DNA of 64,000 nt from Nitrospirota bacterium (GTDB lineage Bacteria > Nitrospirota > UBA9217): NCBI GenBank assembly GCA_963840455.1, contig CAWIYV010000014.1, positions 96,001 to 160,000 on the forward strand, read 5' to 3'. A program made the position numbers and the translations under genes. Positions 1 to 64,000 of the stretch are shown here, piece by piece; position 1 is the first letter of the stretch, and each line of letters starts with the position of its first letter. A model generated the notes under the pieces. That model ran no database searches, was not told the origin of the DNA, and saw only the letters and a list, made by a program, of their open reading frames with translations.

Positions 1-2869
1 CCAGCAGAAGGGCCGTTGACGCGGCTGCAGGCACGAGCTCGATCGAGCCAATGATCGTGACGCCTCCGCTGCTCTCCCTGAGGACCATGTGTTCGCCGCT
101 CACAAGACAGGCGCCGGGAATTCCGTCCCGTCCTGCCTGCTGAAGGGCCTTTGTTGCGGCCATCTGTTGGGCCGCGATCAGGCCGAGGGCAGGGCTGACC
201 GATGCCAGCGCCCTGATGGCGGGGCGGGCGGGATGAAGATGCTCCGCGATGAACTGCCTGAGCTTCGTTGCCCACTCATCCGGCATGGGCCCGTCCTCCC
301 ATTGCTTCACCACGCGGTCAGGGAAGATCGCCGCGACCTCTTGGGCGAAAATGATCGGATCGCTGGTCTCAGCCTTCTTGCTCGGCGTTATCGCTGTCCA
401 GGAACGGAGCTCCTGCTCAAGCCGCGAGACAGCGTAGAGCGCATGGAACATCCTGCCTTCAGCAAGCCTTGTGCCGATGTCGGCCTTCTCGTCCCTGATC
501 TCTTGGGCCAGGTCCGGCCGTTCATCCACACCGAGAGCCGTCTCCAGCAATGTCATCTTCTCGATCAGCCGTTCGCCGAGCTGCCGGGGCCAGGACATCC
601 TTCCGGCGCTGACCGATGCGGGAAGGTCCGCGACGCCGGCGCAAAACGCGGCAATGGCGTTCAGGACCGACGCGATAGCGGCAGTGATGTCCTCGTTCAG
701 GTACCATCGTTTTCGGTCGATCACCTGCGGCTGTTCGATCGCAGGTTCCTTTGCCGCGTTCCGCTTCAGCGATCCGAGAAGTCCGTCGATCGCCCCGCTT
801 TCGGGCCGGTAGATGAGGCGGTGGTCCGTAAACCTCCCCCAGAGCACCCCGGCCGGCTCGGCGCGCCAGCAGGACTCGCACTTGATGCAGTTCTCCCAGT
901 TGATCGTCACGTTCCCGCGGCCGGCAAGAGGGGCGTCGTAGGCATAGACGCGGGCAGGGCAGACCCACCACAGGGCGGAGCGGGCCATGTCAGGGTGCGA
1001 GGCAACGGGGATCGGCCAAAGCGTCCTGATGTGGGAGACGCTCCCCACATGGTAGGTGTTCGTGGCAAGTTTCGTTTCGAGGCCTGCGACCGGTCTCACC
1101 GCATCGAGGTCCCGCGCCTTTCGCAAAGCTTCCTGGTAGGCCATGACCGGTTCGGCAAGCATCTTCTCCACCGGCGTCTTCAATATATAATAGCGGAAGG
1201 CGTCCCAGACAGCAGTGCCTGCGGCAATGGCGGCAAGAGTAAGCCCGTAAAGCGGAAGAACGACAAGGTCGATCACGCTGATGGACCGGACCAGGATGCG
1301 CACTGCATCGGCAAGCTTTGCTTCTACCGGCTCTGCATTGTTGGCATAGACCGCAGAGATCGCCTGGGCCAAAGCAGGCGACAGCCTCGATACCAGGCTC
1401 CCCACGGGCCAGGGGAGCGATGCGGGATCGAGCCTCCTGCCGCTCACGTTCATGATGATGTCAAGCCGCGCGTCCCCACGGCTCTTCCCCTTCAGCGCGT
1501 TCCGGAGCCAACTGCCGATCGTCGCGGGATGAATGAGCTGTGCGAGGAGATGCTTCCCGAGCCTGAGGCTGGCGATCGATGAGAAGGTGTCGGAGACCAG
1601 CTCCTTCAGGGCCCGCGGAGAGAACAGATGTCCGCGGAGGTACCGGCTGGTGTCCACAAGGCTGCCGGCTGCGAGGAACCGGGCAGTGCCGCAGAGGATA
1701 TCGGGGGTCCTGCCGAAGAGCACGCGCGACCTGCCGAAATAGGCCGGCCATTGCGCAAGGTGACGAGCGTTCGTGCCGTACACGCTGTCCCTGAGGGGGG
1801 CGACGTACGACTCGCTCAGGTGCTTCGCGTTCAAGGGTTTGCCCTCTCGCAGGAGCGACTTCACGGCGCGGGCAAAGTACAGGCCAGTTGCCGAGGCAGG
1901 GCCGGTGAAGTTAGGGAAAGGGAGATCGATGCCGAGCCCCGCGGACGCGCCGCCCACGGCGAGCCCGTCCTCGACGAGCTTCGGCCGCTCGCGCCATCCG
2001 CCGCTCCGGATGATCCTGGTGCCGTAGGCGGACAGCGACCCGTCCCGGCACAGGTCAGCGATTGCCGGCATAGTACGAAGCCTTTCGAAGATCCGGTCAT
2101 GGTCGCCGCGGTAGTGCTTTTTCAGATTTTCCAGCGGGACCACGTAGCCGAGCGAGAGGCTGTCGCGGTTCGTGTAGAGGAATGCGCCGATGTTCAGCCC
2201 CGCGGTCCTGCCGGCTATGGCCGGGTTCCGTACCAGGACCTCGTACGCCGCGCCCTCGCTCCGGCCCAGGCGGAACCGTTCGTCAATGTCCCGCGCAGGG
2301 AGCGAGAGAACGGCCTTGACGCCCTGGAGGTAATGGGGATCGGGGACCCGCTCGAGGCGTTCGGAGCGCACAAGATGGGACGCGTCGCCCTCGGCGATGA
2401 ACACGACCCCGGCATGGAGCGATCCGCGGCCGGTCTGGACGCCGATGACCTGTCCGTTCTTCCTGATGAGGGACAGGACCGTGGTCCGCGTTATGAGCGC
2501 GGCGCCTTTTAAGCGGGCGAGGTCGGCGAAGTAGGGATCATAGACCGGGCGGAGGACCGTGTAGCAGTTCTCGAAGGCACGCGGATCGGACAGTGCCACG
2601 CCCACCTCGTCGATGCCGTTGTGCGCCAGGGTCCCGCGGCGGACCACGCGTCGCTCGAAGGGCGCGGCCTCCACGGCTGCATGGCCGAAGCACTCCTCCG
2701 AGGCGAGGCTGTCGGCGAAGTACACGCAGCCGGACCAGTTCTCAGCGCCGGCGTACACCGCTGTCTCGAGCAGCGCAACGGAGATGCCGCTCCCGGCCAA
2801 AGCGCCGGCCGCGGTCACCCCAGCGGGCCCTGCGCCGACGATGACGACGTCATACTGGTAGGTCTTCAT
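1..2869 (-). CDS. Large FixC/ETF-QO-like FAD oxidoreductase fused to a FixX-like 4Fe-4S domain and a further acyl-CoA-dehydrogenase-like region; runs off the window start (more than 950 aa)
   Basis: Manual translation from ATG 2869 (SD AGGGGA): MKTYQYDVVIVGAGPAGVTAA...AENWSGC...YTVLRPVYDPYFA...VVFIAEGDAS, which is FixC-like. Around 860-1080 it reads WVCPARVY...INWENCIKCESCW. The ORF track lists no terminated ORF in this frame, consistent with no stop before base 1. Confidence 0.8.
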   Translation of the reverse strand, partial: MKTYQYDVVIVGAGPAGVTAAGALAGSGISVALLETAVYAGAENWSGCVYFADSLASEECFGHAAVEAAPFERRVVRRGTLAHNGIDEVGVALSDPRAFENCYTVLRPVYDPYFADLARLKGAALITRTTVLSLIRKNGQVIGVQTGRGSLHAGVVFIAEGDASHLVRSERLERVPDPHYLQGVKAVLSLPARDIDERFRLGRSEGAAYEVLVRNPAIAGRTAGLNIGAFLYTNRDSLSLGYVVPLENLKKHYRGDHDRIFERLRTMPAIADLCRDGSLSAYGTRIIRSGGWRERPKLVEDGLAVGGASAGLGIDLPFPNFTGPASATGLYFARAVKSLLREGKPLNAKHLSESYVAPLRDSVYGTNARHLAQWPAYFGRSRVLFGRTPDILCGTARFLAAGSLVDTSRYLRGHLFSPRALKELVSDTFSSIASLRLGKHLLAQLIHPATIGSWLRNALKGKSRGDARLDIIMNVSGRRLDPASLPWPVGSLVSRLSPALAQAISAVYANNAEPVEAKLADAVRILVRSISVIDLVVLPLYGLTLAAIAAGTAVWDAFRYYILKTPVEKMLAEPVMAYQEALRKARDLDAVRPVAGLETKLATNTYHVGSVSHIRTLWPIPVASHPDMARSALWWVCPARVYAYDAPLAGRGNVTINWENCIKCESCWRAEPAGVLWGRFTDHRLIYRPESGAIDGLLGSLKRNAAKEPAIEQPQVIDRKRWYLNEDITAAIASVLNAIAAFCAGVADLPASVSAGRMSWPRQLGERLIEKMTLLETALGVDERPDLAQEIRDEKADIGTRLAEGRMFHALYAVSRLEQELRSWTAITPSKKAETSDPIIFAQEVAAIFPDRVVKQWEDGPMPDEWATKLRQFIAEHLHPARPAIRALASVSPALGLIAAQQMAATKALQQAGRDGIPGACLVSGEHMVLRESSGGVTIIGSIELVPAAASTALLL

Positions 2870-3041
2870 GGGATGTTCCCCTGTGATGCCACGGTCGATG
2901 ATAGATGAAGCGTAAGGAAGGCGATGCTACGTGTTCGCAGTGCAATTATATCAGAATGGCCAGGGACAAACCAGACGGCACCGGCTTTCCTGTCGTATTG
3001 GGAAATCTGATACAATATGCGCAGGAAGGAGGATCTGTGAT

Positions 3042-3620
3042 ATGAAAGAGGCACGGAAGTTCGACCCCCGGAGCCTGGATGTCCTGAACAGCCCCGAACG
3101 GTTCGACCGGGAGAACCCCGATATCATCTGGAAGGAACTGGACCTGAAGGAACCCCGGGTCCTCGTCGATATCGGGGCAGGCACGGGGTTCTTTGCGATC
3201 CCCTTCGCACGCAAGAGCCCTCACATCACGGTCCATGCCTGCGACCTCCAGGACGAGATGCTGCACTGGCTTCGGGAGCATCTGCCCGAAGACCTGCGAA
3301 TGCGGATCATCCCCGTGAAGATGGAAGAACGCAGGGTGCCGCTTCCCGACGGCATCGCCGACCTCGTGTACATGATCAACCTGCACCATGAACTTGAGGA
3401 CCGGGACGCGATCATGAAAGAATGCTTCCGGCTCTTGAGACCTGGCGGCACAGTGATGGTAGCGGACTGGAAGAAGGGGGAGACGCCAGTGGGGCCGCCG
3501 CAGGAGATCAGGGTGACGGAGCAGGAGATCGTTGCGGACCTCCGGCGGGCGGGATACCGGGACATCACGGACCACCCGGTGCTGCCGTACCATAATTTCG
3601 TCACGGGGAAGAAACCGTAG
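3042..3620 (+). CDS. Class I SAM-dependent methyltransferase
   Basis: VDIGAGTG motif I and LLRPGG motif; SD GGAGGA before ATG 3042. Confidence 0.9.
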   Translation: MKEARKFDPRSLDVLNSPERFDRENPDIIWKELDLKEPRVLVDIGAGTGFFAIPFARKSPHITVHACDLQDEMLHWLREHLPEDLRMRIIPVKMEERRVPLPDGIADLVYMINLHHELEDRDAIMKECFRLLRPGGTVMVADWKKGETPVGPPQEIRVTEQEIVADLRRAGYRDITDHPVLPYHNFVTGKKP

Positions 3621-4230
3621 CCACGGAGGCACAGAGGTGCGGAGAGGGACCGGCGGGACTATTCGTTATTCCCCGTCGGAAGTGCGGGATGCCTGTGCCA
3701 TTCCAGTGAAGGGATCCACCCCTTGTGGCAGAACCAACTCTGCAACCTGGGAAAGCTCAAGTCATGCCGTTGCCATGCTGACACACAAAGAGCCGTACGC
3801 GGCGTCATTGGTGAATTGTGCATAGTTGACTGAAATCTGCAGCCGGACCAATAGATTCAATTGAATAGTATTGTTCATTACAGGCCAGAATTACCGCTGG
3901 AAGACCCTACATAAGGATTACGACGTCAAAAAGACTATTCCATATTTGTAATATTAATTTCTCTTCGTGGATATTCCGAAAAATAAATATTAGTCGATTG
4001 GTGATACGTAATAGATACGGCAAGTTAGCCTAATTCACCTTGACCATGTTGCGTTAGCTGTGATACGGTAATCCGTACCGATAATGACATGTCCAAATGA
4101 GGACTCATAACCGATGACGCGCGAGTGGGCCTTGGAAAATGATAAGTTTATTTGCGAATGTGGACAAAGTTTTACAATCAATAAAGAGAAAAAATCACAG
4201 CAGAGTTTTTCAAATAACGCGAGTATCCTC

Positions 4231-4631
4231 CCTGAAGAAGATATGTATATCGAAAAAGACTGAAGCAAGATTGAAATGGAATTCCCATCATCGATCTGAA
4301 GATAATGTGCGGGATACATGGCAAAAATGATGTGATTTTCGAAATTGAAACCGACGAAGACAATTGGCAGTTATTTCCCTTCTTTGATGAAAGTGATAAG
4401 AAAAGACTGAGCCGCACTTCTAATGACATCGTTCGTGAAACACAATCGGCAAGAAAATGGCCTAATTTCCCGGATGACTGTGTTGCTATTGCTTCGAACG
4501 GATCCGGTGATTTATTGGTCTTTAAACGTTTAGCTAATCACGACAAAAAATTAGACGATGCCATTTACCTTTGGTCACATGAAACAGGCGACTTACAGAT
4601 GGTAGCCTCCTCATTTTCAGAGCTTATTTAG
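4231..4631 (+). pseudogene. SMI1/KNR4 (SUKH) immunity-family gene with an apparently frameshifted N-terminus
   Basis: ORF 4305-4631 has WQLFPFFD...RETQSARKWPNFP...AIASNGSGDLLVF...IYLWSHETG...VASSFSEL. Expected N-terminal pieces (YIEK, TEARLK, EFPSS) lie in different frames at about 4231-4295. Low GC. Confidence 0.65.
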
Positions 4632-4637
4632 ATGCGA

Positions 4638-4688
4638 TACTAACCAAAGCGTTCGAGCCGCCTTCAGCGGCTCAACTTGTTGTTATAC
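4638..4688 (+). mobile_element. Integron attC-like recombination site (solitary)
   Basis: TACTAAC-CAAAGC-GTTCGAGCCG-CCTTCAG-CGGCTCAAC-TTGTT-GTTATAC: AAC/GTT outer boxes and inner boxes pairing with one extrahelical base, 7 bp after the SMI1/KNR4 stop. Confidence 0.6.
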
Positions 4689-4808
4689 GATTGAATACGA
4701 TGCCCATATCGAACGAGTACGATAAGGTAGCTTTAAAATTAACGCCGCTGCTGGAAGTATTATCGGGCCACTCAAGAATGGAGCGTTACTGTGAGCAGGG
4801 CTACGAGA

Positions 4809-5972
4809 TCATCGTCGCGTGAGCGCGCGGTTGGAAAGCTCCTCTTCCAGAAGCCCCATGCGGAAGCGCAGCAGCAGGTCGCTGAAGGGCCTCTTCAAGA
4901 AGGGGTCTTCCGCCAAGCCGACCAGGTGGGCCTGGCAGCCGCAATCTGAACTGCCGAACCCCGGAACGTGCCATTCCGCGATGCCTGACAGCGCCCCCGC
5001 GATCTCGCATTCAATATCAGCACTCGTCCTGATGGGAATGCCGGCGATGTATTCCGCATGCTCCCGCAGGTAATCGATGTGCCAGTGATGGTTCTTGATG
5101 AGCCGCTGGTGCCGGGCCAGCCGCTGCGTCAGGTTCTTCATGGCTGAGCCCACGTAGAGATAGTATCCCCTCCGGAACTTCAATTCTCCCAGTCCGCCTA
5201 CCGTAATCCTCCGGTCCCGCGGCAGCTGCAGCACCACGATGTAGCTCCCCCGGTCATGGGATTCCCGCTCCACCAAGTCCCAGGGTATCGTCAGCTCCCG
5301 TGTCACAGTACCCAGCGACAGGTCCTGCTTCCATTCCACGGAAACCGCCTTGACCATGACCCGGTCCTTGACCTGCAGGAGTGCGCGACAGAACTCGAGG
5401 TCCGTATGGTGCTCGGGCATGAACCATGTGGCAGCCGGCGAATGAACGATGAAGAGCACGGCTGCGCCGCAGCCCGTTCGGGAGAGCTCTTCCAGCTCGA
5501 TCAGATGCTTCGTGGCGCGCGCAGAGACGGCGTCAGGGAACATGGCGAGTGTCCGGTTGAAGAGCGTGCAGGATTTCACTTCGAGCACCATCTCGCGTCC
5601 GTCCTTCTGCAGGAGAAAGTCGAACCGGCTTTTGCCCACCTGGTGTTCTGCCTTGATGATCTCCGCGCCTTCGAGGCCGGGGATACGGCCCTCCTCGATC
5701 AGGTTACGGGCGACCAGGTTGTTGGCATGCGTATGGAGCATGACGGGACAGCCGTCGCGCTCCACGGCAATGATGAGGTGATCCAGCTTCCGCTGTGGTG
5801 AACGGGGCAGTCTCTGGAGAAAGAGCTTCACGCCGGGGAAGAACAGCTCCCAGAGCCTGCCGGGGTTCGGGAGATAGGCGCGGACCTTCCGGCCGTTGAC
5901 AAGGCACTGGACAACGAAGCGGTTGGGCCGGGAGAGGAATGTCGCGGGGAGAATATTATCGAAGAGCTTCAC
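4809..5972 (-). CDS. sfsA: DNA/RNA nuclease SfsA fused to a C-terminal DUF123/GIY-YIG-like domain
   Basis: RPNRF, LPNPGRL, SRFDFLL, EVKSCTL and FPDAVSARATKHL motifs, then GYYLYVGSA...HWHIDYL...GFGSSDCGC. Probable GTG start at 5972. Confidence 0.88.
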   Translation of the reverse strand: MKLFDNILPATFLSRPNRFVVQCLVNGRKVRAYLPNPGRLWELFFPGVKLFLQRLPRSPQRKLDHLIIAVERDGCPVMLHTHANNLVARNLIEEGRIPGLEGAEIIKAEHQVGKSRFDFLLQKDGREMVLEVKSCTLFNRTLAMFPDAVSARATKHLIELEELSRTGCGAAVLFIVHSPAATWFMPEHHTDLEFCRALLQVKDRVMVKAVSVEWKQDLSLGTVTRELTIPWDLVERESHDRGSYIVVLQLPRDRRITVGGLGELKFRRGYYLYVGSAMKNLTQRLARHQRLIKNHHWHIDYLREHAEYIAGIPIRTSADIECEIAGALSGIAEWHVPGFGSSDCGCQAHLVGLAEDPFLKRPFSDLLLRFRMGLLEEELSNRALTRR

Positions 5973-6066
5973 CTTGCCATAGTAACCGAACAGGGCAGCT
6001 TTGTCATCAAGTCTGCCACGGAGACGGGGAGGATAGGGAAGGATGCCCTTTTGCATCGCACTTCAG

Positions 6067-7287
6067 CTATTTTGCGTTCCTCACCGTGACCCTGCCGCCG
6101 TCCCTAATGTTGTCGTCCGGGTTCGTGACCACGACCACGCCTTCGGACAGGCCTTTCACGATCTCGGCGGCGATGCCGTTCCTCCTGCCCACCTCGACGG
6201 GGGTGAGCTTTGCGCGACGGTCAGCGACGATGAAGAGCGCCCAGCCATCGCCTTTTCGGAAGAGGGCGCTTTCAGGCACCTGCAGCACGTCCTTGCTCTC
6301 CCAGAGGATGAAGGTGGTGTCGAGGCGGTAGCCGTCGCCAAGCTGCTTCCAGAGCTCGGGAGGGGACGTAAGGTCCACGATCACGTTCACGCGCTGCTCT
6401 TCCACGCCGAGGCTCGATATCTTCGTGAAGCCCGAGGGCTCCACGACGCGCACTCTTCCCTGGAGCGGCTTGTCGCCGCCCCAGCGTTCGAAGAGCACAG
6501 CGGAGCCCGGATGGAGCTTCACGGCATCGGCGGACAGGACCTCGACCTTCACTTCCAGGCTTCCGGGGTTGCCGATGTCGATGAGCGGCTCCGCGGCGGC
6601 AACCACGCCTTCGCTCTCGCGGTGGAGCTTCAGCACCCTGCCGCTAGCCGGAGCGCACACGACCACGGTCTTGCCCGACGGGCCGGAGCGCTCGGCAGCG
6701 GAATAGCCGAGCACGCTCTCCGCCTGTTCCAGGTCGGCCTTTGCAGCAAGCACGGCGGCGTCCGCCGAGAGCCGCATCGCTTCGGCTTTGCGCGACGCCG
6801 TGACCGCCTGGTCGAGGTCGCTCTGCGCGATGTAGCCCGAGGTGGAGAGCTGCCTCATCCTTGCCTCGTGATCGCGGGCATAGTCCGCGTCGGCAACTGC
6901 CGCTCGCGCCTTTTCCTTTGCCGCTTCAAGGGTCGCCCTGGCGGCCGCGACGGCTGCTTCAGCCCCTGCCTTGCTCCGGGGATCGAGGACCGTGGACCGG
7001 AGCGGTTCGAGCAGGGCAACCTGCGCGCCTTTCTTCACCATGTCGCCCGCCTGCAATTCGATGCGCCTGAGATAGCCTGCTACCGGGGCGGACAGGACAA
7101 AGCGGTCCCTGACCCGTGTTCTGCCTTCCTCCTCCACGGTCACCCTGAGCGGGCCCCGTGAGGCCTTTGCCACGTCAACGGCAACGGGCTTGGGCAGGAA
7201 ACCGTAGGCAAGGGCTGCGACGACGACCGCGCCGACGGAGATGACGAATACTCTTCTGCGTGTTTGTGCCTTCATGAGTATCTCCAT
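6067..7287 (-). CDS. HlyD/membrane fusion (periplasmic adaptor) protein of an ABC exporter
   Basis: N-terminal TM helix, SAPVAG lipoyl-like half, helical hairpin, SSLGVEEQRV. Confidence 0.9.
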   Translation of the reverse strand: MEILMKAQTRRRVFVISVGAVVVAALAYGFLPKPVAVDVAKASRGPLRVTVEEEGRTRVRDRFVLSAPVAGYLRRIELQAGDMVKKGAQVALLEPLRSTVLDPRSKAGAEAAVAAARATLEAAKEKARAAVADADYARDHEARMRQLSTSGYIAQSDLDQAVTASRKAEAMRLSADAAVLAAKADLEQAESVLGYSAAERSGPSGKTVVVCAPASGRVLKLHRESEGVVAAAEPLIDIGNPGSLEVKVEVLSADAVKLHPGSAVLFERWGGDKPLQGRVRVVEPSGFTKISSLGVEEQRVNVIVDLTSPPELWKQLGDGYRLDTTFILWESKDVLQVPESALFRKGDGWALFIVADRRAKLTPVEVGRRNGIAAEIVKGLSEGVVVVTNPDDNIRDGGRVTVRNAK

Positions 7288-7504
7288 TGGACGTAGACGT
7301 GAGATGCAAGTAAACCAATTCTACCACGGACACACAGAGGCGCAGGGAAAGACAGTCATATCGGTTACTCTGTGCAGACCGTTCCTGTGTGGTTACAGCC
7401 GCCTTTTCTGGACTTTGTCGTTCGGGCAGAGAAAAAGAACATGTTGGTTACCTCTGTGTCCTCTGTGCCTCTGTGGTTACAACGCCTTTCATTCCGCACT
7501 CGTT

Positions 7505-9871
7505 TCATTCCCTCGTCTTCAGCACCTCCACGAGGTCCAGATGGTCCAGCCGGTGGCGGACGATGAGGCCCGAGACCGCAGCCGATACCAGGACCACGGC
7601 CGCTGCCAGTGCATAGGTCGCACGCTCGGTCACGAGCGGGATGCGGAACAGGTCCGACGACAGCGCGTGTGACACGTAAGCGCAGAGCCACCGTCCCAAC
7701 AGGAACCCCAGGGGGATCGCCAGGAGGGTCAGGAGGCCCAGCTCGCCGAGGAGAATGTAGGATATCTCTCCGCGCGTGTAGCCGAGGACGCGCAGGCTTG
7801 CGAGCTCCCGTCCGCGCTCCGCCAGGCTGATCCGCGCGCTGTTGTACACCACGCCGAAGGCGATGACGCCGGCCAGGACCGTTGCCACGAAGGTGAAGAA
7901 GAGCATGGCCTCCGCCTGGGTCTCGTAGAAGTTCCGGATCTCGTCCTTCCGCACTACCGCGCCGGCAACGCGCGGCATCTCGACCAGGGTGCGGTAGACG
8001 GCGGGCTGTTCCTTCTCATCGATGACCAGCGCCGCGCCGGATATGGCGTTCCCCTCCCGCATCATCCGGTTCAAGGCCGACAGGTCCATGTAGCCCATGA
8101 GGCCGATGTACTCCTTGATGAGCCCTGCCACGCGGACCTGGCGCACAGGTCTGCTCCCTTCGAGCGTCTCGACGGTGACCATGCTTCCGGGAACCACGCC
8201 GAGGATGCCGCCGAGGTAATCGGTCAGCACCACGCCCGACGCGGGCAGGGCCACGGGCCGGAGCTTCTCGTCGAGCAGCCGGTAGAGAAGACTGGTCTCC
8301 GCCACGCCCCGGATCTGGGTCCGGTAGGTGTGGTGTCCCGAGCGGAAGAGCACCGGCACGACGCGGAAGGGCTCGGCGTATTCGACGCCGGTAAGGCCTC
8401 TGAGCTCGTGGAGCGATTTCCTGGACGTGGGTTCGACGAAAGTGACGGTCATGTCCTCGCGGTGGCACAAGCGGAACTGGATGTCCACCATGTAGTTCAC
8501 CGTGTCCTGGAAGAAGCCTCCTGCGATCATGATAGCACAGGCCATGGCGATGCCGGTGACCGAAAGGAGGGCCTTCACGGGGCGGCGTTCGAGGTTCCGC
8601 AGGATCATGCGGGTCGGCTGGGAGAGGATGCGCGCCGGGATGACGCGTTCGGCGAAGGTCTTCCGGTACCGGGCCGGCTCCTCGGGCCGCATGGCCTGTG
8701 CAGGCGAGATGCGGACGGCCTTCCAGACCGAATGGACCGTCCCGACGACGGCCGCAGCAGCAGTGATGCCCGCTGCCAGGGCAACGACGGAAGGCCGCAG
8801 AACGTAGAGGAAGTAGGGGAAGCGGTAAAACTCCATGTAGATATTCCCGAGGCCCTTGCCGAGCTTGATGCCGAGGAGCGTCCCGCCGATCGTCCCGATG
8901 GCAACGATCAGGAGCACGAGCTTCACAAAGTGGACCGCCACGTCGCTCGTGGTATAGCCGAAGGCCTTGAGCGCCGCGATCTGATCGCGCTGGGTGCTGA
9001 CGGTGCGGGTGATCACCACGTTCAGGAGGAACGCGGCCACGCTGATGAAGATCATGGGATAGAGGCTGGCGCTCTGTTCGAGCTGGCGGAACTCCTCGGA
9101 CAGGAACCGGTGGGACATCTGGTCCTTGCGCGCCACGGCGCCGAATCCCCCATAGCGGTCGAGCACCGCGTCGAGCCGCGAGATCACGTCTTCGGCCTGG
9201 CTTCCCGGAGAACGGGTCAGGACAACGTCGTTGAACGCTCCCTCCATATCATAGGCGGTGCCGAGGGCCTTCCGTCCCATCCAGAGGATGCCGTAGCGCT
9301 TGAAGTCCGGGCTGATGGCGCCGGGCCTGACCTGGAGGATGAACTCCGGCGAGAGCGCTATGCCGGTGACGGTGAGGGTCTTCCACCTGCCGTTGATCAC
9401 CGCGCCGAAGCTGCTGCCGGGCCGGAAGCGGTGCGCCTGGGCAAAGGCCTCGCTCACCACTGCCTCGTTGTCCCGCCACGGCTCGGGCAGGCGGCCCTGA
9501 CGGAGATAGAGCGTATTGAGGAGCGCTTTGCCGTCGTCGGGTAGCGAGACCAGGTGCGCGCTCACCGGCTCGTTGAACCCCGGGACGTCGAGCTTCACGT
9601 CCGCGGCCACGCGGGTCTCGACGACGCTTACGCCGGGAATCTCGCGGATGCGCTGCTTCAAGGCCTCCGGCGCGCGCTTCAGCTGCGCGAAGATGTCGGC
9701 GAAGCGGTGCTCGTCGTAGAAGCGGTCGCGCGTCAGGTTCAGCGAGTCCATGACCGAGAGGAACATGACGAAGGTGGACACGCCGCTCACGATGACGAGG
9801 ATGATGGCGAAGGCCTGGCCTTTCATATGCCAGAGGTCGCGGAGGAGCTTTTTGTCGAGAGACTTCATCAT
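7505..9871 (-). CDS. FtsX/MacB-like ABC transporter permease (duplicated)
   Basis: KKLLRDLW N-terminus; QIAALKAFGY and ELASLRVLGY FtsX motifs; multiple TM segments. Confidence 0.92.
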   Translation of the reverse strand: MMKSLDKKLLRDLWHMKGQAFAIILVIVSGVSTFVMFLSVMDSLNLTRDRFYDEHRFADIFAQLKRAPEALKQRIREIPGVSVVETRVAADVKLDVPGFNEPVSAHLVSLPDDGKALLNTLYLRQGRLPEPWRDNEAVVSEAFAQAHRFRPGSSFGAVINGRWKTLTVTGIALSPEFILQVRPGAISPDFKRYGILWMGRKALGTAYDMEGAFNDVVLTRSPGSQAEDVISRLDAVLDRYGGFGAVARKDQMSHRFLSEEFRQLEQSASLYPMIFISVAAFLLNVVITRTVSTQRDQIAALKAFGYTTSDVAVHFVKLVLLIVAIGTIGGTLLGIKLGKGLGNIYMEFYRFPYFLYVLRPSVVALAAGITAAAAVVGTVHSVWKAVRISPAQAMRPEEPARYRKTFAERVIPARILSQPTRMILRNLERRPVKALLSVTGIAMACAIMIAGGFFQDTVNYMVDIQFRLCHREDMTVTFVEPTSRKSLHELRGLTGVEYAEPFRVVPVLFRSGHHTYRTQIRGVAETSLLYRLLDEKLRPVALPASGVVLTDYLGGILGVVPGSMVTVETLEGSRPVRQVRVAGLIKEYIGLMGYMDLSALNRMMREGNAISGAALVIDEKEQPAVYRTLVEMPRVAGAVVRKDEIRNFYETQAEAMLFFTFVATVLAGVIAFGVVYNSARISLAERGRELASLRVLGYTRGEISYILLGELGLLTLLAIPLGFLLGRWLCAYVSHALSSDLFRIPLVTERATYALAAAVVLVSAAVSGLIVRHRLDHLDLVEVLKTRE

Positions 9872-9976
9872 GAAATCCAAGGAACCAGGAGCCAGAATAC
9901 AGGAGTCGGAAAAATGGCAAGGATTAGGTGTTGTGCTCTTTTCCTGGATTCTGGCTCCTGTCTTCTGACTCCTGCT

Positions 9977-10684
<708 letters not shown>

Positions 10685-10835
10685 GGCTGCCTTTCCCGGT
10701 CCTTTGTCCTGTGCAGGGGTAACCATGGTCTTGTTCAAGTATAGCTGAACACGCCGGCGAAGGGCGCGGGAACTGGGCAGAGGAATGGTCCGCGAGGTGT
10801 TTCCCGCATGTCGGCGGGACAGGAACGTCGGATCG

Positions 10836-11300
10836 TCACAGTATGCCCAAGAGATGCTGCAGCTCCTCGAGCAGCGCCGCTTGCGCCGGGATGATCTTCC
10901 GTTTTGCCTCCGCGATCGTGAACCAGTCCGCCCGGTCCGCTTCCGGGAACCGCTGCATCCATCCCGAACGGGGCGGCCATTCGAGCTCGAAGGTGTTGCT
11001 CGTGATCCTGTCCGCGTCGCAGTTGCCTTCTCCGGCCCAGGCAACAACCGTCTTGCCGCCCTTCTGGTGTACCGGCGAGAGGGGATGGAGTTCGCCGCGG
11101 TGCGAGCAGCCGGTCTCCTCCCTGAACTCCCGCAGTGCAGCGGTGAGCGGCTCCTCGCCCGGGTCGGGCAGTCCCTTGGGGATGGACCAGACGCCCTCGT
11201 CCTTCCGGGCAAAGAAAGGACCGCCCGGGTGGACCAGGAAGACCTGGAGCACACCACGTACCTTCTTATAGAGCAGTATTCCCGCGCTGGTTTTGTTCAT
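10836..11300 (-). CDS. NUDIX hydrolase
   Basis: HPGGPF...WSIPKG...[11 protein letters not shown] Nudix box; FPEADRA. Confidence 0.92.
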
Positions 11301-11406
11301 GGTAACGGCTATTCAATATTCAAATTTGATCAGTGTCAAATGCCGTTCTTAGGATACTAAGATGAAGGTCCCCGTGTCCCCGCGTCGGTTCTTCTTTGTC
11401 GGTCTC

Positions 11407-11958
11407 CTACTGGTCCTTCTCCAGGTCCTTGTTCCCGTCGATGTACTTCAGATTGAACTTGAACCCGTCGATCCACCACACGCCGTCGTTCTTGACGAGA
11501 TGGAAGTCGTAGCTGCCGACGAAAGTCCGGACGTTCCTGCCACTCCTCGTCGGGAGGTAATGGGTGGCGATGCCGTAGCAGAAAGCGTCGGCACGGTTCC
11601 CGGCCACGGTCACGATGTAGTTCCCTGCCTGGTGATGGATGGCCTTGAGGGGCTTCAGGCCTTTGTCCTATCCGTCCACGATCTGCCGGGGCGTCAGCAC
11701 CTGCGGACTGCCGCCGGCGAGTGACGTCGTGTCGAAGCGCACCTCTGGCGCGAATACGTTCTTGACCTCGCTCCAGTCGCGCTGGTCCGTGCCGATGAAC
11801 AGATGGTTGATGGTCTCGATGATCATGTCCTTGTCAGCAAGCTCCTGATACCGCTCCCGGACCTGCTGTTCGCTCGGGTCCTTCGCCGGGCCGGCAGCCG
11901 GGATTCCGCCGGCGGCCATCATGGTGAGCACGATAGCCGTTATCATTGTTCGTAGCAT
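11407..11958 (-). pseudogene. Secreted SnoaL/NTF2-like protein interrupted by one in-frame TAG (11670-11668)
   Basis: ORFs 11668-11958 and 11407-11613 share a frame and read DQRDW...IVDG*DKGLKPLKAIHHQAGNY...GSYDFHLVK...WWID. Confidence 0.8.
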
Positions 11959-12129
11959 ATGATCTCCTTTCCCGGTCCTCAGCCGGAGGCCCGGCTTCGG
12001 CGTGCATCCTATATTTATTATATAGTATACTGCCGGCGCGGCGCGCTCCGGCAGGGCATCTCAAACCTTTACTTCGTCGCGGCGGCTGTCTATAATGTAA
12101 TCATTCCACGGACAGGACAGGAGAGGACT

Positions 12130-13209
12130 ATGATCAGAAGACTGGGCATCCTCGTCCTCGCGTGCACGGCATTCCTCGTATTTGGCTGCAGCCATCAGAG
12201 GCCCTCGGCGACGCAGGCCGGCGGAGGTTCCGACGGCCGCCACCTGCGGAACGTCACCCAGCTTACCTTCGACGGGGACAACGGCGAGGCCTATTTCTCC
12301 GCCGACGGGAAGAAGCTCATCTTCCAGACCAGCCGGGGCGGGTACGCATGCGACAAGATCTGGACCATGAACTTCGACGGGACGGACCTGCGCATGGTCA
12401 GCCCGGACCACGGTGCGCACACCTGTTCGTTCTTCTTTCCCGACGGGAAGCGCATCGTTTTTGCCTCCACGAGCCATCTTCCCGGAGCCTGTCCTCCCAA
12501 GCCGCAGTCGCCGCCCGGCGCGCGGTACGTTTGGCCGCTCTATCCCTACGATATCTACTCGGCGGACCCCGACGGCACGGACCTCGTCCGGCTCACCACC
12601 AATCCCGCATACGACGCCGAACCGGTGGTCTCGTCCGACGGGAAGCGGATCGTTTTCGGCTCCCAGCGTGACGGGAACTTCGACGTCTATGTCATGAACA
12701 GCGACGGATCGAACGTGCGGCGGCTCACGGAGCGGATGGGCTACAACGGCGGGCCGTGGTTCTCTCCTGACGGGACCAAGATCGTCTGGCGGGCATGGTA
12801 CCCTGAGAGTTCGGCGGAAAAGGCCCAGTGGAAGGACTGCATGGAGAAGAACTATATCCTCGCTTTTCCCCTGGACCTCTGGGTGATGGACAGCGACGGC
12901 TCGAACAAGCGGCTGCTTCTCCGGAACGGCGCGACCAACTTCGCGCCGTCATGGCACCCCGACGGCAGGCGCATCATCTTCGCGAGCAACAAGGATGACT
13001 GGCGGGAAGACATCAGGCAGTACGGCCACAACTTCGAGCTCTACCTCATCAACATCGACGGCACTGGCCTGGAGCGCATCACCTACAACACGACCTTCGA
13101 TTCCTTCCCCATGTTCTCGCCTGACGGAAGGAAGCTGGTCTGGGCCTCGAACCGGAACCCCGACAAGCCGCGGCAGACGGATATCTACATCGCTGACTGG
13201 GTGGAGTAA
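12130..13209 (+). CDS. TolB-like PD40 beta-propeller lipoprotein
   Basis: Lipobox VFGC; repeated FSPDGKxIVF blades; SD GAGAGG. Confidence 0.9.
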   Translation: MIRRLGILVLACTAFLVFGCSHQRPSATQAGGGSDGRHLRNVTQLTFDGDNGEAYFSADGKKLIFQTSRGGYACDKIWTMNFDGTDLRMVSPDHGAHTCSFFFPDGKRIVFASTSHLPGACPPKPQSPPGARYVWPLYPYDIYSADPDGTDLVRLTTNPAYDAEPVVSSDGKRIVFGSQRDGNFDVYVMNSDGSNVRRLTERMGYNGGPWFSPDGTKIVWRAWYPESSAEKAQWKDCMEKNYILAFPLDLWVMDSDGSNKRLLLRNGATNFAPSWHPDGRRIIFASNKDDWREDIRQYGHNFELYLINIDGTGLERITYNTTFDSFPMFSPDGRKLVWASNRNPDKPRQTDIYIADWVE

Positions 13210-13250
13210 CGACCGACAGGGGACTTGGTGACGGGGTGACAGGAGCGAAC

Positions 13251-16200
13251 ATGAAGGGAAAGGGCAAGACCTCGCCAAAGAAAAGCGCAAAGTCCGCCGG
13301 TGCTCGAAACGCGTGCAAGCGGACAGAGGAGGCATTGCGCGATTCGGACAGCAGGACACGAAGCATCGTCGAATCACTCCCGATCGGCATGCACCTGTAC
13401 CGGCTGGAGGCTGACGGCCGTCTCGTGTTCACCGGTGCCAATCCCGCGGCCGATCAGATCCTGGGTGTGGACAACAGCATCTTCGTCGGCAAGACGATCG
13501 AAGAGGCGTTCCCAGCGCTGAAAGAGACGGAGGTGCCGCAGCGGTATCGTGAGGTGGCTGCGACGGGAAAGGCCTGGCAAACGGAAAGCATCGAGTATAA
13601 GGACAATGACATCATCGGTGCGTTCGAGGTGCATGCATTCCAGACCGCACCGAATACGATGGTTGCCGTGTTCGAGGACGTTACTGCACGGAAGCAGTCT
13701 GAATTGGCCCTTCAGCAGAGCGAGGCGAAGTACCGGCGCCTCTACGACGAAACGCCGGTCCTGCTCCATTCCATAGACTGGAATGGGATCGTTGTCGAGG
13801 TGAATAATTATTGGCTCAAGACGCTCGGGTATGAGCGAGATGAGGTGATCGGCAGAAAGGTGACCGATTTTTTTACGGATGCATCGCGAAAATACGCACA
13901 AGAGGTCGTTCAGCCTGCGTTCTTTCGCGACGGCGTCATAAAGGATATATCGTACCAGTTCGTCAAGAAGAACGGCGAGGTAGTGGATGTGTTGCTCTCG
14001 GCAATGGGCGAGCGGGATGCTGCCGGTAATGTTGTCCGCTCACTGGCGGTGATCCAGGATATAACCGAGCGAAAGCGGGTCGAGGAAGCTCTTCAGGCAA
14101 GCGAGAGCCGCTATCGGGCGATCGTGGACAGCCAGACGGAGTTCGTTGTTCGCTATTTGCCGGGCGGCATTCTCACGTTCGTCAACGATACCCTCTGCCG
14201 GTATATCGGCATGAGGCGGGAAGACCTTCTGGGAAAGTCGTACTATCCTTTCATGCATCCCGATGACCGGGAGGAGTTCATCCAGAAGATTGAAGCGCTC
14301 GACCGCGATAATCCCGTCATGGTCGCCGAGGCCAGAGTTGTCCTCCCGGACGGACGGGTGACATGGCATCAGTGGACTCATCATGCGATCTTCGGGGAGC
14401 GGGGAGAGGCCGTCGAATACCAGTCCACCGGTAGGGACGTAACGGAGCTCAAGAAGGCCGCGGAACGGCTGCGGGAGAGCGAGGAAAAATTCTCGAAGAT
14501 CTACAGGAAGGCTCCGCTCCTGATCACCCTGAGCGATATTGAGACCGGCCGGTTCCTCGACGTGAACGATAGGTTCCTCGAAATATCTGGCTTCACGCGG
14601 GAAGAGGTGGTGGGCAGGACCGCCATCGAGATCGGCTGGATATCTGAGGAACAGCGGGCCCGGATGCAACAGATCCTTCGAGAACGAGGACGCGTATCCG
14701 GGATGGAACTTTCCCTGCGGCGCAGGGACGGCGGGGAAGTGGTCTGCTTGTACAACGGCGAGATAATCACGGTGGGCGGAACGCAGCGTCTACTCTCGAT
14801 CGCCCAGGACATCAGCGAGCGAAAAAAGGCCGAAAGCGACCTGGAGCTGTTCAAGAACCTCATCAACAGGTCCAGCGAGGCGATATTCGTCAACGATCCG
14901 CAGACCGGCCGGTTCGTTGATATGAACGACCGGGCATGCTCAAGTCTGGGCTATAGCCGCGATGAGCTGTTGAAGATGGGGGTCCGGGACATTGAAGGCA
15001 TTTTTTCCGACGCTCGCGCCTGGCAGGAGCACGTGGCGGACGTAAGACGCCGGGGTTCTCTCCTGCTGGAAGGCATGCATAAGAAAAAAGACGGGACCGC
15101 GTTCCCGGTGGAAATAAGCGTCGACTATGTCGAACTGGGCGCGGCGGAATATATGATCGCGGTCGTCCGCGACGTTTCGGAACGGAAACAGGCCGATGAG
15201 GCGCTGCGCGAGCGGGAACGGCAGCTCGCCGAATCCCAGCGCATCGCACATGTCGGGAGCTGGCAACATAATATGAAGACGAGTCGTGTGGTCTGGTCCG
15301 ATGAACTGTTCCGCCTTCTCGGCCTCGATCCTCGCAAGGACCCGGCGGACTTCAAGATGTTCTTCGAGATGCTACATCCCGAGGACCAGCTCATCCTGAA
15401 GAATGCGATCGATACGACGCTCAGGGAAAAGAAACCGTTCAGCATCGAGTACCGATTCGTCCTCAGGGACGGAACTACGCGGACCATCCTTGCCCAGGCC
15501 GAGCTCATTCCCGATGATGCGGGCGAACTGGTCATCTTGAGCGGGACCGCCCAGGACATCACCGATCGGAAGCGCGCGGAAGAAGAGAACGACCGTCTTG
15601 CCAGAGCGGTCTCTATTGTTACGGAAGGCATCGCCGTGACGGATGAACAGGACCGATTCATCTATCTCAACGATGCCCATGCGAAGACTTATGGATATGT
15701 CCAGAGCGAACTCATGGGGAAGACCTGGCGCGATCTCACTCCACGCGAGTTCGTCCCATTGATAGAGCCAGAGCTCGCGCGAACGCTGCACAGCAGGGAG
15801 AGCGGCATTTGGAGCGGCGAATCCCCCGGATTGTGCAAGGACGGGACCAGGATCGCCACCGAGATCACTGCCACGGCCCGGTGGAATGAGAAGGGGGAAT
15901 ACGCGGGCCACATATGCGTGGTGCGAGACGTCACGGAGCGGAAACGGGTGGAGGAGGAACTGCGGGAAAAGGAGAGCAAGTACCGGACACTCTTCGAGGC
16001 CGCGAATGACGGGATCTTCATTCAGGACAGTACCGGCTTCAGGGACTGCAACCAGCGGGGCGCCGAGATGTATGGGCTTCGGAAGGAGGAGATCATCGGC
16101 CGCTCGCCGGGCGATTTTGCACCCGAGCGGCAGCCCAATGGCCGGCTTTCGGCCGAAGTGGCCGGCGAGAAGGTCCGGGCCGCGCTGAACGGCGTTCCCC

Positions 16201-17465
16201 AGGTGTTCGAATGGCAGCCGCTGCGCGCTGACGGCAGCGCCTTCGATGTGGAGATCACGCTGAGCCGGCTCGAACTGGGCGGCAAGGTGTGCCTGCAGGC
16301 GATCGTCCGTGATATCAGCGAACGGAAGCGGCTGGATCAGGAACGTCTCAAGTCCGAGAAGCTCCAATCCATAGGGACGCTTGCCGGCGGCATCGCCCAC
16401 GACTTTAACAACCTCCTGCAGGGCGTGTTCGGCTACATCTCCATGGCGAAGCTGACCCATGACCAGAAGGAGAAGTCACTGTCCATGCTCGAACAGGCCG
16501 AAAAGGCGCTCCACCAGTCCGTGAGCCTCACCTCCCAGCTCCTGACCTTCTCGAAGGGCGGGAAGCCGTTGAAGAAGGTGATCGATCTCAAGCCGTTGAT
16601 CGAGAATGCAGTGAAGTTCGCTCTCAGCGGGTCCCGTGTCGACTATGCGCTATCCATCGACGACGACCTTCGTCCTGTCGAGGCGGATGAAGGCCAGCTC
16701 GGCCAGGTGGTCCAGAACATCGTATTGAACGCGGAACAGGCCATGCCGCTGGGCGGGAGGATCGAGATCGCGGCACGGAACGTCCTGGCGCCGTCCCTCG
16801 CCGGAGTGCCGGAAGCCTCCTCGGGCGATCTTGTGGAGATCACGGTCAGGGACCAGGGCATAGGCATCCCCCCGGAGCACCTGCCGAAGATCTTCGACCC
16901 CTATTTCACGACGAAGGAAAAGGGGAGCGGGCTGGGGCTCGCCACGACCTATTCCATCATCAAGAACCATGATGGCGATATCAATGTATCATCCGTGCTT
17001 GGCAAAGGAACGACGTTCACGGCCTATTTTCCCGCGGCAGGACAGGAGGCGGAAGGAGCGGCGAGCCCGGCGGATCCCCGGACCGTGCGGAAGGGCCGGG
17101 TCCTGGTGATGGACGACGAGGAACTGGTCAGGAAGGTCGCGTACGAACTGCTGACCGGCCTGGATCACGAAGCGGAGCTTGCGGTGCACGGCGGCGAGGC
17201 CGTCGAGAAATACCAGCAGGCGAAGGCGGCGGGACGGCCGTTCGATGTCGTGATCCTTGACCTCACCATCCGCGGCGGCATGGGCGGCGAAGAGACCATG
17301 CGGAAACTGCTGGAGATCGATCCCGGTGTGAAGGCGATCGTGTCGAGCGGCTACTCGAATGACAGCGTCGTGGCGAACTACCGCGACCACGGCTTTGCCG
17401 CATTCCTGAAGAAACCCTACGATCTTACGGACCTGCAAGCGACGCTGAACGCTCTCCTGAGGTGA
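13251..17465 (+). CDS. Cytoplasmic hybrid histidine kinase: about 8 PAS domains, HisKA, HATPase and REC
   Basis: Repeated DITERK PAC ends, AGGIAHDFNNLL H-box, FDPYFTTK, GSGLGL, VLVMDDE...VILD...LKKP. Confidence 0.95.
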   Translation: MKGKGKTSPKKSAKSAGARNACKRTEEALRDSDSRTRSIVESLPIGMHLYRLEADGRLVFTGANPAADQILGVDNSIFVGKTIEEAFPALKETEVPQRYREVAATGKAWQTESIEYKDNDIIGAFEVHAFQTAPNTMVAVFEDVTARKQSELALQQSEAKYRRLYDETPVLLHSIDWNGIVVEVNNYWLKTLGYERDEVIGRKVTDFFTDASRKYAQEVVQPAFFRDGVIKDISYQFVKKNGEVVDVLLSAMGERDAAGNVVRSLAVIQDITERKRVEEALQASESRYRAIVDSQTEFVVRYLPGGILTFVNDTLCRYIGMRREDLLGKSYYPFMHPDDREEFIQKIEALDRDNPVMVAEARVVLPDGRVTWHQWTHHAIFGERGEAVEYQSTGRDVTELKKAAERLRESEEKFSKIYRKAPLLITLSDIETGRFLDVNDRFLEISGFTREEVVGRTAIEIGWISEEQRARMQQILRERGRVSGMELSLRRRDGGEVVCLYNGEIITVGGTQRLLSIAQDISERKKAESDLELFKNLINRSSEAIFVNDPQTGRFVDMNDRACSSLGYSRDELLKMGVRDIEGIFSDARAWQEHVADVRRRGSLLLEGMHKKKDGTAFPVEISVDYVELGAAEYMIAVVRDVSERKQADEALRERERQLAESQRIAHVGSWQHNMKTSRVVWSDELFRLLGLDPRKDPADFKMFFEMLHPEDQLILKNAIDTTLREKKPFSIEYRFVLRDGTTRTILAQAELIPDDAGELVILSGTAQDITDRKRAEEENDRLARAVSIVTEGIAVTDEQDRFIYLNDAHAKTYGYVQSELMGKTWRDLTPREFVPLIEPELARTLHSRESGIWSGESPGLCKDGTRIATEITATARWNEKGEYAGHICVVRDVTERKRVEEELREKESKYRTLFEAANDGIFIQDSTGFRDCNQRGAEMYGLRKEEIIGRSPGDFAPERQPNGRLSAEVAGEKVRAALNGVPQVFEWQPLRADGSAFDVEITLSRLELGGKVCLQAIVRDISERKRLDQERLKSEKLQSIGTLAGGIAHDFNNLLQGVFGYISMAKLTHDQKEKSLSMLEQAEKALHQSVSLTSQLLTFSKGGKPLKKVIDLKPLIENAVKFALSGSRVDYALSIDDDLRPVEADEGQLGQVVQNIVLNAEQAMPLGGRIEIAARNVLAPSLAGVPEASSGDLVEITVRDQGIGIPPEHLPKIFDPYFTTKEKGSGLGLATTYSIIKNHDGDINVSSVLGKGTTFTAYFPAAGQEAEGAASPADPRTVRKGRVLVMDDEELVRKVAYELLTGLDHEAELAVHGGEAVEKYQQAKAAGRPFDVVILDLTIRGGMGGEETMRKLLEIDPGVKAIVSSGYSNDSVVANYRDHGFAAFLKKPYDLTDLQATLNALLR

Positions 17466-17599
17466 GTGAGGGCCCCATCCCGCAATGTCTCCCGGACCCG
17501 TTCATGAGCGGCGCCGGCGTGCGTGAGTGCGGAGTCGGGGGGAATCAGTGGCAACAAGAACGAAGAATGCGAGGTCAATCGCGAAGGAGAACGCGTGAC

Positions 17600-18835
17600 A
17601 TGAAGCGATCCAGGAACGCCTTGTTGATCATGATCATGCTGGCCATGTGTGTGGGTCCGGCCGGTGCACAGGTAGCGATCGAGCCCGAGGGCATGATGGC
17701 GACGGTGATGTACCTTGCGGACGAGAAATTTCGCGGGCGCGGCATCGGTAGTCCCGAGCTGGACCAGGTCGCCACGTTCATCGCGACAAAGTTCGAGTCG
17801 GTCGGCCTTCTGCCGGGCGGGGAATCGGGCGGCAGCTGGTACCAGGAATGGGTAGACCCAGACACGAAGATGAGGATGCGGAACGTGGTAGGCGTCCTTC
17901 CGGGCAGGAACCCGGAGCTTGCGCGTGAAAGCGTGGTCATCGGCGCGCACTACGACCATCTCGAAAGGAAAAGCGCATCAAAGGAGAACGATGGAAAGGT
18001 GCACCCCGGAGCAGACGACAACGCCAGCGGCGTCGCGGTGCTGCTCGAAATGGCGTCACGGCTTACGCTGGTAGCAAACATGGAGCGGCCCATCGTGTTC
18101 GTCGCCTTCACCGCCGAGGAAACCGGCAGGAAAGGGTCCCGGTATTTCGTCCAGAACGAGAAGCGATACCCCGTGTCCAGGGCCACGGGTATGATCAACC
18201 TTGATACGGTCGGGCGGCTCGGAAAAGGCAAGCTGATCATCCTTGGCGCAGCGTCTGCGAAGGAGTGGGGAACGCTCTTCCAGGAGGCCGCCAAGCCCCT
18301 GAAGCTCGAGATCGCAGAATCGGCGCAGGACCTGGATTCGAGCGACCAGAAGAGCTTCCACGAGGCAGGCGTCCCGGCGGTGCAGCTTTTCACGGGTCCC
18401 CATCTTGACTATCACCGGCCCACTGACACTGCGGACAGGATCGACGGCAAGGGGCTCGCGAAGATCGCGATGGTGACCCGGACCGTTGCCTTCACCCTGG
18501 CGAACCTCTCTGCTCCGCTCACGCGGACCATCATGGCGGCGCCGGGTGCTGTCCCCGGGCCGCGCATTGAGAGGAAAGTGACCATCGGTGCCATCCCGGA
18601 TTTCACCTACAACGAACAGGGGGTACGGCTCAGCGGGACCCAGCCGGGCGGTCCGGCCGAGGCGGCAGGGATGAAGCAGGGGGACATCATCATCCAGGCG
18701 GGAACAGCTCCCATCTCGGTGCTGAAGGACCTTTCCGATGTGTTGAAGACGAAGCAGCCGGGGGACAGGCTCCCGGTCAGGTTCCTGCGGAACGGGAGAG
18801 AGATGAAGACCGAGCTTGAGGTGAAGGAGCGGTAA
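17600..18835 (+). CDS. Secreted M28 family peptidase with C-terminal PDZ domain
   Basis: IGAHYDH, GADDNASG, FTAEE, NLD, SDQ, YHRPTD; PDZ motif GGPAEAAGM. Confidence 0.92.
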   Translation: MKRSRNALLIMIMLAMCVGPAGAQVAIEPEGMMATVMYLADEKFRGRGIGSPELDQVATFIATKFESVGLLPGGESGGSWYQEWVDPDTKMRMRNVVGVLPGRNPELARESVVIGAHYDHLERKSASKENDGKVHPGADDNASGVAVLLEMASRLTLVANMERPIVFVAFTAEETGRKGSRYFVQNEKRYPVSRATGMINLDTVGRLGKGKLIILGAASAKEWGTLFQEAAKPLKLEIAESAQDLDSSDQKSFHEAGVPAVQLFTGPHLDYHRPTDTADRIDGKGLAKIAMVTRTVAFTLANLSAPLTRTIMAAPGAVPGPRIERKVTIGAIPDFTYNEQGVRLSGTQPGGPAEAAGMKQGDIIIQAGTAPISVLKDLSDVLKTKQPGDRLPVRFLRNGREMKTELEVKER

Positions 18836-19456
18836 CAGTATCTTGTCAGTGAATATCATCGAGCTGCGACGAAGTAACACATCGCCTTCTCTTGCATCGT
18901 GAACGAATCAGAGGTGGTCCCTCTGTCGTTGCGAGCCACCGTAGGGGAGCACGCACAGTCGCTGCAAAAGGAGTGATAGCCCCGTCGCTCTGCTCCCTGC
19001 AAGGATACAACGGCGGTGCTTCTTTATAATTACGGCGGCGATGAACACGTTATTATTCCTACCCTTCAATCCTTTCCATCACCTTCCCTAATTTGTTCCA
19101 GTCCTATTCCCGCAGGTTCACGGGGAAACATGTTCTTCCATTGATAACCTGAACATAAAGCGCAAAGCCGGCCAGGAACTGATTCATGCCAGGATTGCCG
19201 GAAAGAATATGCTTGATTTGGAAACTATTTAATTTGGTAAAATATAAAAAAAATGGTTGACAAAGAGGGATTCGAGTGGTAATGTGGTTGTCATAAATAT
19301 GAGGCTTCGTAAGCCTAAGCAATATAATGGATTTAGAGAAAAGGAATTGAGTTGACGAGTACCTCAAGGGAAATTGACGAGACCGGAGTGTACGAACAAG
19401 AGCAGGAAAATAGAACGTATTCGTGAAGTAATTCCATTATAGGGAGGAGTATTATC

Positions 19457-19918
19457 ATGAAAAAGCTGGTTATGTTCGGGATGGTTGTGATGGTGTTGCT
19501 CGGTTTCGCAGGCAAGGGCTTCACAGCGGGTAAACACGGGACAGCAGCCGAGGCGGAGGCAATGGTGAAGAAGGCGATAGCGATGGCAAAGGCCAAGGGG
19601 AATGAGGCCACGTTCGCCGAGATCAACAACCCGAAGGGGCAGTTCACCGACCGGGACCTGTACGTGTTCGTCTATGACATGAATGGCAAGTGCGTTGCCC
19701 ACGGACAGAACCTCAAGATGATCGGCAAGGAACTGATTGAAATGAAGGATGCCGATGGCAAGGAATTCGTCAAGGAACGGGTCGAGATCGCAAAGACCAA
19801 AGGCAGCGGATGGCAGGATTACAAGTTCACTGATCCGCTCACCAAGAAGATCGAACCGAAACGGGCGTATATCGAGCGGCATGGTGATCTCATCTTTGGA
19901 AGCGGCATCTATAAATAG
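19457..19918 (+). CDS. Stand-alone secreted single-Cache domain protein
   Basis: Signal peptide; LYVFVYD...AHG...DADGKEF...GSGWQDYKF...PKRAY...GSGIY. Confidence 0.88.
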   Translation: MKKLVMFGMVVMVLLGFAGKGFTAGKHGTAAEAEAMVKKAIAMAKAKGNEATFAEINNPKGQFTDRDLYVFVYDMNGKCVAHGQNLKMIGKELIEMKDADGKEFVKERVEIAKTKGSGWQDYKFTDPLTKKIEPKRAYIERHGDLIFGSGIYK

Positions 19919-19999
19919 GTGAAGACGACGGCGGCAGAGCTATTGCGAAAGGCCTGCCGCCGTTCGATCAAGGCATGTGAAACACGAGGAGGATGCTCC

Positions 20000-21748
20000 A
20001 TGGATATCAAGACCCGCATCAATAATCTGAGCATGATGGCGAAAATACTGGTGGCGCCGGTGCTCGTTATTGTCCTTCTGGTCATGTTCGGCATTGCGTC
20101 CTATCTGGGCTTGAACACCCAGAAAAGCGCCTTGAACGACATTTTCAACAATCGGTTCAAGAGCTATAAGGTAAGCGCGAAGCTCGCGAATGACCTGACC
20201 GATGTTCACATGAGCACCTACCGGATCCTGAGTTGGGAGACGGCCCGGTATGATCGTGCCAAGATCAACGCACTGGGCAAGAAGCAGCTCGAGACCCTGA
20301 AACGTGCCGTCGAAACGGTACAGTCGGGCGTTGATTCGAAATCGGCAACGGCCGAGGAAAAGAAGATATATGAATCAATGATGAAGGAAATGATCGATTA
20401 TCAAAAGGCGATCATCTCGGCGATCGACCTGGCTGATTCAGATCTGAACTTTGCTACCATGTTCATGGCAAAGGCGGACGCGGATTTCGAGCAGGTCGAT
20501 AAGGTCATGCACGAGCTTATGGAAATGGAAGAGAAAGTGAGCGCGGAAACGTACGCGGGCGCCATGAAGACCTTCAGCAGGGTCATCGCGATCATGGCCG
20601 TGGTCCTGCTTGGCGCGGTTGCGCTGTCATTTGCCGTGAGCGTCATTATTGCCCGGAGCGTAACGAAGGTCCTGGGTGCAGAACCTCATGCTATCGCGTC
20701 GATCGCGAAAAGTATCGCAGGCGGCGATCTGACTCTGCGCTTCAGTTCGACCGGGGCAGCGGAGAGTGTATATGCCGACATGCGAAAAATGGCGGAGAAA
20801 TTGAAGGAAGTGGTGGCTGATGTTAAATCGTCTGCCGACAACGTTGCGTCCGGCAGCCAACAGATGTCATCGGGGGCGGAGCAGTTGTCGCAGGGCACGA
20901 CGGAGCAGGCGGCAAATGCGGAGGAAGCATCGTCGTCGGTGGAAGAGATGAACGCCACGATCCGGCAGAATGCGGACAACGCGATGCAGACCGAAAAAAT
21001 AGCGCGCAAGAGTGCCAACGATGCCCTGGAAAGCGGCAAGGCAGTGACCGAAGCGGTCAATGCTATGAAGGACATCGCCGAAAAGATCTCCATTATCGAG
21101 GAGATCGCCCGGCAGACCAACCTGCTTGCCCTGAATGCGGCGATCGAGGCTGCCCGGGCCGGAGAGCATGGGAAGGGGTTCGCGGTCGTGGCGGCAGAGG
21201 TCAGAAAGCTTGCCGAACGGAGCCAGATAGCCGCTGCTGAGATCAGCCAGTTGTCGGGTACCAGTGTTGGCGTTGCCGAGCAGGCCGGGGCCATGCTGGC
21301 CAAGCTTGTGCCGGACATCCAAAAGACCTCGGAACTGGTCCAGGAGATCACGGCAGCCTCAAAGGAGCAGTCCGGCGGCGCGGACCAGATCAACAGCTCG
21401 ATTCAGCAATTGAACCAGGTGGTGCAGCAGAATGCCGGAGCTGCCGAAGAGATGTCATCGACGGCAGAGGAGCTCTCCTCCCAGGCAAGCCAGCTCATGG
21501 AGACCATTGCCTTCTTCAAGGTCGACGGTGATCTGCGTACGGCGATCCCGGAAAAGGATGCGCCCCAGATCGCGCATCATGCGCCTGGGTCCAGGATACA
21601 CGCGAACCGGAAACAGAAGATGAAGAGAACCGCAGCAACTGCCGCTGCCGAACGGAGGGGCGTATCGCTGGTCCTTGCGCCCGGTGGGAATGGGATGAAC
21701 AACGTGAGCGAGGGCGACGCCCGGGACGCGGAGTTCGAAAAATTCTAA
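20000..21748 (+). CDS. Methyl-accepting chemotaxis protein (four-helix periplasmic sensor)
   Basis: Two TM helices; [40 protein letters not shown]; C-terminal EFEKF pentapeptide. Confidence 0.96.
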
Positions 21749-21849
21749 CAGACGGGAGTCAGAATACAGAAGCCAGAAGTCAGGAGGACTGCAATTCTCC
21801 GAGCGCCTGGATACTGGCTGCTGACTGCTGATCGTGACAGGAGGCTGTC

Positions 21850-22362
21850 ATGGCAATAGCTGCTGAATCAATAACAACGCAGTATTTGACTTTCAAGCTT
21901 GGCGAAGAGATGTTCGCCCTGGATATCGCAAAAGTGAGGGAAGTGCTGGACTTTACGACGGTGACGAAGGTCCCCCGGATGCCGGATTTCATGCGCGGGG
22001 TGATCAACCTGCGCGGCAGCGTGATCCCGGTCGTGGACCTGCGGGTCAAGTTCGGCATGGCCGGATCGGAGACGACCGTGAACACCTGTATTATCATCTC
22101 GGAAGTGGCCGTGGACGGCGACACTACGGTGCTGGGCGCCCTGGCAGATTCGGTGCAGGAGGTGCTGGACCTTGAGCGGGGAAATATCGCCCCTGCGCCA
22201 CGTATCGGGACCAAGCTCAGGACCGACTTCATCAAGGGCATCGGCAAGCAGAACGACCGATTCGTCATCCTTCTTGATATTGACCGCGTCTTCTCATCGG
22301 ACGAGCTTGCTTTTACCCATGCCGGTCAACCCGAGGTTGCCGGCGGCGCAGCAGCGCGTTGA
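21850..22362 (+). CDS. cheW: Chemotaxis coupling protein CheW
   Basis: QYLTFKLG...VREV...GVINLRGSVIPVVDLR. Confidence 0.95.
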   Translation: MAIAAESITTQYLTFKLGEEMFALDIAKVREVLDFTTVTKVPRMPDFMRGVINLRGSVIPVVDLRVKFGMAGSETTVNTCIIISEVAVDGDTTVLGALADSVQEVLDLERGNIAPAPRIGTKLRTDFIKGIGKQNDRFVILLDIDRVFSSDELAFTHAGQPEVAGGAAAR

Positions 22363-22378
22363 CCTGCGGTGAGCAAGG

Positions 22379-22510
22379 ATGGCAATGATGGCCAAAACGA
22401 TCCTTCTCGTGGATGATGACTTCATGGTGCTCAATATTATCTGCGATCTCCTGCGGCGATGCGGATACATGGTCATGGCCGAACGCGAGGCGTCTGTGGT
22501 CTGCGCATGA
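22379..22510 (+). pseudogene. Truncated response-regulator receiver fragment (43 aa)
   Basis: MAMMAKTILLVDDDFMVLNIICDLLRRCGYMVMAE... stops before the phosphoacceptor Asp. Confidence 0.6.
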
Positions 22511-22719
22511 TGATCGGACAGCCACGGGTTCGGTAAAATAATTCAGGAGGAATAAAAAAGCAACAGGAAAGAAACACTACGATTTATTTCGGCAAGCGCT
22601 TGAGAAGTTAAAGAAGTCCAGCGTCTGGGAAAAACTAACGCCCTTACAATAAAGAGACGCTGATTACGCAATATTTTCAGAGGCATTTTGATCGAATGAT
22701 CAGTAGTCATGGGAGAGGA

Positions 22720-23367
22720 TCAATCCTTTCCCGGATCAATCCCCTCCATTCCTTTCACCAGCTTTTTCCAGTCATATTCCAGCAGGTTCATGATCTGGCC
22801 GCGGACGAGTTTTATGGCCTTTGCGACGTCCTTATCCTTGTCCAGATGATAGAACGCCAGCACTGCTGCGAAAGCTCGGTCCGTATATTCTGATAGGGGC
22901 ACGAGGACGTCATGCCGCCGGGTATAATAGGGGTCCTCGCCCGGCGCGCAGGGGGTCGTGAACACATTGAACTGCCTGCACCCGATGGGCCGGAGGGGAT
23001 GGATGGAACAGGACCCCTCGACCAGAAAAGGGCAGGGGGGGCCAATGGCATGAACGGAGAGCAGGTTTTTCAGCGTATCCCGCTGGGGCGGCGTCATTTT
23101 TTCAGATACATACCAGTAGATGCCGACCAGCTCATGGGGGTACACGGGGATGTCCGTCTGGTGCACGCAGCAATTGCCGCACCCTTTGCCGCAGGCCAGC
23201 TTTCTCTTCCCTTGTTTCTCCGCATCCCGGATAGCGATGGCGACGCCGGTATCCGCAACAGCATAAGCGTCGAGGAGGCGGGAGAGCCAGGGGATGCGTT
23301 TCTCATCGTCGGGGAAGTACAATCGGCGGGAAAGGCCAACTGATGACTTCTGCTGGTTTTTTTTCAT
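22720..23367 (-). CDS. YkgJ/CxxCxxCC family cysteine-cluster protein
   Basis: CGKGCGNCC...CPFL...CSIHPLRPIGCRQF. Confidence 0.9.
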   Translation of the reverse strand: MKKNQQKSSVGLSRRLYFPDDEKRIPWLSRLLDAYAVADTGVAIAIRDAEKQGKRKLACGKGCGNCCVHQTDIPVYPHELVGIYWYVSEKMTPPQRDTLKNLLSVHAIGPPCPFLVEGSCSIHPLRPIGCRQFNVFTTPCAPGEDPYYTRRHDVLVPLSEYTDRAFAAVLAFYHLDKDKDVAKAIKLVRGQIMNLLEYDWKKLVKGMEGIDPGKD

Positions 23368-23594
23368 TGATGGCAGGTCCTGAGGTATGGATCAATGAAT
23401 GGCTGAATGTGTTCTGAACAATAACACAGCCATTTGGAAAAAACAACATAATGAGATCGTGGTTGCACAAAGTATTGCTCTTTCCCTTACGCACGACTTT
23501 ACCGGCAATAATCCTCTGCTCTGTGATGCCGATCTGCATGCTCGGATCAGCAGAAATGCATGTGTGCTATACTAGAAGTACAAGGAGGCGGTAT

Positions 23595-24005
23595 ATGCTC
23601 GAGATCATCCTGGGAATCGGCGTTGCCACATTTATTGTGTATACCATATTCAATGTGAATTATATCCTGAGCATGAGACGGACGAGCGAAAGCATGGCGT
23701 CGTTCTTCAGGAACACCGAGGGGAGCCTGAACGCCGCCTTAGGGGAGCTGAAAGAGACGCTTGAAAGCCTGAAGAAGATCACCAATGACGTGGGCGCTGT
23801 GACCGGGGACGTGAAACAGATCTCCAAATCCGTAGCAAGCGTGGAAAGAAGCATACGGGGCGTTTATGATTATATGAAGGAGGGCCTCGGATCTGCCGCC
23901 GGGGCGAACATAGCCGGATTGAGAGCCGGCATAACAACCGGGGTGGTTACCCTGGTGAAAAAAATGCGTGAAGGAAGGAGTGATGATCATGAAAGAGGAA
24001 GTTGA
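23595..24005 (+). CDS. DUF948/YoxC-like membrane-anchored coiled-coil protein
   Basis: SD AAGGAGG; N-terminal TM followed by coiled coil; adjacent to a YtxH-like gene. Confidence 0.75.
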   Translation: MLEIILGIGVATFIVYTIFNVNYILSMRRTSESMASFFRNTEGSLNAALGELKETLESLKKITNDVGAVTGDVKQISKSVASVERSIRGVYDYMKEGLGSAAGANIAGLRAGITTGVVTLVKKMREGRSDDHERGS

Positions 24006-24273
24006 GGTCACAAACGTACGGTCCATCCTGGTCCCCTTCGTGATAGGAGGCCTTGTCGGGGCGGGAGTAGCGCTCCTGCTGGCCCCGAAGGCGGGAAAGG
24101 AACTGAGGAAGGATATCAAGGATATTGCTTTGGACACGCGCGGGAAGATCGCCACGACCGTCGAAAAGGGCAAGGAGCTCTATGTCGACAGCACCGCGGC
24201 GGTCAAGAACGCATTCGAGGCAGGCAAAATGGCGTATATCCAGGAGATGGAAAAACACCGGAAGACCGCATGA
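23983..24273 (+). CDS. YtxH domain-containing protein
   Basis: FVIGGLVGAGVALLLAPKAGKELRKDI. Confidence 0.9.
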   Translation: MIMKEEVEVTNVRSILVPFVIGGLVGAGVALLLAPKAGKELRKDIKDIALDTRGKIATTVEKGKELYVDSTAAVKNAFEAGKMAYIQEMEKHRKTA

Positions 24274-24459
24274 CAAGCACATCGTGAAGCGCGCTCATCG
24301 GCAGGGAGCGCGCTCGTTTTTTGTCCCGCCTGTATATGACCCCTCCCGGAACACCGTTATCTCGGACCGCATGGTGGCATCCGATGGCACGAATGAAAAA
24401 ACAGCGATCACGACCGCTGGCGAGGTCCATTATGCTCGCGGGCCGCGAACTCACGCCGT

Positions 24460-25929
24460 TCAGACCTTCAGCAGTTCCGGATTCGTATGGGGGATGAAGA
24501 CGGCTCCCATGAACTCCTTCATGAACTCGGGGTCGTCATGCATGTGTTTGTACGTGATCTTGTCCACGAGCAGGTCCGCGGTACCGGCGATTCCCGCATC
24601 CCGGAGCAGCATGCGGCAGCCTTCGAGAGATGTGTTGCCCATGGGCTTCACGATCCCGGCCTGCCAGCCCGGCACCATACCGATGCCCGCGGCCTTCTTC
24701 ACGTCGATGCCCGTGCCGAGCGCTCCGGACACGAAGACTCTCTTGATGTCTCTGAACGCGACGCCCACGGAGCGGGTCAGGACGAGCAGCAGTGTGAACA
24801 TAGCGGCCTTGGACCGCATGAAGTTCTGGATCTCGCCCTGAGTGATGAAGAGCGCCTCCGCGCAGTCGCAGTTGACGGAAAAGGCCTTCTCGCCGTCGAT
24901 CTCGATGATGTGTCGTTTGCCGGTGAGCGCGCCGGTCTGGTCGATGATGCCGGCAGTGTACAGTTCGTACAGCAGGCTGACCATGCCGGAGCCGCAGATG
25001 CCTTCGGGCCTTCCCTGGTCGAAGGTCTTGCAGGAGACGCAGTCGCCGCTGATCTCAATGTCGTAAACGATGCCCTTTTTCGCCCGCTTCCCGATGGCTG
25101 AGATTCCCTCTTCAAGCGCCGGCCCTGCGGCACCCGCCCCCACGATCATCCACTCCCGGTTCCCGATCACGACCTCGGCGTTCGTGCCCACGTCCACCAG
25201 GATGGACGGCCTGTCAGAGGTATGCATCCCCGTCGCGATGATGCCGGCGGTGATGTCTCCGCCCACATAGCTGCCGGCGTTCGGGAACACGTACGCCAGG
25301 GCCTCCGGGTTGAGGTCGAGGCCGAGCTCCGCGGCGCTGAAGAATCCCGGCGTCCGGACCACCGGGACCCAGGGGGCTACAGGGATGGTGCTGATATCGA
25401 GCCCCAGCAGGAAGTGGGTCATTACTGTGTTCCCCGCCGCGGCCAGGCCGTGGAGGTCCCGGCCATTGACGCCGGCCTCGCGGCAGAGCGATGCGATAAG
25501 CGTGTTGATGCCGTTCCTGAGGACCCGGTAGATATCCTCGCCGTTGCCGGTCATGGCATGATGCATGCGGGTAAGGATGTCGCTCCCGTACTCGACCTGG
25601 GGGTTTTCGAGAGATCGGGTCACGATGTCCTTCTGCCCGATATTGTCATAGAGCACGGCAACGAGGTTCGTGGTGCCGAGGTCCAGGGCGACGGAGTAGG
25701 AGCGCCGCCGGTCGATGTCGATGAGCCGGTATGTATCGCCTGCCCTGCCGATGATGCATGACAGCTCGCGCTTCCTATTGATGATCGCAGCCGTTGAGCG
25801 GAGGAGCGACAGGGGAATGTGGAGCGGCCCCAGGCCGAGGGTGTCCCGGAGCCGCTGGTCGTGGGCCCGCCGGTCGTCGTCAGAGGGCAACGGGAGCGTT
25901 ATGGTCTTTTGAAAGATGAGCGGTTCCAT
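24460..25929 (-). CDS. ASKHA-domain ATPase (DUF4445/RACo-like reductive activator) lacking the N-terminal 2Fe-2S domain
   Basis: ALDLGTT, YGSDILTR, AAGNTVM, YVGGDI, VDVGTNAE, AAGPALE, GICGSG, GNTSL. Confidence 0.9.
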   Translation of the reverse strand: MEPLIFQKTITLPLPSDDDRRAHDQRLRDTLGLGPLHIPLSLLRSTAAIINRKRELSCIIGRAGDTYRLIDIDRRRSYSVALDLGTTNLVAVLYDNIGQKDIVTRSLENPQVEYGSDILTRMHHAMTGNGEDIYRVLRNGINTLIASLCREAGVNGRDLHGLAAAGNTVMTHFLLGLDISTIPVAPWVPVVRTPGFFSAAELGLDLNPEALAYVFPNAGSYVGGDITAGIIATGMHTSDRPSILVDVGTNAEVVIGNREWMIVGAGAAGPALEEGISAIGKRAKKGIVYDIEISGDCVSCKTFDQGRPEGICGSGMVSLLYELYTAGIIDQTGALTGKRHIIEIDGEKAFSVNCDCAEALFITQGEIQNFMRSKAAMFTLLLVLTRSVGVAFRDIKRVFVSGALGTGIDVKKAAGIGMVPGWQAGIVKPMGNTSLEGCRMLLRDAGIAGTADLLVDKITYKHMHDDPEFMKEFMGAVFIPHTNPELLKV

Positions 25930-26041
25930 GGGGAATGAACTGCAGAGCGTGTGGAGAACAATACCATAGAACATGGGGGAAAGACAAGATAGGAGTCAGG
26001 AGAACACTTACAGCGGATCTCGTCTGAATGCTGGATTCTGG

Positions 26042-27637
26042 CTACTGGCTACTGGCTTCTGAGATAAAGCAGAAGGGGTCCTTGTCCTCGAAGATGTTCA
26101 ACCCACTGCTCAGAGTGCTGGCGAGGCATCCGCCGCAGGCAGGCCGGACCTCGCAGTCGCGGCAGTCCGACGGGCCTAGCCGGTATCGGCGCGCCTCCTC
26201 GCAGTCGTAGATCGTAGCAAGGCTTTGACAGTGGAGATTGCCGATGGGAGAGGGGAGCTTCCGGCAGGCATGGACCTCGCCGTCGGCCAGAAGGGAGACG
26301 AAGTTGAACGCTGCGCCGCATCCGTAGCCCGCGCATCCGCCGAAGAGGTCGACGCCCTTCTCGCGCCGCAGGATGTTGATGAGGTTGTCCTTGATGCCCA
26401 TGACCGGGTTCGTCTCTGCTGCCGCGAGGTAGTCCTCAAGGAACTTCCGGTAGCGCGTCCGGTCAGGGAGCTTGAGGTTCGCGCCTTCACCGAAGAGCGC
26501 GAGGCGGTTGAAGTGGAACACGTCGGCCTTTCCCCGGAGCAGCTCGGCCAGCGGGATGACCTCGTCCATGTTGTCGCGCGTCAGCGTGAGCATCACCATG
26601 GAGTAGATGCCCAGTTCGCGCAGAACGTCCAGGAACGCCATGATGCGGTCGAAATGGCCTGCGCCGCGGATATTGTCGTTATGCTCGCGCAGGCCCTCGA
26701 GGCTCACTTGGAAAAAAACGGGCTGCTGAATCGCCATGATCTCCTCGATGCGGCCGCGGGGAGCGGGATTGCCCAGGATCGCGGTGACGAACCCGCGGTC
26801 CGCGGCTGCGCGGTAGATCTCGTTGAACTGCGGATGGAGCAGAGGATTGCCGCCGGTGAAGGAGACCGCGCCCCGGACCCTCCGGTCCCTGCAAAAGGCG
26901 CGCAGGTCGTCGAGGACACGCACCGCCTGTTCGAGGGTGAGGGGCGAGCGGTCGCTCCGATCGTAGCAGTGCTTGCAGTGCAGGTCGCAGACCTGCGTGA
27001 TGTGCCACTGGAGCGTGAAAGAGTCGGAGGATAGGAACTCCTCGTCGCTAGATCTAACGGCCCTGAAGACCGACGGATCGCGCCGGAGCAGGGAGGGTGG
27101 TGCAAGGAGCAGGCCCTGCCGGACAGCACGATCGATCAACGCGTCCATGGCGCTTACAGTCACCTTGCCCGTGGCAGCCACTGATTCGGTAGAGATGCTT
27201 TCAGCGGCCATCTTGAGCGCAAGGAGATCGTCGTTCGAGGCCGGCTTGATACGGGCCTTCTTTTCCCGCTGGTCGAACCAGAGCAGGATGCGCTCCGGGC
27301 CTTCGACCGGTTCGACCGCCGGCCCCGGGACAGGCTCGAACAGGCCGCACAGTCCGCGCCAATGGACCTCGTGCACCGCCACCGTGGGATTCACGGCCAA
27401 CGCATCGACGGATGAGGGAATGGATGAGGCCCTGCCCCCGACGAGCCAGAGCTCATGCTCGATTCGCAGGAGGTCGTGCAGGTACCCAGGGAGGGCGACG
27501 CCTGCAGCGTGCAGTATGCTGAACAGGGCATCGGGGGCCGGGACCGCATCTGCCGATTTGACGTTCCTGTCCCAGAGGTCCGTGCCAACAACGGACCGGG
27601 AAACCAGATAGAATGCATTTTTCTTGTCGATGGTCAT
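26042..27637 (-). CDS. sbtM: Radical SAM/SPASM peptide maturase of the thio(seleno)oxazole (selenobiotic) family
   Basis: LQWHITQVCDLHCKHCY, FTGGNP, SPASM GGCAGYGCGAAFNF...HACRK...CRDC...CGGC; long N-terminal extension; adjacent Sec-containing precursors. Confidence 0.88.
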   Translation of the reverse strand: MTIDKKNAFYLVSRSVVGTDLWDRNVKSADAVPAPDALFSILHAAGVALPGYLHDLLRIEHELWLVGGRASSIPSSVDALAVNPTVAVHEVHWRGLCGLFEPVPGPAVEPVEGPERILLWFDQREKKARIKPASNDDLLALKMAAESISTESVAATGKVTVSAMDALIDRAVRQGLLLAPPSLLRRDPSVFRAVRSSDEEFLSSDSFTLQWHITQVCDLHCKHCYDRSDRSPLTLEQAVRVLDDLRAFCRDRRVRGAVSFTGGNPLLHPQFNEIYRAAADRGFVTAILGNPAPRGRIEEIMAIQQPVFFQVSLEGLREHNDNIRGAGHFDRIMAFLDVLRELGIYSMVMLTLTRDNMDEVIPLAELLRGKADVFHFNRLALFGEGANLKLPDRTRYRKFLEDYLAAAETNPVMGIKDNLINILRREKGVDLFGGCAGYGCGAAFNFVSLLADGEVHACRKLPSPIGNLHCQSLATIYDCEEARRYRLGPSDCRDCEVRPACGGCLASTLSSGLNIFEDKDPFCFISEASSQ

Positions 27638-27652
27638 GGCAGGATGAGCCCG

Positions 27653-27696
27653 AAAAAATTATATCCCGTGCATGGAGCAAAGTCCATACCCGGGAT
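27653..27696 (-). terminator. Terminator-like hairpin between precursor and maturase
   Basis: Minus strand ATCCCG.GTATGGA-CTTTGC-TCCATGC.CGGGAT followed by ATAATTTTTT. Confidence 0.55.
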
Positions 27697-27760
27697 AAAA
27701 AAGGATGCTGATAGTTGGGGCCATGGCCCCGCGCAGGTGGTCCGGTACTTCGTCTTTTTC

Positions 27761-27776
27761 TCGTGCGACCGCACGA
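27761..27776 (-). promoter_or_regulatory. Bacterial SECIS hairpin
   Basis: UCGUGC-GGUC-GCACGA; the loop starts 21 nt after the last UGA. Confidence 0.75.
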
Positions 27777-28004
27777 TTATTTGGAACCGCTTCAGCTGCT
27801 CTTCGGCGTTTCCTTCTTAGTGCCGCTTCAACTACTTTTTGCCGGCGCCGTCTTCGTCGGTTCCGACTTCAGCGCGCTACCGGTGGGGGCGGACTTGAGC
27901 GTACCCTCCGCTTTCGGGCTTTCCGCAGCAATGAGGCTGGTGCCGGTCAGGAGCCCGGCAATGCCGAGCCCTGCTAAGTACTTTTTGAGATCCTTTGGGT
28001 CCAT
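27777..28004 (-). CDS. sbtA: Selenocysteine-containing RiPP precursor, 75 aa, 2 UGA codons
   Basis: SD AGGAGGT. MDPKDLKKYLAGLGIAGLLTGTSLIAAESPKAEGTLKSAPTGSALKSEPTKTAPAKSS-U-SGTKKETPKSS-U-SGSK-TAA. UGA at 27830-27828 and 27794-27792. Confidence 0.88.
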
Positions 28005-28206
28005 TGGTCATTCACCTCCTTTCCTGGTTCAAGTCTGCATTCTATTCCATTGGTAAATTCGATAGAAAAGGAAAATTACTATCGGCAATACTAACAGTGT
28101 ACCTGTCCGCTGTCAAGGAGATGTGGTGGATGCCGGGATGGCGGAGGCGGTATATGGTATTGATGGGAGCGGCCATTGATGAGGCAATATTGCCGGCTGC
28201 GGTTTG

Positions 28207-28247
28207 AAAAAAGATAGCCCGGACAGGAACTGCGTCCCTGGCTGGGC
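28207..28247 (-). terminator. Intrinsic terminator after the upstream precursor
   Basis: Minus strand GCCCAGCCAGGGAC-GCA-GTTCCTGTCCGGGC then TATCTTTTTT. Confidence 0.6.
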
Positions 28248-28327
28248 GGCATGGTGATATTCTTTTCCGGGCCGTTGTCCGGTCCGTTGCGCATCGTTGT
28301 GCGCCGGTGTAGCCATGTTCCGTGGGA

Positions 28328-28343
28328 TAGTGCGACCGCACTA
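28328..28343 (-). promoter_or_regulatory. Bacterial SECIS hairpin
   Basis: UAGUGC-GGUC-GCACUA; same 21-nt spacing, with a compensatory pair relative to the 27761 copy. Confidence 0.75.
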
Positions 28344-28556
28344 TTACTTGGTGCCGCTTCAGCTGCTCTTGGCAGGGATCTGCGAAGCGTCGCTTTTAGC
28401 GCCACTTCAGCTGCTCTTTGCCGGAGCCTGCTGGGCGTCACCCTTCTTGCCGCCTCAGCCGGTAGAGGCGCAGCCGCCAGCCATCAAGCTGGTGCCCGCC
28501 AGAAGCCCGGCGATGCCGATCCCTGCCAGGAACTTCTTGAGTTCCTGTGCGTCCAT
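28344..28556 (-). CDS. sbtA: Selenocysteine-containing RiPP precursor, 70 aa, 3 UGA codons, possible lipoprotein
   Basis: SD AAGGAGGT. MDAQELKKFLAGIGIAGLLAGTSLMAGGCASTG-U-GGKKGDAQQAPAKSS-U-SGAKSDASQIPAKSS-U-SGTK-TAA. UGA at 28457, 28409 and 28361. Confidence 0.88.
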
Positions 28557-28749
28557 GGTACACCTCCTTTTCCTATAGGGTATGTGCTCCCGAGGATCAC
28601 AATAGGTACCAGCGATCGAAAGTGCATGGCCCAATATAAAAAATAATATCAGTGACACAGGCGTCCTGTCAAGCGCCGACGCCCGATGTTCAGGAGGCCG
28701 CAGTCCTTTCTCTCTACAAAACCAACGGGCAAAGAGTTATAATAACTTC

Positions 28750-29385
28750 ATGAAAAAGTTTATTATCACGTTGATCGCAATGCTGGTCCTGGGAGGGGTG
28801 AATATGGCGCAGGCGGGCGAAGCCGGGAAGGGGTCAGCCGTCACTCCGAAGAATCTGGAGAAGGCAACTTTCGCGGGCGGCTGCTTCTGGTGCATGGAGC
28901 CACCCTTCGAGAAGCTCAAAGGGGTTGATGCCGTCATATCGGGGTACACCGGCGGCAGGACCGAGAACCCGACGTATGAAGAAGTCTCTTCAGGCAGGAC
29001 CGGGCATGCCGAGGCTGTGGAAGTGCATTATGACCCCACTCAGATAACCTACGCCGAACTCCTGGACGTGTTCTGGCACAATATCGACCCGACGACGCGC
29101 GACCGGCAGTTCGTGGACACGGGAAGCCAATACCGGACGGTTATCTTCTATCACAACGAAGAGCAGAAGCGGCTGGCCGAGGAATCGAAGAAGAAATATG
29201 ATGCATCCGGGCGGTTCGGAAAGCCCATTGTGACCGAGATCGTGCCGGTGGGGAAGTTCTACCCGGCAGAGGAATATCACCAGGACTACTACAAAAAGAG
29301 TGCGGTGCGCTACAAGTTCTACCGCTTCAATTCGGGACGTGACCAGTATCTGGAGAAGATCTGGGGCAAGGAGAAGGACCAATAG
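28750..29385 (+). CDS. msrA: Peptide-methionine (S)-S-oxide reductase with signal peptide
   Basis: FAGGCFWC, SGYTGG, GHAEAV, AEEYHQDYY. Confidence 0.96.
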   Translation: MKKFIITLIAMLVLGGVNMAQAGEAGKGSAVTPKNLEKATFAGGCFWCMEPPFEKLKGVDAVISGYTGGRTENPTYEEVSSGRTGHAEAVEVHYDPTQITYAELLDVFWHNIDPTTRDRQFVDTGSQYRTVIFYHNEEQKRLAEESKKKYDASGRFGKPIVTEIVPVGKFYPAEEYHQDYYKKSAVRYKFYRFNSGRDQYLEKIWGKEKDQ

Positions 29386-29471
29386 AAACTGACCTGGAGG
29401 AGGCTGGCATAAGCAGGACAGGGTAAAGGCAGGAGGGTCGGTTTAACGGCCAGGGAGGAGCGACGGACACC

Positions 29472-29570
29472 ATGAACACTATCTTGATCATTGTTGCAGC
29501 ACTCATCATCCTTTATGGATGGGGTGCGGTTTCCTATTACTTCGGTTTCTATAAGAAATCTCCCCTCTGA
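29472..29570 (+). CDS. Small hydrophobic peptide (32 aa)
   Basis: SD GGGAGGAG; MNTILIIVAALIILYGWGAVSYYFGFYKKSPL is a single TM helix with a basic C-terminus. Confidence 0.55.
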   Translation: MNTILIIVAALIILYGWGAVSYYFGFYKKSPL

Positions 29571-29575
29571 GGGAC

Positions 29576-29826
29576 AAAAATATCGCCGGGGGTCCTGGCG
29601 AAGTGGGAGGAGAAGCTAAGATCCGAAGGCAAAGCCGTACCAAAGTGGGTAGTCGACAGAGAGGGGAAGAACTCGTGCTGATACGCCGCATGTCGGGTCA
29701 ACAATAACGATCATGCATGGAAGTCGATACTACACGGACATGTAGCCCGAGCTGAGTCCGGCAATGGTGTTCTGAAACCGGGGTCCAACTCAGGGTGGCC
29801 AGAAACAAACAAAATGGTTTTAATAA
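29576..29826 (-). ncRNA. Candidate structured sRNA of about 250 nt
   Basis: Minus-strand TTGACA-17-TAAAAC promoter (29861-29833), several hairpins, terminator TCGCCAGG-ACC-CCCGGCGA-TATTTTT, no credible ORF. Confidence 0.4.
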
Positions 29827-30079
29827 CTCATTGTTTTAATAAACATTAATCTGCTTGTCAAGAGGTTGAGGTACAAAAAGCGTCACGTATTCAAGACGGC
29901 TTTTTTCCTAAATGTAGGAAGTTGCGCATTATTAAGAAAGAGTTAGCGCTTTTCTTATCTATAAGGTGTATAATATGACTTCTTCCGATGAACCAGACCG
30001 TTCTATCATGAGCAGGAGCACAGTGGCATAATCAGGAACATCCCTTATAATACGAGAAGCTGAACCAGAAGGAGGAATC

Positions 30080-30481
30080 ATGCTGGAGAAATATTTAGCC
30101 GGAGAGAATGTGGTATCCTACTGCACAAAGTGCAAGCTGAACCTTGACCACGTGATCGTGGCCATAGAGGGCGAGGCCATCGCGAAGGTCAAATGCAAGA
30201 CCTGCAATGGCACCCATAAGTTCCGCGATCCCTCGGTCGTGAAGAAGGCCCGGACGCCGCGGAAGAAGGCGGGTTCTCAGGACACCGTGGCGGTCCTGTG
30301 GCAGACTTGCATCTCCCAGTCGAAGGGCAAGGAACTGAACTACAACATGGCCGGACGATACCGGGTGGGGGACATCCTGCTCCATGACAAGTTCGGCAAG
30401 GGTGTGGTCCGCAAGCTCGCCATGAACAAGTGCCATGTCCTGTTCGAGGACAAGGAGCGTCTCATGGCATCGGCCAACTAG
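30080..30481 (+). CDS. Zinc-ribbon-like conserved hypothetical protein
   Basis: CTKC...H...CKTC...H; C-terminal HDKFGKGVV; SD AAGGAGG. Confidence 0.8.
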   Translation: MLEKYLAGENVVSYCTKCKLNLDHVIVAIEGEAIAKVKCKTCNGTHKFRDPSVVKKARTPRKKAGSQDTVAVLWQTCISQSKGKELNYNMAGRYRVGDILLHDKFGKGVVRKLAMNKCHVLFEDKERLMASAN

Positions 30482-30501
30482 TTTCTTTCCAGTCAGATGC
30501 C

Positions 30502-30537
30502 AGCGCCCGGCGTTCTTGCCGGGCGCTTTTTATTTTT
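30502..30537 (+). terminator. Intrinsic terminator
   Basis: AGCGCCCGGC-GTTCTT-GCCGGGCGCT followed by TTTTATTTTT. Confidence 0.85.
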
Positions 30538-30801
30538 CGCGCAACAGTTTTGCCCTCCTCTTTTTAGATTTTCCTGCCGATGTACTATAATCACCGCTCC
30601 TCATGCTCCTGTCTGCCTTCACCATATTCCTGAGCGCGTTCCTGCTCTTTCATATCCAGCCCATGATCGCCAAAATGATCCTGCCCTGATTCGGCAGTTC
30701 GGCCCAGTCTGGATAACCGCCATGCTTTTCTTTCAGACGGTGTTCCTCGAAGGCTAGCGCAGACCACCGGGAAGGACACCGGGGTTAGGAGACGTTCATG
30801 G

Positions 30802-31602
30802 TCATGTTTTATGGAGGATCCGTGCCAGGAAGGTCCGCGTGCGGTCGTTCTGCGGGGATGAGAACAGCTGCTCCGGGGGGGCAGTCTCGATGATGTCGCC
30901 GTTGTCGAAGACCACGATCCGGTCGGCGACCTCCCGGGCAAAACCCATCTCGTGCGTCGAGATGAGTGTGGTCATGCCTTCCTGTTGGACCAGATCCCTG
31001 ATCACTGACAATACCTCGCCGACGGTCTCCGGGTCGAGCGACGCTGTGGGCTCATCAAAGAGCATGGCCCGGGGCTTCATGGCCAGTGCGCGTGCAATGG
31101 CCGCGCGCTGCTGCTCACCGCCTGACAGGGTGCCCGGCCTGCTGTGCGCCTTTTTCTCCAGGTTGATCCTCCGCAGGAACGCAAGGGCCTCTTCCTCTGC
31201 CTTTCCCCGTTCGGTGCCGAGCACATGGACCGGAGCCTCGATGATATTCTCAAGCACCGTCATATGGGGGAAAAGATTGAACTGCTGGAAGACCATACCG
31301 ACCTTGAGCCGCACCTGACGGATGGCCTCGAGGTCATCGCGCGACGGCCGCTCTTGGTTGAGGGAGTGCAGGGCGATCCCGTCCAAGTCGATCTCGCCCT
31401 CTTCGAAGACCTCCAGGCCGTTGATGCACCTGAGGAGCGTGCTCTTGCCGCTGCCCGACGGCCCGATGAGCACGACGACCTCGCCCTGTGCCACGTCAAG
31501 GTCGATGCCCTTGAACAGGCGGTTGTCGCCGAAGGACTTATGGAGATTCCTGACGCTGATCATATCTGTATGAGCCACGGGCTTCACCTCATCCATGTTC
31601 AT
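30802..31602 (-). CDS. Polar amino acid ABC transporter ATP-binding protein (GlnQ-like)
   Basis: [40 protein letters not shown]. Confidence 0.95.
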   Translation of the reverse strand: MNMDEVKPVAHTDMISVRNLHKSFGDNRLFKGIDLDVAQGEVVVLIGPSGSGKSTLLRCINGLEVFEEGEIDLDGIALHSLNQERPSRDDLEAIRQVRLKVGMVFQQFNLFPHMTVLENIIEAPVHVLGTERGKAEEEALAFLRRINLEKKAHSRPGTLSGGEQQRAAIARALAMKPRAMLFDEPTASLDPETVGEVLSVIRDLVQQEGMTTLISTHEMGFAREVADRIVVFDNGDIIETAPPEQLFSSPQNDRTRTFLARILHKT

Positions 31603-31608
31603 CCATGC

Positions 31609-33120
31609 CTACCCAACTCCTTGTAACCGCTTTTCCAGTCTTTTTGCCAGTATCGACAGCGGATAGCTCATGCAGAAATACAGGATGGCCGCGACGAGCC
31701 CCAGCTCGAAGTACCGGAGCGTTGTCGCGGCGAGGATGCCGTAGGTCTTGGTGAGCTCCACCATGGCAATGACCGATACGATGGATGAATCCTTCAGGAG
31801 AGAGATGAAGTCGTTCGTGACCGACGGCAGGCTGATCCTGAACGCCTGGGGAAAGATGATCCGCCGGAAGGCCAGTGAACGGTGCATACCGAGGGACAAG
31901 GCCGCCTCCATCTGACCGCGGGGAACGGCCTCGATGCCTCCCCGATAAACCTCCGCCTCATAGGCGGCGTAGTTCATGCCAAGGCCGATGATGGCGGCGG
32001 CAAAGGGGGAAAGCGTGATGCCGATGTTCGGCAGGCCATAGTAGAGGATGAAGAGCTGGATCAGGAGCGGAGTGCCCCGGTAGATCTCAACATAGGCCGT
32101 CGAGACCGGTCTGAAGGGCCTGGGGCCGTAGAGCCGTGCAAAGGCGAGGAGCAGACCGAGCGCAAGCGCGAGGGCCATGGAAACCACGGACAGCAGAATG
32201 GTCATGACCGCGCCTTTGAGGAGGAGGGGAAAGAACGCGAACAGCGGAGCATCGTTGCTCGCAATGCGGAACCGCTGCCCGGCGTCGGGCGATGACGACT
32301 GTTCGAGCAGCTTCTCCTGCGCCTCGTCCCAAAGGCCCCAGGCCTCATACATGCGCTTGAGCTCTCCGCTCCGGAGCAGGTCCCCGATGACCGAATCGAT
32401 GACGTTCTTCAGGTCATCTTCGTCCTTCCGGAGGGCGATCCCGTAAAAGCCTCCACCTTCAGGCGGGCCGGCGTACTTGAGCCGCTGGTCGGGCTTTCCG
32501 TAGTACACGGTGATGGGCGTGTCGAGGAATACGGCGTCGAGCCTGCCCAGGGCAAGGTCCTCATAGGGCCAGGCCGCCGAGTATGACCGGATATCCACGC
32601 CATCGATCTTTTTGAGCATCTCGTGCGCCACCGCGCCGGCGAGGGTCCCGACCGTTCTGCCCCGGAGGTCCTTGATGCCGTTGATCATCCTCTCGTCCTT
32701 CCGGACCATGAGCTGGAGGGTGTAGTAATAGTAGGGACGGGAGAAGAGTACCCGTTTTTCGCGCTCGGGGATGATCTCGAGGCCGTTCATGGCCATGTCG
32801 TAATCGCCCCGCTCGAGCGCCGGGATGAGGCTGTCCCAGGCGGTCTGGACCAGCTGCGCTTTGACCCCGAGCCTGTTCGCGACGGCCTCGGCAATGTCGA
32901 GCTCGAAACCAATGAGCTTCGATGGGTCCTTGGGGTCGGGGAATACGTAGGGAGCTCCACCTTCGGCGTCGGAACCCCAAAGCAGCACTCCGCGTGCCTT
33001 GATCTTCTGAACGGTTGTGGAAGGTGCGGCAAACGATGAGGTCGGGGAGAGGAGAAGGAAGGCGCAGATCGGGAAAAGAATGACGCGGGCCGTGGTGCAG
33101 AACATGGTGAACACTAGCAT
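31609..33120 (-). CDS. Amino acid ABC transporter, fused substrate-binding domain and permease
   Basis: SBP family 3 motifs (GFELDIA, WDSLIPAL, FSRPYY) followed by YVEIYRGTPLLIQL and AYEAEVYRGG. Confidence 0.93.
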   Translation of the reverse strand: MLVFTMFCTTARVILFPICAFLLLSPTSSFAAPSTTVQKIKARGVLLWGSDAEGGAPYVFPDPKDPSKLIGFELDIAEAVANRLGVKAQLVQTAWDSLIPALERGDYDMAMNGLEIIPEREKRVLFSRPYYYYTLQLMVRKDERMINGIKDLRGRTVGTLAGAVAHEMLKKIDGVDIRSYSAAWPYEDLALGRLDAVFLDTPITVYYGKPDQRLKYAGPPEGGGFYGIALRKDEDDLKNVIDSVIGDLLRSGELKRMYEAWGLWDEAQEKLLEQSSSPDAGQRFRIASNDAPLFAFFPLLLKGAVMTILLSVVSMALALALGLLLAFARLYGPRPFRPVSTAYVEIYRGTPLLIQLFILYYGLPNIGITLSPFAAAIIGLGMNYAAYEAEVYRGGIEAVPRGQMEAALSLGMHRSLAFRRIIFPQAFRISLPSVTNDFISLLKDSSIVSVIAMVELTKTYGILAATTLRYFELGLVAAILYFCMSYPLSILAKRLEKRLQGVG

Positions 33121-33240
33121 TGATGCATCACTGTGTCAATACCGTTCCGTGTTCTGATCGGCTCAGTGTCCTGATCGACCTGTTCAGCACGAGCGAGAGT
33201 GACCGCATGGGCGGACCCGGGGGAGAGCTTCCGGTGCATA

Positions 33241-33336
33241 TTCATTCTGAACCTGCTGAAGGACTTCTTCCTCATGCGGGGATATGAGGTTCTGTGTTTC
33301 AGCGACCCGACCATCGTATGTCCCCTCTACGGGGAT
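33241..33336 (+). pseudogene. Fragment paralogous to the N-terminus of the downstream REC-PilZ gene
   Basis: FILNLLKDFFLMRGYEVLCFSDPTIVCPLYGD versus VVLLVLKDFFETRGYEVLAFREPVICPVYGD. Confidence 0.65.
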
Positions 33337-33578
33337 GAAGGAGAGGTGGCTGAAATAGCTTTGCGAAAAGAACAAGTCCTTGTTGCATCAGGAGAAATCT
33401 TGCTGCTACTTTTTGGCCTCAGATTAGCGCATCTTGACGCATATCGTATAATCCTTTATACTTAAAAAAAGAAGGCTGCCAAAGATACAGGCAGCTTCGG
33501 CAGGGATCTTTTCCGACCGGCGGGGTCGTTAATCTACAACAAAGGTCGTCATCGAGGAATTGGTGCAGGAGGTGCTGG

Positions 33579-34259
33579 ATGAGAAAACGTCGGGCCATAA
33601 TCTTCGATGATGAACCGGTGGTCCTGCTTGTGCTCAAGGACTTTTTCGAGACACGGGGGTATGAGGTGCTGGCATTCAGGGAGCCGGTCATCTGCCCGGT
33701 CTATGGCGATACAGCGGGATGTACGAACAAGGCTCCTTGCGGGGATGTTATCCTGGCGGACTACGGGATGCCAACGATGACCGGGATCGAACTGTTACAA
33801 GCACAGGCCCGGAACGAATGCAAACTGACCTCGAAGAACAAGGCGCTGCTTACGGGGTACAGGGACGACAGGAAGATGCAGGACATCAGGGATCTGGGGA
33901 TAGCGTTCTTCGAGAAGCCGGTCCTGTTCGACGAGCTGGCCCGCTGGGTCGATGAATGCGAATCGCGGATGGACCTCTCTCTCCCGCTGGGGATCAAGCG
34001 GAAAGAGGTTCGGGAATGCTGCAGCCTGGAGATATCCTATACCGCATCTTCGTCCGGCAGCGAGTTGTTCCGGGGCATCGCCATCAACATGAGTCCGTCG
34101 GGGTTTTGTCTCCGCACTTCAGGACCCCTGATGAAAGAGGAAACTGTGTTCTTGCAAACTGCCCTGCCACTCCTGTCCCCGGTCGCCATGGTGCGGTGGA
34201 TCGAAAGGACCGGCCAGGACGATTATCGTGCCGGCCTACAATGCTCTCCTGCACAGTGA
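33579..34259 (+). CDS. Response regulator receiver fused to a PilZ-like domain
   Basis: IIFDDE...LADYGMP...LLTG...EKP, then RKEVR and NMSPSG PilZ motifs. Confidence 0.85.
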   Translation: MRKRRAIIFDDEPVVLLVLKDFFETRGYEVLAFREPVICPVYGDTAGCTNKAPCGDVILADYGMPTMTGIELLQAQARNECKLTSKNKALLTGYRDDRKMQDIRDLGIAFFEKPVLFDELARWVDECESRMDLSLPLGIKRKEVRECCSLEISYTASSSGSELFRGIAINMSPSGFCLRTSGPLMKEETVFLQTALPLLSPVAMVRWIERTGQDDYRAGLQCSPAQ

Positions 34260-34543
34260 CTGTGGCGGTATGGTTCCTGCTCCCCACACTGCACCTGCTC
34301 GCCGTCCTCGAAGAGAACAACCTCAACGATAGTGAATAGCGTGGTTCTGTTGATGCCGGATGAGGGGCGGAACGGTCGGGTGAGGGGCTCGGGAGAGCGC
34401 AGAGCAGGGTGGTTGTCAGGCGGTCTTGATGCCGGCCTTCGTGAGGGTGTCGCGGCAGCGCTACAGCTGACCTGTCAAGAAGAATTCAGATAGCCCAGAC
34501 TGGACGGCGATGTGCGCCGCTTCGGGGGAACGACCGGTTGGGC

Positions 34544-34885
34544 TCAGCAGGTAATATGCAGTGCGGCAACAACTTTTTCCTTCTCATGCAGATCATTGAA
34601 CATCTTGATCGCCTGTTTTGTCTTTTCCACGCGGACCTCGATGCCCTTGGAGGTGAGGTAATTGCGGATCTGGTCGGGAATGGAAAGAACTCCCGCATAG
34701 CCGGTCCCGATGATCAGGATCTCGGGTTCGAACTTGACAATATCGGCAAATTCCCGGATCTGGGGGCGGTGCTCCTCTTCGCGGACCCACGATGTCTCAA
34801 CGCGGTCCGGGTACACGACCACGTCGCTCGTATAGTTTTTCCCCTCAATAGTTATACTGCCGAATGTGAAGGACTCTATTTTCAA
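34544..34885 (-). CDS. Mth938-like (DUF498/DUF598) protein
   Basis: IESFTFGSITIEG...IIGTG...AALHITC; TTG start after GAGAGG. Confidence 0.88.
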   Translation of the reverse strand: MKIESFTFGSITIEGKNYTSDVVVYPDRVETSWVREEEHRPQIREFADIVKFEPEILIIGTGYAGVLSIPDQIRNYLTSKGIEVRVEKTKQAIKMFNDLHEKEKVVAALHITC

Positions 34886-35087
34886 CGAATACCTCTCAAG
34901 TCGTTGAATGGATTTATACCACGGAAAGCAGCAAGAATCAACACGTTCATCGGCATGCGGCGTCAAGAGCCATCATACCCCGGAAGTACAGGTATAGGGT
35001 GGAAGACCGGGACCGACGTTCGCCTCTGCGCCCGGTCCGGTGCGAGCCTCCGGGCATGAGCAGACGTTGACCGGCAGGTCATTTCCC

Positions 35088-35270
35088 TCATCGGCACTGC
35101 TTCGGTCTTTCCCGGCCATCCTGCTTCTCGCTGCATTGCAGGTTCTTGTGGACCAGGCTCTTTTTCTTCCGACAGTAGAGCGCGATGAAGGTCCTGCAGC
35201 TTCGGGACCCGTCAACGGCCTCGGATTCCGGGAATACGGCGAACTTGCAGTCAAGATCGCAAAAGTCCAT
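35088..35270 (-). CDS. Small cysteine-rich hypothetical protein
   Basis: MDFCDLDCKFA...DGSRSCRTFIALYC...KNLQC; SD GGGAG. Confidence 0.7.
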   Translation of the reverse strand: MDFCDLDCKFAVFPESEAVDGSRSCRTFIALYCRKKKSLVHKNLQCSEKQDGRERPKQCR

Positions 35271-35617
35271 GGGACAGCTCTCCCATGCCATATGTACGGA
35301 TCAGCTACTATGAGGCTCTATTATAGCCGCCTCTGGAGAAAAAGCAGCGGGTTGACTCCCGGGACATGACACTGCCGGAAAACCCGCTTTGAAAATCCTT
35401 ATTGCTGGTGTATCTTGTCACAGATATTCGGTTTCTGAACAGGCTGGCGCCCTTGGCGGCAGGATGACTGCTGCGACGGACGCGGCCGGCGACCGTTGGT
35501 TTGCCCGCGATGAAAGCTGTGAGATCATTTCAATACGAACGACCAACGGGACATAAATCGCCTGCGAAATGACCGTTGACGGGCAGATCTATTGCATTTC
35601 ACCGGGGTAGATCGGTC

Positions 35618-36556
35618 GTGAGAACGCTTATCTTCCATGACGGGGCACTGGGCGACGTGCTCCTGTCGCTGCCGTGCATCACGGCGATCGGGAAGCATCC
35701 CGCATCGCTCGAGGTCGTTTGCCGTGACGACGTGGGCAGGCTGCTCAAAGCATCAGGTGTCGTCCATAGCGCGTACTCCTCGGACAGCAACCTATTCTCG
35801 CCATGGTATGCCGGCCGACTGGACAATGCCGCCCGGGAGCTGTTGGGCTGCTACGGTCGGGTGTTCGTGTTCACGCTCCGGGAGGGCTCTGATCTTGCGA
35901 AGAACATCGCGCGGACCGTCCCGGACACGCGGGTCATCATCACGGTCCCTCCCGCGGATGACCGGACGCATGTGGCCGAGTTCCGTCTGATGCAGTTGCA
36001 GGACGCGCTGTGTCATGATGGCCCGGTCCGGCTGTCCGTTCCTCCTGATCTCCGACGGCAGGCGAGGGAGGTCCTCACGCGGGCAGGCCATGACGGGCAG
36101 AAGCGTCTGATCGTCCTGCATCCCGGGAGCGGTGGAAAGCGCAAGTGCTGGCCCCTGGAGCGGTATTTCGAGCTCGCTGAACGGGTGGCGGAAACATCCG
36201 GCGCGTTCATCCTGTTTCTCACCGGGTTCGCGGAAGAGCTGCTCATCAGGGAACGGATCGAAGGGTTCGTGCGGGCACGGACGGGCATGGCACATGTCGC
36301 AGATTCTGACCTCACTACCGTCGCGGGGATCCTCGCACAGTGCGGACTCTTCGCAGGGAATGATTCTGGCATCTCGCATCTTGCGGCTGCGGTAGGTGTG
36401 CCGGTTGTCGCGCTCTTTGGCCCCACGGACCCCGCGCTCTGGAGGCCTTGCGGCGAGACTGTCCGGGTGGTCGCTGCCAGGACCATGGAAGGCATATCTG
36501 TGGAAGCGGTCCTTGTCGCGGCAGAGGAGACCGGTGTGCGGACCGTCTCTGCCTGA
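35618..36556 (+). CDS. Glycosyltransferase family 9 (heptosyltransferase-like)
   Basis: GALGDVL, LHPGSGGKRKCW, GNDSGISHLAAA, LFGPTDP. Confidence 0.9.
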   Translation: MRTLIFHDGALGDVLLSLPCITAIGKHPASLEVVCRDDVGRLLKASGVVHSAYSSDSNLFSPWYAGRLDNAARELLGCYGRVFVFTLREGSDLAKNIARTVPDTRVIITVPPADDRTHVAEFRLMQLQDALCHDGPVRLSVPPDLRRQAREVLTRAGHDGQKRLIVLHPGSGGKRKCWPLERYFELAERVAETSGAFILFLTGFAEELLIRERIEGFVRARTGMAHVADSDLTTVAGILAQCGLFAGNDSGISHLAAAVGVPVVALFGPTDPALWRPCGETVRVVAARTMEGISVEAVLVAAEETGVRTVSA

Positions 36557-36660
36557 CCATGTTTCTGCGTTTGAATCGATGAGCGAGCGATGAGGATGAC
36601 GAAACCGCCTTGAGGATCGAAGATTCCCGGCAGCATGCCGCACGGAGCTTCACTATGACC

Positions 36661-37290
36661 ATGATGAGCAGGATCGACCTACACGTGCACTCGAGGAACA
36701 GCGGGGACAATGATGCGGACCCCGAGGAGACCGTCGAACGCGCCATCGAGCTCGGCCTCGACGGCATCGCCTTTACGGAACATTACTCGTACGGCGCCTC
36801 GGAGCTTGTCGAGAGGCTGCGGGAGAAGTACGGGAGCGCGATCATGCTCTTTCGCGGCGTCGAGTTCTCCGCCGCCGAAGGCCACTGCCTCGTCTTTGGC
36901 GCAGACACGGACAAGCTGGCCATCAAATACGCTGCCTTCGCCGAAGTCGTCCGCACCGTGGCGGACGTAGGCGGTGTGGTAGTTCCCTCCCATCCGTACC
37001 GCGGGTCGAACAGCCTGGGGGAACTGATTACCCGGATCCCGGGCATCTGCGGTGTGGAGGGTTACAACGGCGCCAACATGCACGCCATGAATGCGAAGGC
37101 CATCGAGACAGCGGGCAGGCTGAACCTGCCCTATACCGGCGGGTCCGATGCCCACCTGCCCCGTGAAGTGGGGTCCTGCTACACCGAGTTCGACGGCCCG
37201 GTCACCTACGACAATTTCATTGCATGCCTCCGGGCGGGGCGTTTCAGGGGCGTCGACACACGGAAGATATCGCGGCATGCTCTTCCGTAA
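36661..37290 (+). CDS. PHP domain phosphoesterase
   Basis: IDLHVHS, FTEH, GVE, GH, SHPYR, GGSDAH. Confidence 0.9.
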   Translation: MMSRIDLHVHSRNSGDNDADPEETVERAIELGLDGIAFTEHYSYGASELVERLREKYGSAIMLFRGVEFSAAEGHCLVFGADTDKLAIKYAAFAEVVRTVADVGGVVVPSHPYRGSNSLGELITRIPGICGVEGYNGANMHAMNAKAIETAGRLNLPYTGGSDAHLPREVGSCYTEFDGPVTYDNFIACLRAGRFRGVDTRKISRHALP

Positions 37291-37429
37291 GTCTTGCCGT
37301 AGAGCCGTTTTCCTGACGAATCCCTCGGTGACAAAGTCACAGACTTCCTACCCTTCCTGCAGTATACTCACTTCTAGTAGAGCGGCACGATGACGTGCCG
37401 CCAACCTATCCGCGAGGAGGATACACTAT

Positions 37430-37621
37430 ATGAAGAAGAACGTCGGTTCCATTGAGAGGGTCGTCAGGGTCATTGCAGGCATAGCCATCCTTTCCTTTGC
37501 TTTTGTGGGGCCCCAGTCCCCCTGGGCGTACCTCGGCATCATCCCGCTGGCAACGGGCCTGATGGGCTGGTGCCCGGCCTATGCGCTCCTGGGCATCTCG
37601 ACCTGCAAGAACTGCAAATAG
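37430..37621 (+). CDS. DUF2892 (YgaP-like) membrane protein
   Basis: NVGSIERVVR...GWCPAYALLGIST. Confidence 0.9.
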   Translation: MKKNVGSIERVVRVIAGIAILSFAFVGPQSPWAYLGIIPLATGLMGWCPAYALLGISTCKNCK

Positions 37622-37667
37622 TCGAACCATTCCGAAGGGGTATCCCCTCTGCAACGAAGAAAAACTG

Positions 37668-37698
37668 AGGCCCCGTCCGCGGACGGGGCCTTTTTTTT
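37668..37698 (+). terminator. Intrinsic terminator
   Basis: AGGCCCCGTCCGCGGACGGGGCCT followed by a T run. Confidence 0.85.
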
Positions 37699-37795
37699 GG
37701 CCCCTGCCATTGACCGCCCGCGGGATCAGCGTTATAATCAAAAAGGATAGCGATGGTCCTAATTAAGGGCCGGGCGGTCGGAAAGGAGGCAAGCC

Positions 37796-38680
37796 ATGAT
37801 CGTCATAACGGGAGCAACCGGCAAGACCGGGAGCGCTGTAGCGGAAGCGCTCACTGCGAAAGGACAGAAGGTCCGTGTCATCGGAAGGGATGCAGCGAAA
37901 CTCAAGGGCTTTACTGCAAAGGGTGCCGAGGCCGCGGTCGGGGACCTGGGGGACAGGGCATTCTTGACCAAGACGTTCAAAGGCGCTGACGCGGTATATG
38001 TCCTCATCCCGCCGAACTTCAGGGTCGCTGACTTCCGGGCCTATCAGAAGCAGATCGGAGAGATCATCGTCGCGGCGATCAAGGGCAGCGGCGTCAAGTA
38101 CGTGGTGCATCTGAGCAGCCAGGGTGCGCACCTGCCGGACAGGACCGGTCCCATCGTGGGGCTTCATGACCAGGAGGAACGGCTGAACAGTCTCGATGGC
38201 GTGAATGTCCTGCACCTGCGGCCGACCTACTTTATGGAGAACCTGCTCATGAACATCGATCTCATCAAAAAGATGAATATCATGGGGTCGGCAGTGCGGG
38301 GTAACGTGAAGTTCGCCATGATCGCCGCGAAGGATATCGGCGTCTACGCGTCCGAAAGGCTCATGAAGAGGGATTTTTCCGGCAAGTCCGTCCGGGACCT
38401 TCTGGGGCAGCGCGACCTGTCGCTGGACGAAGCGGCTGCGGTCATCGGGAAGAAACTGGGCAAGCCCGACCTCAAGTACGTGGCCTTCCCCTACGATGAC
38501 GCGGAAAAGGGCATGGTGTCCATGGGCCTGACGCCGGACATGAGCAGGCTCTACATTGAGATGAGCAAGGCCCTGAACGACGGGCTGTTCGCGGTGAACA
38601 TTCCCCGAACAAAGGAGAACACCACGCCGACCTCCATTGAGGAGTTCGCTGACGTCTTTGCGAAAATCTTCGGTGCATGA
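37796..38680 (+). CDS. NmrA-like NAD(P)H-binding protein
   Basis: VITGATGKTG, LRPTYFMEN. Confidence 0.9.
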   Translation: MIVITGATGKTGSAVAEALTAKGQKVRVIGRDAAKLKGFTAKGAEAAVGDLGDRAFLTKTFKGADAVYVLIPPNFRVADFRAYQKQIGEIIVAAIKGSGVKYVVHLSSQGAHLPDRTGPIVGLHDQEERLNSLDGVNVLHLRPTYFMENLLMNIDLIKKMNIMGSAVRGNVKFAMIAAKDIGVYASERLMKRDFSGKSVRDLLGQRDLSLDEAAAVIGKKLGKPDLKYVAFPYDDAEKGMVSMGLTPDMSRLYIEMSKALNDGLFAVNIPRTKENTTPTSIEEFADVFAKIFGA

Positions 38681-38773
38681 CCGCAGGTCCGGAGAACGGG
38701 ACGGCATTTCAGCCTCGAAAGACGGAATGCAAATTCTCTCTAAGCCTCGCACTCGTGCGAAGCGCCCTGGATT

Positions 38774-38803
38774 TTGACAGGGGTGCTTTTTTTATTGTAT
38801 AAT
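38774..38803 (+). promoter_or_regulatory. Sigma70 promoter of the groES-like gene
   Basis: TTGACA-18 nt-TATAAT. Confidence 0.7.
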
Positions 38804-38856
38804 GCATCCATGTCGAAAGACGACGCAGACAGCCTTTGATGAGGGAGGAGCAGAGC

Positions 38857-39429
38857 ATGAAGATCAGGCCGTTGAACGATTGGGCAGTGATCGTCCCGTC
38901 CGAAGCCTTGACGCGCACCGCCGGGGGGATCTTCATCCCCGATGCGGCAAAGGAGAAGCCGGCCGAGGGGACCGTCGAGGCCATCGGGCCCGGCGCTTAC
39001 GAGGAAGAGAAAAGGCAGGAAAAAAAGAAGGAGAAAAAGGAGCGGAAGTTCGTCCCCACGTCCGTGAAGCCCGGCGAGCGGGTCATGTATGACCGGTATG
39101 CGGGACAGAAGATCGACATACACGGAGAGGAACGGGTGCTGGTGCGGGAAAAGAACATCCTGGGTATCCTGCCGCCTGCGCCTGCGCGGCCGAAAGAGGA
39201 CCTGCCGCCCCTCATGCTGCCTGTGGCAACATCGGCCTCTTCGTCGACGGCGGTCGTGAAGCGGAAACACTCGCCGGTCATGGTGAAAAAGGAAGCACCG
39301 AAGCCCGCAGTGAAGAAGGCGGCGAAGATGAAGCCTGCGAAGAAAGCCGCTGTCAAGAAGACGGCCGCGAAGCCGAAGAGAACAGCGGCGAAAAAAGCCG
39401 CGTCAAAAAAGGGAAAGAAGAAACGGTAA
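38857..39429 (+). CDS. groES: GroES-family co-chaperonin with a Lys/Ala-rich histone-like C-terminal tail
   Basis: MKIRPLND...TAGGIFIPDAAKEKP...VEAIGPG...VKPGERV...ILGI, then a Pro-rich linker and KPAVKKAAKMKPAKKAAVKK... Confidence 0.85.
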   Translation: MKIRPLNDWAVIVPSEALTRTAGGIFIPDAAKEKPAEGTVEAIGPGAYEEEKRQEKKKEKKERKFVPTSVKPGERVMYDRYAGQKIDIHGEERVLVREKNILGILPPAPARPKEDLPPLMLPVATSASSSTAVVKRKHSPVMVKKEAPKPAVKKAAKMKPAKKAAVKKTAAKPKRTAAKKAASKKGKKKR

Positions 39430-39435
39430 CCGCCA

Positions 39436-40050
39436 ATGACCGGAAGCGGCGACGAACAAGGCCAAAGCGCCCGTGAGGCCAAGATCAGGGAGATCCTGCA
39501 GGAAGAACTGCAGGACGGCGAGGACCTGGCGAACGATGCACGGAAGATGATCGCGTACCTGCTTCGGGAGAAGAAGGGCTACCTCCCGGAGGAAGTGCGG
39601 AAGGGGTTGGCCTTCGAGGTGATGCTGGGACAGGAGGCCTTCTGGTCATCAGCCGATTTCATCGTGTCCGTGGAAGGCAGGATGGGCATGATCATTAAGT
39701 GCGCGGCCGGCTCGCTCGATTCCCGGGAGCGTCAGGCCGTTGCCGCTGCGCGGGTCATCGCCTCGCCGCCGGTACCGGTCGCGGTGGTCGCCGATCCGGT
39801 GACGGCGGTGGTCCTGGAGGTGGCGGGCGGCAAGGTCATCGGCGAGGGTTTTGGCGCCATTCCCACGAAGGAACAGTTACGAGAAATCCTGTCCGGGAAG
39901 ATGCCGCAAACCCTCGACGCCAGACGGCTGGAGAAGGAGAAGCGCATTTTGCTCGCCTTCGACGCCATCAAGTGCTGCGTGCCCCAGGGCGGGGACGGCG
40001 GCGTGCAGATCGGACCCGAACCGGGCGAAGACAAGAAATCCCGAAGCTAA
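39436..40050 (+). CDS. Stand-alone HsdR N-terminal-like (PD-(D/E)xK fold) protein
   Basis: YLLREKGY...SADFIV...MIIKC...RERQAVAAAR pattern. Confidence 0.6.
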   Translation: MTGSGDEQGQSAREAKIREILQEELQDGEDLANDARKMIAYLLREKKGYLPEEVRKGLAFEVMLGQEAFWSSADFIVSVEGRMGMIIKCAAGSLDSRERQAVAAARVIASPPVPVAVVADPVTAVVLEVAGGKVIGEGFGAIPTKEQLREILSGKMPQTLDARRLEKEKRILLAFDAIKCCVPQGGDGGVQIGPEPGEDKKSRS

Positions 40051-40052
40051 AG

Positions 40053-40159
40053 TTTCTCGCAAAGCCGCAAAGCTCGCAAAGAACAGAAAACAGAAAGATC
40101 TTTCTCTCTCGTTTATATTCGCTTAAATCTTTGAGGCCTTGGCGTCTTTGCGAGAGAAA
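40053..40159. repeat. Intergenic inverted repeat of the CGCAAAG family
   Basis: TTTCTCGCAAAGCCGCAAAG ... CTTGGCGTCTTTGCGAGAGAAA. Confidence 0.7.
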
Positions 40160-40209
40160 AGACTTTCGTTCCTTGTCGTTGATCTTATTTTTTCTCTTCA
40201 TCCCTGCCC

Positions 40210-41052
40210 ATGAACCAGCTCACCGAAGAGAGCTTCGAAAAGACCCTCCACGCCTTCATCCGGTCCGACCAGATCGACCTTCGCGGTGTCACCTTCATTG
40301 ACCCCTACGGCATGGTGGGGCTCCTCGAGATCGGCGAGCTGTGCATGCTCGAGGACATCAAGAAGACCGTCCTGCTTCCCCGTTCGTCCGAGGTCCTGCG
40401 CTACCTTGAGCGAATGGATTTCTTCTCCCATGCCAAGAGGTATTTCTCCCTCGACCCGATGCAGTCGCCGGCGACCGGAAGTGCCGGTGAATCCGATGTG
40501 CTGCTCGAGATCACCCCCATCGAACGGGCGAACGACATCCACTACATCGTCAGCAGGGTTGAGGAGCGGTCGCAGGCCATCCTGGCAAAGCACCTTCGCT
40601 ACGACGGCAAGGCCATCAACGGGTTCATCGTGGCCCTCTCGGAGATATGCCAGAACATCGTGGAGCACAGTGAGAACAAGGGATTCGTAGGCGTCCAGAA
40701 GTACCGGTACCCGAGCCTGGGCAGGAACATCGTCAAGATCGCGGTCATGGACGCGGGCATCGGGTTCCGCAGGTCACTTTCCGGCAGGTTCAAGCTCACG
40801 AGCGACCTCGAGGCCATCGAAAAGGCCCTGCTCCATGGCGCTTCGCGCCACGAGGAGGAGGGGAGGGGGCACGGACTTGCAGCGGCCAAGCGGTTCGTCG
40901 AGCAGTGGCAGGGCAGGCTTTCCATCCGTTCGGGCACGGCAAGACTGTCGCTCATTCCGAAGTGGGCGCGTGGCAGGGAACGGGAAATGAACCTCGTCAA
41001 TTTCCCCGGCAGCCAGATCAATATTATCCTTCCTGAAGTATTAAGCTCATAA
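40210..41052 (+). CDS. STAS-like domain fused to a HATPase (anti-sigma/serine kinase-like) domain
   Basis: IDLRGVTFIDPYG STAS motif; EICQNIVEHS N-box, DAGIG, GRGHGL, FPGS; no HisKA H-box recognised. Confidence 0.82.
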   Translation: MNQLTEESFEKTLHAFIRSDQIDLRGVTFIDPYGMVGLLEIGELCMLEDIKKTVLLPRSSEVLRYLERMDFFSHAKRYFSLDPMQSPATGSAGESDVLLEITPIERANDIHYIVSRVEERSQAILAKHLRYDGKAINGFIVALSEICQNIVEHSENKGFVGVQKYRYPSLGRNIVKIAVMDAGIGFRRSLSGRFKLTSDLEAIEKALLHGASRHEEEGRGHGLAAAKRFVEQWQGRLSIRSGTARLSLIPKWARGREREMNLVNFPGSQINIILPEVLSS

Positions 41053-41092
41053 GTAATTAATAATAAATAGAATAAATTAATGCAAAAAAACA

Positions 41093-41144
41093 TTGACAGG
41101 CGATGTATACTTTGTTATAGTTCAATTGATTCAATTGAACTATA
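41093..41144 (+). promoter_or_regulatory. Sigma70 promoter overlapped by a perfect 29-bp palindromic operator
   Basis: TTGACA (41093)-17 nt-TATAGT (41116); palindrome TATAGTTCAATTGA-T-TCAATTGAACTATA at 41116-41144. Confidence 0.85.
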
Positions 41145-41149
41145 TTGCC

Positions 41150-41701
41150 ATGTTGATATTCGACCTCTTTACCATTCTTAAAGACGAGCTGAAGAACGGC
41201 TCGAACAACCTCGTGACCAGGCCGACCGGCCAGGCCGTGCGGGAGCGCATCGAACGGGATATTGAGCAAGCGCCCGATGGTTCCGTGATCGGGCTCGATT
41301 TCTCGAAGGTAGGCGTGATCGATTATTCCTGCTCCGACGAGATCGTCGCCAAGCTCCTGTCCCGGCTTCTGGCAGGCGAGTATGGCGACAAGTACCTCGT
41401 GCTCATCGGTATGAACGAGAACCAGCGCGAGAACATCGAGGTGGCGCTGGAGCGGAAAGACTTGGCGATCGTCGCCGGCACTAGGGAGGGGACCAAGGCG
41501 GTCCTCGGAAGTCTGAACAACTACCTTAAAGACACGCTGGAATTCGTCGCCGAGCGGAAGAAGGCCACGGCCCGGGAGCTTACGGAAGCGAAGAAGATCG
41601 AGGCGAACACGGGCGGGACCCGGCTGTTGAACCTGTACAAGAAACGGCTCGTGCGCAGGGTCGGGGGCGAGGGCGCGATGTGGGCCTATGAAGCCCTGTA
41701 G
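41150..41701 (+). CDS. STAS-like (DUF4325-type) domain fused to a C-terminal winged-helix DNA-binding domain
   Basis: TRPTGQAVRE...LDFSKVGVIDYSCSDEIV, then TARELTEAKKIEANTGGTRLLNLYKKRLVRR...WAY. Confidence 0.78.
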   Translation: MLIFDLFTILKDELKNGSNNLVTRPTGQAVRERIERDIEQAPDGSVIGLDFSKVGVIDYSCSDEIVAKLLSRLLAGEYGDKYLVLIGMNENQRENIEVALERKDLAIVAGTREGTKAVLGSLNNYLKDTLEFVAERKKATARELTEAKKIEANTGGTRLLNLYKKRLVRRVGGEGAMWAYEAL

Positions 41702-41857
41702 AATCTGGATCTGCATACGCAGCGAACATCGAAAGAAAAAACGAACAACTTACTTTCTACCACGGAGGTGCTGAGACATGGAGAAGAAAAGAACACTTTA
41801 TGAGGTCATCCGTGATTTCTGTGAATCCGTGGTGAAAATAGTATTTACTGTCTTCCT

Positions 41858-42325
41858 ATGAACAAGGCCTTCGACAAAATAGCCCTCTTCTTAGCCCAGG
41901 GCGCCTACAGCGGCCGGGCGCCGATCGCGCCGGGTACGGCAGGGACCCTTGTCGGGATACTGCTCTATCTGCTGGTGCGGGACCTGGGCGTGCTGTGGTA
42001 TGGCGCGGTGTGTGCTGCGGTCATTGTTATCGGTACCTGGGCTGCGGGACGCGTGGACCGGATGTTCGGCACCAAGGACAATTCCACCATCGTCATTGAC
42101 GAGATCGCGGGGTACCTGGTCGCCATGCTGCTGGTCCCCGGAACATGGCAGTACATCGCTGCCGCGTTCTTCCTCTTCCGTGCCTTCGACATCGTCAAAC
42201 CCTTCCCGCTTCGGCGTCTCGAGCATCTGCCCGGCGGTCTCGGGGTGATGCTCGATGATATCGGAGCGGGGGTGTATACGAATGTTGTTCTGCAGGTCGC
42301 TTCAATTTTCCTGGCCAAAGGATAG
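41858..42325 (+). CDS. pgpA: Phosphatidylglycerophosphatase A
   Basis: APGTAGT, IVIDEIAG, FRAFDIVKP, GVMLDD. Confidence 0.95.
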   Translation: MNKAFDKIALFLAQGAYSGRAPIAPGTAGTLVGILLYLLVRDLGVLWYGAVCAAVIVIGTWAAGRVDRMFGTKDNSTIVIDEIAGYLVAMLLVPGTWQYIAAAFFLFRAFDIVKPFPLRRLEHLPGGLGVMLDDIGAGVYTNVVLQVASIFLAKG

Positions 42326-42465
42326 AGATACGATCTTGATCGGGCGGGAGGTCCACATGCGTGCGGAGTGCGGAAAGCGGAGTGCGGAGCGGAATAACAG
42401 CGAAAAAAGCGGTTCAGCCTTGTTTAGTCGTGTCCCTGTGTTGTTCTCTTTGGGGGTATTCAACC

Positions 42466-43701
42466 ATGCGTGCTGAGATCATAGCAACGGGTTCCGAACT
42501 GCTCTCCGGCGGGGTCGTGGACACCAATTCCGTGTTCCTTGCCGAAGAGCTGCTCGAGATCGGCATCGAGACCTCCTTCAAGACCATTGTCGGGGACGAC
42601 GAGAAGGACATGGAAGACGCTGTCCGCACTGCCCGGGAGCGTGTGGACGTCATCCTCGTCACCGGCGGGATCGGCCCTACTGAGGATGACATTACGCGCA
42701 AGGCCTTGGCCCGGGTACTGAAGAAGCGGCTGGTGCTGAGCGATGACGCGCTGAAGGCGGTGAAGGCCGTGTTCAAGGCCAAAGGGAAGGAGTACCCAGG
42801 TGCCAACGACCGCCAGGCGCTCATTCCTGCGGGAGCGCGGCTGCTCAGAAATCCCGTCGGCGTGGCGCCCGGCTTCATGCTCGTCGAGGATGAAAAATTC
42901 GTCGCTGTCCTGCCCGGCGTTCCCGCGGAGATGCAGGCCATGTTCCGCGAAAGTCTGCGCCCGGCCATCGAGGAACATTTTGGCGGCAAGGCGGTCATCC
43001 GCAGGAAGGTGCTGCACACCTGCGGTCTGTCCGAGTCAAAGGTCAATGAACTGATCCAGGACATCTTAAAGCAGAAGCGCCCTGCCGTGGGGCTCACCGC
43101 CCGGGAGACGGGCGTGGACATCCGCATCGTTGCCCATGAGGGGAGCGGGGCCCGGTCCCGCTCGACCATAGAGCGGACCGAAGCCGATATCCGGAAGAAG
43201 CTGGGCGATGCGGTCTACGGTGTGGACGGACAGGAAATGGAAGAGGTCGTGGGCGCATTGCTCACCCAGAGGAAAAGGACGCTTGCCGTCGCTGAGTCCT
43301 GCACCGGCGGGCTGATCAGCGGAAGGTTCACGAACATCGCGGGCAGCTCGGCGTATTTCGAGCGGGGCGTGGTGGTCTACAGCAATGCCGCCAAGACCGA
43401 ACTTCTCGGCGTCCCTGCAGAGCTGATCGAGCGCCACGGCGCGGTGAGCCGCGAAGTGGCAAAGGTCATGGCGCAGGGGATATGCGAACGGTCAAAGACA
43501 GACCTGGGCCTATCGGTCACGGGCATTGCCGGCCCTTCGGGCGGAACACCGGAGAAGCCCGTGGGCCTCGTGTACATCGCCCTTGCGTCGCCCGATGGTG
43601 TCAAGGCGGACGAACACCGCTTCCTGGGCACGCGCAGCCAGGTCCGTCAGCGGACCGCCCAGATGGCGATGGATATGGTGAGGAGATACCTGATAGCCTA
43701 G
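42466..43701 (+). CDS. cinA: Competence/damage-inducible protein CinA (MoCF domain plus PncC)
   Basis: GSELL..G..DTN, GGIGPTEDD, LPGVP, AESCTGG, HGAVS, TGIAGP. Confidence 0.95.
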   Translation: MRAEIIATGSELLSGGVVDTNSVFLAEELLEIGIETSFKTIVGDDEKDMEDAVRTARERVDVILVTGGIGPTEDDITRKALARVLKKRLVLSDDALKAVKAVFKAKGKEYPGANDRQALIPAGARLLRNPVGVAPGFMLVEDEKFVAVLPGVPAEMQAMFRESLRPAIEEHFGGKAVIRRKVLHTCGLSESKVNELIQDILKQKRPAVGLTARETGVDIRIVAHEGSGARSRSTIERTEADIRKKLGDAVYGVDGQEMEEVVGALLTQRKRTLAVAESCTGGLISGRFTNIAGSSAYFERGVVVYSNAAKTELLGVPAELIERHGAVSREVAKVMAQGICERSKTDLGLSVTGIAGPSGGTPEKPVGLVYIALASPDGVKADEHRFLGTRSQVRQRTAQMAMDMVRRYLIA

Positions 43702-43783
43702 GAGACAGGAGCCAGAATTCAGGAGTCAGGAGGTAACTATTTCTTCCTGGCTTCTGACTCCTGGCTCCCGACTACTGCATGAT

Positions 43784-44341
43784 ATGAGATTATTCATTGC
43801 CATAGAGCTCCCCGATGAGATCAAGCAGGGGATCGCCAGGATCCAGGAGCAGCTCCGCAAGGCCGGCGCAAGCGCGGGCTGGACGCGGCCCGAAGGCATC
43901 CACCTGACGCTCCAATTCCTGGGCGAGGTGCCTGACGCGAACGTGCAGGAGATCATGCAGGCGCTCGACGGAGCGGTCAAAGGGACCGGAAAGCTCAGCC
44001 TCACGGTGGAAGGCACAGGGATGTTTCCGAATGTGAAAAATCCGCGGGTGCTCTGGATCGGTGTTGGCGGCGATATCGAAAGACTTGCCGGGCTTCAGGC
44101 CTTTATCGAGGACGCGATGGAAAAAATCGGTTTCGAGCGTGAAGCGCGGAAATTCAGCCCCCATCTCACGCTGGCGCGCATCAAGTTCCCGAAGCCCCGG
44201 GACAACTGGCAGCAGAAGATCGAGGGGATGAAGGACGTGAAGCTCGGCGGATTAGAGGCCGGTCACGTGAGTCTCATGAAGAGCGAACTGAAGCGCGAGG
44301 GAGCGGTGTATACGGAAGTGGGAAGAGTGGAACTGCAGTGA
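43784..44341 (+). CDS. thpR: RNA 2',3'-cyclic phosphodiesterase
   Basis: MRLFIA and two HxT motifs (HLTL twice). Confidence 0.95.
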   Translation: MRLFIAIELPDEIKQGIARIQEQLRKAGASAGWTRPEGIHLTLQFLGEVPDANVQEIMQALDGAVKGTGKLSLTVEGTGMFPNVKNPRVLWIGVGGDIERLAGLQAFIEDAMEKIGFEREARKFSPHLTLARIKFPKPRDNWQQKIEGMKDVKLGGLEAGHVSLMKSELKREGAVYTEVGRVELQ

Positions 44342-44492
44342 CAAGCGACAAGGGACAAGTGACGAGCCGCAGCAGAGAACACGTTAAAAGGGATCCTTTT
44401 CGTCTCTCGTCATGAGCTCGAAAGCATAAGAACCATTTGGACACACTCCATACGATATATTACCGGGGACGAACCCGGAAAGGAGAACGAAC

Positions 44493-45587
44493 ATGGCTGA
44501 CAAGGACAAATTGAAGGCATTGGAACTGGCGGTGGGCCAGATCGAGAAGCAGTTCGGCAAGGGCTCCATCATGCGGCTGGACAAGGACGAGGTGCCGGCG
44601 AACGTTGCCGCGATCTCGACGGGCTCTCTGGGGCTCGACGTGGCCTTAGGGATAGGTGGCGTGCCGCGCGGCAGGATCGTCGAGGTCTACGGCCCCGAGT
44701 CGTCGGGCAAGACCACCCTGGCGCTCAACATCATCGCCCAGGCCCAGAAGACCGGGGGCCAGGCAGCCTTCATCGACGCCGAGCATGCCCTCGACGTGGC
44801 CTATGCCCGGAAGCTGGGCGTCAAGACCGACGAACTGCTCATCTCCCAGCCTGATACGGGCGAGCAGGCGCTCGAGATCACCGAGACGCTGGTGCGGAGC
44901 GGCGCCATCGACGTCATCGTCGTGGACTCAGTGGCGGCGCTGACGCCCCGCGCGGAGATCGAGGGCGAGATGGGCGATGCCCACATGGGCCTCCAGGCGC
45001 GGCTCATGAGCCAGGCGCTCCGGAAGCTCACCGGCGCCATCAGCAAGTCAAACACCACGCTTGTCTTCATCAACCAGATCCGCATGAAGATCGGCGTCAT
45101 GTTCGGCAACCCCGAGACAACGACGGGCGGCAACGCGCTCAAGTTCTACGCCTCGGTCCGGCTCGACATCCGGAAGGTCTCGGCCATCAAGGAAGGCGAG
45201 GAAGTGACGGGCGGCCGCGTCCGCGTGAAGGTGGTGAAGAACAAGATCGCGCCGCCCTTCCGCTCCGCGGAGTTCGATGTCATGTTCAACGAGGGCATCT
45301 CCAAGCTCGGCGAGATCATCGACATCGGCGTGGAGAAGAACATCATCGAGAAGAGCGGCGCCTGGTTCTCGTACAGCGGCACGCGCATCGGCCAGGGCCG
45401 GGAGAACGTAAAGCTGTACTTCCAGGAGCACCCGGATATGGCCGCCGAGATCGAGGCGAAGGTCCGGGAATCCTACGGACTGAAGCCCCCGGAGACCGCT
45501 GCGGCCGCGGCCCCGGAAAAGGAAACGAAGGAAAAAGAGGCTGCTCCCGAAAAAGAGAAGCCGGCGAAAGCCTCGCGGGCCAAGTGA
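44493..45587 (+). CDS. recA: Recombinase A
   Basis: [33 protein letters not shown]. Confidence 0.99.
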
Positions 45588-45863
45588 GTGACAAGCGGTG
45601 CCACGATGGCAACGGGTCTTTCGCGGGCACCAGGAACGCAACGTGGTTCGTATACGAATTTCGACGGGGGAACGTGGGCGATCATCCTTCTTCAGGGCGG
45701 CAAAAAGCCAGGCTTCGCTTTTTCCTGCAGGGGCGGCGACCTGCTCTGGCAGCCGGGTCCCGTATCTTCCTCTCGTACTATTCAGTAAATTCAGGTATAA
45801 TTATCCTTGATCATCCGCCGAACAGGCCTGGTCCTAGTCGGCAGAAGGAACGAGGAGGCTTCA

Positions 45864-47123
45864 ATGGCACTGAGCGATCTGCTTAAGATGACGTTCGAAA
45901 GAAAGGCGTCGGACCTTCACCTGAAGGTCGGCGTGCCGCCGGTGCTCAGGATCGACGGCCACCTGGCCCCCCTCGAGAACGAGAAGCGGCTGACCCAAGA
46001 CGACGCAATAGCGATAGCGTCCAGCATCATGAACCCTTCACAGAAGGCGCGGTTCAACGAGAAGAACGAGCTGGACATGGCTTATGCTGTGCCGGGCCTC
46101 GGCCGGTTCCGCGTGAACATCTTCAAGCAGCGCGGCAGTGTCGGCATGGTCTTCCGCATGGTCCCGGCAAAGATCCTGAACTTCGATGACCTCGTGCTCC
46201 CGCAGGTGCTGATGAAGATCGCCCAGGAGCAGCGCGGGCTCATCCTGGTGACCGGGACCACCGGGAGCGGCAAGTCCACGACCCTGGCCGCCATGATCGA
46301 CTACATCAACACTGCCCGGACGACCAATATCGTCACCATCGAGGACCCCATCGAGTTCCTGCACCGGGACAAGAAGAGCATCGTGAACCAGCGCGAGATC
46401 GGCTCTGACACCTTCAGTTTCGGCGACGCCCTCCGGAGCGCTCTTCGCCAGGATCCGGACGTCATCCTCGTCGGTGAAATGCGCGATTTCGAGACCATCT
46501 CGATCGCCCTGACCGCCGCGGAGACCGGCCATCTCGTGCTTTCCACCCTTCACACCGTAGACACCACGGAGACCATCAACCGGATCATCAGCGTGTTCCC
46601 GCCGTACCAGCAGAAGCAGGTAAGGATGCAGCTTGCCGCCGTGATCAAGGGGATCATCTCCCAACGCCTTGTTTCCCGCGCTGACGGCAAGGGCCGCGTA
46701 CCGGCCGTTGAGGTGATGCTCGGGACCCTCTCGGTCCGCGAATCCATCATCGACGATACGAAGACCCGCAACATCCCCCAGATCATCTCCACCGGCATGG
46801 TCCACTACGGCATGCAGACCTTCGACCAGTCCCTCCTCGGGCTTTACAAGAAGGGCCTCATCACCTATGAGGAGGCGCTCCTGTCGGCCAGCAACCCCGA
46901 TGATTTCGCGCTCAAGGTCAAAGGCATCCAGTCAACCAGCGATATCTCCCTGGAAGAGGACGAAAAAAAACGGGGCGGCACGGGGATCCGGGGGACCATC
47001 GGCGGTACAGCACCGAAGCCTGGCGGTACGACGGGTACTACCCAGAAACCGAGGGAGGCACAGGAGTACAAAGGAACATCAGGCGACAGCGACTTCAAGA
47101 TAGACCGTTTTGGGGACAAGTAG
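45864..47123 (+). CDS. pilT: PilT/PilU family type IV pilus ATPase
   Basis: ASDLHL, GTTGSGKST, TIEDPIE, LRQDPDVILVGEMRD, TGHLVLSTLH, GMQTFDQ. Confidence 0.93.
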   Translation: MALSDLLKMTFERKASDLHLKVGVPPVLRIDGHLAPLENEKRLTQDDAIAIASSIMNPSQKARFNEKNELDMAYAVPGLGRFRVNIFKQRGSVGMVFRMVPAKILNFDDLVLPQVLMKIAQEQRGLILVTGTTGSGKSTTLAAMIDYINTARTTNIVTIEDPIEFLHRDKKSIVNQREIGSDTFSFGDALRSALRQDPDVILVGEMRDFETISIALTAAETGHLVLSTLHTVDTTETINRIISVFPPYQQKQVRMQLAAVIKGIISQRLVSRADGKGRVPAVEVMLGTLSVRESIIDDTKTRNIPQIISTGMVHYGMQTFDQSLLGLYKKGLITYEEALLSASNPDDFALKVKGIQSTSDISLEEDEKKRGGTGIRGTIGGTAPKPGGTTGTTQKPREAQEYKGTSGDSDFKIDRFGDK

Positions 47124-47145
47124 TACCGACTGGTGTGAGGCATGC

Positions 47146-47676
47146 ATGGTGGGCAATGAGGGGGCTGGGGAACCATCAACAGGGGCGCAGCACGCTGCGC
47201 CCCGCTCTGTTCCTGAAGACAAGGGGCTCAAACAGGCCAAGAACACCGCCTACCGCTATCTCACTATCAGGCCCCGCAGCCGTGTCGAGGTCGAGCGGAA
47301 ACTGCAAGATCGGGAATTTCCCCCCGACATTGTCTCCTCCGTCATCGATCACCTGATCAAGCTCGGTTATCTGAACGATGAGCAGTTCGCCCGTCAATGG
47401 GCCGCAAGCCGGGTCCGGAGCAGGGGATTCGGCAGGCGCCGGCTCGAGCAGGAACTCCGGAGCAAGGGCGTCAGCCGCGACACCATCAAGGAGACCCTCG
47501 GCGCCCTGTTCGAGGACGGATCCGAGACAGAGGTTGCCCGCAAGGAAGCGGACAAGAAGCTCAGGACCCTGACCCGGTTCGAGCCGGGGGTCCGCCGCAG
47601 ACGGCTGGCCGGCTTCCTGGAACGCAAGGGATTCTCCTCCGAGATCATCCGGACGATCCTTCGCACGGTCCTGTGA
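47146..47676 (+). CDS. recX: Regulatory protein RecX
   Basis: AYRYLTIRPRS, GYLNDEQFA, ELRSKGV, FLERKGF. Confidence 0.93.
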   Translation: MVGNEGAGEPSTGAQHAAPRSVPEDKGLKQAKNTAYRYLTIRPRSRVEVERKLQDREFPPDIVSSVIDHLIKLGYLNDEQFARQWAASRVRSRGFGRRRLEQELRSKGVSRDTIKETLGALFEDGSETEVARKEADKKLRTLTRFEPGVRRRRLAGFLERKGFSSEIIRTILRTVL

Positions 47677-47976
47677 GATCCTGGCAGTGATTAAGCATAT
47701 ACTGCGTGATGCGTGGCTCGTGACTCAAATGCGGCCAAAATGGAGCGACGGCTCTGCATCGCACAACATTGTCCTTGGCATCACGAAGGGGCCGGAGGTC
47801 GAGCTCGGGCGTGACGCGTGCGGCATCTGGTAGAGGCGGCGGAGATGCTCGGCGTACCCGGGCTCGCAAGCAAGGCGCTCCAGATCCCGCACTAATCTGT
47901 TGAATTCTTCCTTTTTTTCTGCTATTTTCCAATGTATTGTAACCGTTCTCATTTTCCTGTTATCACGAGGTGTGTT

Positions 47977-50616
<2,640 letters not shown>

Positions 50617-50921
50617 GACGGACGATCCTTTCGCACAAAAGCGGCCATTCCCCGATGCGGGAGTGTCCGCTTATTTTATAGCATCATCCCATCCGCCGCT
50701 TTCCTTTCCCTACCTGAATCCAGGAGCGAGCGCATTCCCCGTTGCTTGCTACGGGGGTTAGCGAGCGATGAGAATAACGATAACTTCCTTGACGATCGAA
50801 GATTCCCGCAGCTTGCTGCAGGGACCTTCAATTCCTTTCTATGCTATAATAGAGCCAGCCAATTGGAGCATATGATGCTACAATACTATCTCGTTGATAT
50901 CGTTCATGAAGGAGGGAAACC

Positions 50922-51236
50922 ATGTTGATCGGAGAGGTCATTAAGAAGGCAATGCTGGTCGGGCTGGGAGCGCAGGAGAAGGCAAAGGAGTTCGTCGACG
51001 AACTGGTGAAGGCCGGTGAGCTTTCGAAAGGTGAGGCCTCGACGCTGGTGAAGGAGTGGACAACCAAGGCCGAGGAGAGCACCAAGGAATTCGACAAGCG
51101 CGTCAAGGAGACCGTTGCGAACATCCTCGAAAAGCTCAACATCCCGACACGCGAGGACATGGAGAAGCTCGAGAAGAAGGTCCAGGCCTTGAACAGCCGG
51201 CTCAAGAAGCTCGAAGGCGGGGCCTCCGAGGAGTAA
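50922..51236 (+). CDS. Phasin-like (PhaI/PhaF family) small coiled-coil protein
   Basis: LVGLGA...ELVKAGE...LNIPTREDM; located upstream of a ubiB-like gene. Confidence 0.85.
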   Translation: MLIGEVIKKAMLVGLGAQEKAKEFVDELVKAGELSKGEASTLVKEWTTKAEESTKEFDKRVKETVANILEKLNIPTREDMEKLEKKVQALNSRLKKLEGGASEE

Positions 51237-51255
51237 TCTCTCAGGGAGAGATGCC

Positions 51256-52962
51256 ATGTCCTTCCTGGGGTTTTGGAGACGACACTACCGGGACATTCCC
51301 CGCGTGCGGCAGATCCTGCTCGTGGCGTCGCGCCACGGGTTCGGCCACCTCGTCGAGCAGACCGGTCTGCAGCGCGTCCTGTCATTCGGCAGGCGCGTGG
51401 TCTCGTTCCGGAAACAGCCGTTGCCCTGCCATCGGCTGAGCGCTCCTGGCCGCCTGCGGAGCATGTTCGAGGAACTGGGCCCCACCTTCATCAAGCTGGG
51501 ACAGGTCCTGGCATGCCGGCCTGACCTCCTTCCCCTGGAGTACGCCAAGGAGCTTGCCGGGCTGACCGATTCCGTCGCTCCATTCCCCTTCGCCGAGGCC
51601 AGAGATATCATTGAAAAGGACCTCGGCGCCCCGCTCGGATCGCTGTTCGCCTCGTTCGAACCCAAACCCATTGCCGCCGCGTCCATCGCCCAGGTGCACC
51701 AAGCCGTCCTGCCTGACGGCCGCGAGGTGATGGTCAAGGTCCAGCGGCCCAACATCGAGGAGAACATCACCCGGGACATCAGCATCCTGCGGGGCATCGC
51801 CCAGCTGATCGACACGCATGTCCACGAGCTCCAGCCCTTCAACGTTCCCGGCATCGTGGAGGAGTTCAACCGCACCATCAACAAGGAACTCGATTTCTTC
51901 ATCGAGGGGTCCAGCGCCGCCCAGCTCAGGAGCAATTTCACCGAAAGCACGGTCCTGTACATCCCCGAGGTCCATGCCGAGCTGTCAAGCAAGCGCGTGC
52001 TGGTGCTCGAACGGATCGACGGCGTGCGCATCGACGATTACGCGGGAATAGAGCGGATGGGCTTCGATCGGAAGGACATCGCACTCAAGGGCGCCGGTGC
52101 TTTCTTCAAGATGGTCCTGCAGGATGGGCTGTTCCACGCGGATCCACACCCCGGCAATATCTTCGTCCTCGCCGACGGCAGGCTCGGCCTCGTGGACTTC
52201 GGCATCATGGGCCGTGTGACCGAGGAGAACCGGGAGCATTTCGCCAGCGTCCTGGTGGCCCTCGCCGGACATGACTACGATGCCCTGACGCGGCAGTACG
52301 TGAACCTGGGGTTCGTGTCCGAGGAATCGGTCGACATCGATCAGTTCAAACGGGACCTGAAGGAGGACCTCGCCGAGCTGCTGGAGCCCTATTATGGCAT
52401 GACGATCCGGCAGATCGACTTCGGGACGTATGTGGAACGGGTCACCCACCTCCTGCACCGGCACAAGCTCAAAGTCCCGCAGAACCTCTATCTCATGGAC
52501 AAGGCCCTGCTCACCCTGGAGGGCATCCTGAAGCAGCTCGACCCGGGGTTCGATTACTTCGCTGCGGCGCAGCCTTACGTGGAGGACCTGGTCAAGCGGA
52601 AGCACCATCCTCGGCAGCTGCTGCGCACGGCGCAGAAGAACCTTACCGCTCTGTCCGACATGGCGAACAATCTTCCACGCCAGCTGCGGAGCGTCATCGG
52701 CAAGGTCATGCGGGGCGACATCCAGGTGAAGCTCCAGCACGAAGGACTCCGGCACGCTGTCCGGGACCTCGACAGGTCCAGCAACCGGATCGCCTTCAGC
52801 CTCATCACCGCCGCCATCATCGTGGCATCGTCCATCATCATCCACTCCGGCCAGGGCCAGAAGCTCTTCGGGCTTCCCGTCTTCGGCCTCATCGGCTATG
52901 TCATCGCCGGCCTGTTCGGCATCTGGATCATCATCGGCATCCTCCGCTCGGGTCAGCTCTAA
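51256..52962 (+). CDS. ubiB: AarF/UbiB/ABC1 family atypical kinase
   Basis: ELGPTFIKLGQ, AAASIAQVH, VKVQRP, FHADPHPGN, DFG. Confidence 0.92.
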   Translation: MSFLGFWRRHYRDIPRVRQILLVASRHGFGHLVEQTGLQRVLSFGRRVVSFRKQPLPCHRLSAPGRLRSMFEELGPTFIKLGQVLACRPDLLPLEYAKELAGLTDSVAPFPFAEARDIIEKDLGAPLGSLFASFEPKPIAAASIAQVHQAVLPDGREVMVKVQRPNIEENITRDISILRGIAQLIDTHVHELQPFNVPGIVEEFNRTINKELDFFIEGSSAAQLRSNFTESTVLYIPEVHAELSSKRVLVLERIDGVRIDDYAGIERMGFDRKDIALKGAGAFFKMVLQDGLFHADPHPGNIFVLADGRLGLVDFGIMGRVTEENREHFASVLVALAGHDYDALTRQYVNLGFVSEESVDIDQFKRDLKEDLAELLEPYYGMTIRQIDFGTYVERVTHLLHRHKLKVPQNLYLMDKALLTLEGILKQLDPGFDYFAAAQPYVEDLVKRKHHPRQLLRTAQKNLTALSDMANNLPRQLRSVIGKVMRGDIQVKLQHEGLRHAVRDLDRSSNRIAFSLITAAIIVASSIIIHSGQGQKLFGLPVFGLIGYVIAGLFGIWIIIGILRSGQL

Positions 52963-53228
52963 CGTTGGATGCAACCCATACTCTCAACGCACAAATAATA
53001 TTTCATCGCGGGAACACTGAGGAAGCTGATGTATGCGGAAAAGAGCTCCGCTTGATGCGCTTCCGTGCATGAAACCCTCGCGACCTGTGTGCTTCACGTT
53101 TTACCAGCGTTATCAAGGCTTGTCCTGATATCGTCTAACCGGTTGACGAAAATCCCCGGACGGTTTATAGTATTGCCGGCCCGTGTGCTGCATCCCTTGA
53201 TGATGCCGTGACAGGTTGGCCCTTCTCT

Positions 53229-54314
53229 ATGACCAAACACTGGAATACCCTGCAGCAATGGATCAAGAAGCATCTCTGGGTAACGTTCATCGTTGCCACG
53301 GCCGTGCTGACGACGGCGATCCATTTCTACGTTGCCCTGTTCGTGCCGCCGACCCTGGAGAAGGCGTGGAAAGAGGTCCAGGTGACCGAGGGCATGAGCT
53401 TCAAGGCCATCGCCGCGACGCTTCAGAAGGAAGGCATCATCCGTTACCGTGGGTACTTTGAGATCATCGGCCGACTCCAGGGCATCACGCGCAAGGTCCG
53501 GACGGGGTACTACGGCCTCGGCAGCCACATGAGCATGTGGGAGGTGCTTGAGGCCCTGCGCAAGGGAAAGATCATCGAATACGAGGTCGTGATCCCGGAA
53601 GGCTATAACCTCTACCAGATCGGCTGGACCCTCACGGGTACGCCGCTCATCTCGTCTGACCCCGACGATTTCATTAACATTGCTACGGACAAGAAGCTCG
53701 CCCGCTCCCTCGGCGTCAACGCGGATGGGCTCGAGGGCTACCTGTTCCCGGACACCTACTACCTGCCGAAGGGCATCACGGTGCTGGACATCGCCAAGCG
53801 CATGGTCCTGCGGTACAAGGACGTGTTCACCGATGACATGCGGAAGCGCGCCCGCGAACTCGGCTTCACCGAGCACCAGATCATCACGCTGGCGTCGATC
53901 GTGGAGAAAGAGGCAAAAGTGGACTCCGAGCGGAAGCTTATCGCCGCCGTGTACCACAACCGGCTGAAGAAAGGCATGAGGCTCCAGGCCGACCCGACCG
54001 CGGTATACGGCCTGAAGGCGTGGATCACAAATGTCAGTGCGCAGGACCTGAAGCGGAAAACGCCCTACAACACCTATCTCCACAAGGGCCTGCCGCCCGG
54101 CCCCATCGCGAACCCCGGCCGGGGAGCCATCCTGGCCACGCTCTATCCGGAAAATGTCGATTATCTTTTCTTTGTTGCCCAGGGCGACGGCAGCCATTAT
54201 TTTTCGAAGGACTATAACGAGCATGGAAAGGCCATCGGCAGGTACAAGGCGAACAGGAAGAAAGTGAAGCAGAAAGCGAAGGTTCCGCAGCAGACCGTAG
54301 GCAGTCCGCAGTAG
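53229..54314 (+). CDS. mltG: Endolytic transglycosylase MltG
   Basis: IPEG, LEGYLFPDTY, LASIVEKE, LQADPT, YNTY, GLPPGPI. Confidence 0.96.
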   Translation: MTKHWNTLQQWIKKHLWVTFIVATAVLTTAIHFYVALFVPPTLEKAWKEVQVTEGMSFKAIAATLQKEGIIRYRGYFEIIGRLQGITRKVRTGYYGLGSHMSMWEVLEALRKGKIIEYEVVIPEGYNLYQIGWTLTGTPLISSDPDDFINIATDKKLARSLGVNADGLEGYLFPDTYYLPKGITVLDIAKRMVLRYKDVFTDDMRKRARELGFTEHQIITLASIVEKEAKVDSERKLIAAVYHNRLKKGMRLQADPTAVYGLKAWITNVSAQDLKRKTPYNTYLHKGLPPGPIANPGRGAILATLYPENVDYLFFVAQGDGSHYFSKDYNEHGKAIGRYKANRKKVKQKAKVPQQTVGSPQ

Positions 54315-54398
54315 GCGGCGGCCAGGGGGAGAGCAAGACGCCCGGTATGAGCTTTATTGCCCGATGGATCTTGCATTTCAAAAGGCGGTAGCGGGACA

Positions 54399-54704
54399 AT
54401 GGACAAGAGCGCGGTTTCATTGCTGACGACCAGTTTGCAGGTGCTATGGCCGCTGTTGGCGATCCTGTGGTTCCTGGGGCTGTTCTTCCAGTTCCTGATG
54501 ATCGCCAATCGCAAACCGAACGTGAAGGTCTTTGACCAGCGGCTGATGTACAACCCCTTTAATATCCAGTTCTACGGTGACCAGTACCTGACGCTCAAAG
54601 GGCTCAAGTGGAGGAACTTGTCCTGGATCTGCTACGGCGTTTTCGTCGGGATCCTGGTGCTGATCTTCGCCGTATATTACTATATCAAGAAGCCGGCAGC
54701 GTAG
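54399..54704 (+). CDS. Hypothetical two-TM membrane protein
   Basis: Two hydrophobic helices; host-like codon usage. Confidence 0.7.
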   Translation: MDKSAVSLLTTSLQVLWPLLAILWFLGLFFQFLMIANRKPNVKVFDQRLMYNPFNIQFYGDQYLTLKGLKWRNLSWICYGVFVGILVLIFAVYYYIKKPAA

Positions 54705-54720
54705 ACATGCTCCGGACGCA

Positions 54721-55125
54721 TCACTCGATCGTGATCGTGTAGCCGGAGAACTCCGGAAGGGCGGCGAGCACTTCCTTCAGACCTTCAGCCTTGAACTTCC
54801 CGTAGGCCATCGAGTTGTCGAACAGTTTGATGGCCTTTTTGATCCCGTCCCGTTCGAACTTCCCCCCGCCGACAATGACCCATGTCTGGTCCTGGATGAA
54901 GAATTTTTCTTGCTTCGCATCATAACTTCCCTCTATTCCTTTGTCCATGCAGAACCGCTCGATGATGTTGGCGTGGTACTTCGTGAATTCCTTGGGCGAG
55001 AGGACGAGGTAGATCATATTCCCGTTCCTGATCTGGACGAACTTGCCGGAGACAACGGGAGGGATCGCTGTCTGGACGATAGATGTATAGTAGAAGGGAA
55101 TATAGTCGATAAGGACCGTCGGCAT
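54721..55125 (-). CDS. Hypothetical protein
   Basis: Open frame with GKFVQI...YHANII...GGGKF...SMAYGKF; host-like codon usage. Confidence 0.7.
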   Translation of the reverse strand: MPTVLIDYIPFYYTSIVQTAIPPVVSGKFVQIRNGNMIYLVLSPKEFTKYHANIIERFCMDKGIEGSYDAKQEKFFIQDQTWVIVGGGKFERDGIKKAIKLFDNSMAYGKFKAEGLKEVLAALPEFSGYTITIE

Positions 55126-55275
55126 GGCTCTATTATAGCTGAAGGCAGAAAGATGTGCAGCAGGGAGTGCGGCCGGGTGCACAGGCTGCATTACTGGTAC
55201 AGTCGGTCTGAGCCCTATCTTCCTCTTGTGAAAAAAGGCCGGTGAATTGAGGCAGGCAACGGCAGGCGGGGCGGA

Positions 55276-55920
55276 TCACTTTTTCATACTACGGGAGTAT
55301 ACGTGCGCGCACCGGATCGGTTCGGGTATTCGATAGCTCCCGACGCATGACAGCACGAACCTGACCGATCCTTCCCTGTCGATGCAATGACCCGGCGATA
55401 CGAACAGGGGACGCACACCATCCTTTGTTCTCAGCACCGCACCGATGACATCTCCTTCATAATTCAGGTCCGACCACGATCCTTTTCGCACTCCCGGTTC
55501 GCGGTAGTCTCCCACCAATCTTGTCTTGGCGCATCCGATCGTTGGAACGTCCAGCTGCACACCGATGTGGCATGCGATGCCGAATCCCCGTGGATGGGCG
55601 ATACCCTGGCCATCGACCAGGATGATATCCGGCATCCGCGCAAGCTTCCGGACCGCAGCGATGATGGCAGGTCCCTCACGGAAAGCGAGGTAACCCGGGA
55701 CGTAGGGGAATCGAAGTTCCTGGATATCCGCGGTCCGTTCCAGGCAGGTAAGGTCAGGAAAGGAGTACAGGCAGGCCGCGGCTGCGACGTGGTCCTCCGT
55801 GAACGCCGCATCCACGCCGGCGATGAAGCGCGGCGTGCCACGGTAGGCGGTGATGCGGACCCTGGAGCGCAGGCGTTCCTGCATTTCGCGGGCCTTCTGT
55901 ATGTTTCCCGGCCAACGTAC
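55276..55920 (-). CDS. nfi: Endonuclease V (start uncertain)
   Basis: AGVD, FPYVPGYLAFRE, VDGQGIAHPRGFGIA, IGCAKT, FVSPGH, RIPEP. First ATG is at 55884, but homology appears to extend to 55920. Confidence 0.9.
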   Translation of the reverse strand, partial: VRWPGNIQKAREMQERLRSRVRITAYRGTPRFIAGVDAAFTEDHVAAAACLYSFPDLTCLERTADIQELRFPYVPGYLAFREGPAIIAAVRKLARMPDIILVDGQGIAHPRGFGIACHIGVQLDVPTIGCAKTRLVGDYREPGVRKGSWSDLNYEGDVIGAVLRTKDGVRPLFVSPGHCIDREGSVRFVLSCVGSYRIPEPIRCAHVYSRSMKK

Positions 55921-56029
55921 GGTCTATTTTCCTCTTAAATTCTTGCTGAATCTGGAGTATCTGTGGCGCCAAAGTACGCGTCCATGATTACCGGGGTGGC
56001 GAGAACTGTTGACGAAGATTATGGACTAT

Positions 56030-56511
56030 ACCTAATCCGTTACTGTACAGGTCGTTGAACCGGAAACACCGCCTGATGTCGCCGTAATCGTGGCTGAACC
56101 GCTCCCTACGGCCGCCGCAAGTCCATTAACTATCCGCCGCATTACTCATCGTAGCTGCGCCGATGTTGGAGGAGCTCCACGTCACAGATGCTGTTATGAC
56201 TTGCGTGCTGTTGTCGGAGAAAGTTCCTGTCGCATTGAATTGATGATTGTAGCCTTTATGAATGGTAGGGTTGACAGGAGTAATTTCAATGAAGCATAAA
56301 GTAAGGAGGCGGAATAGTTGAGCCTACCTTGCCTTTACAACTGAAAACCGTCAAGAAGAGCTGCACAATAAACAGCCAGTTTGCTTTTCATTGTTTGGCT
56401 GTTCTTAGTAAGAATATTCATAAAACCCGCCCTCTAACGGCTGACAAAACCGCGAGTCCAATTCAAACAGATAGAAGAAATGCGATATAGCGTTTTGATG
56501 GTCAATAATAG
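56030..56511 (-). pseudogene. Decayed duplicate of the 5' end and upstream region of the Ig-repeat lipoprotein gene
   Basis: Direct similarity to about 58130-58621, e.g. GTGGCTGAACCGCTCCCTACGG, CTGAAAACCGT, TTCATTGTTTGGCTGTTC and GATGGTCAATAATA, with indels. Confidence 0.8.
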
Positions 56512-56518
56512 GTAACCT

Positions 56519-56670
56519 TGATCTGTCCCCAAAACCTGTACCACTCTGAGATTCGGACCTATGCTTTCATAAATGCTAGCATAAAATCGAAAGGAGAACA
56601 ATCACGAGTGTCAGGAAAGAATTCTCTCCCGAGCAGATTCTCGGGCAGATCAGGGATGAACTACCGAACT
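56519..56670 (+). mobile_element. IS3-family left-end remnant
   Basis: TGATCTGTCCCC end, SD AAAGGAG, then an OrfA-like RKEFSPEQILGQIRD fragment. Confidence 0.55.
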
Positions 56671-56852
56671 AAGGGAATTTTACGTCATTAGCAGAGACGA
56701 GGGTCTTGATTGAACTGTGGAGATGAGAGTATGATCACGTTTGACCACACAGCTCTCTGGGATGCCGCCTCCCGGCCCCAGAGGAGATCCAACCCAAAAA
56801 TCCGACTCTCCAATGGGAACAATAATCAGGGGCAGGTCAATTTTTCCAGCAT

Positions 56853-58502
56853 TCACGGAGTATCCCCGACCAAGCCTATGGGGTGTTTGGGGTTGGTCCA
56901 GTTGATCACCCAATCATCCCAATAAATAGTCCCTGACATCCCGGACTCAGATGCACCTATAAGGGAACCAATCCACATACCAATGATTTCATCATTCGGA
57001 GTTGCACCGTCTGAAGCGTGGTTTACCGAACCGACAAAGGCAAGGCTGGAATCATAAACATCAACGACAACCGTATCGTTATTGCGATAATCAACCGCGA
57101 TCCAATACCATGCGTTCTGCGGCAGGGTGACATATTCAGTCGAATAATAACCCGTATTATTACTCGTATAAAAGATAAACGACCGCAACCGCATCTCTTT
57201 ACCGGTAGGATCACCAAGCTTCAGATAGGTGTCTGTGCCGGAATTAACTGTATTAATGCACAAGACATCATGTTCGCCATACAACTCCGTCATACCTGAT
57301 GGCACATACAGCCAGAATCCGGTGGTGAAGCTGGTCTTGTAAGTATCAAATACATACTGAACGGTCCCATGTCTGTAGGCTGTCCCATTATTTTCATAAG
57401 CCAGACCTTCCGATCCGGCTGAGTCGCTAACTCCATTGAAGACCGCCGGAGCTGTCTTCTCACCAGAATTGGAGGTAGACGCATCACCATCATTGTCGAT
57501 ATTCCACGAGCCGAGCGTTGTATGGGCATTTGCTGCAAGATTTGTTGTATTCAGTGTTGGGAAATCGAATGTCTGCCACATATCAACAGTGGCTATCACC
57601 GTCACCGTAAGTGTCGTTGAACCAGAGATACTGCCTGATGTCGCCGTAATTGTGGCTGCACCGCCCCCTACGGCCGCCGCAAGTCCGTTACTACCCGCCA
57701 CATTACTGATGGTAGCTGCGCTGGTATTTGAGGAACTCCATGCCACAAACGCTGTTATGTCCTGCAAGCTGTTGTCAGAAAAAGTTCCTGTCGCCGTGAA
57801 CTGTTGTTTATAGCCTGTCGTAATGTTCGGACTTGTCGGTGTAACTGCAATGGAAATCAATATGGCAGGCGTTACGGTAACTGTCGTTGAACCAGAGATA
57901 CTGCCCGATGTCGCTGTAATTGTAGCTGAACCGCTCCCTACGGCCGCAGCAAGTCCGTTACTGCCCGCCGTATTACTGATCGTGGCTACGCTGGTGTTGG
58001 AGGTGCTCCACGTCACCGATGTTGTTATGACTTGCGAGCTGTTGTCAGAAAAAGTTCCTGTCGCTGTAAACTGTTGTTTATAACCTGTCGTAATGTTCGG
58101 ACTTGTCGGTGTAACTGCAATGGAAATCAATACGGCAGGCGTTACGGTAACTGTCGTTGAACCAGAGATACTGCCCGATGTCGCTGTAATTGTGGCTGAA
58201 CCGCTCCCTACGGTCGCCGCAAGTCCGTTACTACCAGCCACATTACTGATGGTAGCTACGCTGGTATTTGAGGAGCTCCATGCCACAGACGTTGTTATGT
58301 CCTGCGAGCTGTTGTCAGAGTAACTACCTGTCGCTGTGAAGTGATAATTGTAGCCATTCTGAATGGTAGGATTGACAGGAGTAATTTCTATGGAGTGTAA
58401 GGAAGGAAGTGGAATATTTAAGACTACCTCACCTCCACAGCTGAAAACCGTTAAGGAAAGTAACATAATAAACAGAATAAAAAGGCAGTTTGCTATCTTC
58501 AT
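56853..58502 (-). CDS. Surface lipoprotein with three Big_2 Ig-like repeats and a C-terminal beta-sandwich (ConA/LamG-like) domain
   Basis: Signal ending VFSC; three 90-aa (270-bp) repeats SIxVTP...FTATGxxSD...WSSSN.SVATI...G.ATITAT; lower GC. Confidence 0.88.
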   Translation of the reverse strand: MKIANCLFILFIMLLSLTVFSCGGEVVLNIPLPSLHSIEITPVNPTIQNGYNYHFTATGSYSDNSSQDITTSVAWSSSNTSVATISNVAGSNGLAATVGSGSATITATSGSISGSTTVTVTPAVLISIAVTPTSPNITTGYKQQFTATGTFSDNSSQVITTSVTWSTSNTSVATISNTAGSNGLAAAVGSGSATITATSGSISGSTTVTVTPAILISIAVTPTSPNITTGYKQQFTATGTFSDNSLQDITAFVAWSSSNTSAATISNVAGSNGLAAAVGGGAATITATSGSISGSTTLTVTVIATVDMWQTFDFPTLNTTNLAANAHTTLGSWNIDNDGDASTSNSGEKTAPAVFNGVSDSAGSEGLAYENNGTAYRHGTVQYVFDTYKTSFTTGFWLYVPSGMTELYGEHDVLCINTVNSGTDTYLKLGDPTGKEMRLRSFIFYTSNNTGYYSTEYVTLPQNAWYWIAVDYRNNDTVVVDVYDSSLAFVGSVNHASDGATPNDEIIGMWIGSLIGASESGMSGTIYWDDWVINWTNPKHPIGLVGDTP

Positions 58503-58689
58503 TGTTTGGCTGTTCCCAGTAATAAATTCACATAACCGGCCGTCTTACGGCTATAAAAATCCTTGTGACCAATTGGAACAGATAAAAGTATTGCCATATA
58601 GAGATTGGATGGTCAATAATATTTGACCTCGTCCTGTTGGCCTAGAGAAGCATAAGGGCATTCGGGGTGAACACCTAAATGATGCAATG

Positions 58690-59057
58690 TTCAAGAATAC
58701 AGCTTGTAAATCGACCATCCTCGGGTCGAGGATGAGCGTCTTGTCAACGTCCTCCTCTGTCCCCTTCATCTTCCGGACTTGTAAAATGCAAGGTCCCGGT
58801 TGAAGTACTGCATCGCCTCGAAGGGCGACATCTCGATGGCCTTGGTTAAATAGCTGATCGCCCGCTGATAGTCTCCCTTCTGCAGGTATTCACTGCCAAA
58901 CTGTACCGGTCCTCTGTAGGCCCTGTACGTTGCCGCAAAATCCCCAGCCGATGACGCCGCAGGGCAAATGATCAACAAGCAGACGAAGAGCAGGGAGAGC
59001 GAAAGGAGCAACCTGTGGAGATCCTGAAGGCCGCCCATCGTAAGATTGGGTTGCCAT
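58690..59057 (-). pseudogene. Frameshifted secreted TPR protein
   Basis: The SD-backed ATG at 59057 is out of frame with the signal/TPR ORF (GDYQRAISYLTKAIEMSP). The TPR-like text continues in another frame (EEDVDKTLILDPR). Confidence 0.65.
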
Positions 59058-59117
59058 TGAGATCACCTCAATAGGATATTGTTCAAAATAAAAAGCCGGA
59101 CATACCTAAGGATGCAT

Positions 59118-59197
59118 CCTTCGGCAGCCCGGCCATCTCGCTCATCCAAGACCCGTTGCTTTCCGTCCCCGCCTCACGACGGGTTTGGCTTTATCAA
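59118..59197 (-). ncRNA. Cyclic di-GMP-I (GEMM-I) riboswitch
   Basis: GATAAAGCCAAACCCGTC-GTGA-GGCGGGGACGGAAAGCAACGGGTC...GATGGCCGGGCTGCCGAA, with an overlapping terminator ending GTCCGGCTTTTATTTT near 59085. Confidence 0.9.
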
Positions 59198-59455
59198 AGT
59201 TTAATTATATTAAAGCATTAGCACAAGGAGCTGTCAATTTCCATGATTTGCAACTGTTCACATTGTTGCATAGGCGGGAATGTGTGGGCGGTAGCAGAGA
59301 ACCTTGTCTTTAAGGCAATGGGATTTATAACTGCGGCTCGAATCAATTTTCGAGGAGAGGATTAAAATAGTGGTCACCTGGCGTATTGCTGACAACAGAA
59401 TGTAATATGCATTTTTTGATGGCCTCATAAATATCACCTGTGCAGGAAGTATCCG

Positions 59456-60310
59456 TTACTCCCGCTGCCTTGGGTCGAGCGCGTCCCGGATGCCTTCGCC
59501 GAGGAGGTTGTAGCCCAGGACCGTGACGAGGATGGCGAGGCCGGGGAAAGCGGAGAGCCACCAGGCGATCTCGATATTGTCCTTGCCGGACGATAGGAGG
59601 CTGCCCCAACTCGGCGTGGGCGGCTGGACGCCGAGGCCGAGGAAACTCAGGCCGGACTCGACGAGGACCGCGCCGCCGATGCCCATGGTGGCGGAAACAA
59701 GGATGGGGGAGAGGCCATTCGGCAGAATATGCCTGAAGATGATGCGGAAGTCGGACGCGCCAAGGGCGTGCGCCGCGGTCACGAACTCGCGCTCCTTGAT
59801 GGTGATGAACTCGGCGCGCACGAGCCTGGCCGGCTCCATCCAGCTCGTGAGCCCGATGACGATCATGATGTTGATGATGCTGGGCTCCAGGATGGCGATG
59901 ACGGCGAGGATGAGGAAGATCGTGGGGATGCTGAGCATGATATCCACGGCGCGCATGATGGCGCTGTCGATGGTGCCTCCGTAGTACCCCGATACCGCGC
60001 CGAGCAGGATGCCGATGAGGGTCGCGATGCCGATGGCCACGAAGCCCACCTCGAGCGAGACACGGGCGCCGTAGATCATTCGCGACAGCACGTCCCTGCC
60101 CAGGTCATCGGTGCCGAAAAAGTGCTGGCTGCTTGGGGCGACGAGGATGTTCTTGATGTCGATCTTCGATGGGTCGTAAGGCGCGATCCAAGGGGCAAAG
60201 ATGGCGACCGCGAACACGCTGAGAACGAGCAGCCCGCCGCCAAAGGCGAGCCAGTTGCGTTTTACCTGCTGGTAGGTCTGTCGTGCAGTGAGCGTGGTGG
60301 AATTTGACAT
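59456..60310 (-). CDS. Peptide ABC transporter permease (OppC/DppC family)
   Basis: FGTDDLGRDVLSR, ARLVRAE, HILPN, LSFLGLG...PSWG, LRDA-like GEGIRDALDP. Confidence 0.95.
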   Translation of the reverse strand: MSNSTTLTARQTYQQVKRNWLAFGGGLLVLSVFAVAIFAPWIAPYDPSKIDIKNILVAPSSQHFFGTDDLGRDVLSRMIYGARVSLEVGFVAIGIATLIGILLGAVSGYYGGTIDSAIMRAVDIMLSIPTIFLILAVIAILEPSIINIMIVIGLTSWMEPARLVRAEFITIKEREFVTAAHALGASDFRIIFRHILPNGLSPILVSATMGIGGAVLVESGLSFLGLGVQPPTPSWGSLLSSGKDNIEIAWWLSAFPGLAILVTVLGYNLLGEGIRDALDPRQRE

Positions 60311-60366
60311 TCCTTATGTCCTTGTCCCGGTCTTTCCAATCCGCAATCCGAAATCCGCAATTCGCA

Positions 60367-61338
60367 TTAACGAAGCCTTACCCTCGGGTCCGCCAGCGCG
60401 TAGCCGATGTCGGCCAGGAAGTTTCCGAGCATGGTCAGCACTGCCGCGGGCACCAGGATACCCATGGCGACGTTGTAGTCGCGCGAGAAGACGGCCTGGT
60501 ACATGAGCCGGCCCATGCCGTCGATGCCGAAGACGGTCTCCATGATGACGGCACCGCCAATGATGCCGGGAACAGAGAGTCCGAGGATGGTGATGACCGG
60601 CATCAGTGCGTTCCGCAGAGCGTGCTTGTAGATCACGGTGCTCTCGGGGAGGCCCTTGGCCCGCGCGGTCCTGATGTAGTCCTGCCGCATTACCTCGAGC
60701 ATGTTGTTCCGCATGTACCGTGAGAATCCCGCGAGGCCTCCGATGGCGGACACAAAGACCGGCAGGACCAGGTGTTCAGCGCGGTCCATGAGCCACTGGA
60801 GCTTCGTAAAACCGGTCGTGTCCAGGCTCTCCTTTCCGGAGATGGGCAGGATGCCCCATTGAACGCCGAAAAGATAGATGAGCAGCAGGGCCATCCAGAA
60901 GTGCGGCATGGAGTATCCCACGAACACGAACATGGTCGTGGCCCGGTCAAGGATCGAGTATTGGTGCGTGGCGGACATGATGCCGATGGGGATGGCAATG
61001 AGGAGTACTACGAACAGCGACAGGAGGTTGATGGTGAGGGTGATCGGGAGCCGTTCGAGGATCTTGTCCTTCACCTTGCGGCCGTCGGCGAAGGCCTCGC
61101 CGAAGTCCAGGGTCACGAACTTCTTGAGCCACGTGAGGTACTGCTTGTACACCGGCTGGTCCGCTCCGTAGAGCTTCCGGAGGCGTTCCCGCGCCTCGGC
61201 CGACGCCTTTGCCGAGAACTCCATCTGCGCCTCGGCCGGACCGCCCGGGGCCATGTGCATGACCGAGAACGAGAGCAGCGTGATGCCCAGCAGGATGGGG
61301 ACCATGAGGAGCGCGCGCTTTATGCTATAGAAGAACAT
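60367..61338 (-). CDS. Peptide ABC transporter permease (OppB/DppB family)
   Basis: [34 protein letters not shown]. Confidence 0.95.
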
Positions 61339-61345
61339 CGCGGAA

Positions 61346-61600
61346 TCACCCTTTTATCTTGTAGACGAGGTCGAAGGGCTTGGCGGGCTGGGAGAGCTTG
61401 ATGCCGGTGAACTGGCCGCGGCTGGCCTTTTCCACGGGTTTGTGGTCGAACTCCATGTAATCGACCATCTGGGTGATGTCGGTGCTCGGGCCCTTGATGT
61501 GGACCGTGTCTCCGATCGCGAGGTCGCCGAAATCCAGCTTCAAGGCCGCGATGGAGTTCTTTTCAAAAAACCTGAGCACGGAGCCTATACGCTCTTCCAT
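61346..61600 (-). CDS. Small beta-barrel protein (EF-Tu domain II / U32 peptidase C-terminal-like)
   Basis: IGSVLRFF...[11 protein letters not shown]...Q.V..ME...A..GQ..GIK...D.VYK. Confidence 0.8.
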
Positions 61601-61700
61601 GGTGAAAATAATAGTATAAAACCACTGAGGTTTCAAGGGAAAAGGACGCAGGGTCGCGGGTAGTAAGGTCAAAAAGGGCATGTATTCTAGCCCTTTGCGC

Positions 61701-61729
61701 TTGACAAGGCCGGGGTTGATGAGTATTAT
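61701..61729 (+). promoter_or_regulatory. Sigma70 promoter of the tRNA cluster
   Basis: TTGACA-17 nt-TATTAT. Confidence 0.75.
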
Positions 61730-61768
61730 ATGTTCTGCCGTAAGGGGTACGATGTCCGCGGTGTTACG

Positions 61769-61845
<77 letters not shown>

Positions 61846-61918
61846 TTAAGCAGCTCAGGGCTGATAGCTGATGGCTCGCAGGGCAGGGAGCTATGAGCCG
61901 GGAGCTGCGAGCTGATCC

Positions 61919-61995
61919 GCGCCTGTAGCTCAGGTGGATAGAGCAACAGCCTTCTAAGCTGTGGGTCAGGGGTTCGAATCCCTTCAGGCGCGCCA
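61919..61995 (+). tRNA. tRNA-Arg(TCT)
   Basis: Anticodon arm ACAGC-CTTCTAA-GCTGT; encoded CCA. Confidence 0.97.
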
Positions 61996-62357
61996 TTTAT
62001 TCGTACAATATCGATTGGGGCAGCAGGAAGAGAGAGCAGAACCTGACCCAAGGGGTTTCAGGGGAAGGATTCCCCTGAGCCTCGGGGGAGACGCCAGAGG
62101 GGGCGGGCCCCCGCTGGGGAGCCCCTCGCGGGCGACGGGTCAACGGGTTCGAATCCCTTCAGGCGCGCCAATATCTCGATGGACATCGATCGCTAAAGGG
62201 ACTCACGGTCGATGGATGAGGGTTCGAACGCGCTGTGCCGGCGCATCCGCTCGTCAGGAGCGGACCAAGCGGGCACAGTGTAAAGGGATAATCCTGACGC
62301 GTGGAAGATTCCCGCTTCATCGCACCAAGGGGACCTTCAATCCCTTCAGGCGCGCCA
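61996..62357 (+). repeat. Two tRNA-linked units (175 and 187 bp), each ending in a copy of the tRNA-Arg(TCT) 3' end
   Basis: 26-bp exact copy at 62145-62170 and 19-bp exact copy at 62339-62357. Confidence 0.85.
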
Positions 62358-62422
62358 AATATAAAACAGTCAAGATTCAAAATTTTGAATTTTCCATTTT
62401 GAATTTTGAATTGTCTTTTCAT

Positions 62423-62499
62423 GGTGGGCGTAGCTCAGTTGGTAGAGCACTAGGTTGTGGCCCTAGTGGTCGCGGGTTCAAGCCCCGTCGCTCACCCCA
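62423..62499 (+). tRNA. tRNA-His(GTG)
   Basis: G-1 present; anticodon arm CTAGG-TTGTGGC-CCTAG; encoded CCA. Confidence 0.97.
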
Positions 62500-62597
62500 A
62501 TTTTTTGTAGTGCGGAGTTCGGAGTGGGGAATGCGGAGTGAGGATCATCCATGATCCTTGATTCCGCATTCGGCATTCCGCACTCCGCAATTTATTT

Positions 62598-62674
62598 GCG
62601 CCCGTAGCTCAGCTGGATAGAGCGTTGGCCTCCGAAGCCAAAGGCCGCGCGTTCGAATCGCGCCGGGCGCACCA
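62598..62674 (+). tRNA. tRNA-Arg(CCG)
   Basis: Anticodon arm TTGGC-CTCCGAA-GCCAA; encoded CCA. Confidence 0.97.
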
Positions 62675-62753
62675 GATCAAGAAAATTCAACATTCAAAAC
62701 TCAAGATTCACCATGTTGAATATTGAATTGGGAATTTTGAATTCGCAGAATAT

Positions 62754-62830
<77 letters not shown>

Positions 62831-63008
62831 ATTCTCAATACGAAAGATAAGGTCCGGCAGTAGAGCATCGTGCGTTCTTTCCTGCGACATGAGGGGTGCA
62901 GGGGAGAGACTCCCCTGCGGCTCGGGGGAGATTCCAGAGGGGGCAGGCCCCCTCTGGGAAGCCCTTTACGGGCGATAGAGCATGGTTCGAGCCCTGCCGG
63001 GTGCACCA
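62831..63008 (+). repeat. tRNA-linked unit (178 bp) ending in a copy of the tRNA-Arg(TCG) 3' end
   Basis: 24/25 match at 62984-63008; internal element homologous to 62051-62135. Confidence 0.85.
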
Positions 63009-63135
63009 TTCATTGATGAAGCAGGTTCAACGTTCAGGGTCCAACGCACGAGAACAAGAGCAATTTTGTTGTTGCATCAGCGAAAAAAGATAAGTATAAT
63101 ACGTTCCTTGTCGCAGGGTATTCCGTTTTTTTAAC

Positions 63136-63211
<76 letters not shown>

Positions 63212-63416
63212 TGACCGCACCGAGAGCAGTGAGCAGCAAGCAGCCATATTCGAAATGCTGCTAGCAGCACACTGCTCTCTTTGTTCGTGCCGGTGCTGTT
63301 GAATCTCCCGGCAGGCTTCGGGGAATGCGCACGCTCCTGGATCCAAGGGCCTTTTCGCGGCTCACGTGGCAGGGCGGAACGATGGTTCTTTGTGCCGTAT
63401 ATTCCTCAATAACGCT

Positions 63417-63499
63417 GCGAGAGTGGCGGAACTGGCAGACGCGCCAGACTTAGGATCTGGTGGGCAACCGTGGGGGTTCAAGTCCCCCCTCTCGCACCA
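63417..63499 (+). tRNA. tRNA-Leu(TAG)
   Basis: Anticodon arm CCAGA-CTTAGGA-TCTGG; extended variable arm; encoded CCA. Confidence 0.97.
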
Positions 63500-63608
63500 T
63501 TTTCTTTCAGGGAACAGTGATTCAGAGATACCGCGGGTCCGTGAGGAACGACGTTCTTCAGTCCCTGGTTCTCTGTTATCTTAAAAAAAACGAACAGGAG
63601 TGAAGACC

Positions 63609-64000
63609 ATGAAAGTCACTGTCGAAGACATCAGCACCGTCAAAAAGAAACTGCACATCCAGGTAATGCCCGATGCCATCGCTATGGAGATGAAGAGGGC
63701 CGTGGCCGATGTGGCGAAGAAGGCCAAGATCCCCGGGTTCCGGCCCGGCAAGGCGCCGAAGAACGTCGTGGAGAAACACTACCAAACGGAAATCCAGTCG
63801 GAGGTAATGAACCGCCTCATCTCGGATTCCTATCTCCGTGCGCTCAACGAGAACAGCCTCATCGCCGTCGATATGCCGAACATCACGAATATCTCACCGC
63901 TGGAGAAGGATGCGCCGTTGAATTTCACGGCCCTGGTGGAAGTGCGGCCGAAATTCGACCTCGGCATGTATGAGGGAATTGAAGTGAAGGAAGCGCCGGT
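63609..64000 (+). CDS. tig: Trigger factor (5' part; runs off the window end)
   Basis: MKVTVEDISTVKKKLHI...KIPGFRPGKAP; follows tRNA-Leu. Confidence 0.96.
   Translation, partial: MKVTVEDISTVKKKLHIQVMPDAIAMEMKRAVADVAKKAKIPGFRPGKAPKNVVEKHYQTEIQSEVMNRLISDSYLRALNENSLIAVDMPNITNISPLEKDAPLNFTALVEVRPKFDLGMYEGIEVKEAP

Follow-up and report, generated by a model that had tools for sequence, protein, structure and literature searches.

The SbtA/SbtM thio(seleno)oxazole RiPP system was reportedly described by Lewis et al. in 2021. According to the available excerpts of two publications, the radical SAM enzyme SbtM forms thio(seleno)oxazoles, and SbtA is described with a SECIS directly downstream of each UGA (PMC9204691, PMC11002830). 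Excerpts of the former add that SbtM also takes Cys substrates, that its characterised substrate motif is Gly-Cys/Sec and that SbtA precursors contain "at least two SeCys" (PMC9204691); TIGR04081, the NCBIfam SbtA equivalog, is likewise listed in print with 2 Sec. The locus analysed here lies in a stretch of 64,000 nucleotides (the window) and shares with the published system, as far as the excerpts describe it, the leader, the Gly/Ser-rich Sec/Cys motif, an adjoining radical SAM/SPASM maturase and precursors that each contain more than one Sec. Whereas the excerpted perspective names Geobacter, Desulfobacteria and a GGUG motif, the relatives here are Nitrospirota and four of the five sites read S-S-U-S-G. 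The locus also differs in having two differentiated precursors, one of a putative lipobox type and one of a putatively soluble type, and a SECIS at the last UGA of each gene only.

The locus, in a Nitrospirota-like genome, is probably one of the SbtA/SbtM thio(seleno)oxazole RiPP type with two precursors, whose UGAs are recoded and whose products are modified and exported. As first described, the locus is a further member of an already catalogued family. Its genes, recoded codons and candidate promoters are as follows:

28643 to 28672, minus strand: σ70-like promoter 5' of sbtA1, TTGACA-18-TATTAT, 11 of 12 positions
28344 to 28556, minus strand: sbtA1 (type 1) precursor, 70 aa, TIGR04081 match; ATG at 28556, stop TAA at 28346-28344
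28457-28455, 28409-28407 and 28361-28359, minus strand: Sec codons U34, U50 and U66 of sbtA1
28088 to 28116, minus strand: σ70-like promoter 5' of sbtA2, TTGACA-17-TAGTAT, 10 of 12 positions
27777 to 28004, minus strand: sbtA2 (type 2) precursor, 75 aa, TIGR04081 match; ATG at 28004, stop TAA at 27779-27777
27830-27828 and 27794-27792, minus strand: Sec codons U59 and U71 of sbtA2
27658 to 27686, minus strand: σ70-like promoter 5' of sbtM, TGGACT-17-TATAAT, 10 of 12 positions
26042 to 27637, minus strand: sbtM, radical SAM/SPASM thio(seleno)oxazole maturase, 531 aa, TIGR04082; CDLHCKHC motif and SPASM cysteines

The earlier note had recognised the SbtA/SbtM family from the sequence, and the HMM search bears this out, since all three genes pass the equivalog cut-offs: sbtA1 and sbtA2 score 41.8 and 47.5 bits with TIGR04081 (cut-off 30.5 bits), and SbtM scores 717.5 bits with TIGR04082 (cut-off 350 bits) over model positions 7-516 of 516. 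SbtM contains the Pfam domains Radical_SAM and SPASM, and its CxxxCxxC cysteines (C217, C221 and C224) and SPASM auxiliary-cluster cysteines (C435, C440, C458, C492, C495, C501, C504 and C523) are conserved without exception across an alignment of 24 sequences. The chemistry that the note ascribed to the enzyme agrees with what the excerpts report for SbtM; four of the five sites in sbtA1 and sbtA2 are Ser-Sec, as against the characterised Gly-Cys/Sec.

The two minus-strand precursor genes, each preceded by a GGAGG-type Shine-Dalgarno sequence, have in common the leader MDxxxLKKxLAGxGIAGLLxGTSL, as the note had observed. All five UGAs stand in the small-residue motif S-[SG]-U-[SG]-G, with the context STG-U-GG at U34 and KSS-U-SG at U50, U66, U59 and U71, and the spacing within sbtA1 is exactly 16 codons, again in agreement with the note. 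On the same strand, sbtM lies downstream of both precursors, 140 nt from sbtA2 and 707 nt from sbtA1. The note was also right that the ORF track shortens one gene and misses the other: under table 11, sbtA1 is listed as a GTG-extended ORF of 67 aa that stops at U34, and sbtA2 is reduced to 58 aa by U59 and, being under the default length of 60 aa, is absent from the listing. The same truncation occurs in public protein collections, where 8 matches to the precursors were found and the 4 inspected all end just before the first UGA.

The reading with in-frame UGAs is not a chance one. Beyond the first UGA, third codon positions account for 65 of 117 substitutions in type 1 and 22 of 43 in type 2, and this persisting bias is a coding signature. 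In metatranscriptome contigs from all four runs (three studies), each sbtA gene is covered across every UGA, and the UGAs are unchanged. The RNA contigs leave the intergenic intervals 28036-28251 and 27640-27740 uncovered, a gap from which transcript ends are not deducible. The scan for σ70-like promoters found 4 sites against 0.9 expected.

Comparison across genomes places these precursors in a broad family. We collected 72 sbtM loci, 56 of which contain a total of 62 read-through precursors, and 153 U sites give the consensus S-[GSA]-U-[GS]-G-x-K. At least two motif-context UGAs occur in 58 of the 64 precursors found, which makes multiple Sec the family norm; the multivalency proposed in the note is not special to this locus. 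Type 1 and type 2 are paralogues, as the note proposed, and each is conserved in the clade; the closest relatives here are Nitrospirota MAGs. Cys at the UGA columns is seen in homologues, both in all-Cys precursors (L027, L085 and L062, with 3, 7 and 11 sites among all-Cys forms) and in mixed Sec/Cys precursors (L086, L083, L093 and L076), L076 having a TGT Cys codon (C51) at a homologous site inside the clade. The 32 distinct motif-context Sec sites of the Nitrospirota clade all retain UGA, as opposed to UGC or UGU, and three type-1 genes (L022, L122 and L125) have GAA (Glu) instead of UGA at the final site. Over the 72 sbtM loci, no neighbour recurs besides sbtA and sbtM, and no conserved transporter or protease was found beside sbtM; synteny with a RACo-like ATPase, MsrA, YtxH and others is confined to 1-5 Nitrospirota loci. 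Most large neighbour clusters proved to be shadow ORFs of sbtM.

Each precursor gene ends in a hairpin recognised by a family SECIS covariance model (R1; E values refer to the entire 64-kb window):

28327 to 28344, minus strand: terminal SECIS hairpin of sbtA1, AUAGUGC-GGUC-GCACUAU; R1 34.7 bits, E = 4e-7
27761 to 27776, minus strand: terminal SECIS hairpin of sbtA2, UCGUGC-GGUC-GCACGA; R1 29.4 bits, E = 8e-6

The sbtA1 stem begins, 17 nt past the U of UGA-66, with the final A of the stop codon and continues in the 3' UTR. The sbtA2 hairpin, in the 3' UTR immediately 3' of the stop codon, was also picked up on the plus strand by a terminator scan. All family SECIS loops contain G-U, and 5 of 6 stem pairs have compensatory changes among rows that had been selected for having a hairpin. 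The SECIS position holds a hairpin of at least 6 bp after 35 of 36 terminal U sites and, outside Nitrospirota, after 67 of 79 internal ones, but after just 2 of 34 core Cys sites. An Rfam scan of 27600-28700 at E ≤ 10 returned only chance miRNA and sRNA matches far under gathering scores, hence no Rfam bacterial SECIS match for this region.

The internal UGAs are different. After U34, U50 and U59, neither R1 nor a hairpin search found a canonical SECIS hairpin; R1 can be aligned at these sites only if its hairpin is deleted (15.9-17.5 bits), and the nearest canonical hairpin is 54-113 nt off. The same holds throughout the Nitrospirota clade, where 0 of 19 internal sites in 9 genomes have a hairpin of their own, compared with a canonical hairpin at 88 of 102 sites in other clades. 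After type-1 UGAs, the canonical position holds a remnant stem of 3 bp, noticed by eye only, which was rejected as too weak and devoid of G-U loops. Bacterial SelB binds the SECIS directly, and close spacing is thought necessary. A review, in the part available, states a UGA-SECIS spacing requirement of 11 nt (PMC11431864); by this E. coli rule, translation should terminate at U34, U50 and U59, and a stop at U34 would leave a signal peptide and five residues only.

Our leading explanation, which we put forward tentatively as a possible one, is that a single terminal SECIS serves all UGAs of its gene, relayed by a helix between a segment X' behind each internal UGA and a segment X(last) behind the last one:

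28434 to 28442, minus strand: X' after U34, GGUGACGCC, at +15 to +23; predicted partner X(last), 7 of 9 pairs
28386 to 28394, minus strand: X' after U50, AGCGACGCU; 8 of 9 pairs with its own upstream segment (local hairpin) versus 6 of 9 with X(last)
28350 to 28358, minus strand: X(last) of sbtA1, AGCGGCACC, immediately past the last UGA
27805 to 27813, minus strand: X' of sbtA2 after U59, GGAAACGCC, at +17 to +25; 7 of 9 pairs
27783 to 27791, minus strand: X(last) of sbtA2, AGCGGUUCC, immediately past the last UGA; part of an RNAalifold helix

While a ribosome stands on an internal UGA, X', 15-17 nt downstream, would pair with X(last) just past the last UGA; this would loop out 15-85 nt and bring the SelB-binding hairpin, 5 nt beyond the helix, approximately as near as a canonical SECIS. 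We infer that the three internal UGAs are decoded via the single terminal SECIS brought near in this way; that one hairpin astride the stop codon and 3' UTR recodes two to three UGAs up to ~113 nt upstream, with the helix reforming for each UGA, is a claim we advance with considerable doubt. Consistent with sharing, all 19 internal sites lack a hairpin of their own, and 17 of them have 7 or more of the 9 possible pairs between X' and X(last) (mean 7.32, versus 5.06 shuffled and 5.74 cross-type), as do 14 of 16 additional metagenome-locus sites. Between types, the helix is compensated (GGUG.CGC/GCG.CACC versus GGAA.CGC/GCG.UUCC, including synonymous Gly GGC versus GGU), and within type 2 an A-U pair becomes G-C in L124 and G.U in L122; RNAalifold independently predicts the type-2 helix (columns 28-36 with 50-58). 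Past U34, sbtA1 folds as one long imperfect hairpin (z = -3.65) ending 5 nt before the SECIS, only 18 of 1000 shuffles pair as well as its X' and X(last), and, measured on the structure graph, +13 lies 7.6-11.9 from the SECIS base at 17 of 19 sites, compared with a linear distance of 34-100 nt. Furthermore, the three type-1 genes in which the last UGA is GAA keep a perfect AUAGUGC-GGUC-GCACUAU in the same place, with their remaining two UGAs 65 and 98 nt 5' of it. Against this, the U50 helix of the window is weak at 6 of 9 pairs (153 of 1000 shuffles as good), and its folding does not stand out (z = -1.38; graph distance 15.8 versus a null of 14.8). Shuffled sequences are compact too, 3-36 of 60 being as short per site, so the compaction is only weakly better than that of shuffles. 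L120 and L123 carry an uncompensated change, and U50 of L124 is without a helix. The sites are orthologues and paralogues and thus non-independent, and their complementarity follows in part from Gly (GGC GGN) and Ala/Pro codons. To our knowledge, no experiment shows bacterial SECIS action beyond 40 nt. In type 1, X' also forms a local hairpin with the segment upstream of it, and two compensatory changes speak for this. Since compensatory changes in the window itself point to the local hairpin, a cascade model pairing X'(n) with X(n+1) was dropped for pairing with X(last).

This local type-1 element, a 21-nt hairpin with a G.A mismatch starting 1 nt after the UGA, suggests instead that the internal UGAs use a non-canonical local signal, or that they are read inefficiently without a SECIS, aided by high local SelB. 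The hairpin is paired in 87% of cells, versus 17-47% with a slid partner, and it includes the two compensatory pairs just mentioned. Nevertheless, we judge this reading unlikely: the hairpin would, by the established ribosome footprint, be inside the ribosome once the UGA occupies the A site; its loops (AAA, CAAAA etc.) lack the G-U of the family SECIS; it also follows a Cys codon (C51 of L076); type-2 internal UGAs have no such hairpin (own-X pairing 5.00 of 9); and the retention of the terminal hairpin in the GAA variants is left unexplained. In favour of SECIS-free reading, the available part of the review reports that Sec insertion in engineered settings is lowered, not abolished, when the SECIS is missing (PMC11431864). 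Termination at the first UGA, with the conserved sequence beyond it being non-coding RNA structure, would agree with the missing canonical SECIS at U34 and U59 and with the gene callers that end the ORFs there, but it is very improbable given that the frame stays open to a UGA with a SECIS, the S-S-U-S-G motif repeats in frame, the third-position bias continues past the first UGA, Cys codons occupy homologous sites and the U34-ended product would be so short.

Which amino acid the UGAs specify is a related question. The genome encodes selA (606.9 bits), selB (383.5 bits) and selD (359.8 bits), the last with an in-frame TGA of its own and a standard SECIS at +16, as well as a tRNA-Sec (selC), so the complete set of four genes that the earlier note listed as a check is present. 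A second Sec-like tRNA of 95 nt with a UCA anticodon, ending ...AGUCAGUC-U-CC, is located at C9:389439-389529 of the same genome. It matches the tRNA-ReC criteria quoted from the available part of the source, at least 80 nt, a UCA or GCA anticodon and a discriminator U (PMC13582414), which means that UGA may sometimes be read as Cys. A reading as Cys, wholly or under selenium limitation, would yield a thiooxazole rather than a selenium peptide, and SbtM's reported use of Cys substrates would accommodate it. Of five Nitrospirota relatives examined, four likewise encode a ReC-like tRNA (with a GCA anticodon in one case), as against none of five Desulfobacterota sbtAM genomes; this contrast is confounded by phylogeny. 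We regard this reading as somewhat unlikely, given the canonical tRNA-Sec, selA and selD, and the retention of UGA at all 32 clade sites, next to which stand the one Cys and three Glu replacements noted above. That all core sites are Sec, as the note proposed, is uncertain in view of the three UGAs without a canonical hairpin and of the ReC-like tRNA, which could insert Cys.

Described systems offer partial parallels to a shared SECIS. In UXXU [NiFeSe] hydrogenases, two UGAs are proposed in the excerpt to share one downstream SECIS, also with tRNA-ReC co-occurrence, but those UGAs are 9 nt apart and within normal SECIS reach, whereas those of sbtA are separated by 30-96 nt and lie 47-113 nt away from the hairpin (PMC13582414). 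Eukaryotic SELENOP and archaeal multi-Sec genes, as described in the portions available, serve several UGAs from one distal, partly 3'-UTR element, but belong to other domains of life and use different SECIS structures and factors (SBP2/EFSec) (PMC5727441, PMC5133445, PMC13188914).

With decoding through a shared terminal SECIS as the leading reading, the proposed pathway is as follows. Each sbtA gene would be transcribed from its own promoter into a short mRNA, and its UGAs would be recoded by SelB with Sec-tRNA(Sec), or possibly with Cys-tRNA(ReC). Cytoplasmic SbtM would then turn every X-Sec/Cys unit of the S-[SG]-U-[SG]-G motifs into a 5-seleno(thio)oxazole, and the conserved N-terminus would also act as a signal peptide, giving a lipid-anchored 42-residue peptide with three heterocycles from sbtA1 and a soluble exported peptide with two from sbtA2. 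The N-terminus resembles a signal peptide, which makes the secretion proposed in the note plausible: in each of the 61 distinct precursors, 2-4 Lys/Arg precede 14-34 consecutive uncharged residues. The leader of sbtA1 ends in a lipobox-like MAGG-C29, where the peptide may be lipidated, and that of sbtA2 is without Cys (…SLIAAE…). M-A-G-G-C lies outside the strict lipobox [LVI][ASTVI][GAS]C, and A-G-G-C fits only a looser pattern; strict lipoboxes (M-V-S-G-C) occur in 6 homologues.

Export has a precedent in the bufferins, which carry Sec-pathway signal peptides (PMC11626156). According to the available parts of the sources, bufferins/captophorins are copper-binding RiPPs that contain the same type of Cys heterocycle, 5-thiooxazole, at several modified sites per peptide, like SbtA, and have no dedicated exporter (PMC11626156; 10.1101/2025.11.18.689057). 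They are nevertheless selenium-free, folded small proteins made by MNIO, an O2-dependent multi-iron oxidase, whereas SbtM is an unrelated anaerobic radical SAM enzyme and SbtA cores are Lys/Ser/Gly/Ala-rich and of low complexity. Copper binding is a bufferin property, and soft-metal binding or envelope redox buffering by SbtA peptides is only an analogy. A DybA-type RiPP, in the excerpt available, combines a lipoprotein signal peptide and conserved Cys with cytoplasmic modification and subsequent lipidation (PMC13056109); its chemistry and enzyme differ, and the lipobox of sbtA1 is likened to it at the level of a pattern.

The signal-peptide and lipobox reading, together with the co-occurrence of tRNA-ReC, narrows the likely products to envelope-located poly-seleno- or thio-oxazole peptides. 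The sbtA genes also illustrate how gene callers end such genes at the first UGA. The recoding question is of more interest than the RiPP family itself, which is already catalogued. Conserved in-frame UGAs without a SECIS of their own are found in 9 genomes and 8 further metagenome contigs, and sister clades have a textbook hairpin after nearly every UGA, which offers a clean comparative system for SECIS reach and an mRNA-refolding relay. How internal UGAs are decoded matters for the prediction of selenoprotein genes by tools that require the SECIS to be local, and for the engineering of multi-Sec peptides. If the shared-SECIS reading is true, these genes would break the rule by which a bacterial SECIS must lie directly behind its UGA, and they would provide, in nature, a bacterial parallel to SELENOP, in which one SECIS serves many UGAs.

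Two small genes and a maturase gene lie on the minus strand of the window:

28556..28344 (-): sbtA1, the type 1 precursor gene; 70 aa, UGA at codons 34, 50 and 66 (U34, U50, U66), TAA stop
28004..27777 (-): sbtA2, the type 2 precursor gene; 75 aa, UGA at codons 59 and 71 (U59, U71), TAA stop
27637..26042 (-): sbtM ORF, downstream of both small genes; 531 aa

With UGA written as U, the sbtA1 peptide reads MDAQELKKFLAGIGIAGLLAGTSLMAGGCASTG-U-GGKKGDAQQAPAKSS-U-SGAKSDASQIPAKSS-U-SGTK and the sbtA2 peptide MDPKDLKKYLAGLGIAGLLTGTSLIAAESPKAEGTLKSAPTGSALKSEPTKTAPAKSS-U-SGTKKETPKSS-U-SGSK; the table 11 ORF list contains both genes only as ORFs ending at the first UGA. An earlier note had described tandem poly-selenocysteine RiPP precursors beside a radical SAM/SPASM maturase, and all details of its sequence description were borne out (coordinates, frames, UGA positions, TAA ends and cut ORFs). 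Its assignment to the SbtA/SbtM family was also right: TIGR04081, the NCBIfam equivalog for the SbtA thio(seleno)oxazole RiPP precursor, whose model spans only the 27-residue leader, scored 41.8 bits for sbtA1 and 47.5 bits for sbtA2 (cut-off 30.5), and TIGR04082 (SbtM) scored 717.5 bits for the 531-aa ORF against a cut-off of 350. The sbtM product carries the Pfam domains Radical_SAM and SPASM. All 24 SbtM sequences aligned share the CxxxCxxC motif and eight C-terminal cysteines; they represent 24 of the 27 references initially listed, two having been excluded for internal stops and one needlessly.

The SbtA/SbtM family was already known before this locus. Excerpts of a perspective from the discoverers' laboratory (PMC9204691) state that SbtM makes a thio(seleno)oxazole from Gly-Cys or Gly-Sec by removing 4 Da, that GGUG is the motif, that newer SbtA annotations have "at least two SeCys", and that the sbtA/sbtM pair seemed confined to Geobacter and Desulfobacteria; a table in a 2026 review lists TIGR04081 as "selenobacteriocin", with the motif SGUG and 2 Sec. 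Our scan, with one genome per species, yielded 72 sbtM loci; the nearest are in Nitrospirota MAGs (87-61% identity), and the remainder are mostly from Desulfobacterota, with one Leptospiraceae MAG. A search with an HMM built from both window leaders, TGA being read through, recovered 62 precursors in 56 of these loci. With the window's two genes included, 34 precursors have two motif-context UGAs, 23 have three, one has five, three have one and three have none, counts in which a few rows contain spurious read-through beyond the true end. The multivalency claimed by the earlier note is present here, with three and two UGAs, but it is not peculiar to the window, since multi-UGA precursors are the family norm. 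The UGA sites of the family follow the consensus S-[G>S>A]-U-[G/S]-G-x-K. Several precursors are mixed, and three, with 3, 7 and 11 sites, have Cys throughout. The two-gene arrangement is common to the Nitrospirota loci, type 1 having ...MAGGC(A/S)... and type 2 ...IAAE....

In each of the 61 distinct precursors, the first 12 residues include 2-4 Lys/Arg, and an uncharged stretch 14-34 residues long comes next. A strict lipobox (e.g. M-V-S-G-C) occurs in six of the 61, and a looser, PROSITE-like pattern is matched by a further 14, among them all Nitrospirota type-1 genes (M-A-G-G-C), a few of these 14 being core sites; in many other precursors the leader ends in A-H-A or A-A-E. Judged by these sequences, sbtA1 would encode a putative lipid-anchored peptide and sbtA2 a putative soluble exported one. 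The unusually conserved SbtA leader is probably also used for SbtM recognition. No conserved transporter or protease was found beside sbtM. One precedent is the bufferins, periplasmic copper-binding thiooxazole RiPPs whose precursors carry Sec signal peptides (excerpt of PMC11626156), and a lipobox RiPP is known too (excerpt of PMC13056109).

Several other genes adjoin the cluster:

24460-25974 (-): RACo-like ASKHA ATPase, co-directional with sbtM and starting 67 nt beyond it
28750-29385 (+): MsrA with a hydrophobic signal-peptide-like N-terminal segment, divergent from sbtA1
23968-24273 (+): YtxH-like small membrane or stress protein
23451-24005 (+): DUF948-like small membrane or stress protein

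The ATPase has Pfam RACo middle and C-terminal domains and scores 343 bits with the AcsV model, under its cut-off of 800; it is syntenic in five Nitrospirota loci only, and a role as a source of low-potential electrons for the radical SAM enzyme is speculation. MsrA is syntenic in five Nitrospirota loci, and its position beside sbtA1 hints at an envelope oxidative-stress context, while the YtxH-like and DUF948-like genes are syntenic in three Nitrospirota loci each.

The organism's own genome (4.03 Mb, 14 contigs, estimated completeness 100%) encodes adjacent selA and selB, a selD gene that itself contains an in-frame TGA, and the canonical tRNA-Sec. Because this machinery is present and homologues carry UGA sites or are all-Cys or mixed precursors, neither of two objections that the earlier note had raised against its own reading, a genome lacking Sec machinery or homologues lacking Cys/UGA, applies. 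The genome also contains another long tRNA:

C9:389439-389529 of the own genome (1500-1594 of locus L015): second tRNA-Sec-like gene, with UCA anticodon, 8-bp acceptor stem and U discriminator

The canonical tRNA-Sec has G as discriminator versus this U. By its sequence, the second tRNA fits the tRNA-ReC criteria quoted in an excerpt of PMC13582414, where evidence is cited for the decoding of UGA as Cys by tRNA-ReC-type tRNAs in concert with SelB and a SECIS. Two DsrE-family genes lie just downstream of it and a LysR-type gene upstream. Four of the five Nitrospirota relatives that were examined yielded a tRNA-ReC-like gene, whose anticodon is GCA in one case; none was found in five Desulfobacterota sbtAM genomes, in one of which canonical tRNA-Sec was not found either. 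This contrast is confounded by phylogeny because only two clades are compared. Given the second tRNA, selenium supply may decide whether the SbtA products here are seleno- or thio-oxazoles.

Several lines of sequence evidence suggest that the internal UGAs are translated. The frame is open through them up to the SECIS-bearing UGA, and the S-S-U-S-G motif is repeated in frame. Compared with six orthologues, type 1 substitutions at codon positions 1/2/3 number 29/23/65 after the first UGA and 19/8/49 before it, and those of type 2 number 16/5/22 and 50/27/136, respectively, a third-position bias that persists beyond the first UGA in both gene types. Locus L076 has a TGT codon at a homologous site. 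Metatranscriptome contigs in four of four runs (three studies) span each sbtA gene over all UGAs, which are unchanged, although such contigs are blind to strand, ends and level, and RNA libraries may contain DNA. It is very improbable that translation ends at the first UGA.

Each terminal UGA is followed by a 6-9 bp hairpin that begins 14-21 nt downstream and contains G-U in its loop:

sbtA1 terminal hairpin: AUAGUGC-GGUC-GCACUAU, stem from the stop codon into the 3' UTR
sbtA2 terminal hairpin: UCGUGC-GGUC-GCACGA, stem from the stop codon into the 3' UTR

At the selD UGA the stem begins at +16, with its loop at +23; for the E. coli SECIS, an excerpt of a review gives a required spacing of 11 nt (PMC11431864). 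Desulfobacterota have an own 6-bp hairpin at +17 behind nearly all internal UGAs, whose sequence codes for a recurrent "SAVST/SAGGA" peptide. Desulfobacterota sbtA loci such as L061, L050 and L092 have a repeated core peptide, K-[GD]-S-A-V-[SG]-[TA], which is the translated in-frame SECIS hairpin, and part of the "core" is therefore dictated by RNA structure, not peptide function. The count took in hairpins with a stem of 6 bp or more, a loop of 3-5 nt and a start at +18 to +31. On this basis, other clades have one at 67 of 79 internal and 22 of 23 terminal U sites and at 2 of 34 core Cys sites; the Nitrospirota clade has one at 13 of 13 terminal U sites, 0 of 1 core Cys site and 1 of 19 internal U sites, that single one a different hairpin. 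For these 19 internal sites the closest canonical hairpin is the terminal one, 47-113 nt off; in other clades a canonical hairpin lies at +10 to +22 for 88 of 102 sites.

An alignment of 44 hairpin-bearing sites has compensatory changes at five of six stem pairs, its 100% stem pairing being partly by construction because rows were chosen for having a hairpin. The covariance model built from it, run unfiltered across the whole window, found the terminal sites of sbtA1 and sbtA2 at 34.7 and 29.4 bits; U59 (17.5 bits) and U34 (15.9 bits) can be aligned solely by deleting the hairpin, and U50 is absent from the matches in the whole window. The model's linear UGA-RGCGG flank without hairpin also matched at 39257-39297 (+), 14.0 bits, and 6898-6928 (-), 11.4 bits, probably by chance. 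Five loci in other genomes (L062, L083, L029, L028 and L068) have UGA pairs, or a UGA and a Cys codon, 9-24 nt apart before a single hairpin, so that the first UGA is 31-41 nt from the stem; they are an intermediate case of SECIS sharing.

We tentatively propose that one terminal SECIS may be common to all UGAs of a gene. In this model, X', a 9-nt segment downstream of an internal UGA (+15 in type 1, +17 in type 2), would pair with X(last), the 9-nt stretch that immediately follows the last UGA, with the SECIS 5 nt beyond. When mRNA was folded from +13 of an internal UGA, mimicking a ribosome sitting there, the X'/X(last) helix was the one helix common to the predicted folds. From U34, sbtA1 forms one long hairpin closed by it (MFE -52.9 kcal/mol, z = -3.65, 0/200 shuffles); z-scores are -1.76 for sbtA2 from U59 and -1.38 for sbtA1 from U50. 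The structure-graph distance to the terminal SECIS base is 7.6-11.9 steps at 17 of 19 sites (linear distance 34-100 nt) versus shuffle means of 10-20, each site alone being weak because 3-36 of 60 shuffles are equally short. Pairing averages 7.32 of 9 over the 19 sites, which are related, not independent, versus 5.06 for shuffles, 5.68 for the site's own upstream segment and 5.74 for the other gene type's X(last); shuffles that match the observed pairing number at most 50 of 1000 at 15 of 19 sites. Types 1 and 2 differ in a compensatory manner (GGUG-A-CGC/GCG-G-CACC versus GGAA-A-CGC/GCG-G-UUCC), one difference being a synonymous Gly codon. RNAalifold also predicts the helix on seven type-2 genes, without internal covariation.

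Twelve further loci came from a metagenome scan. Nine belong to the Nitrospirota clade, and one of these has the window's amino-acid sequences; among the other eight, 14 of the 16 new internal sites form 7 or more of the 9 pairs. In type 2 of L124 an A-U pair is replaced by G-C, a compensatory change, and in L122 an A-U pair is replaced by G.U. L120 and L123 have one uncompensated change each, and no helix was found at U50 of L124. The strongest single observation for a shared SECIS comes from the type-1 genes of L022, L122 and L125, which have GAA (Glu) in place of the last UGA (KSSESG, KSSEGG and KGSESG) and still have an intact AUAGUGC-GGUC-GCACUAU hairpin in its normal position, 17 nt downstream of GAA, while the two remaining UGAs, 65 and 98 nt upstream, are without their own hairpin. 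Against sharing, X' and X(last) pair poorly for U50 of the window (6 of 9 pairs), the complementarity is partly a product of Gly and Ala/Pro codons, and type-1 X' also pairs with its own upstream segment in a local hairpin (87% paired, two compensatory pairs). It is unlikely, though less so than termination, that a non-canonical or inefficient local mechanism reads the internal UGAs instead.

The locus belongs to a clade-specific variant of a known family. The recoding architecture of the Nitrospirota sbtA genes does not follow the bacterial rule and merits experiment.
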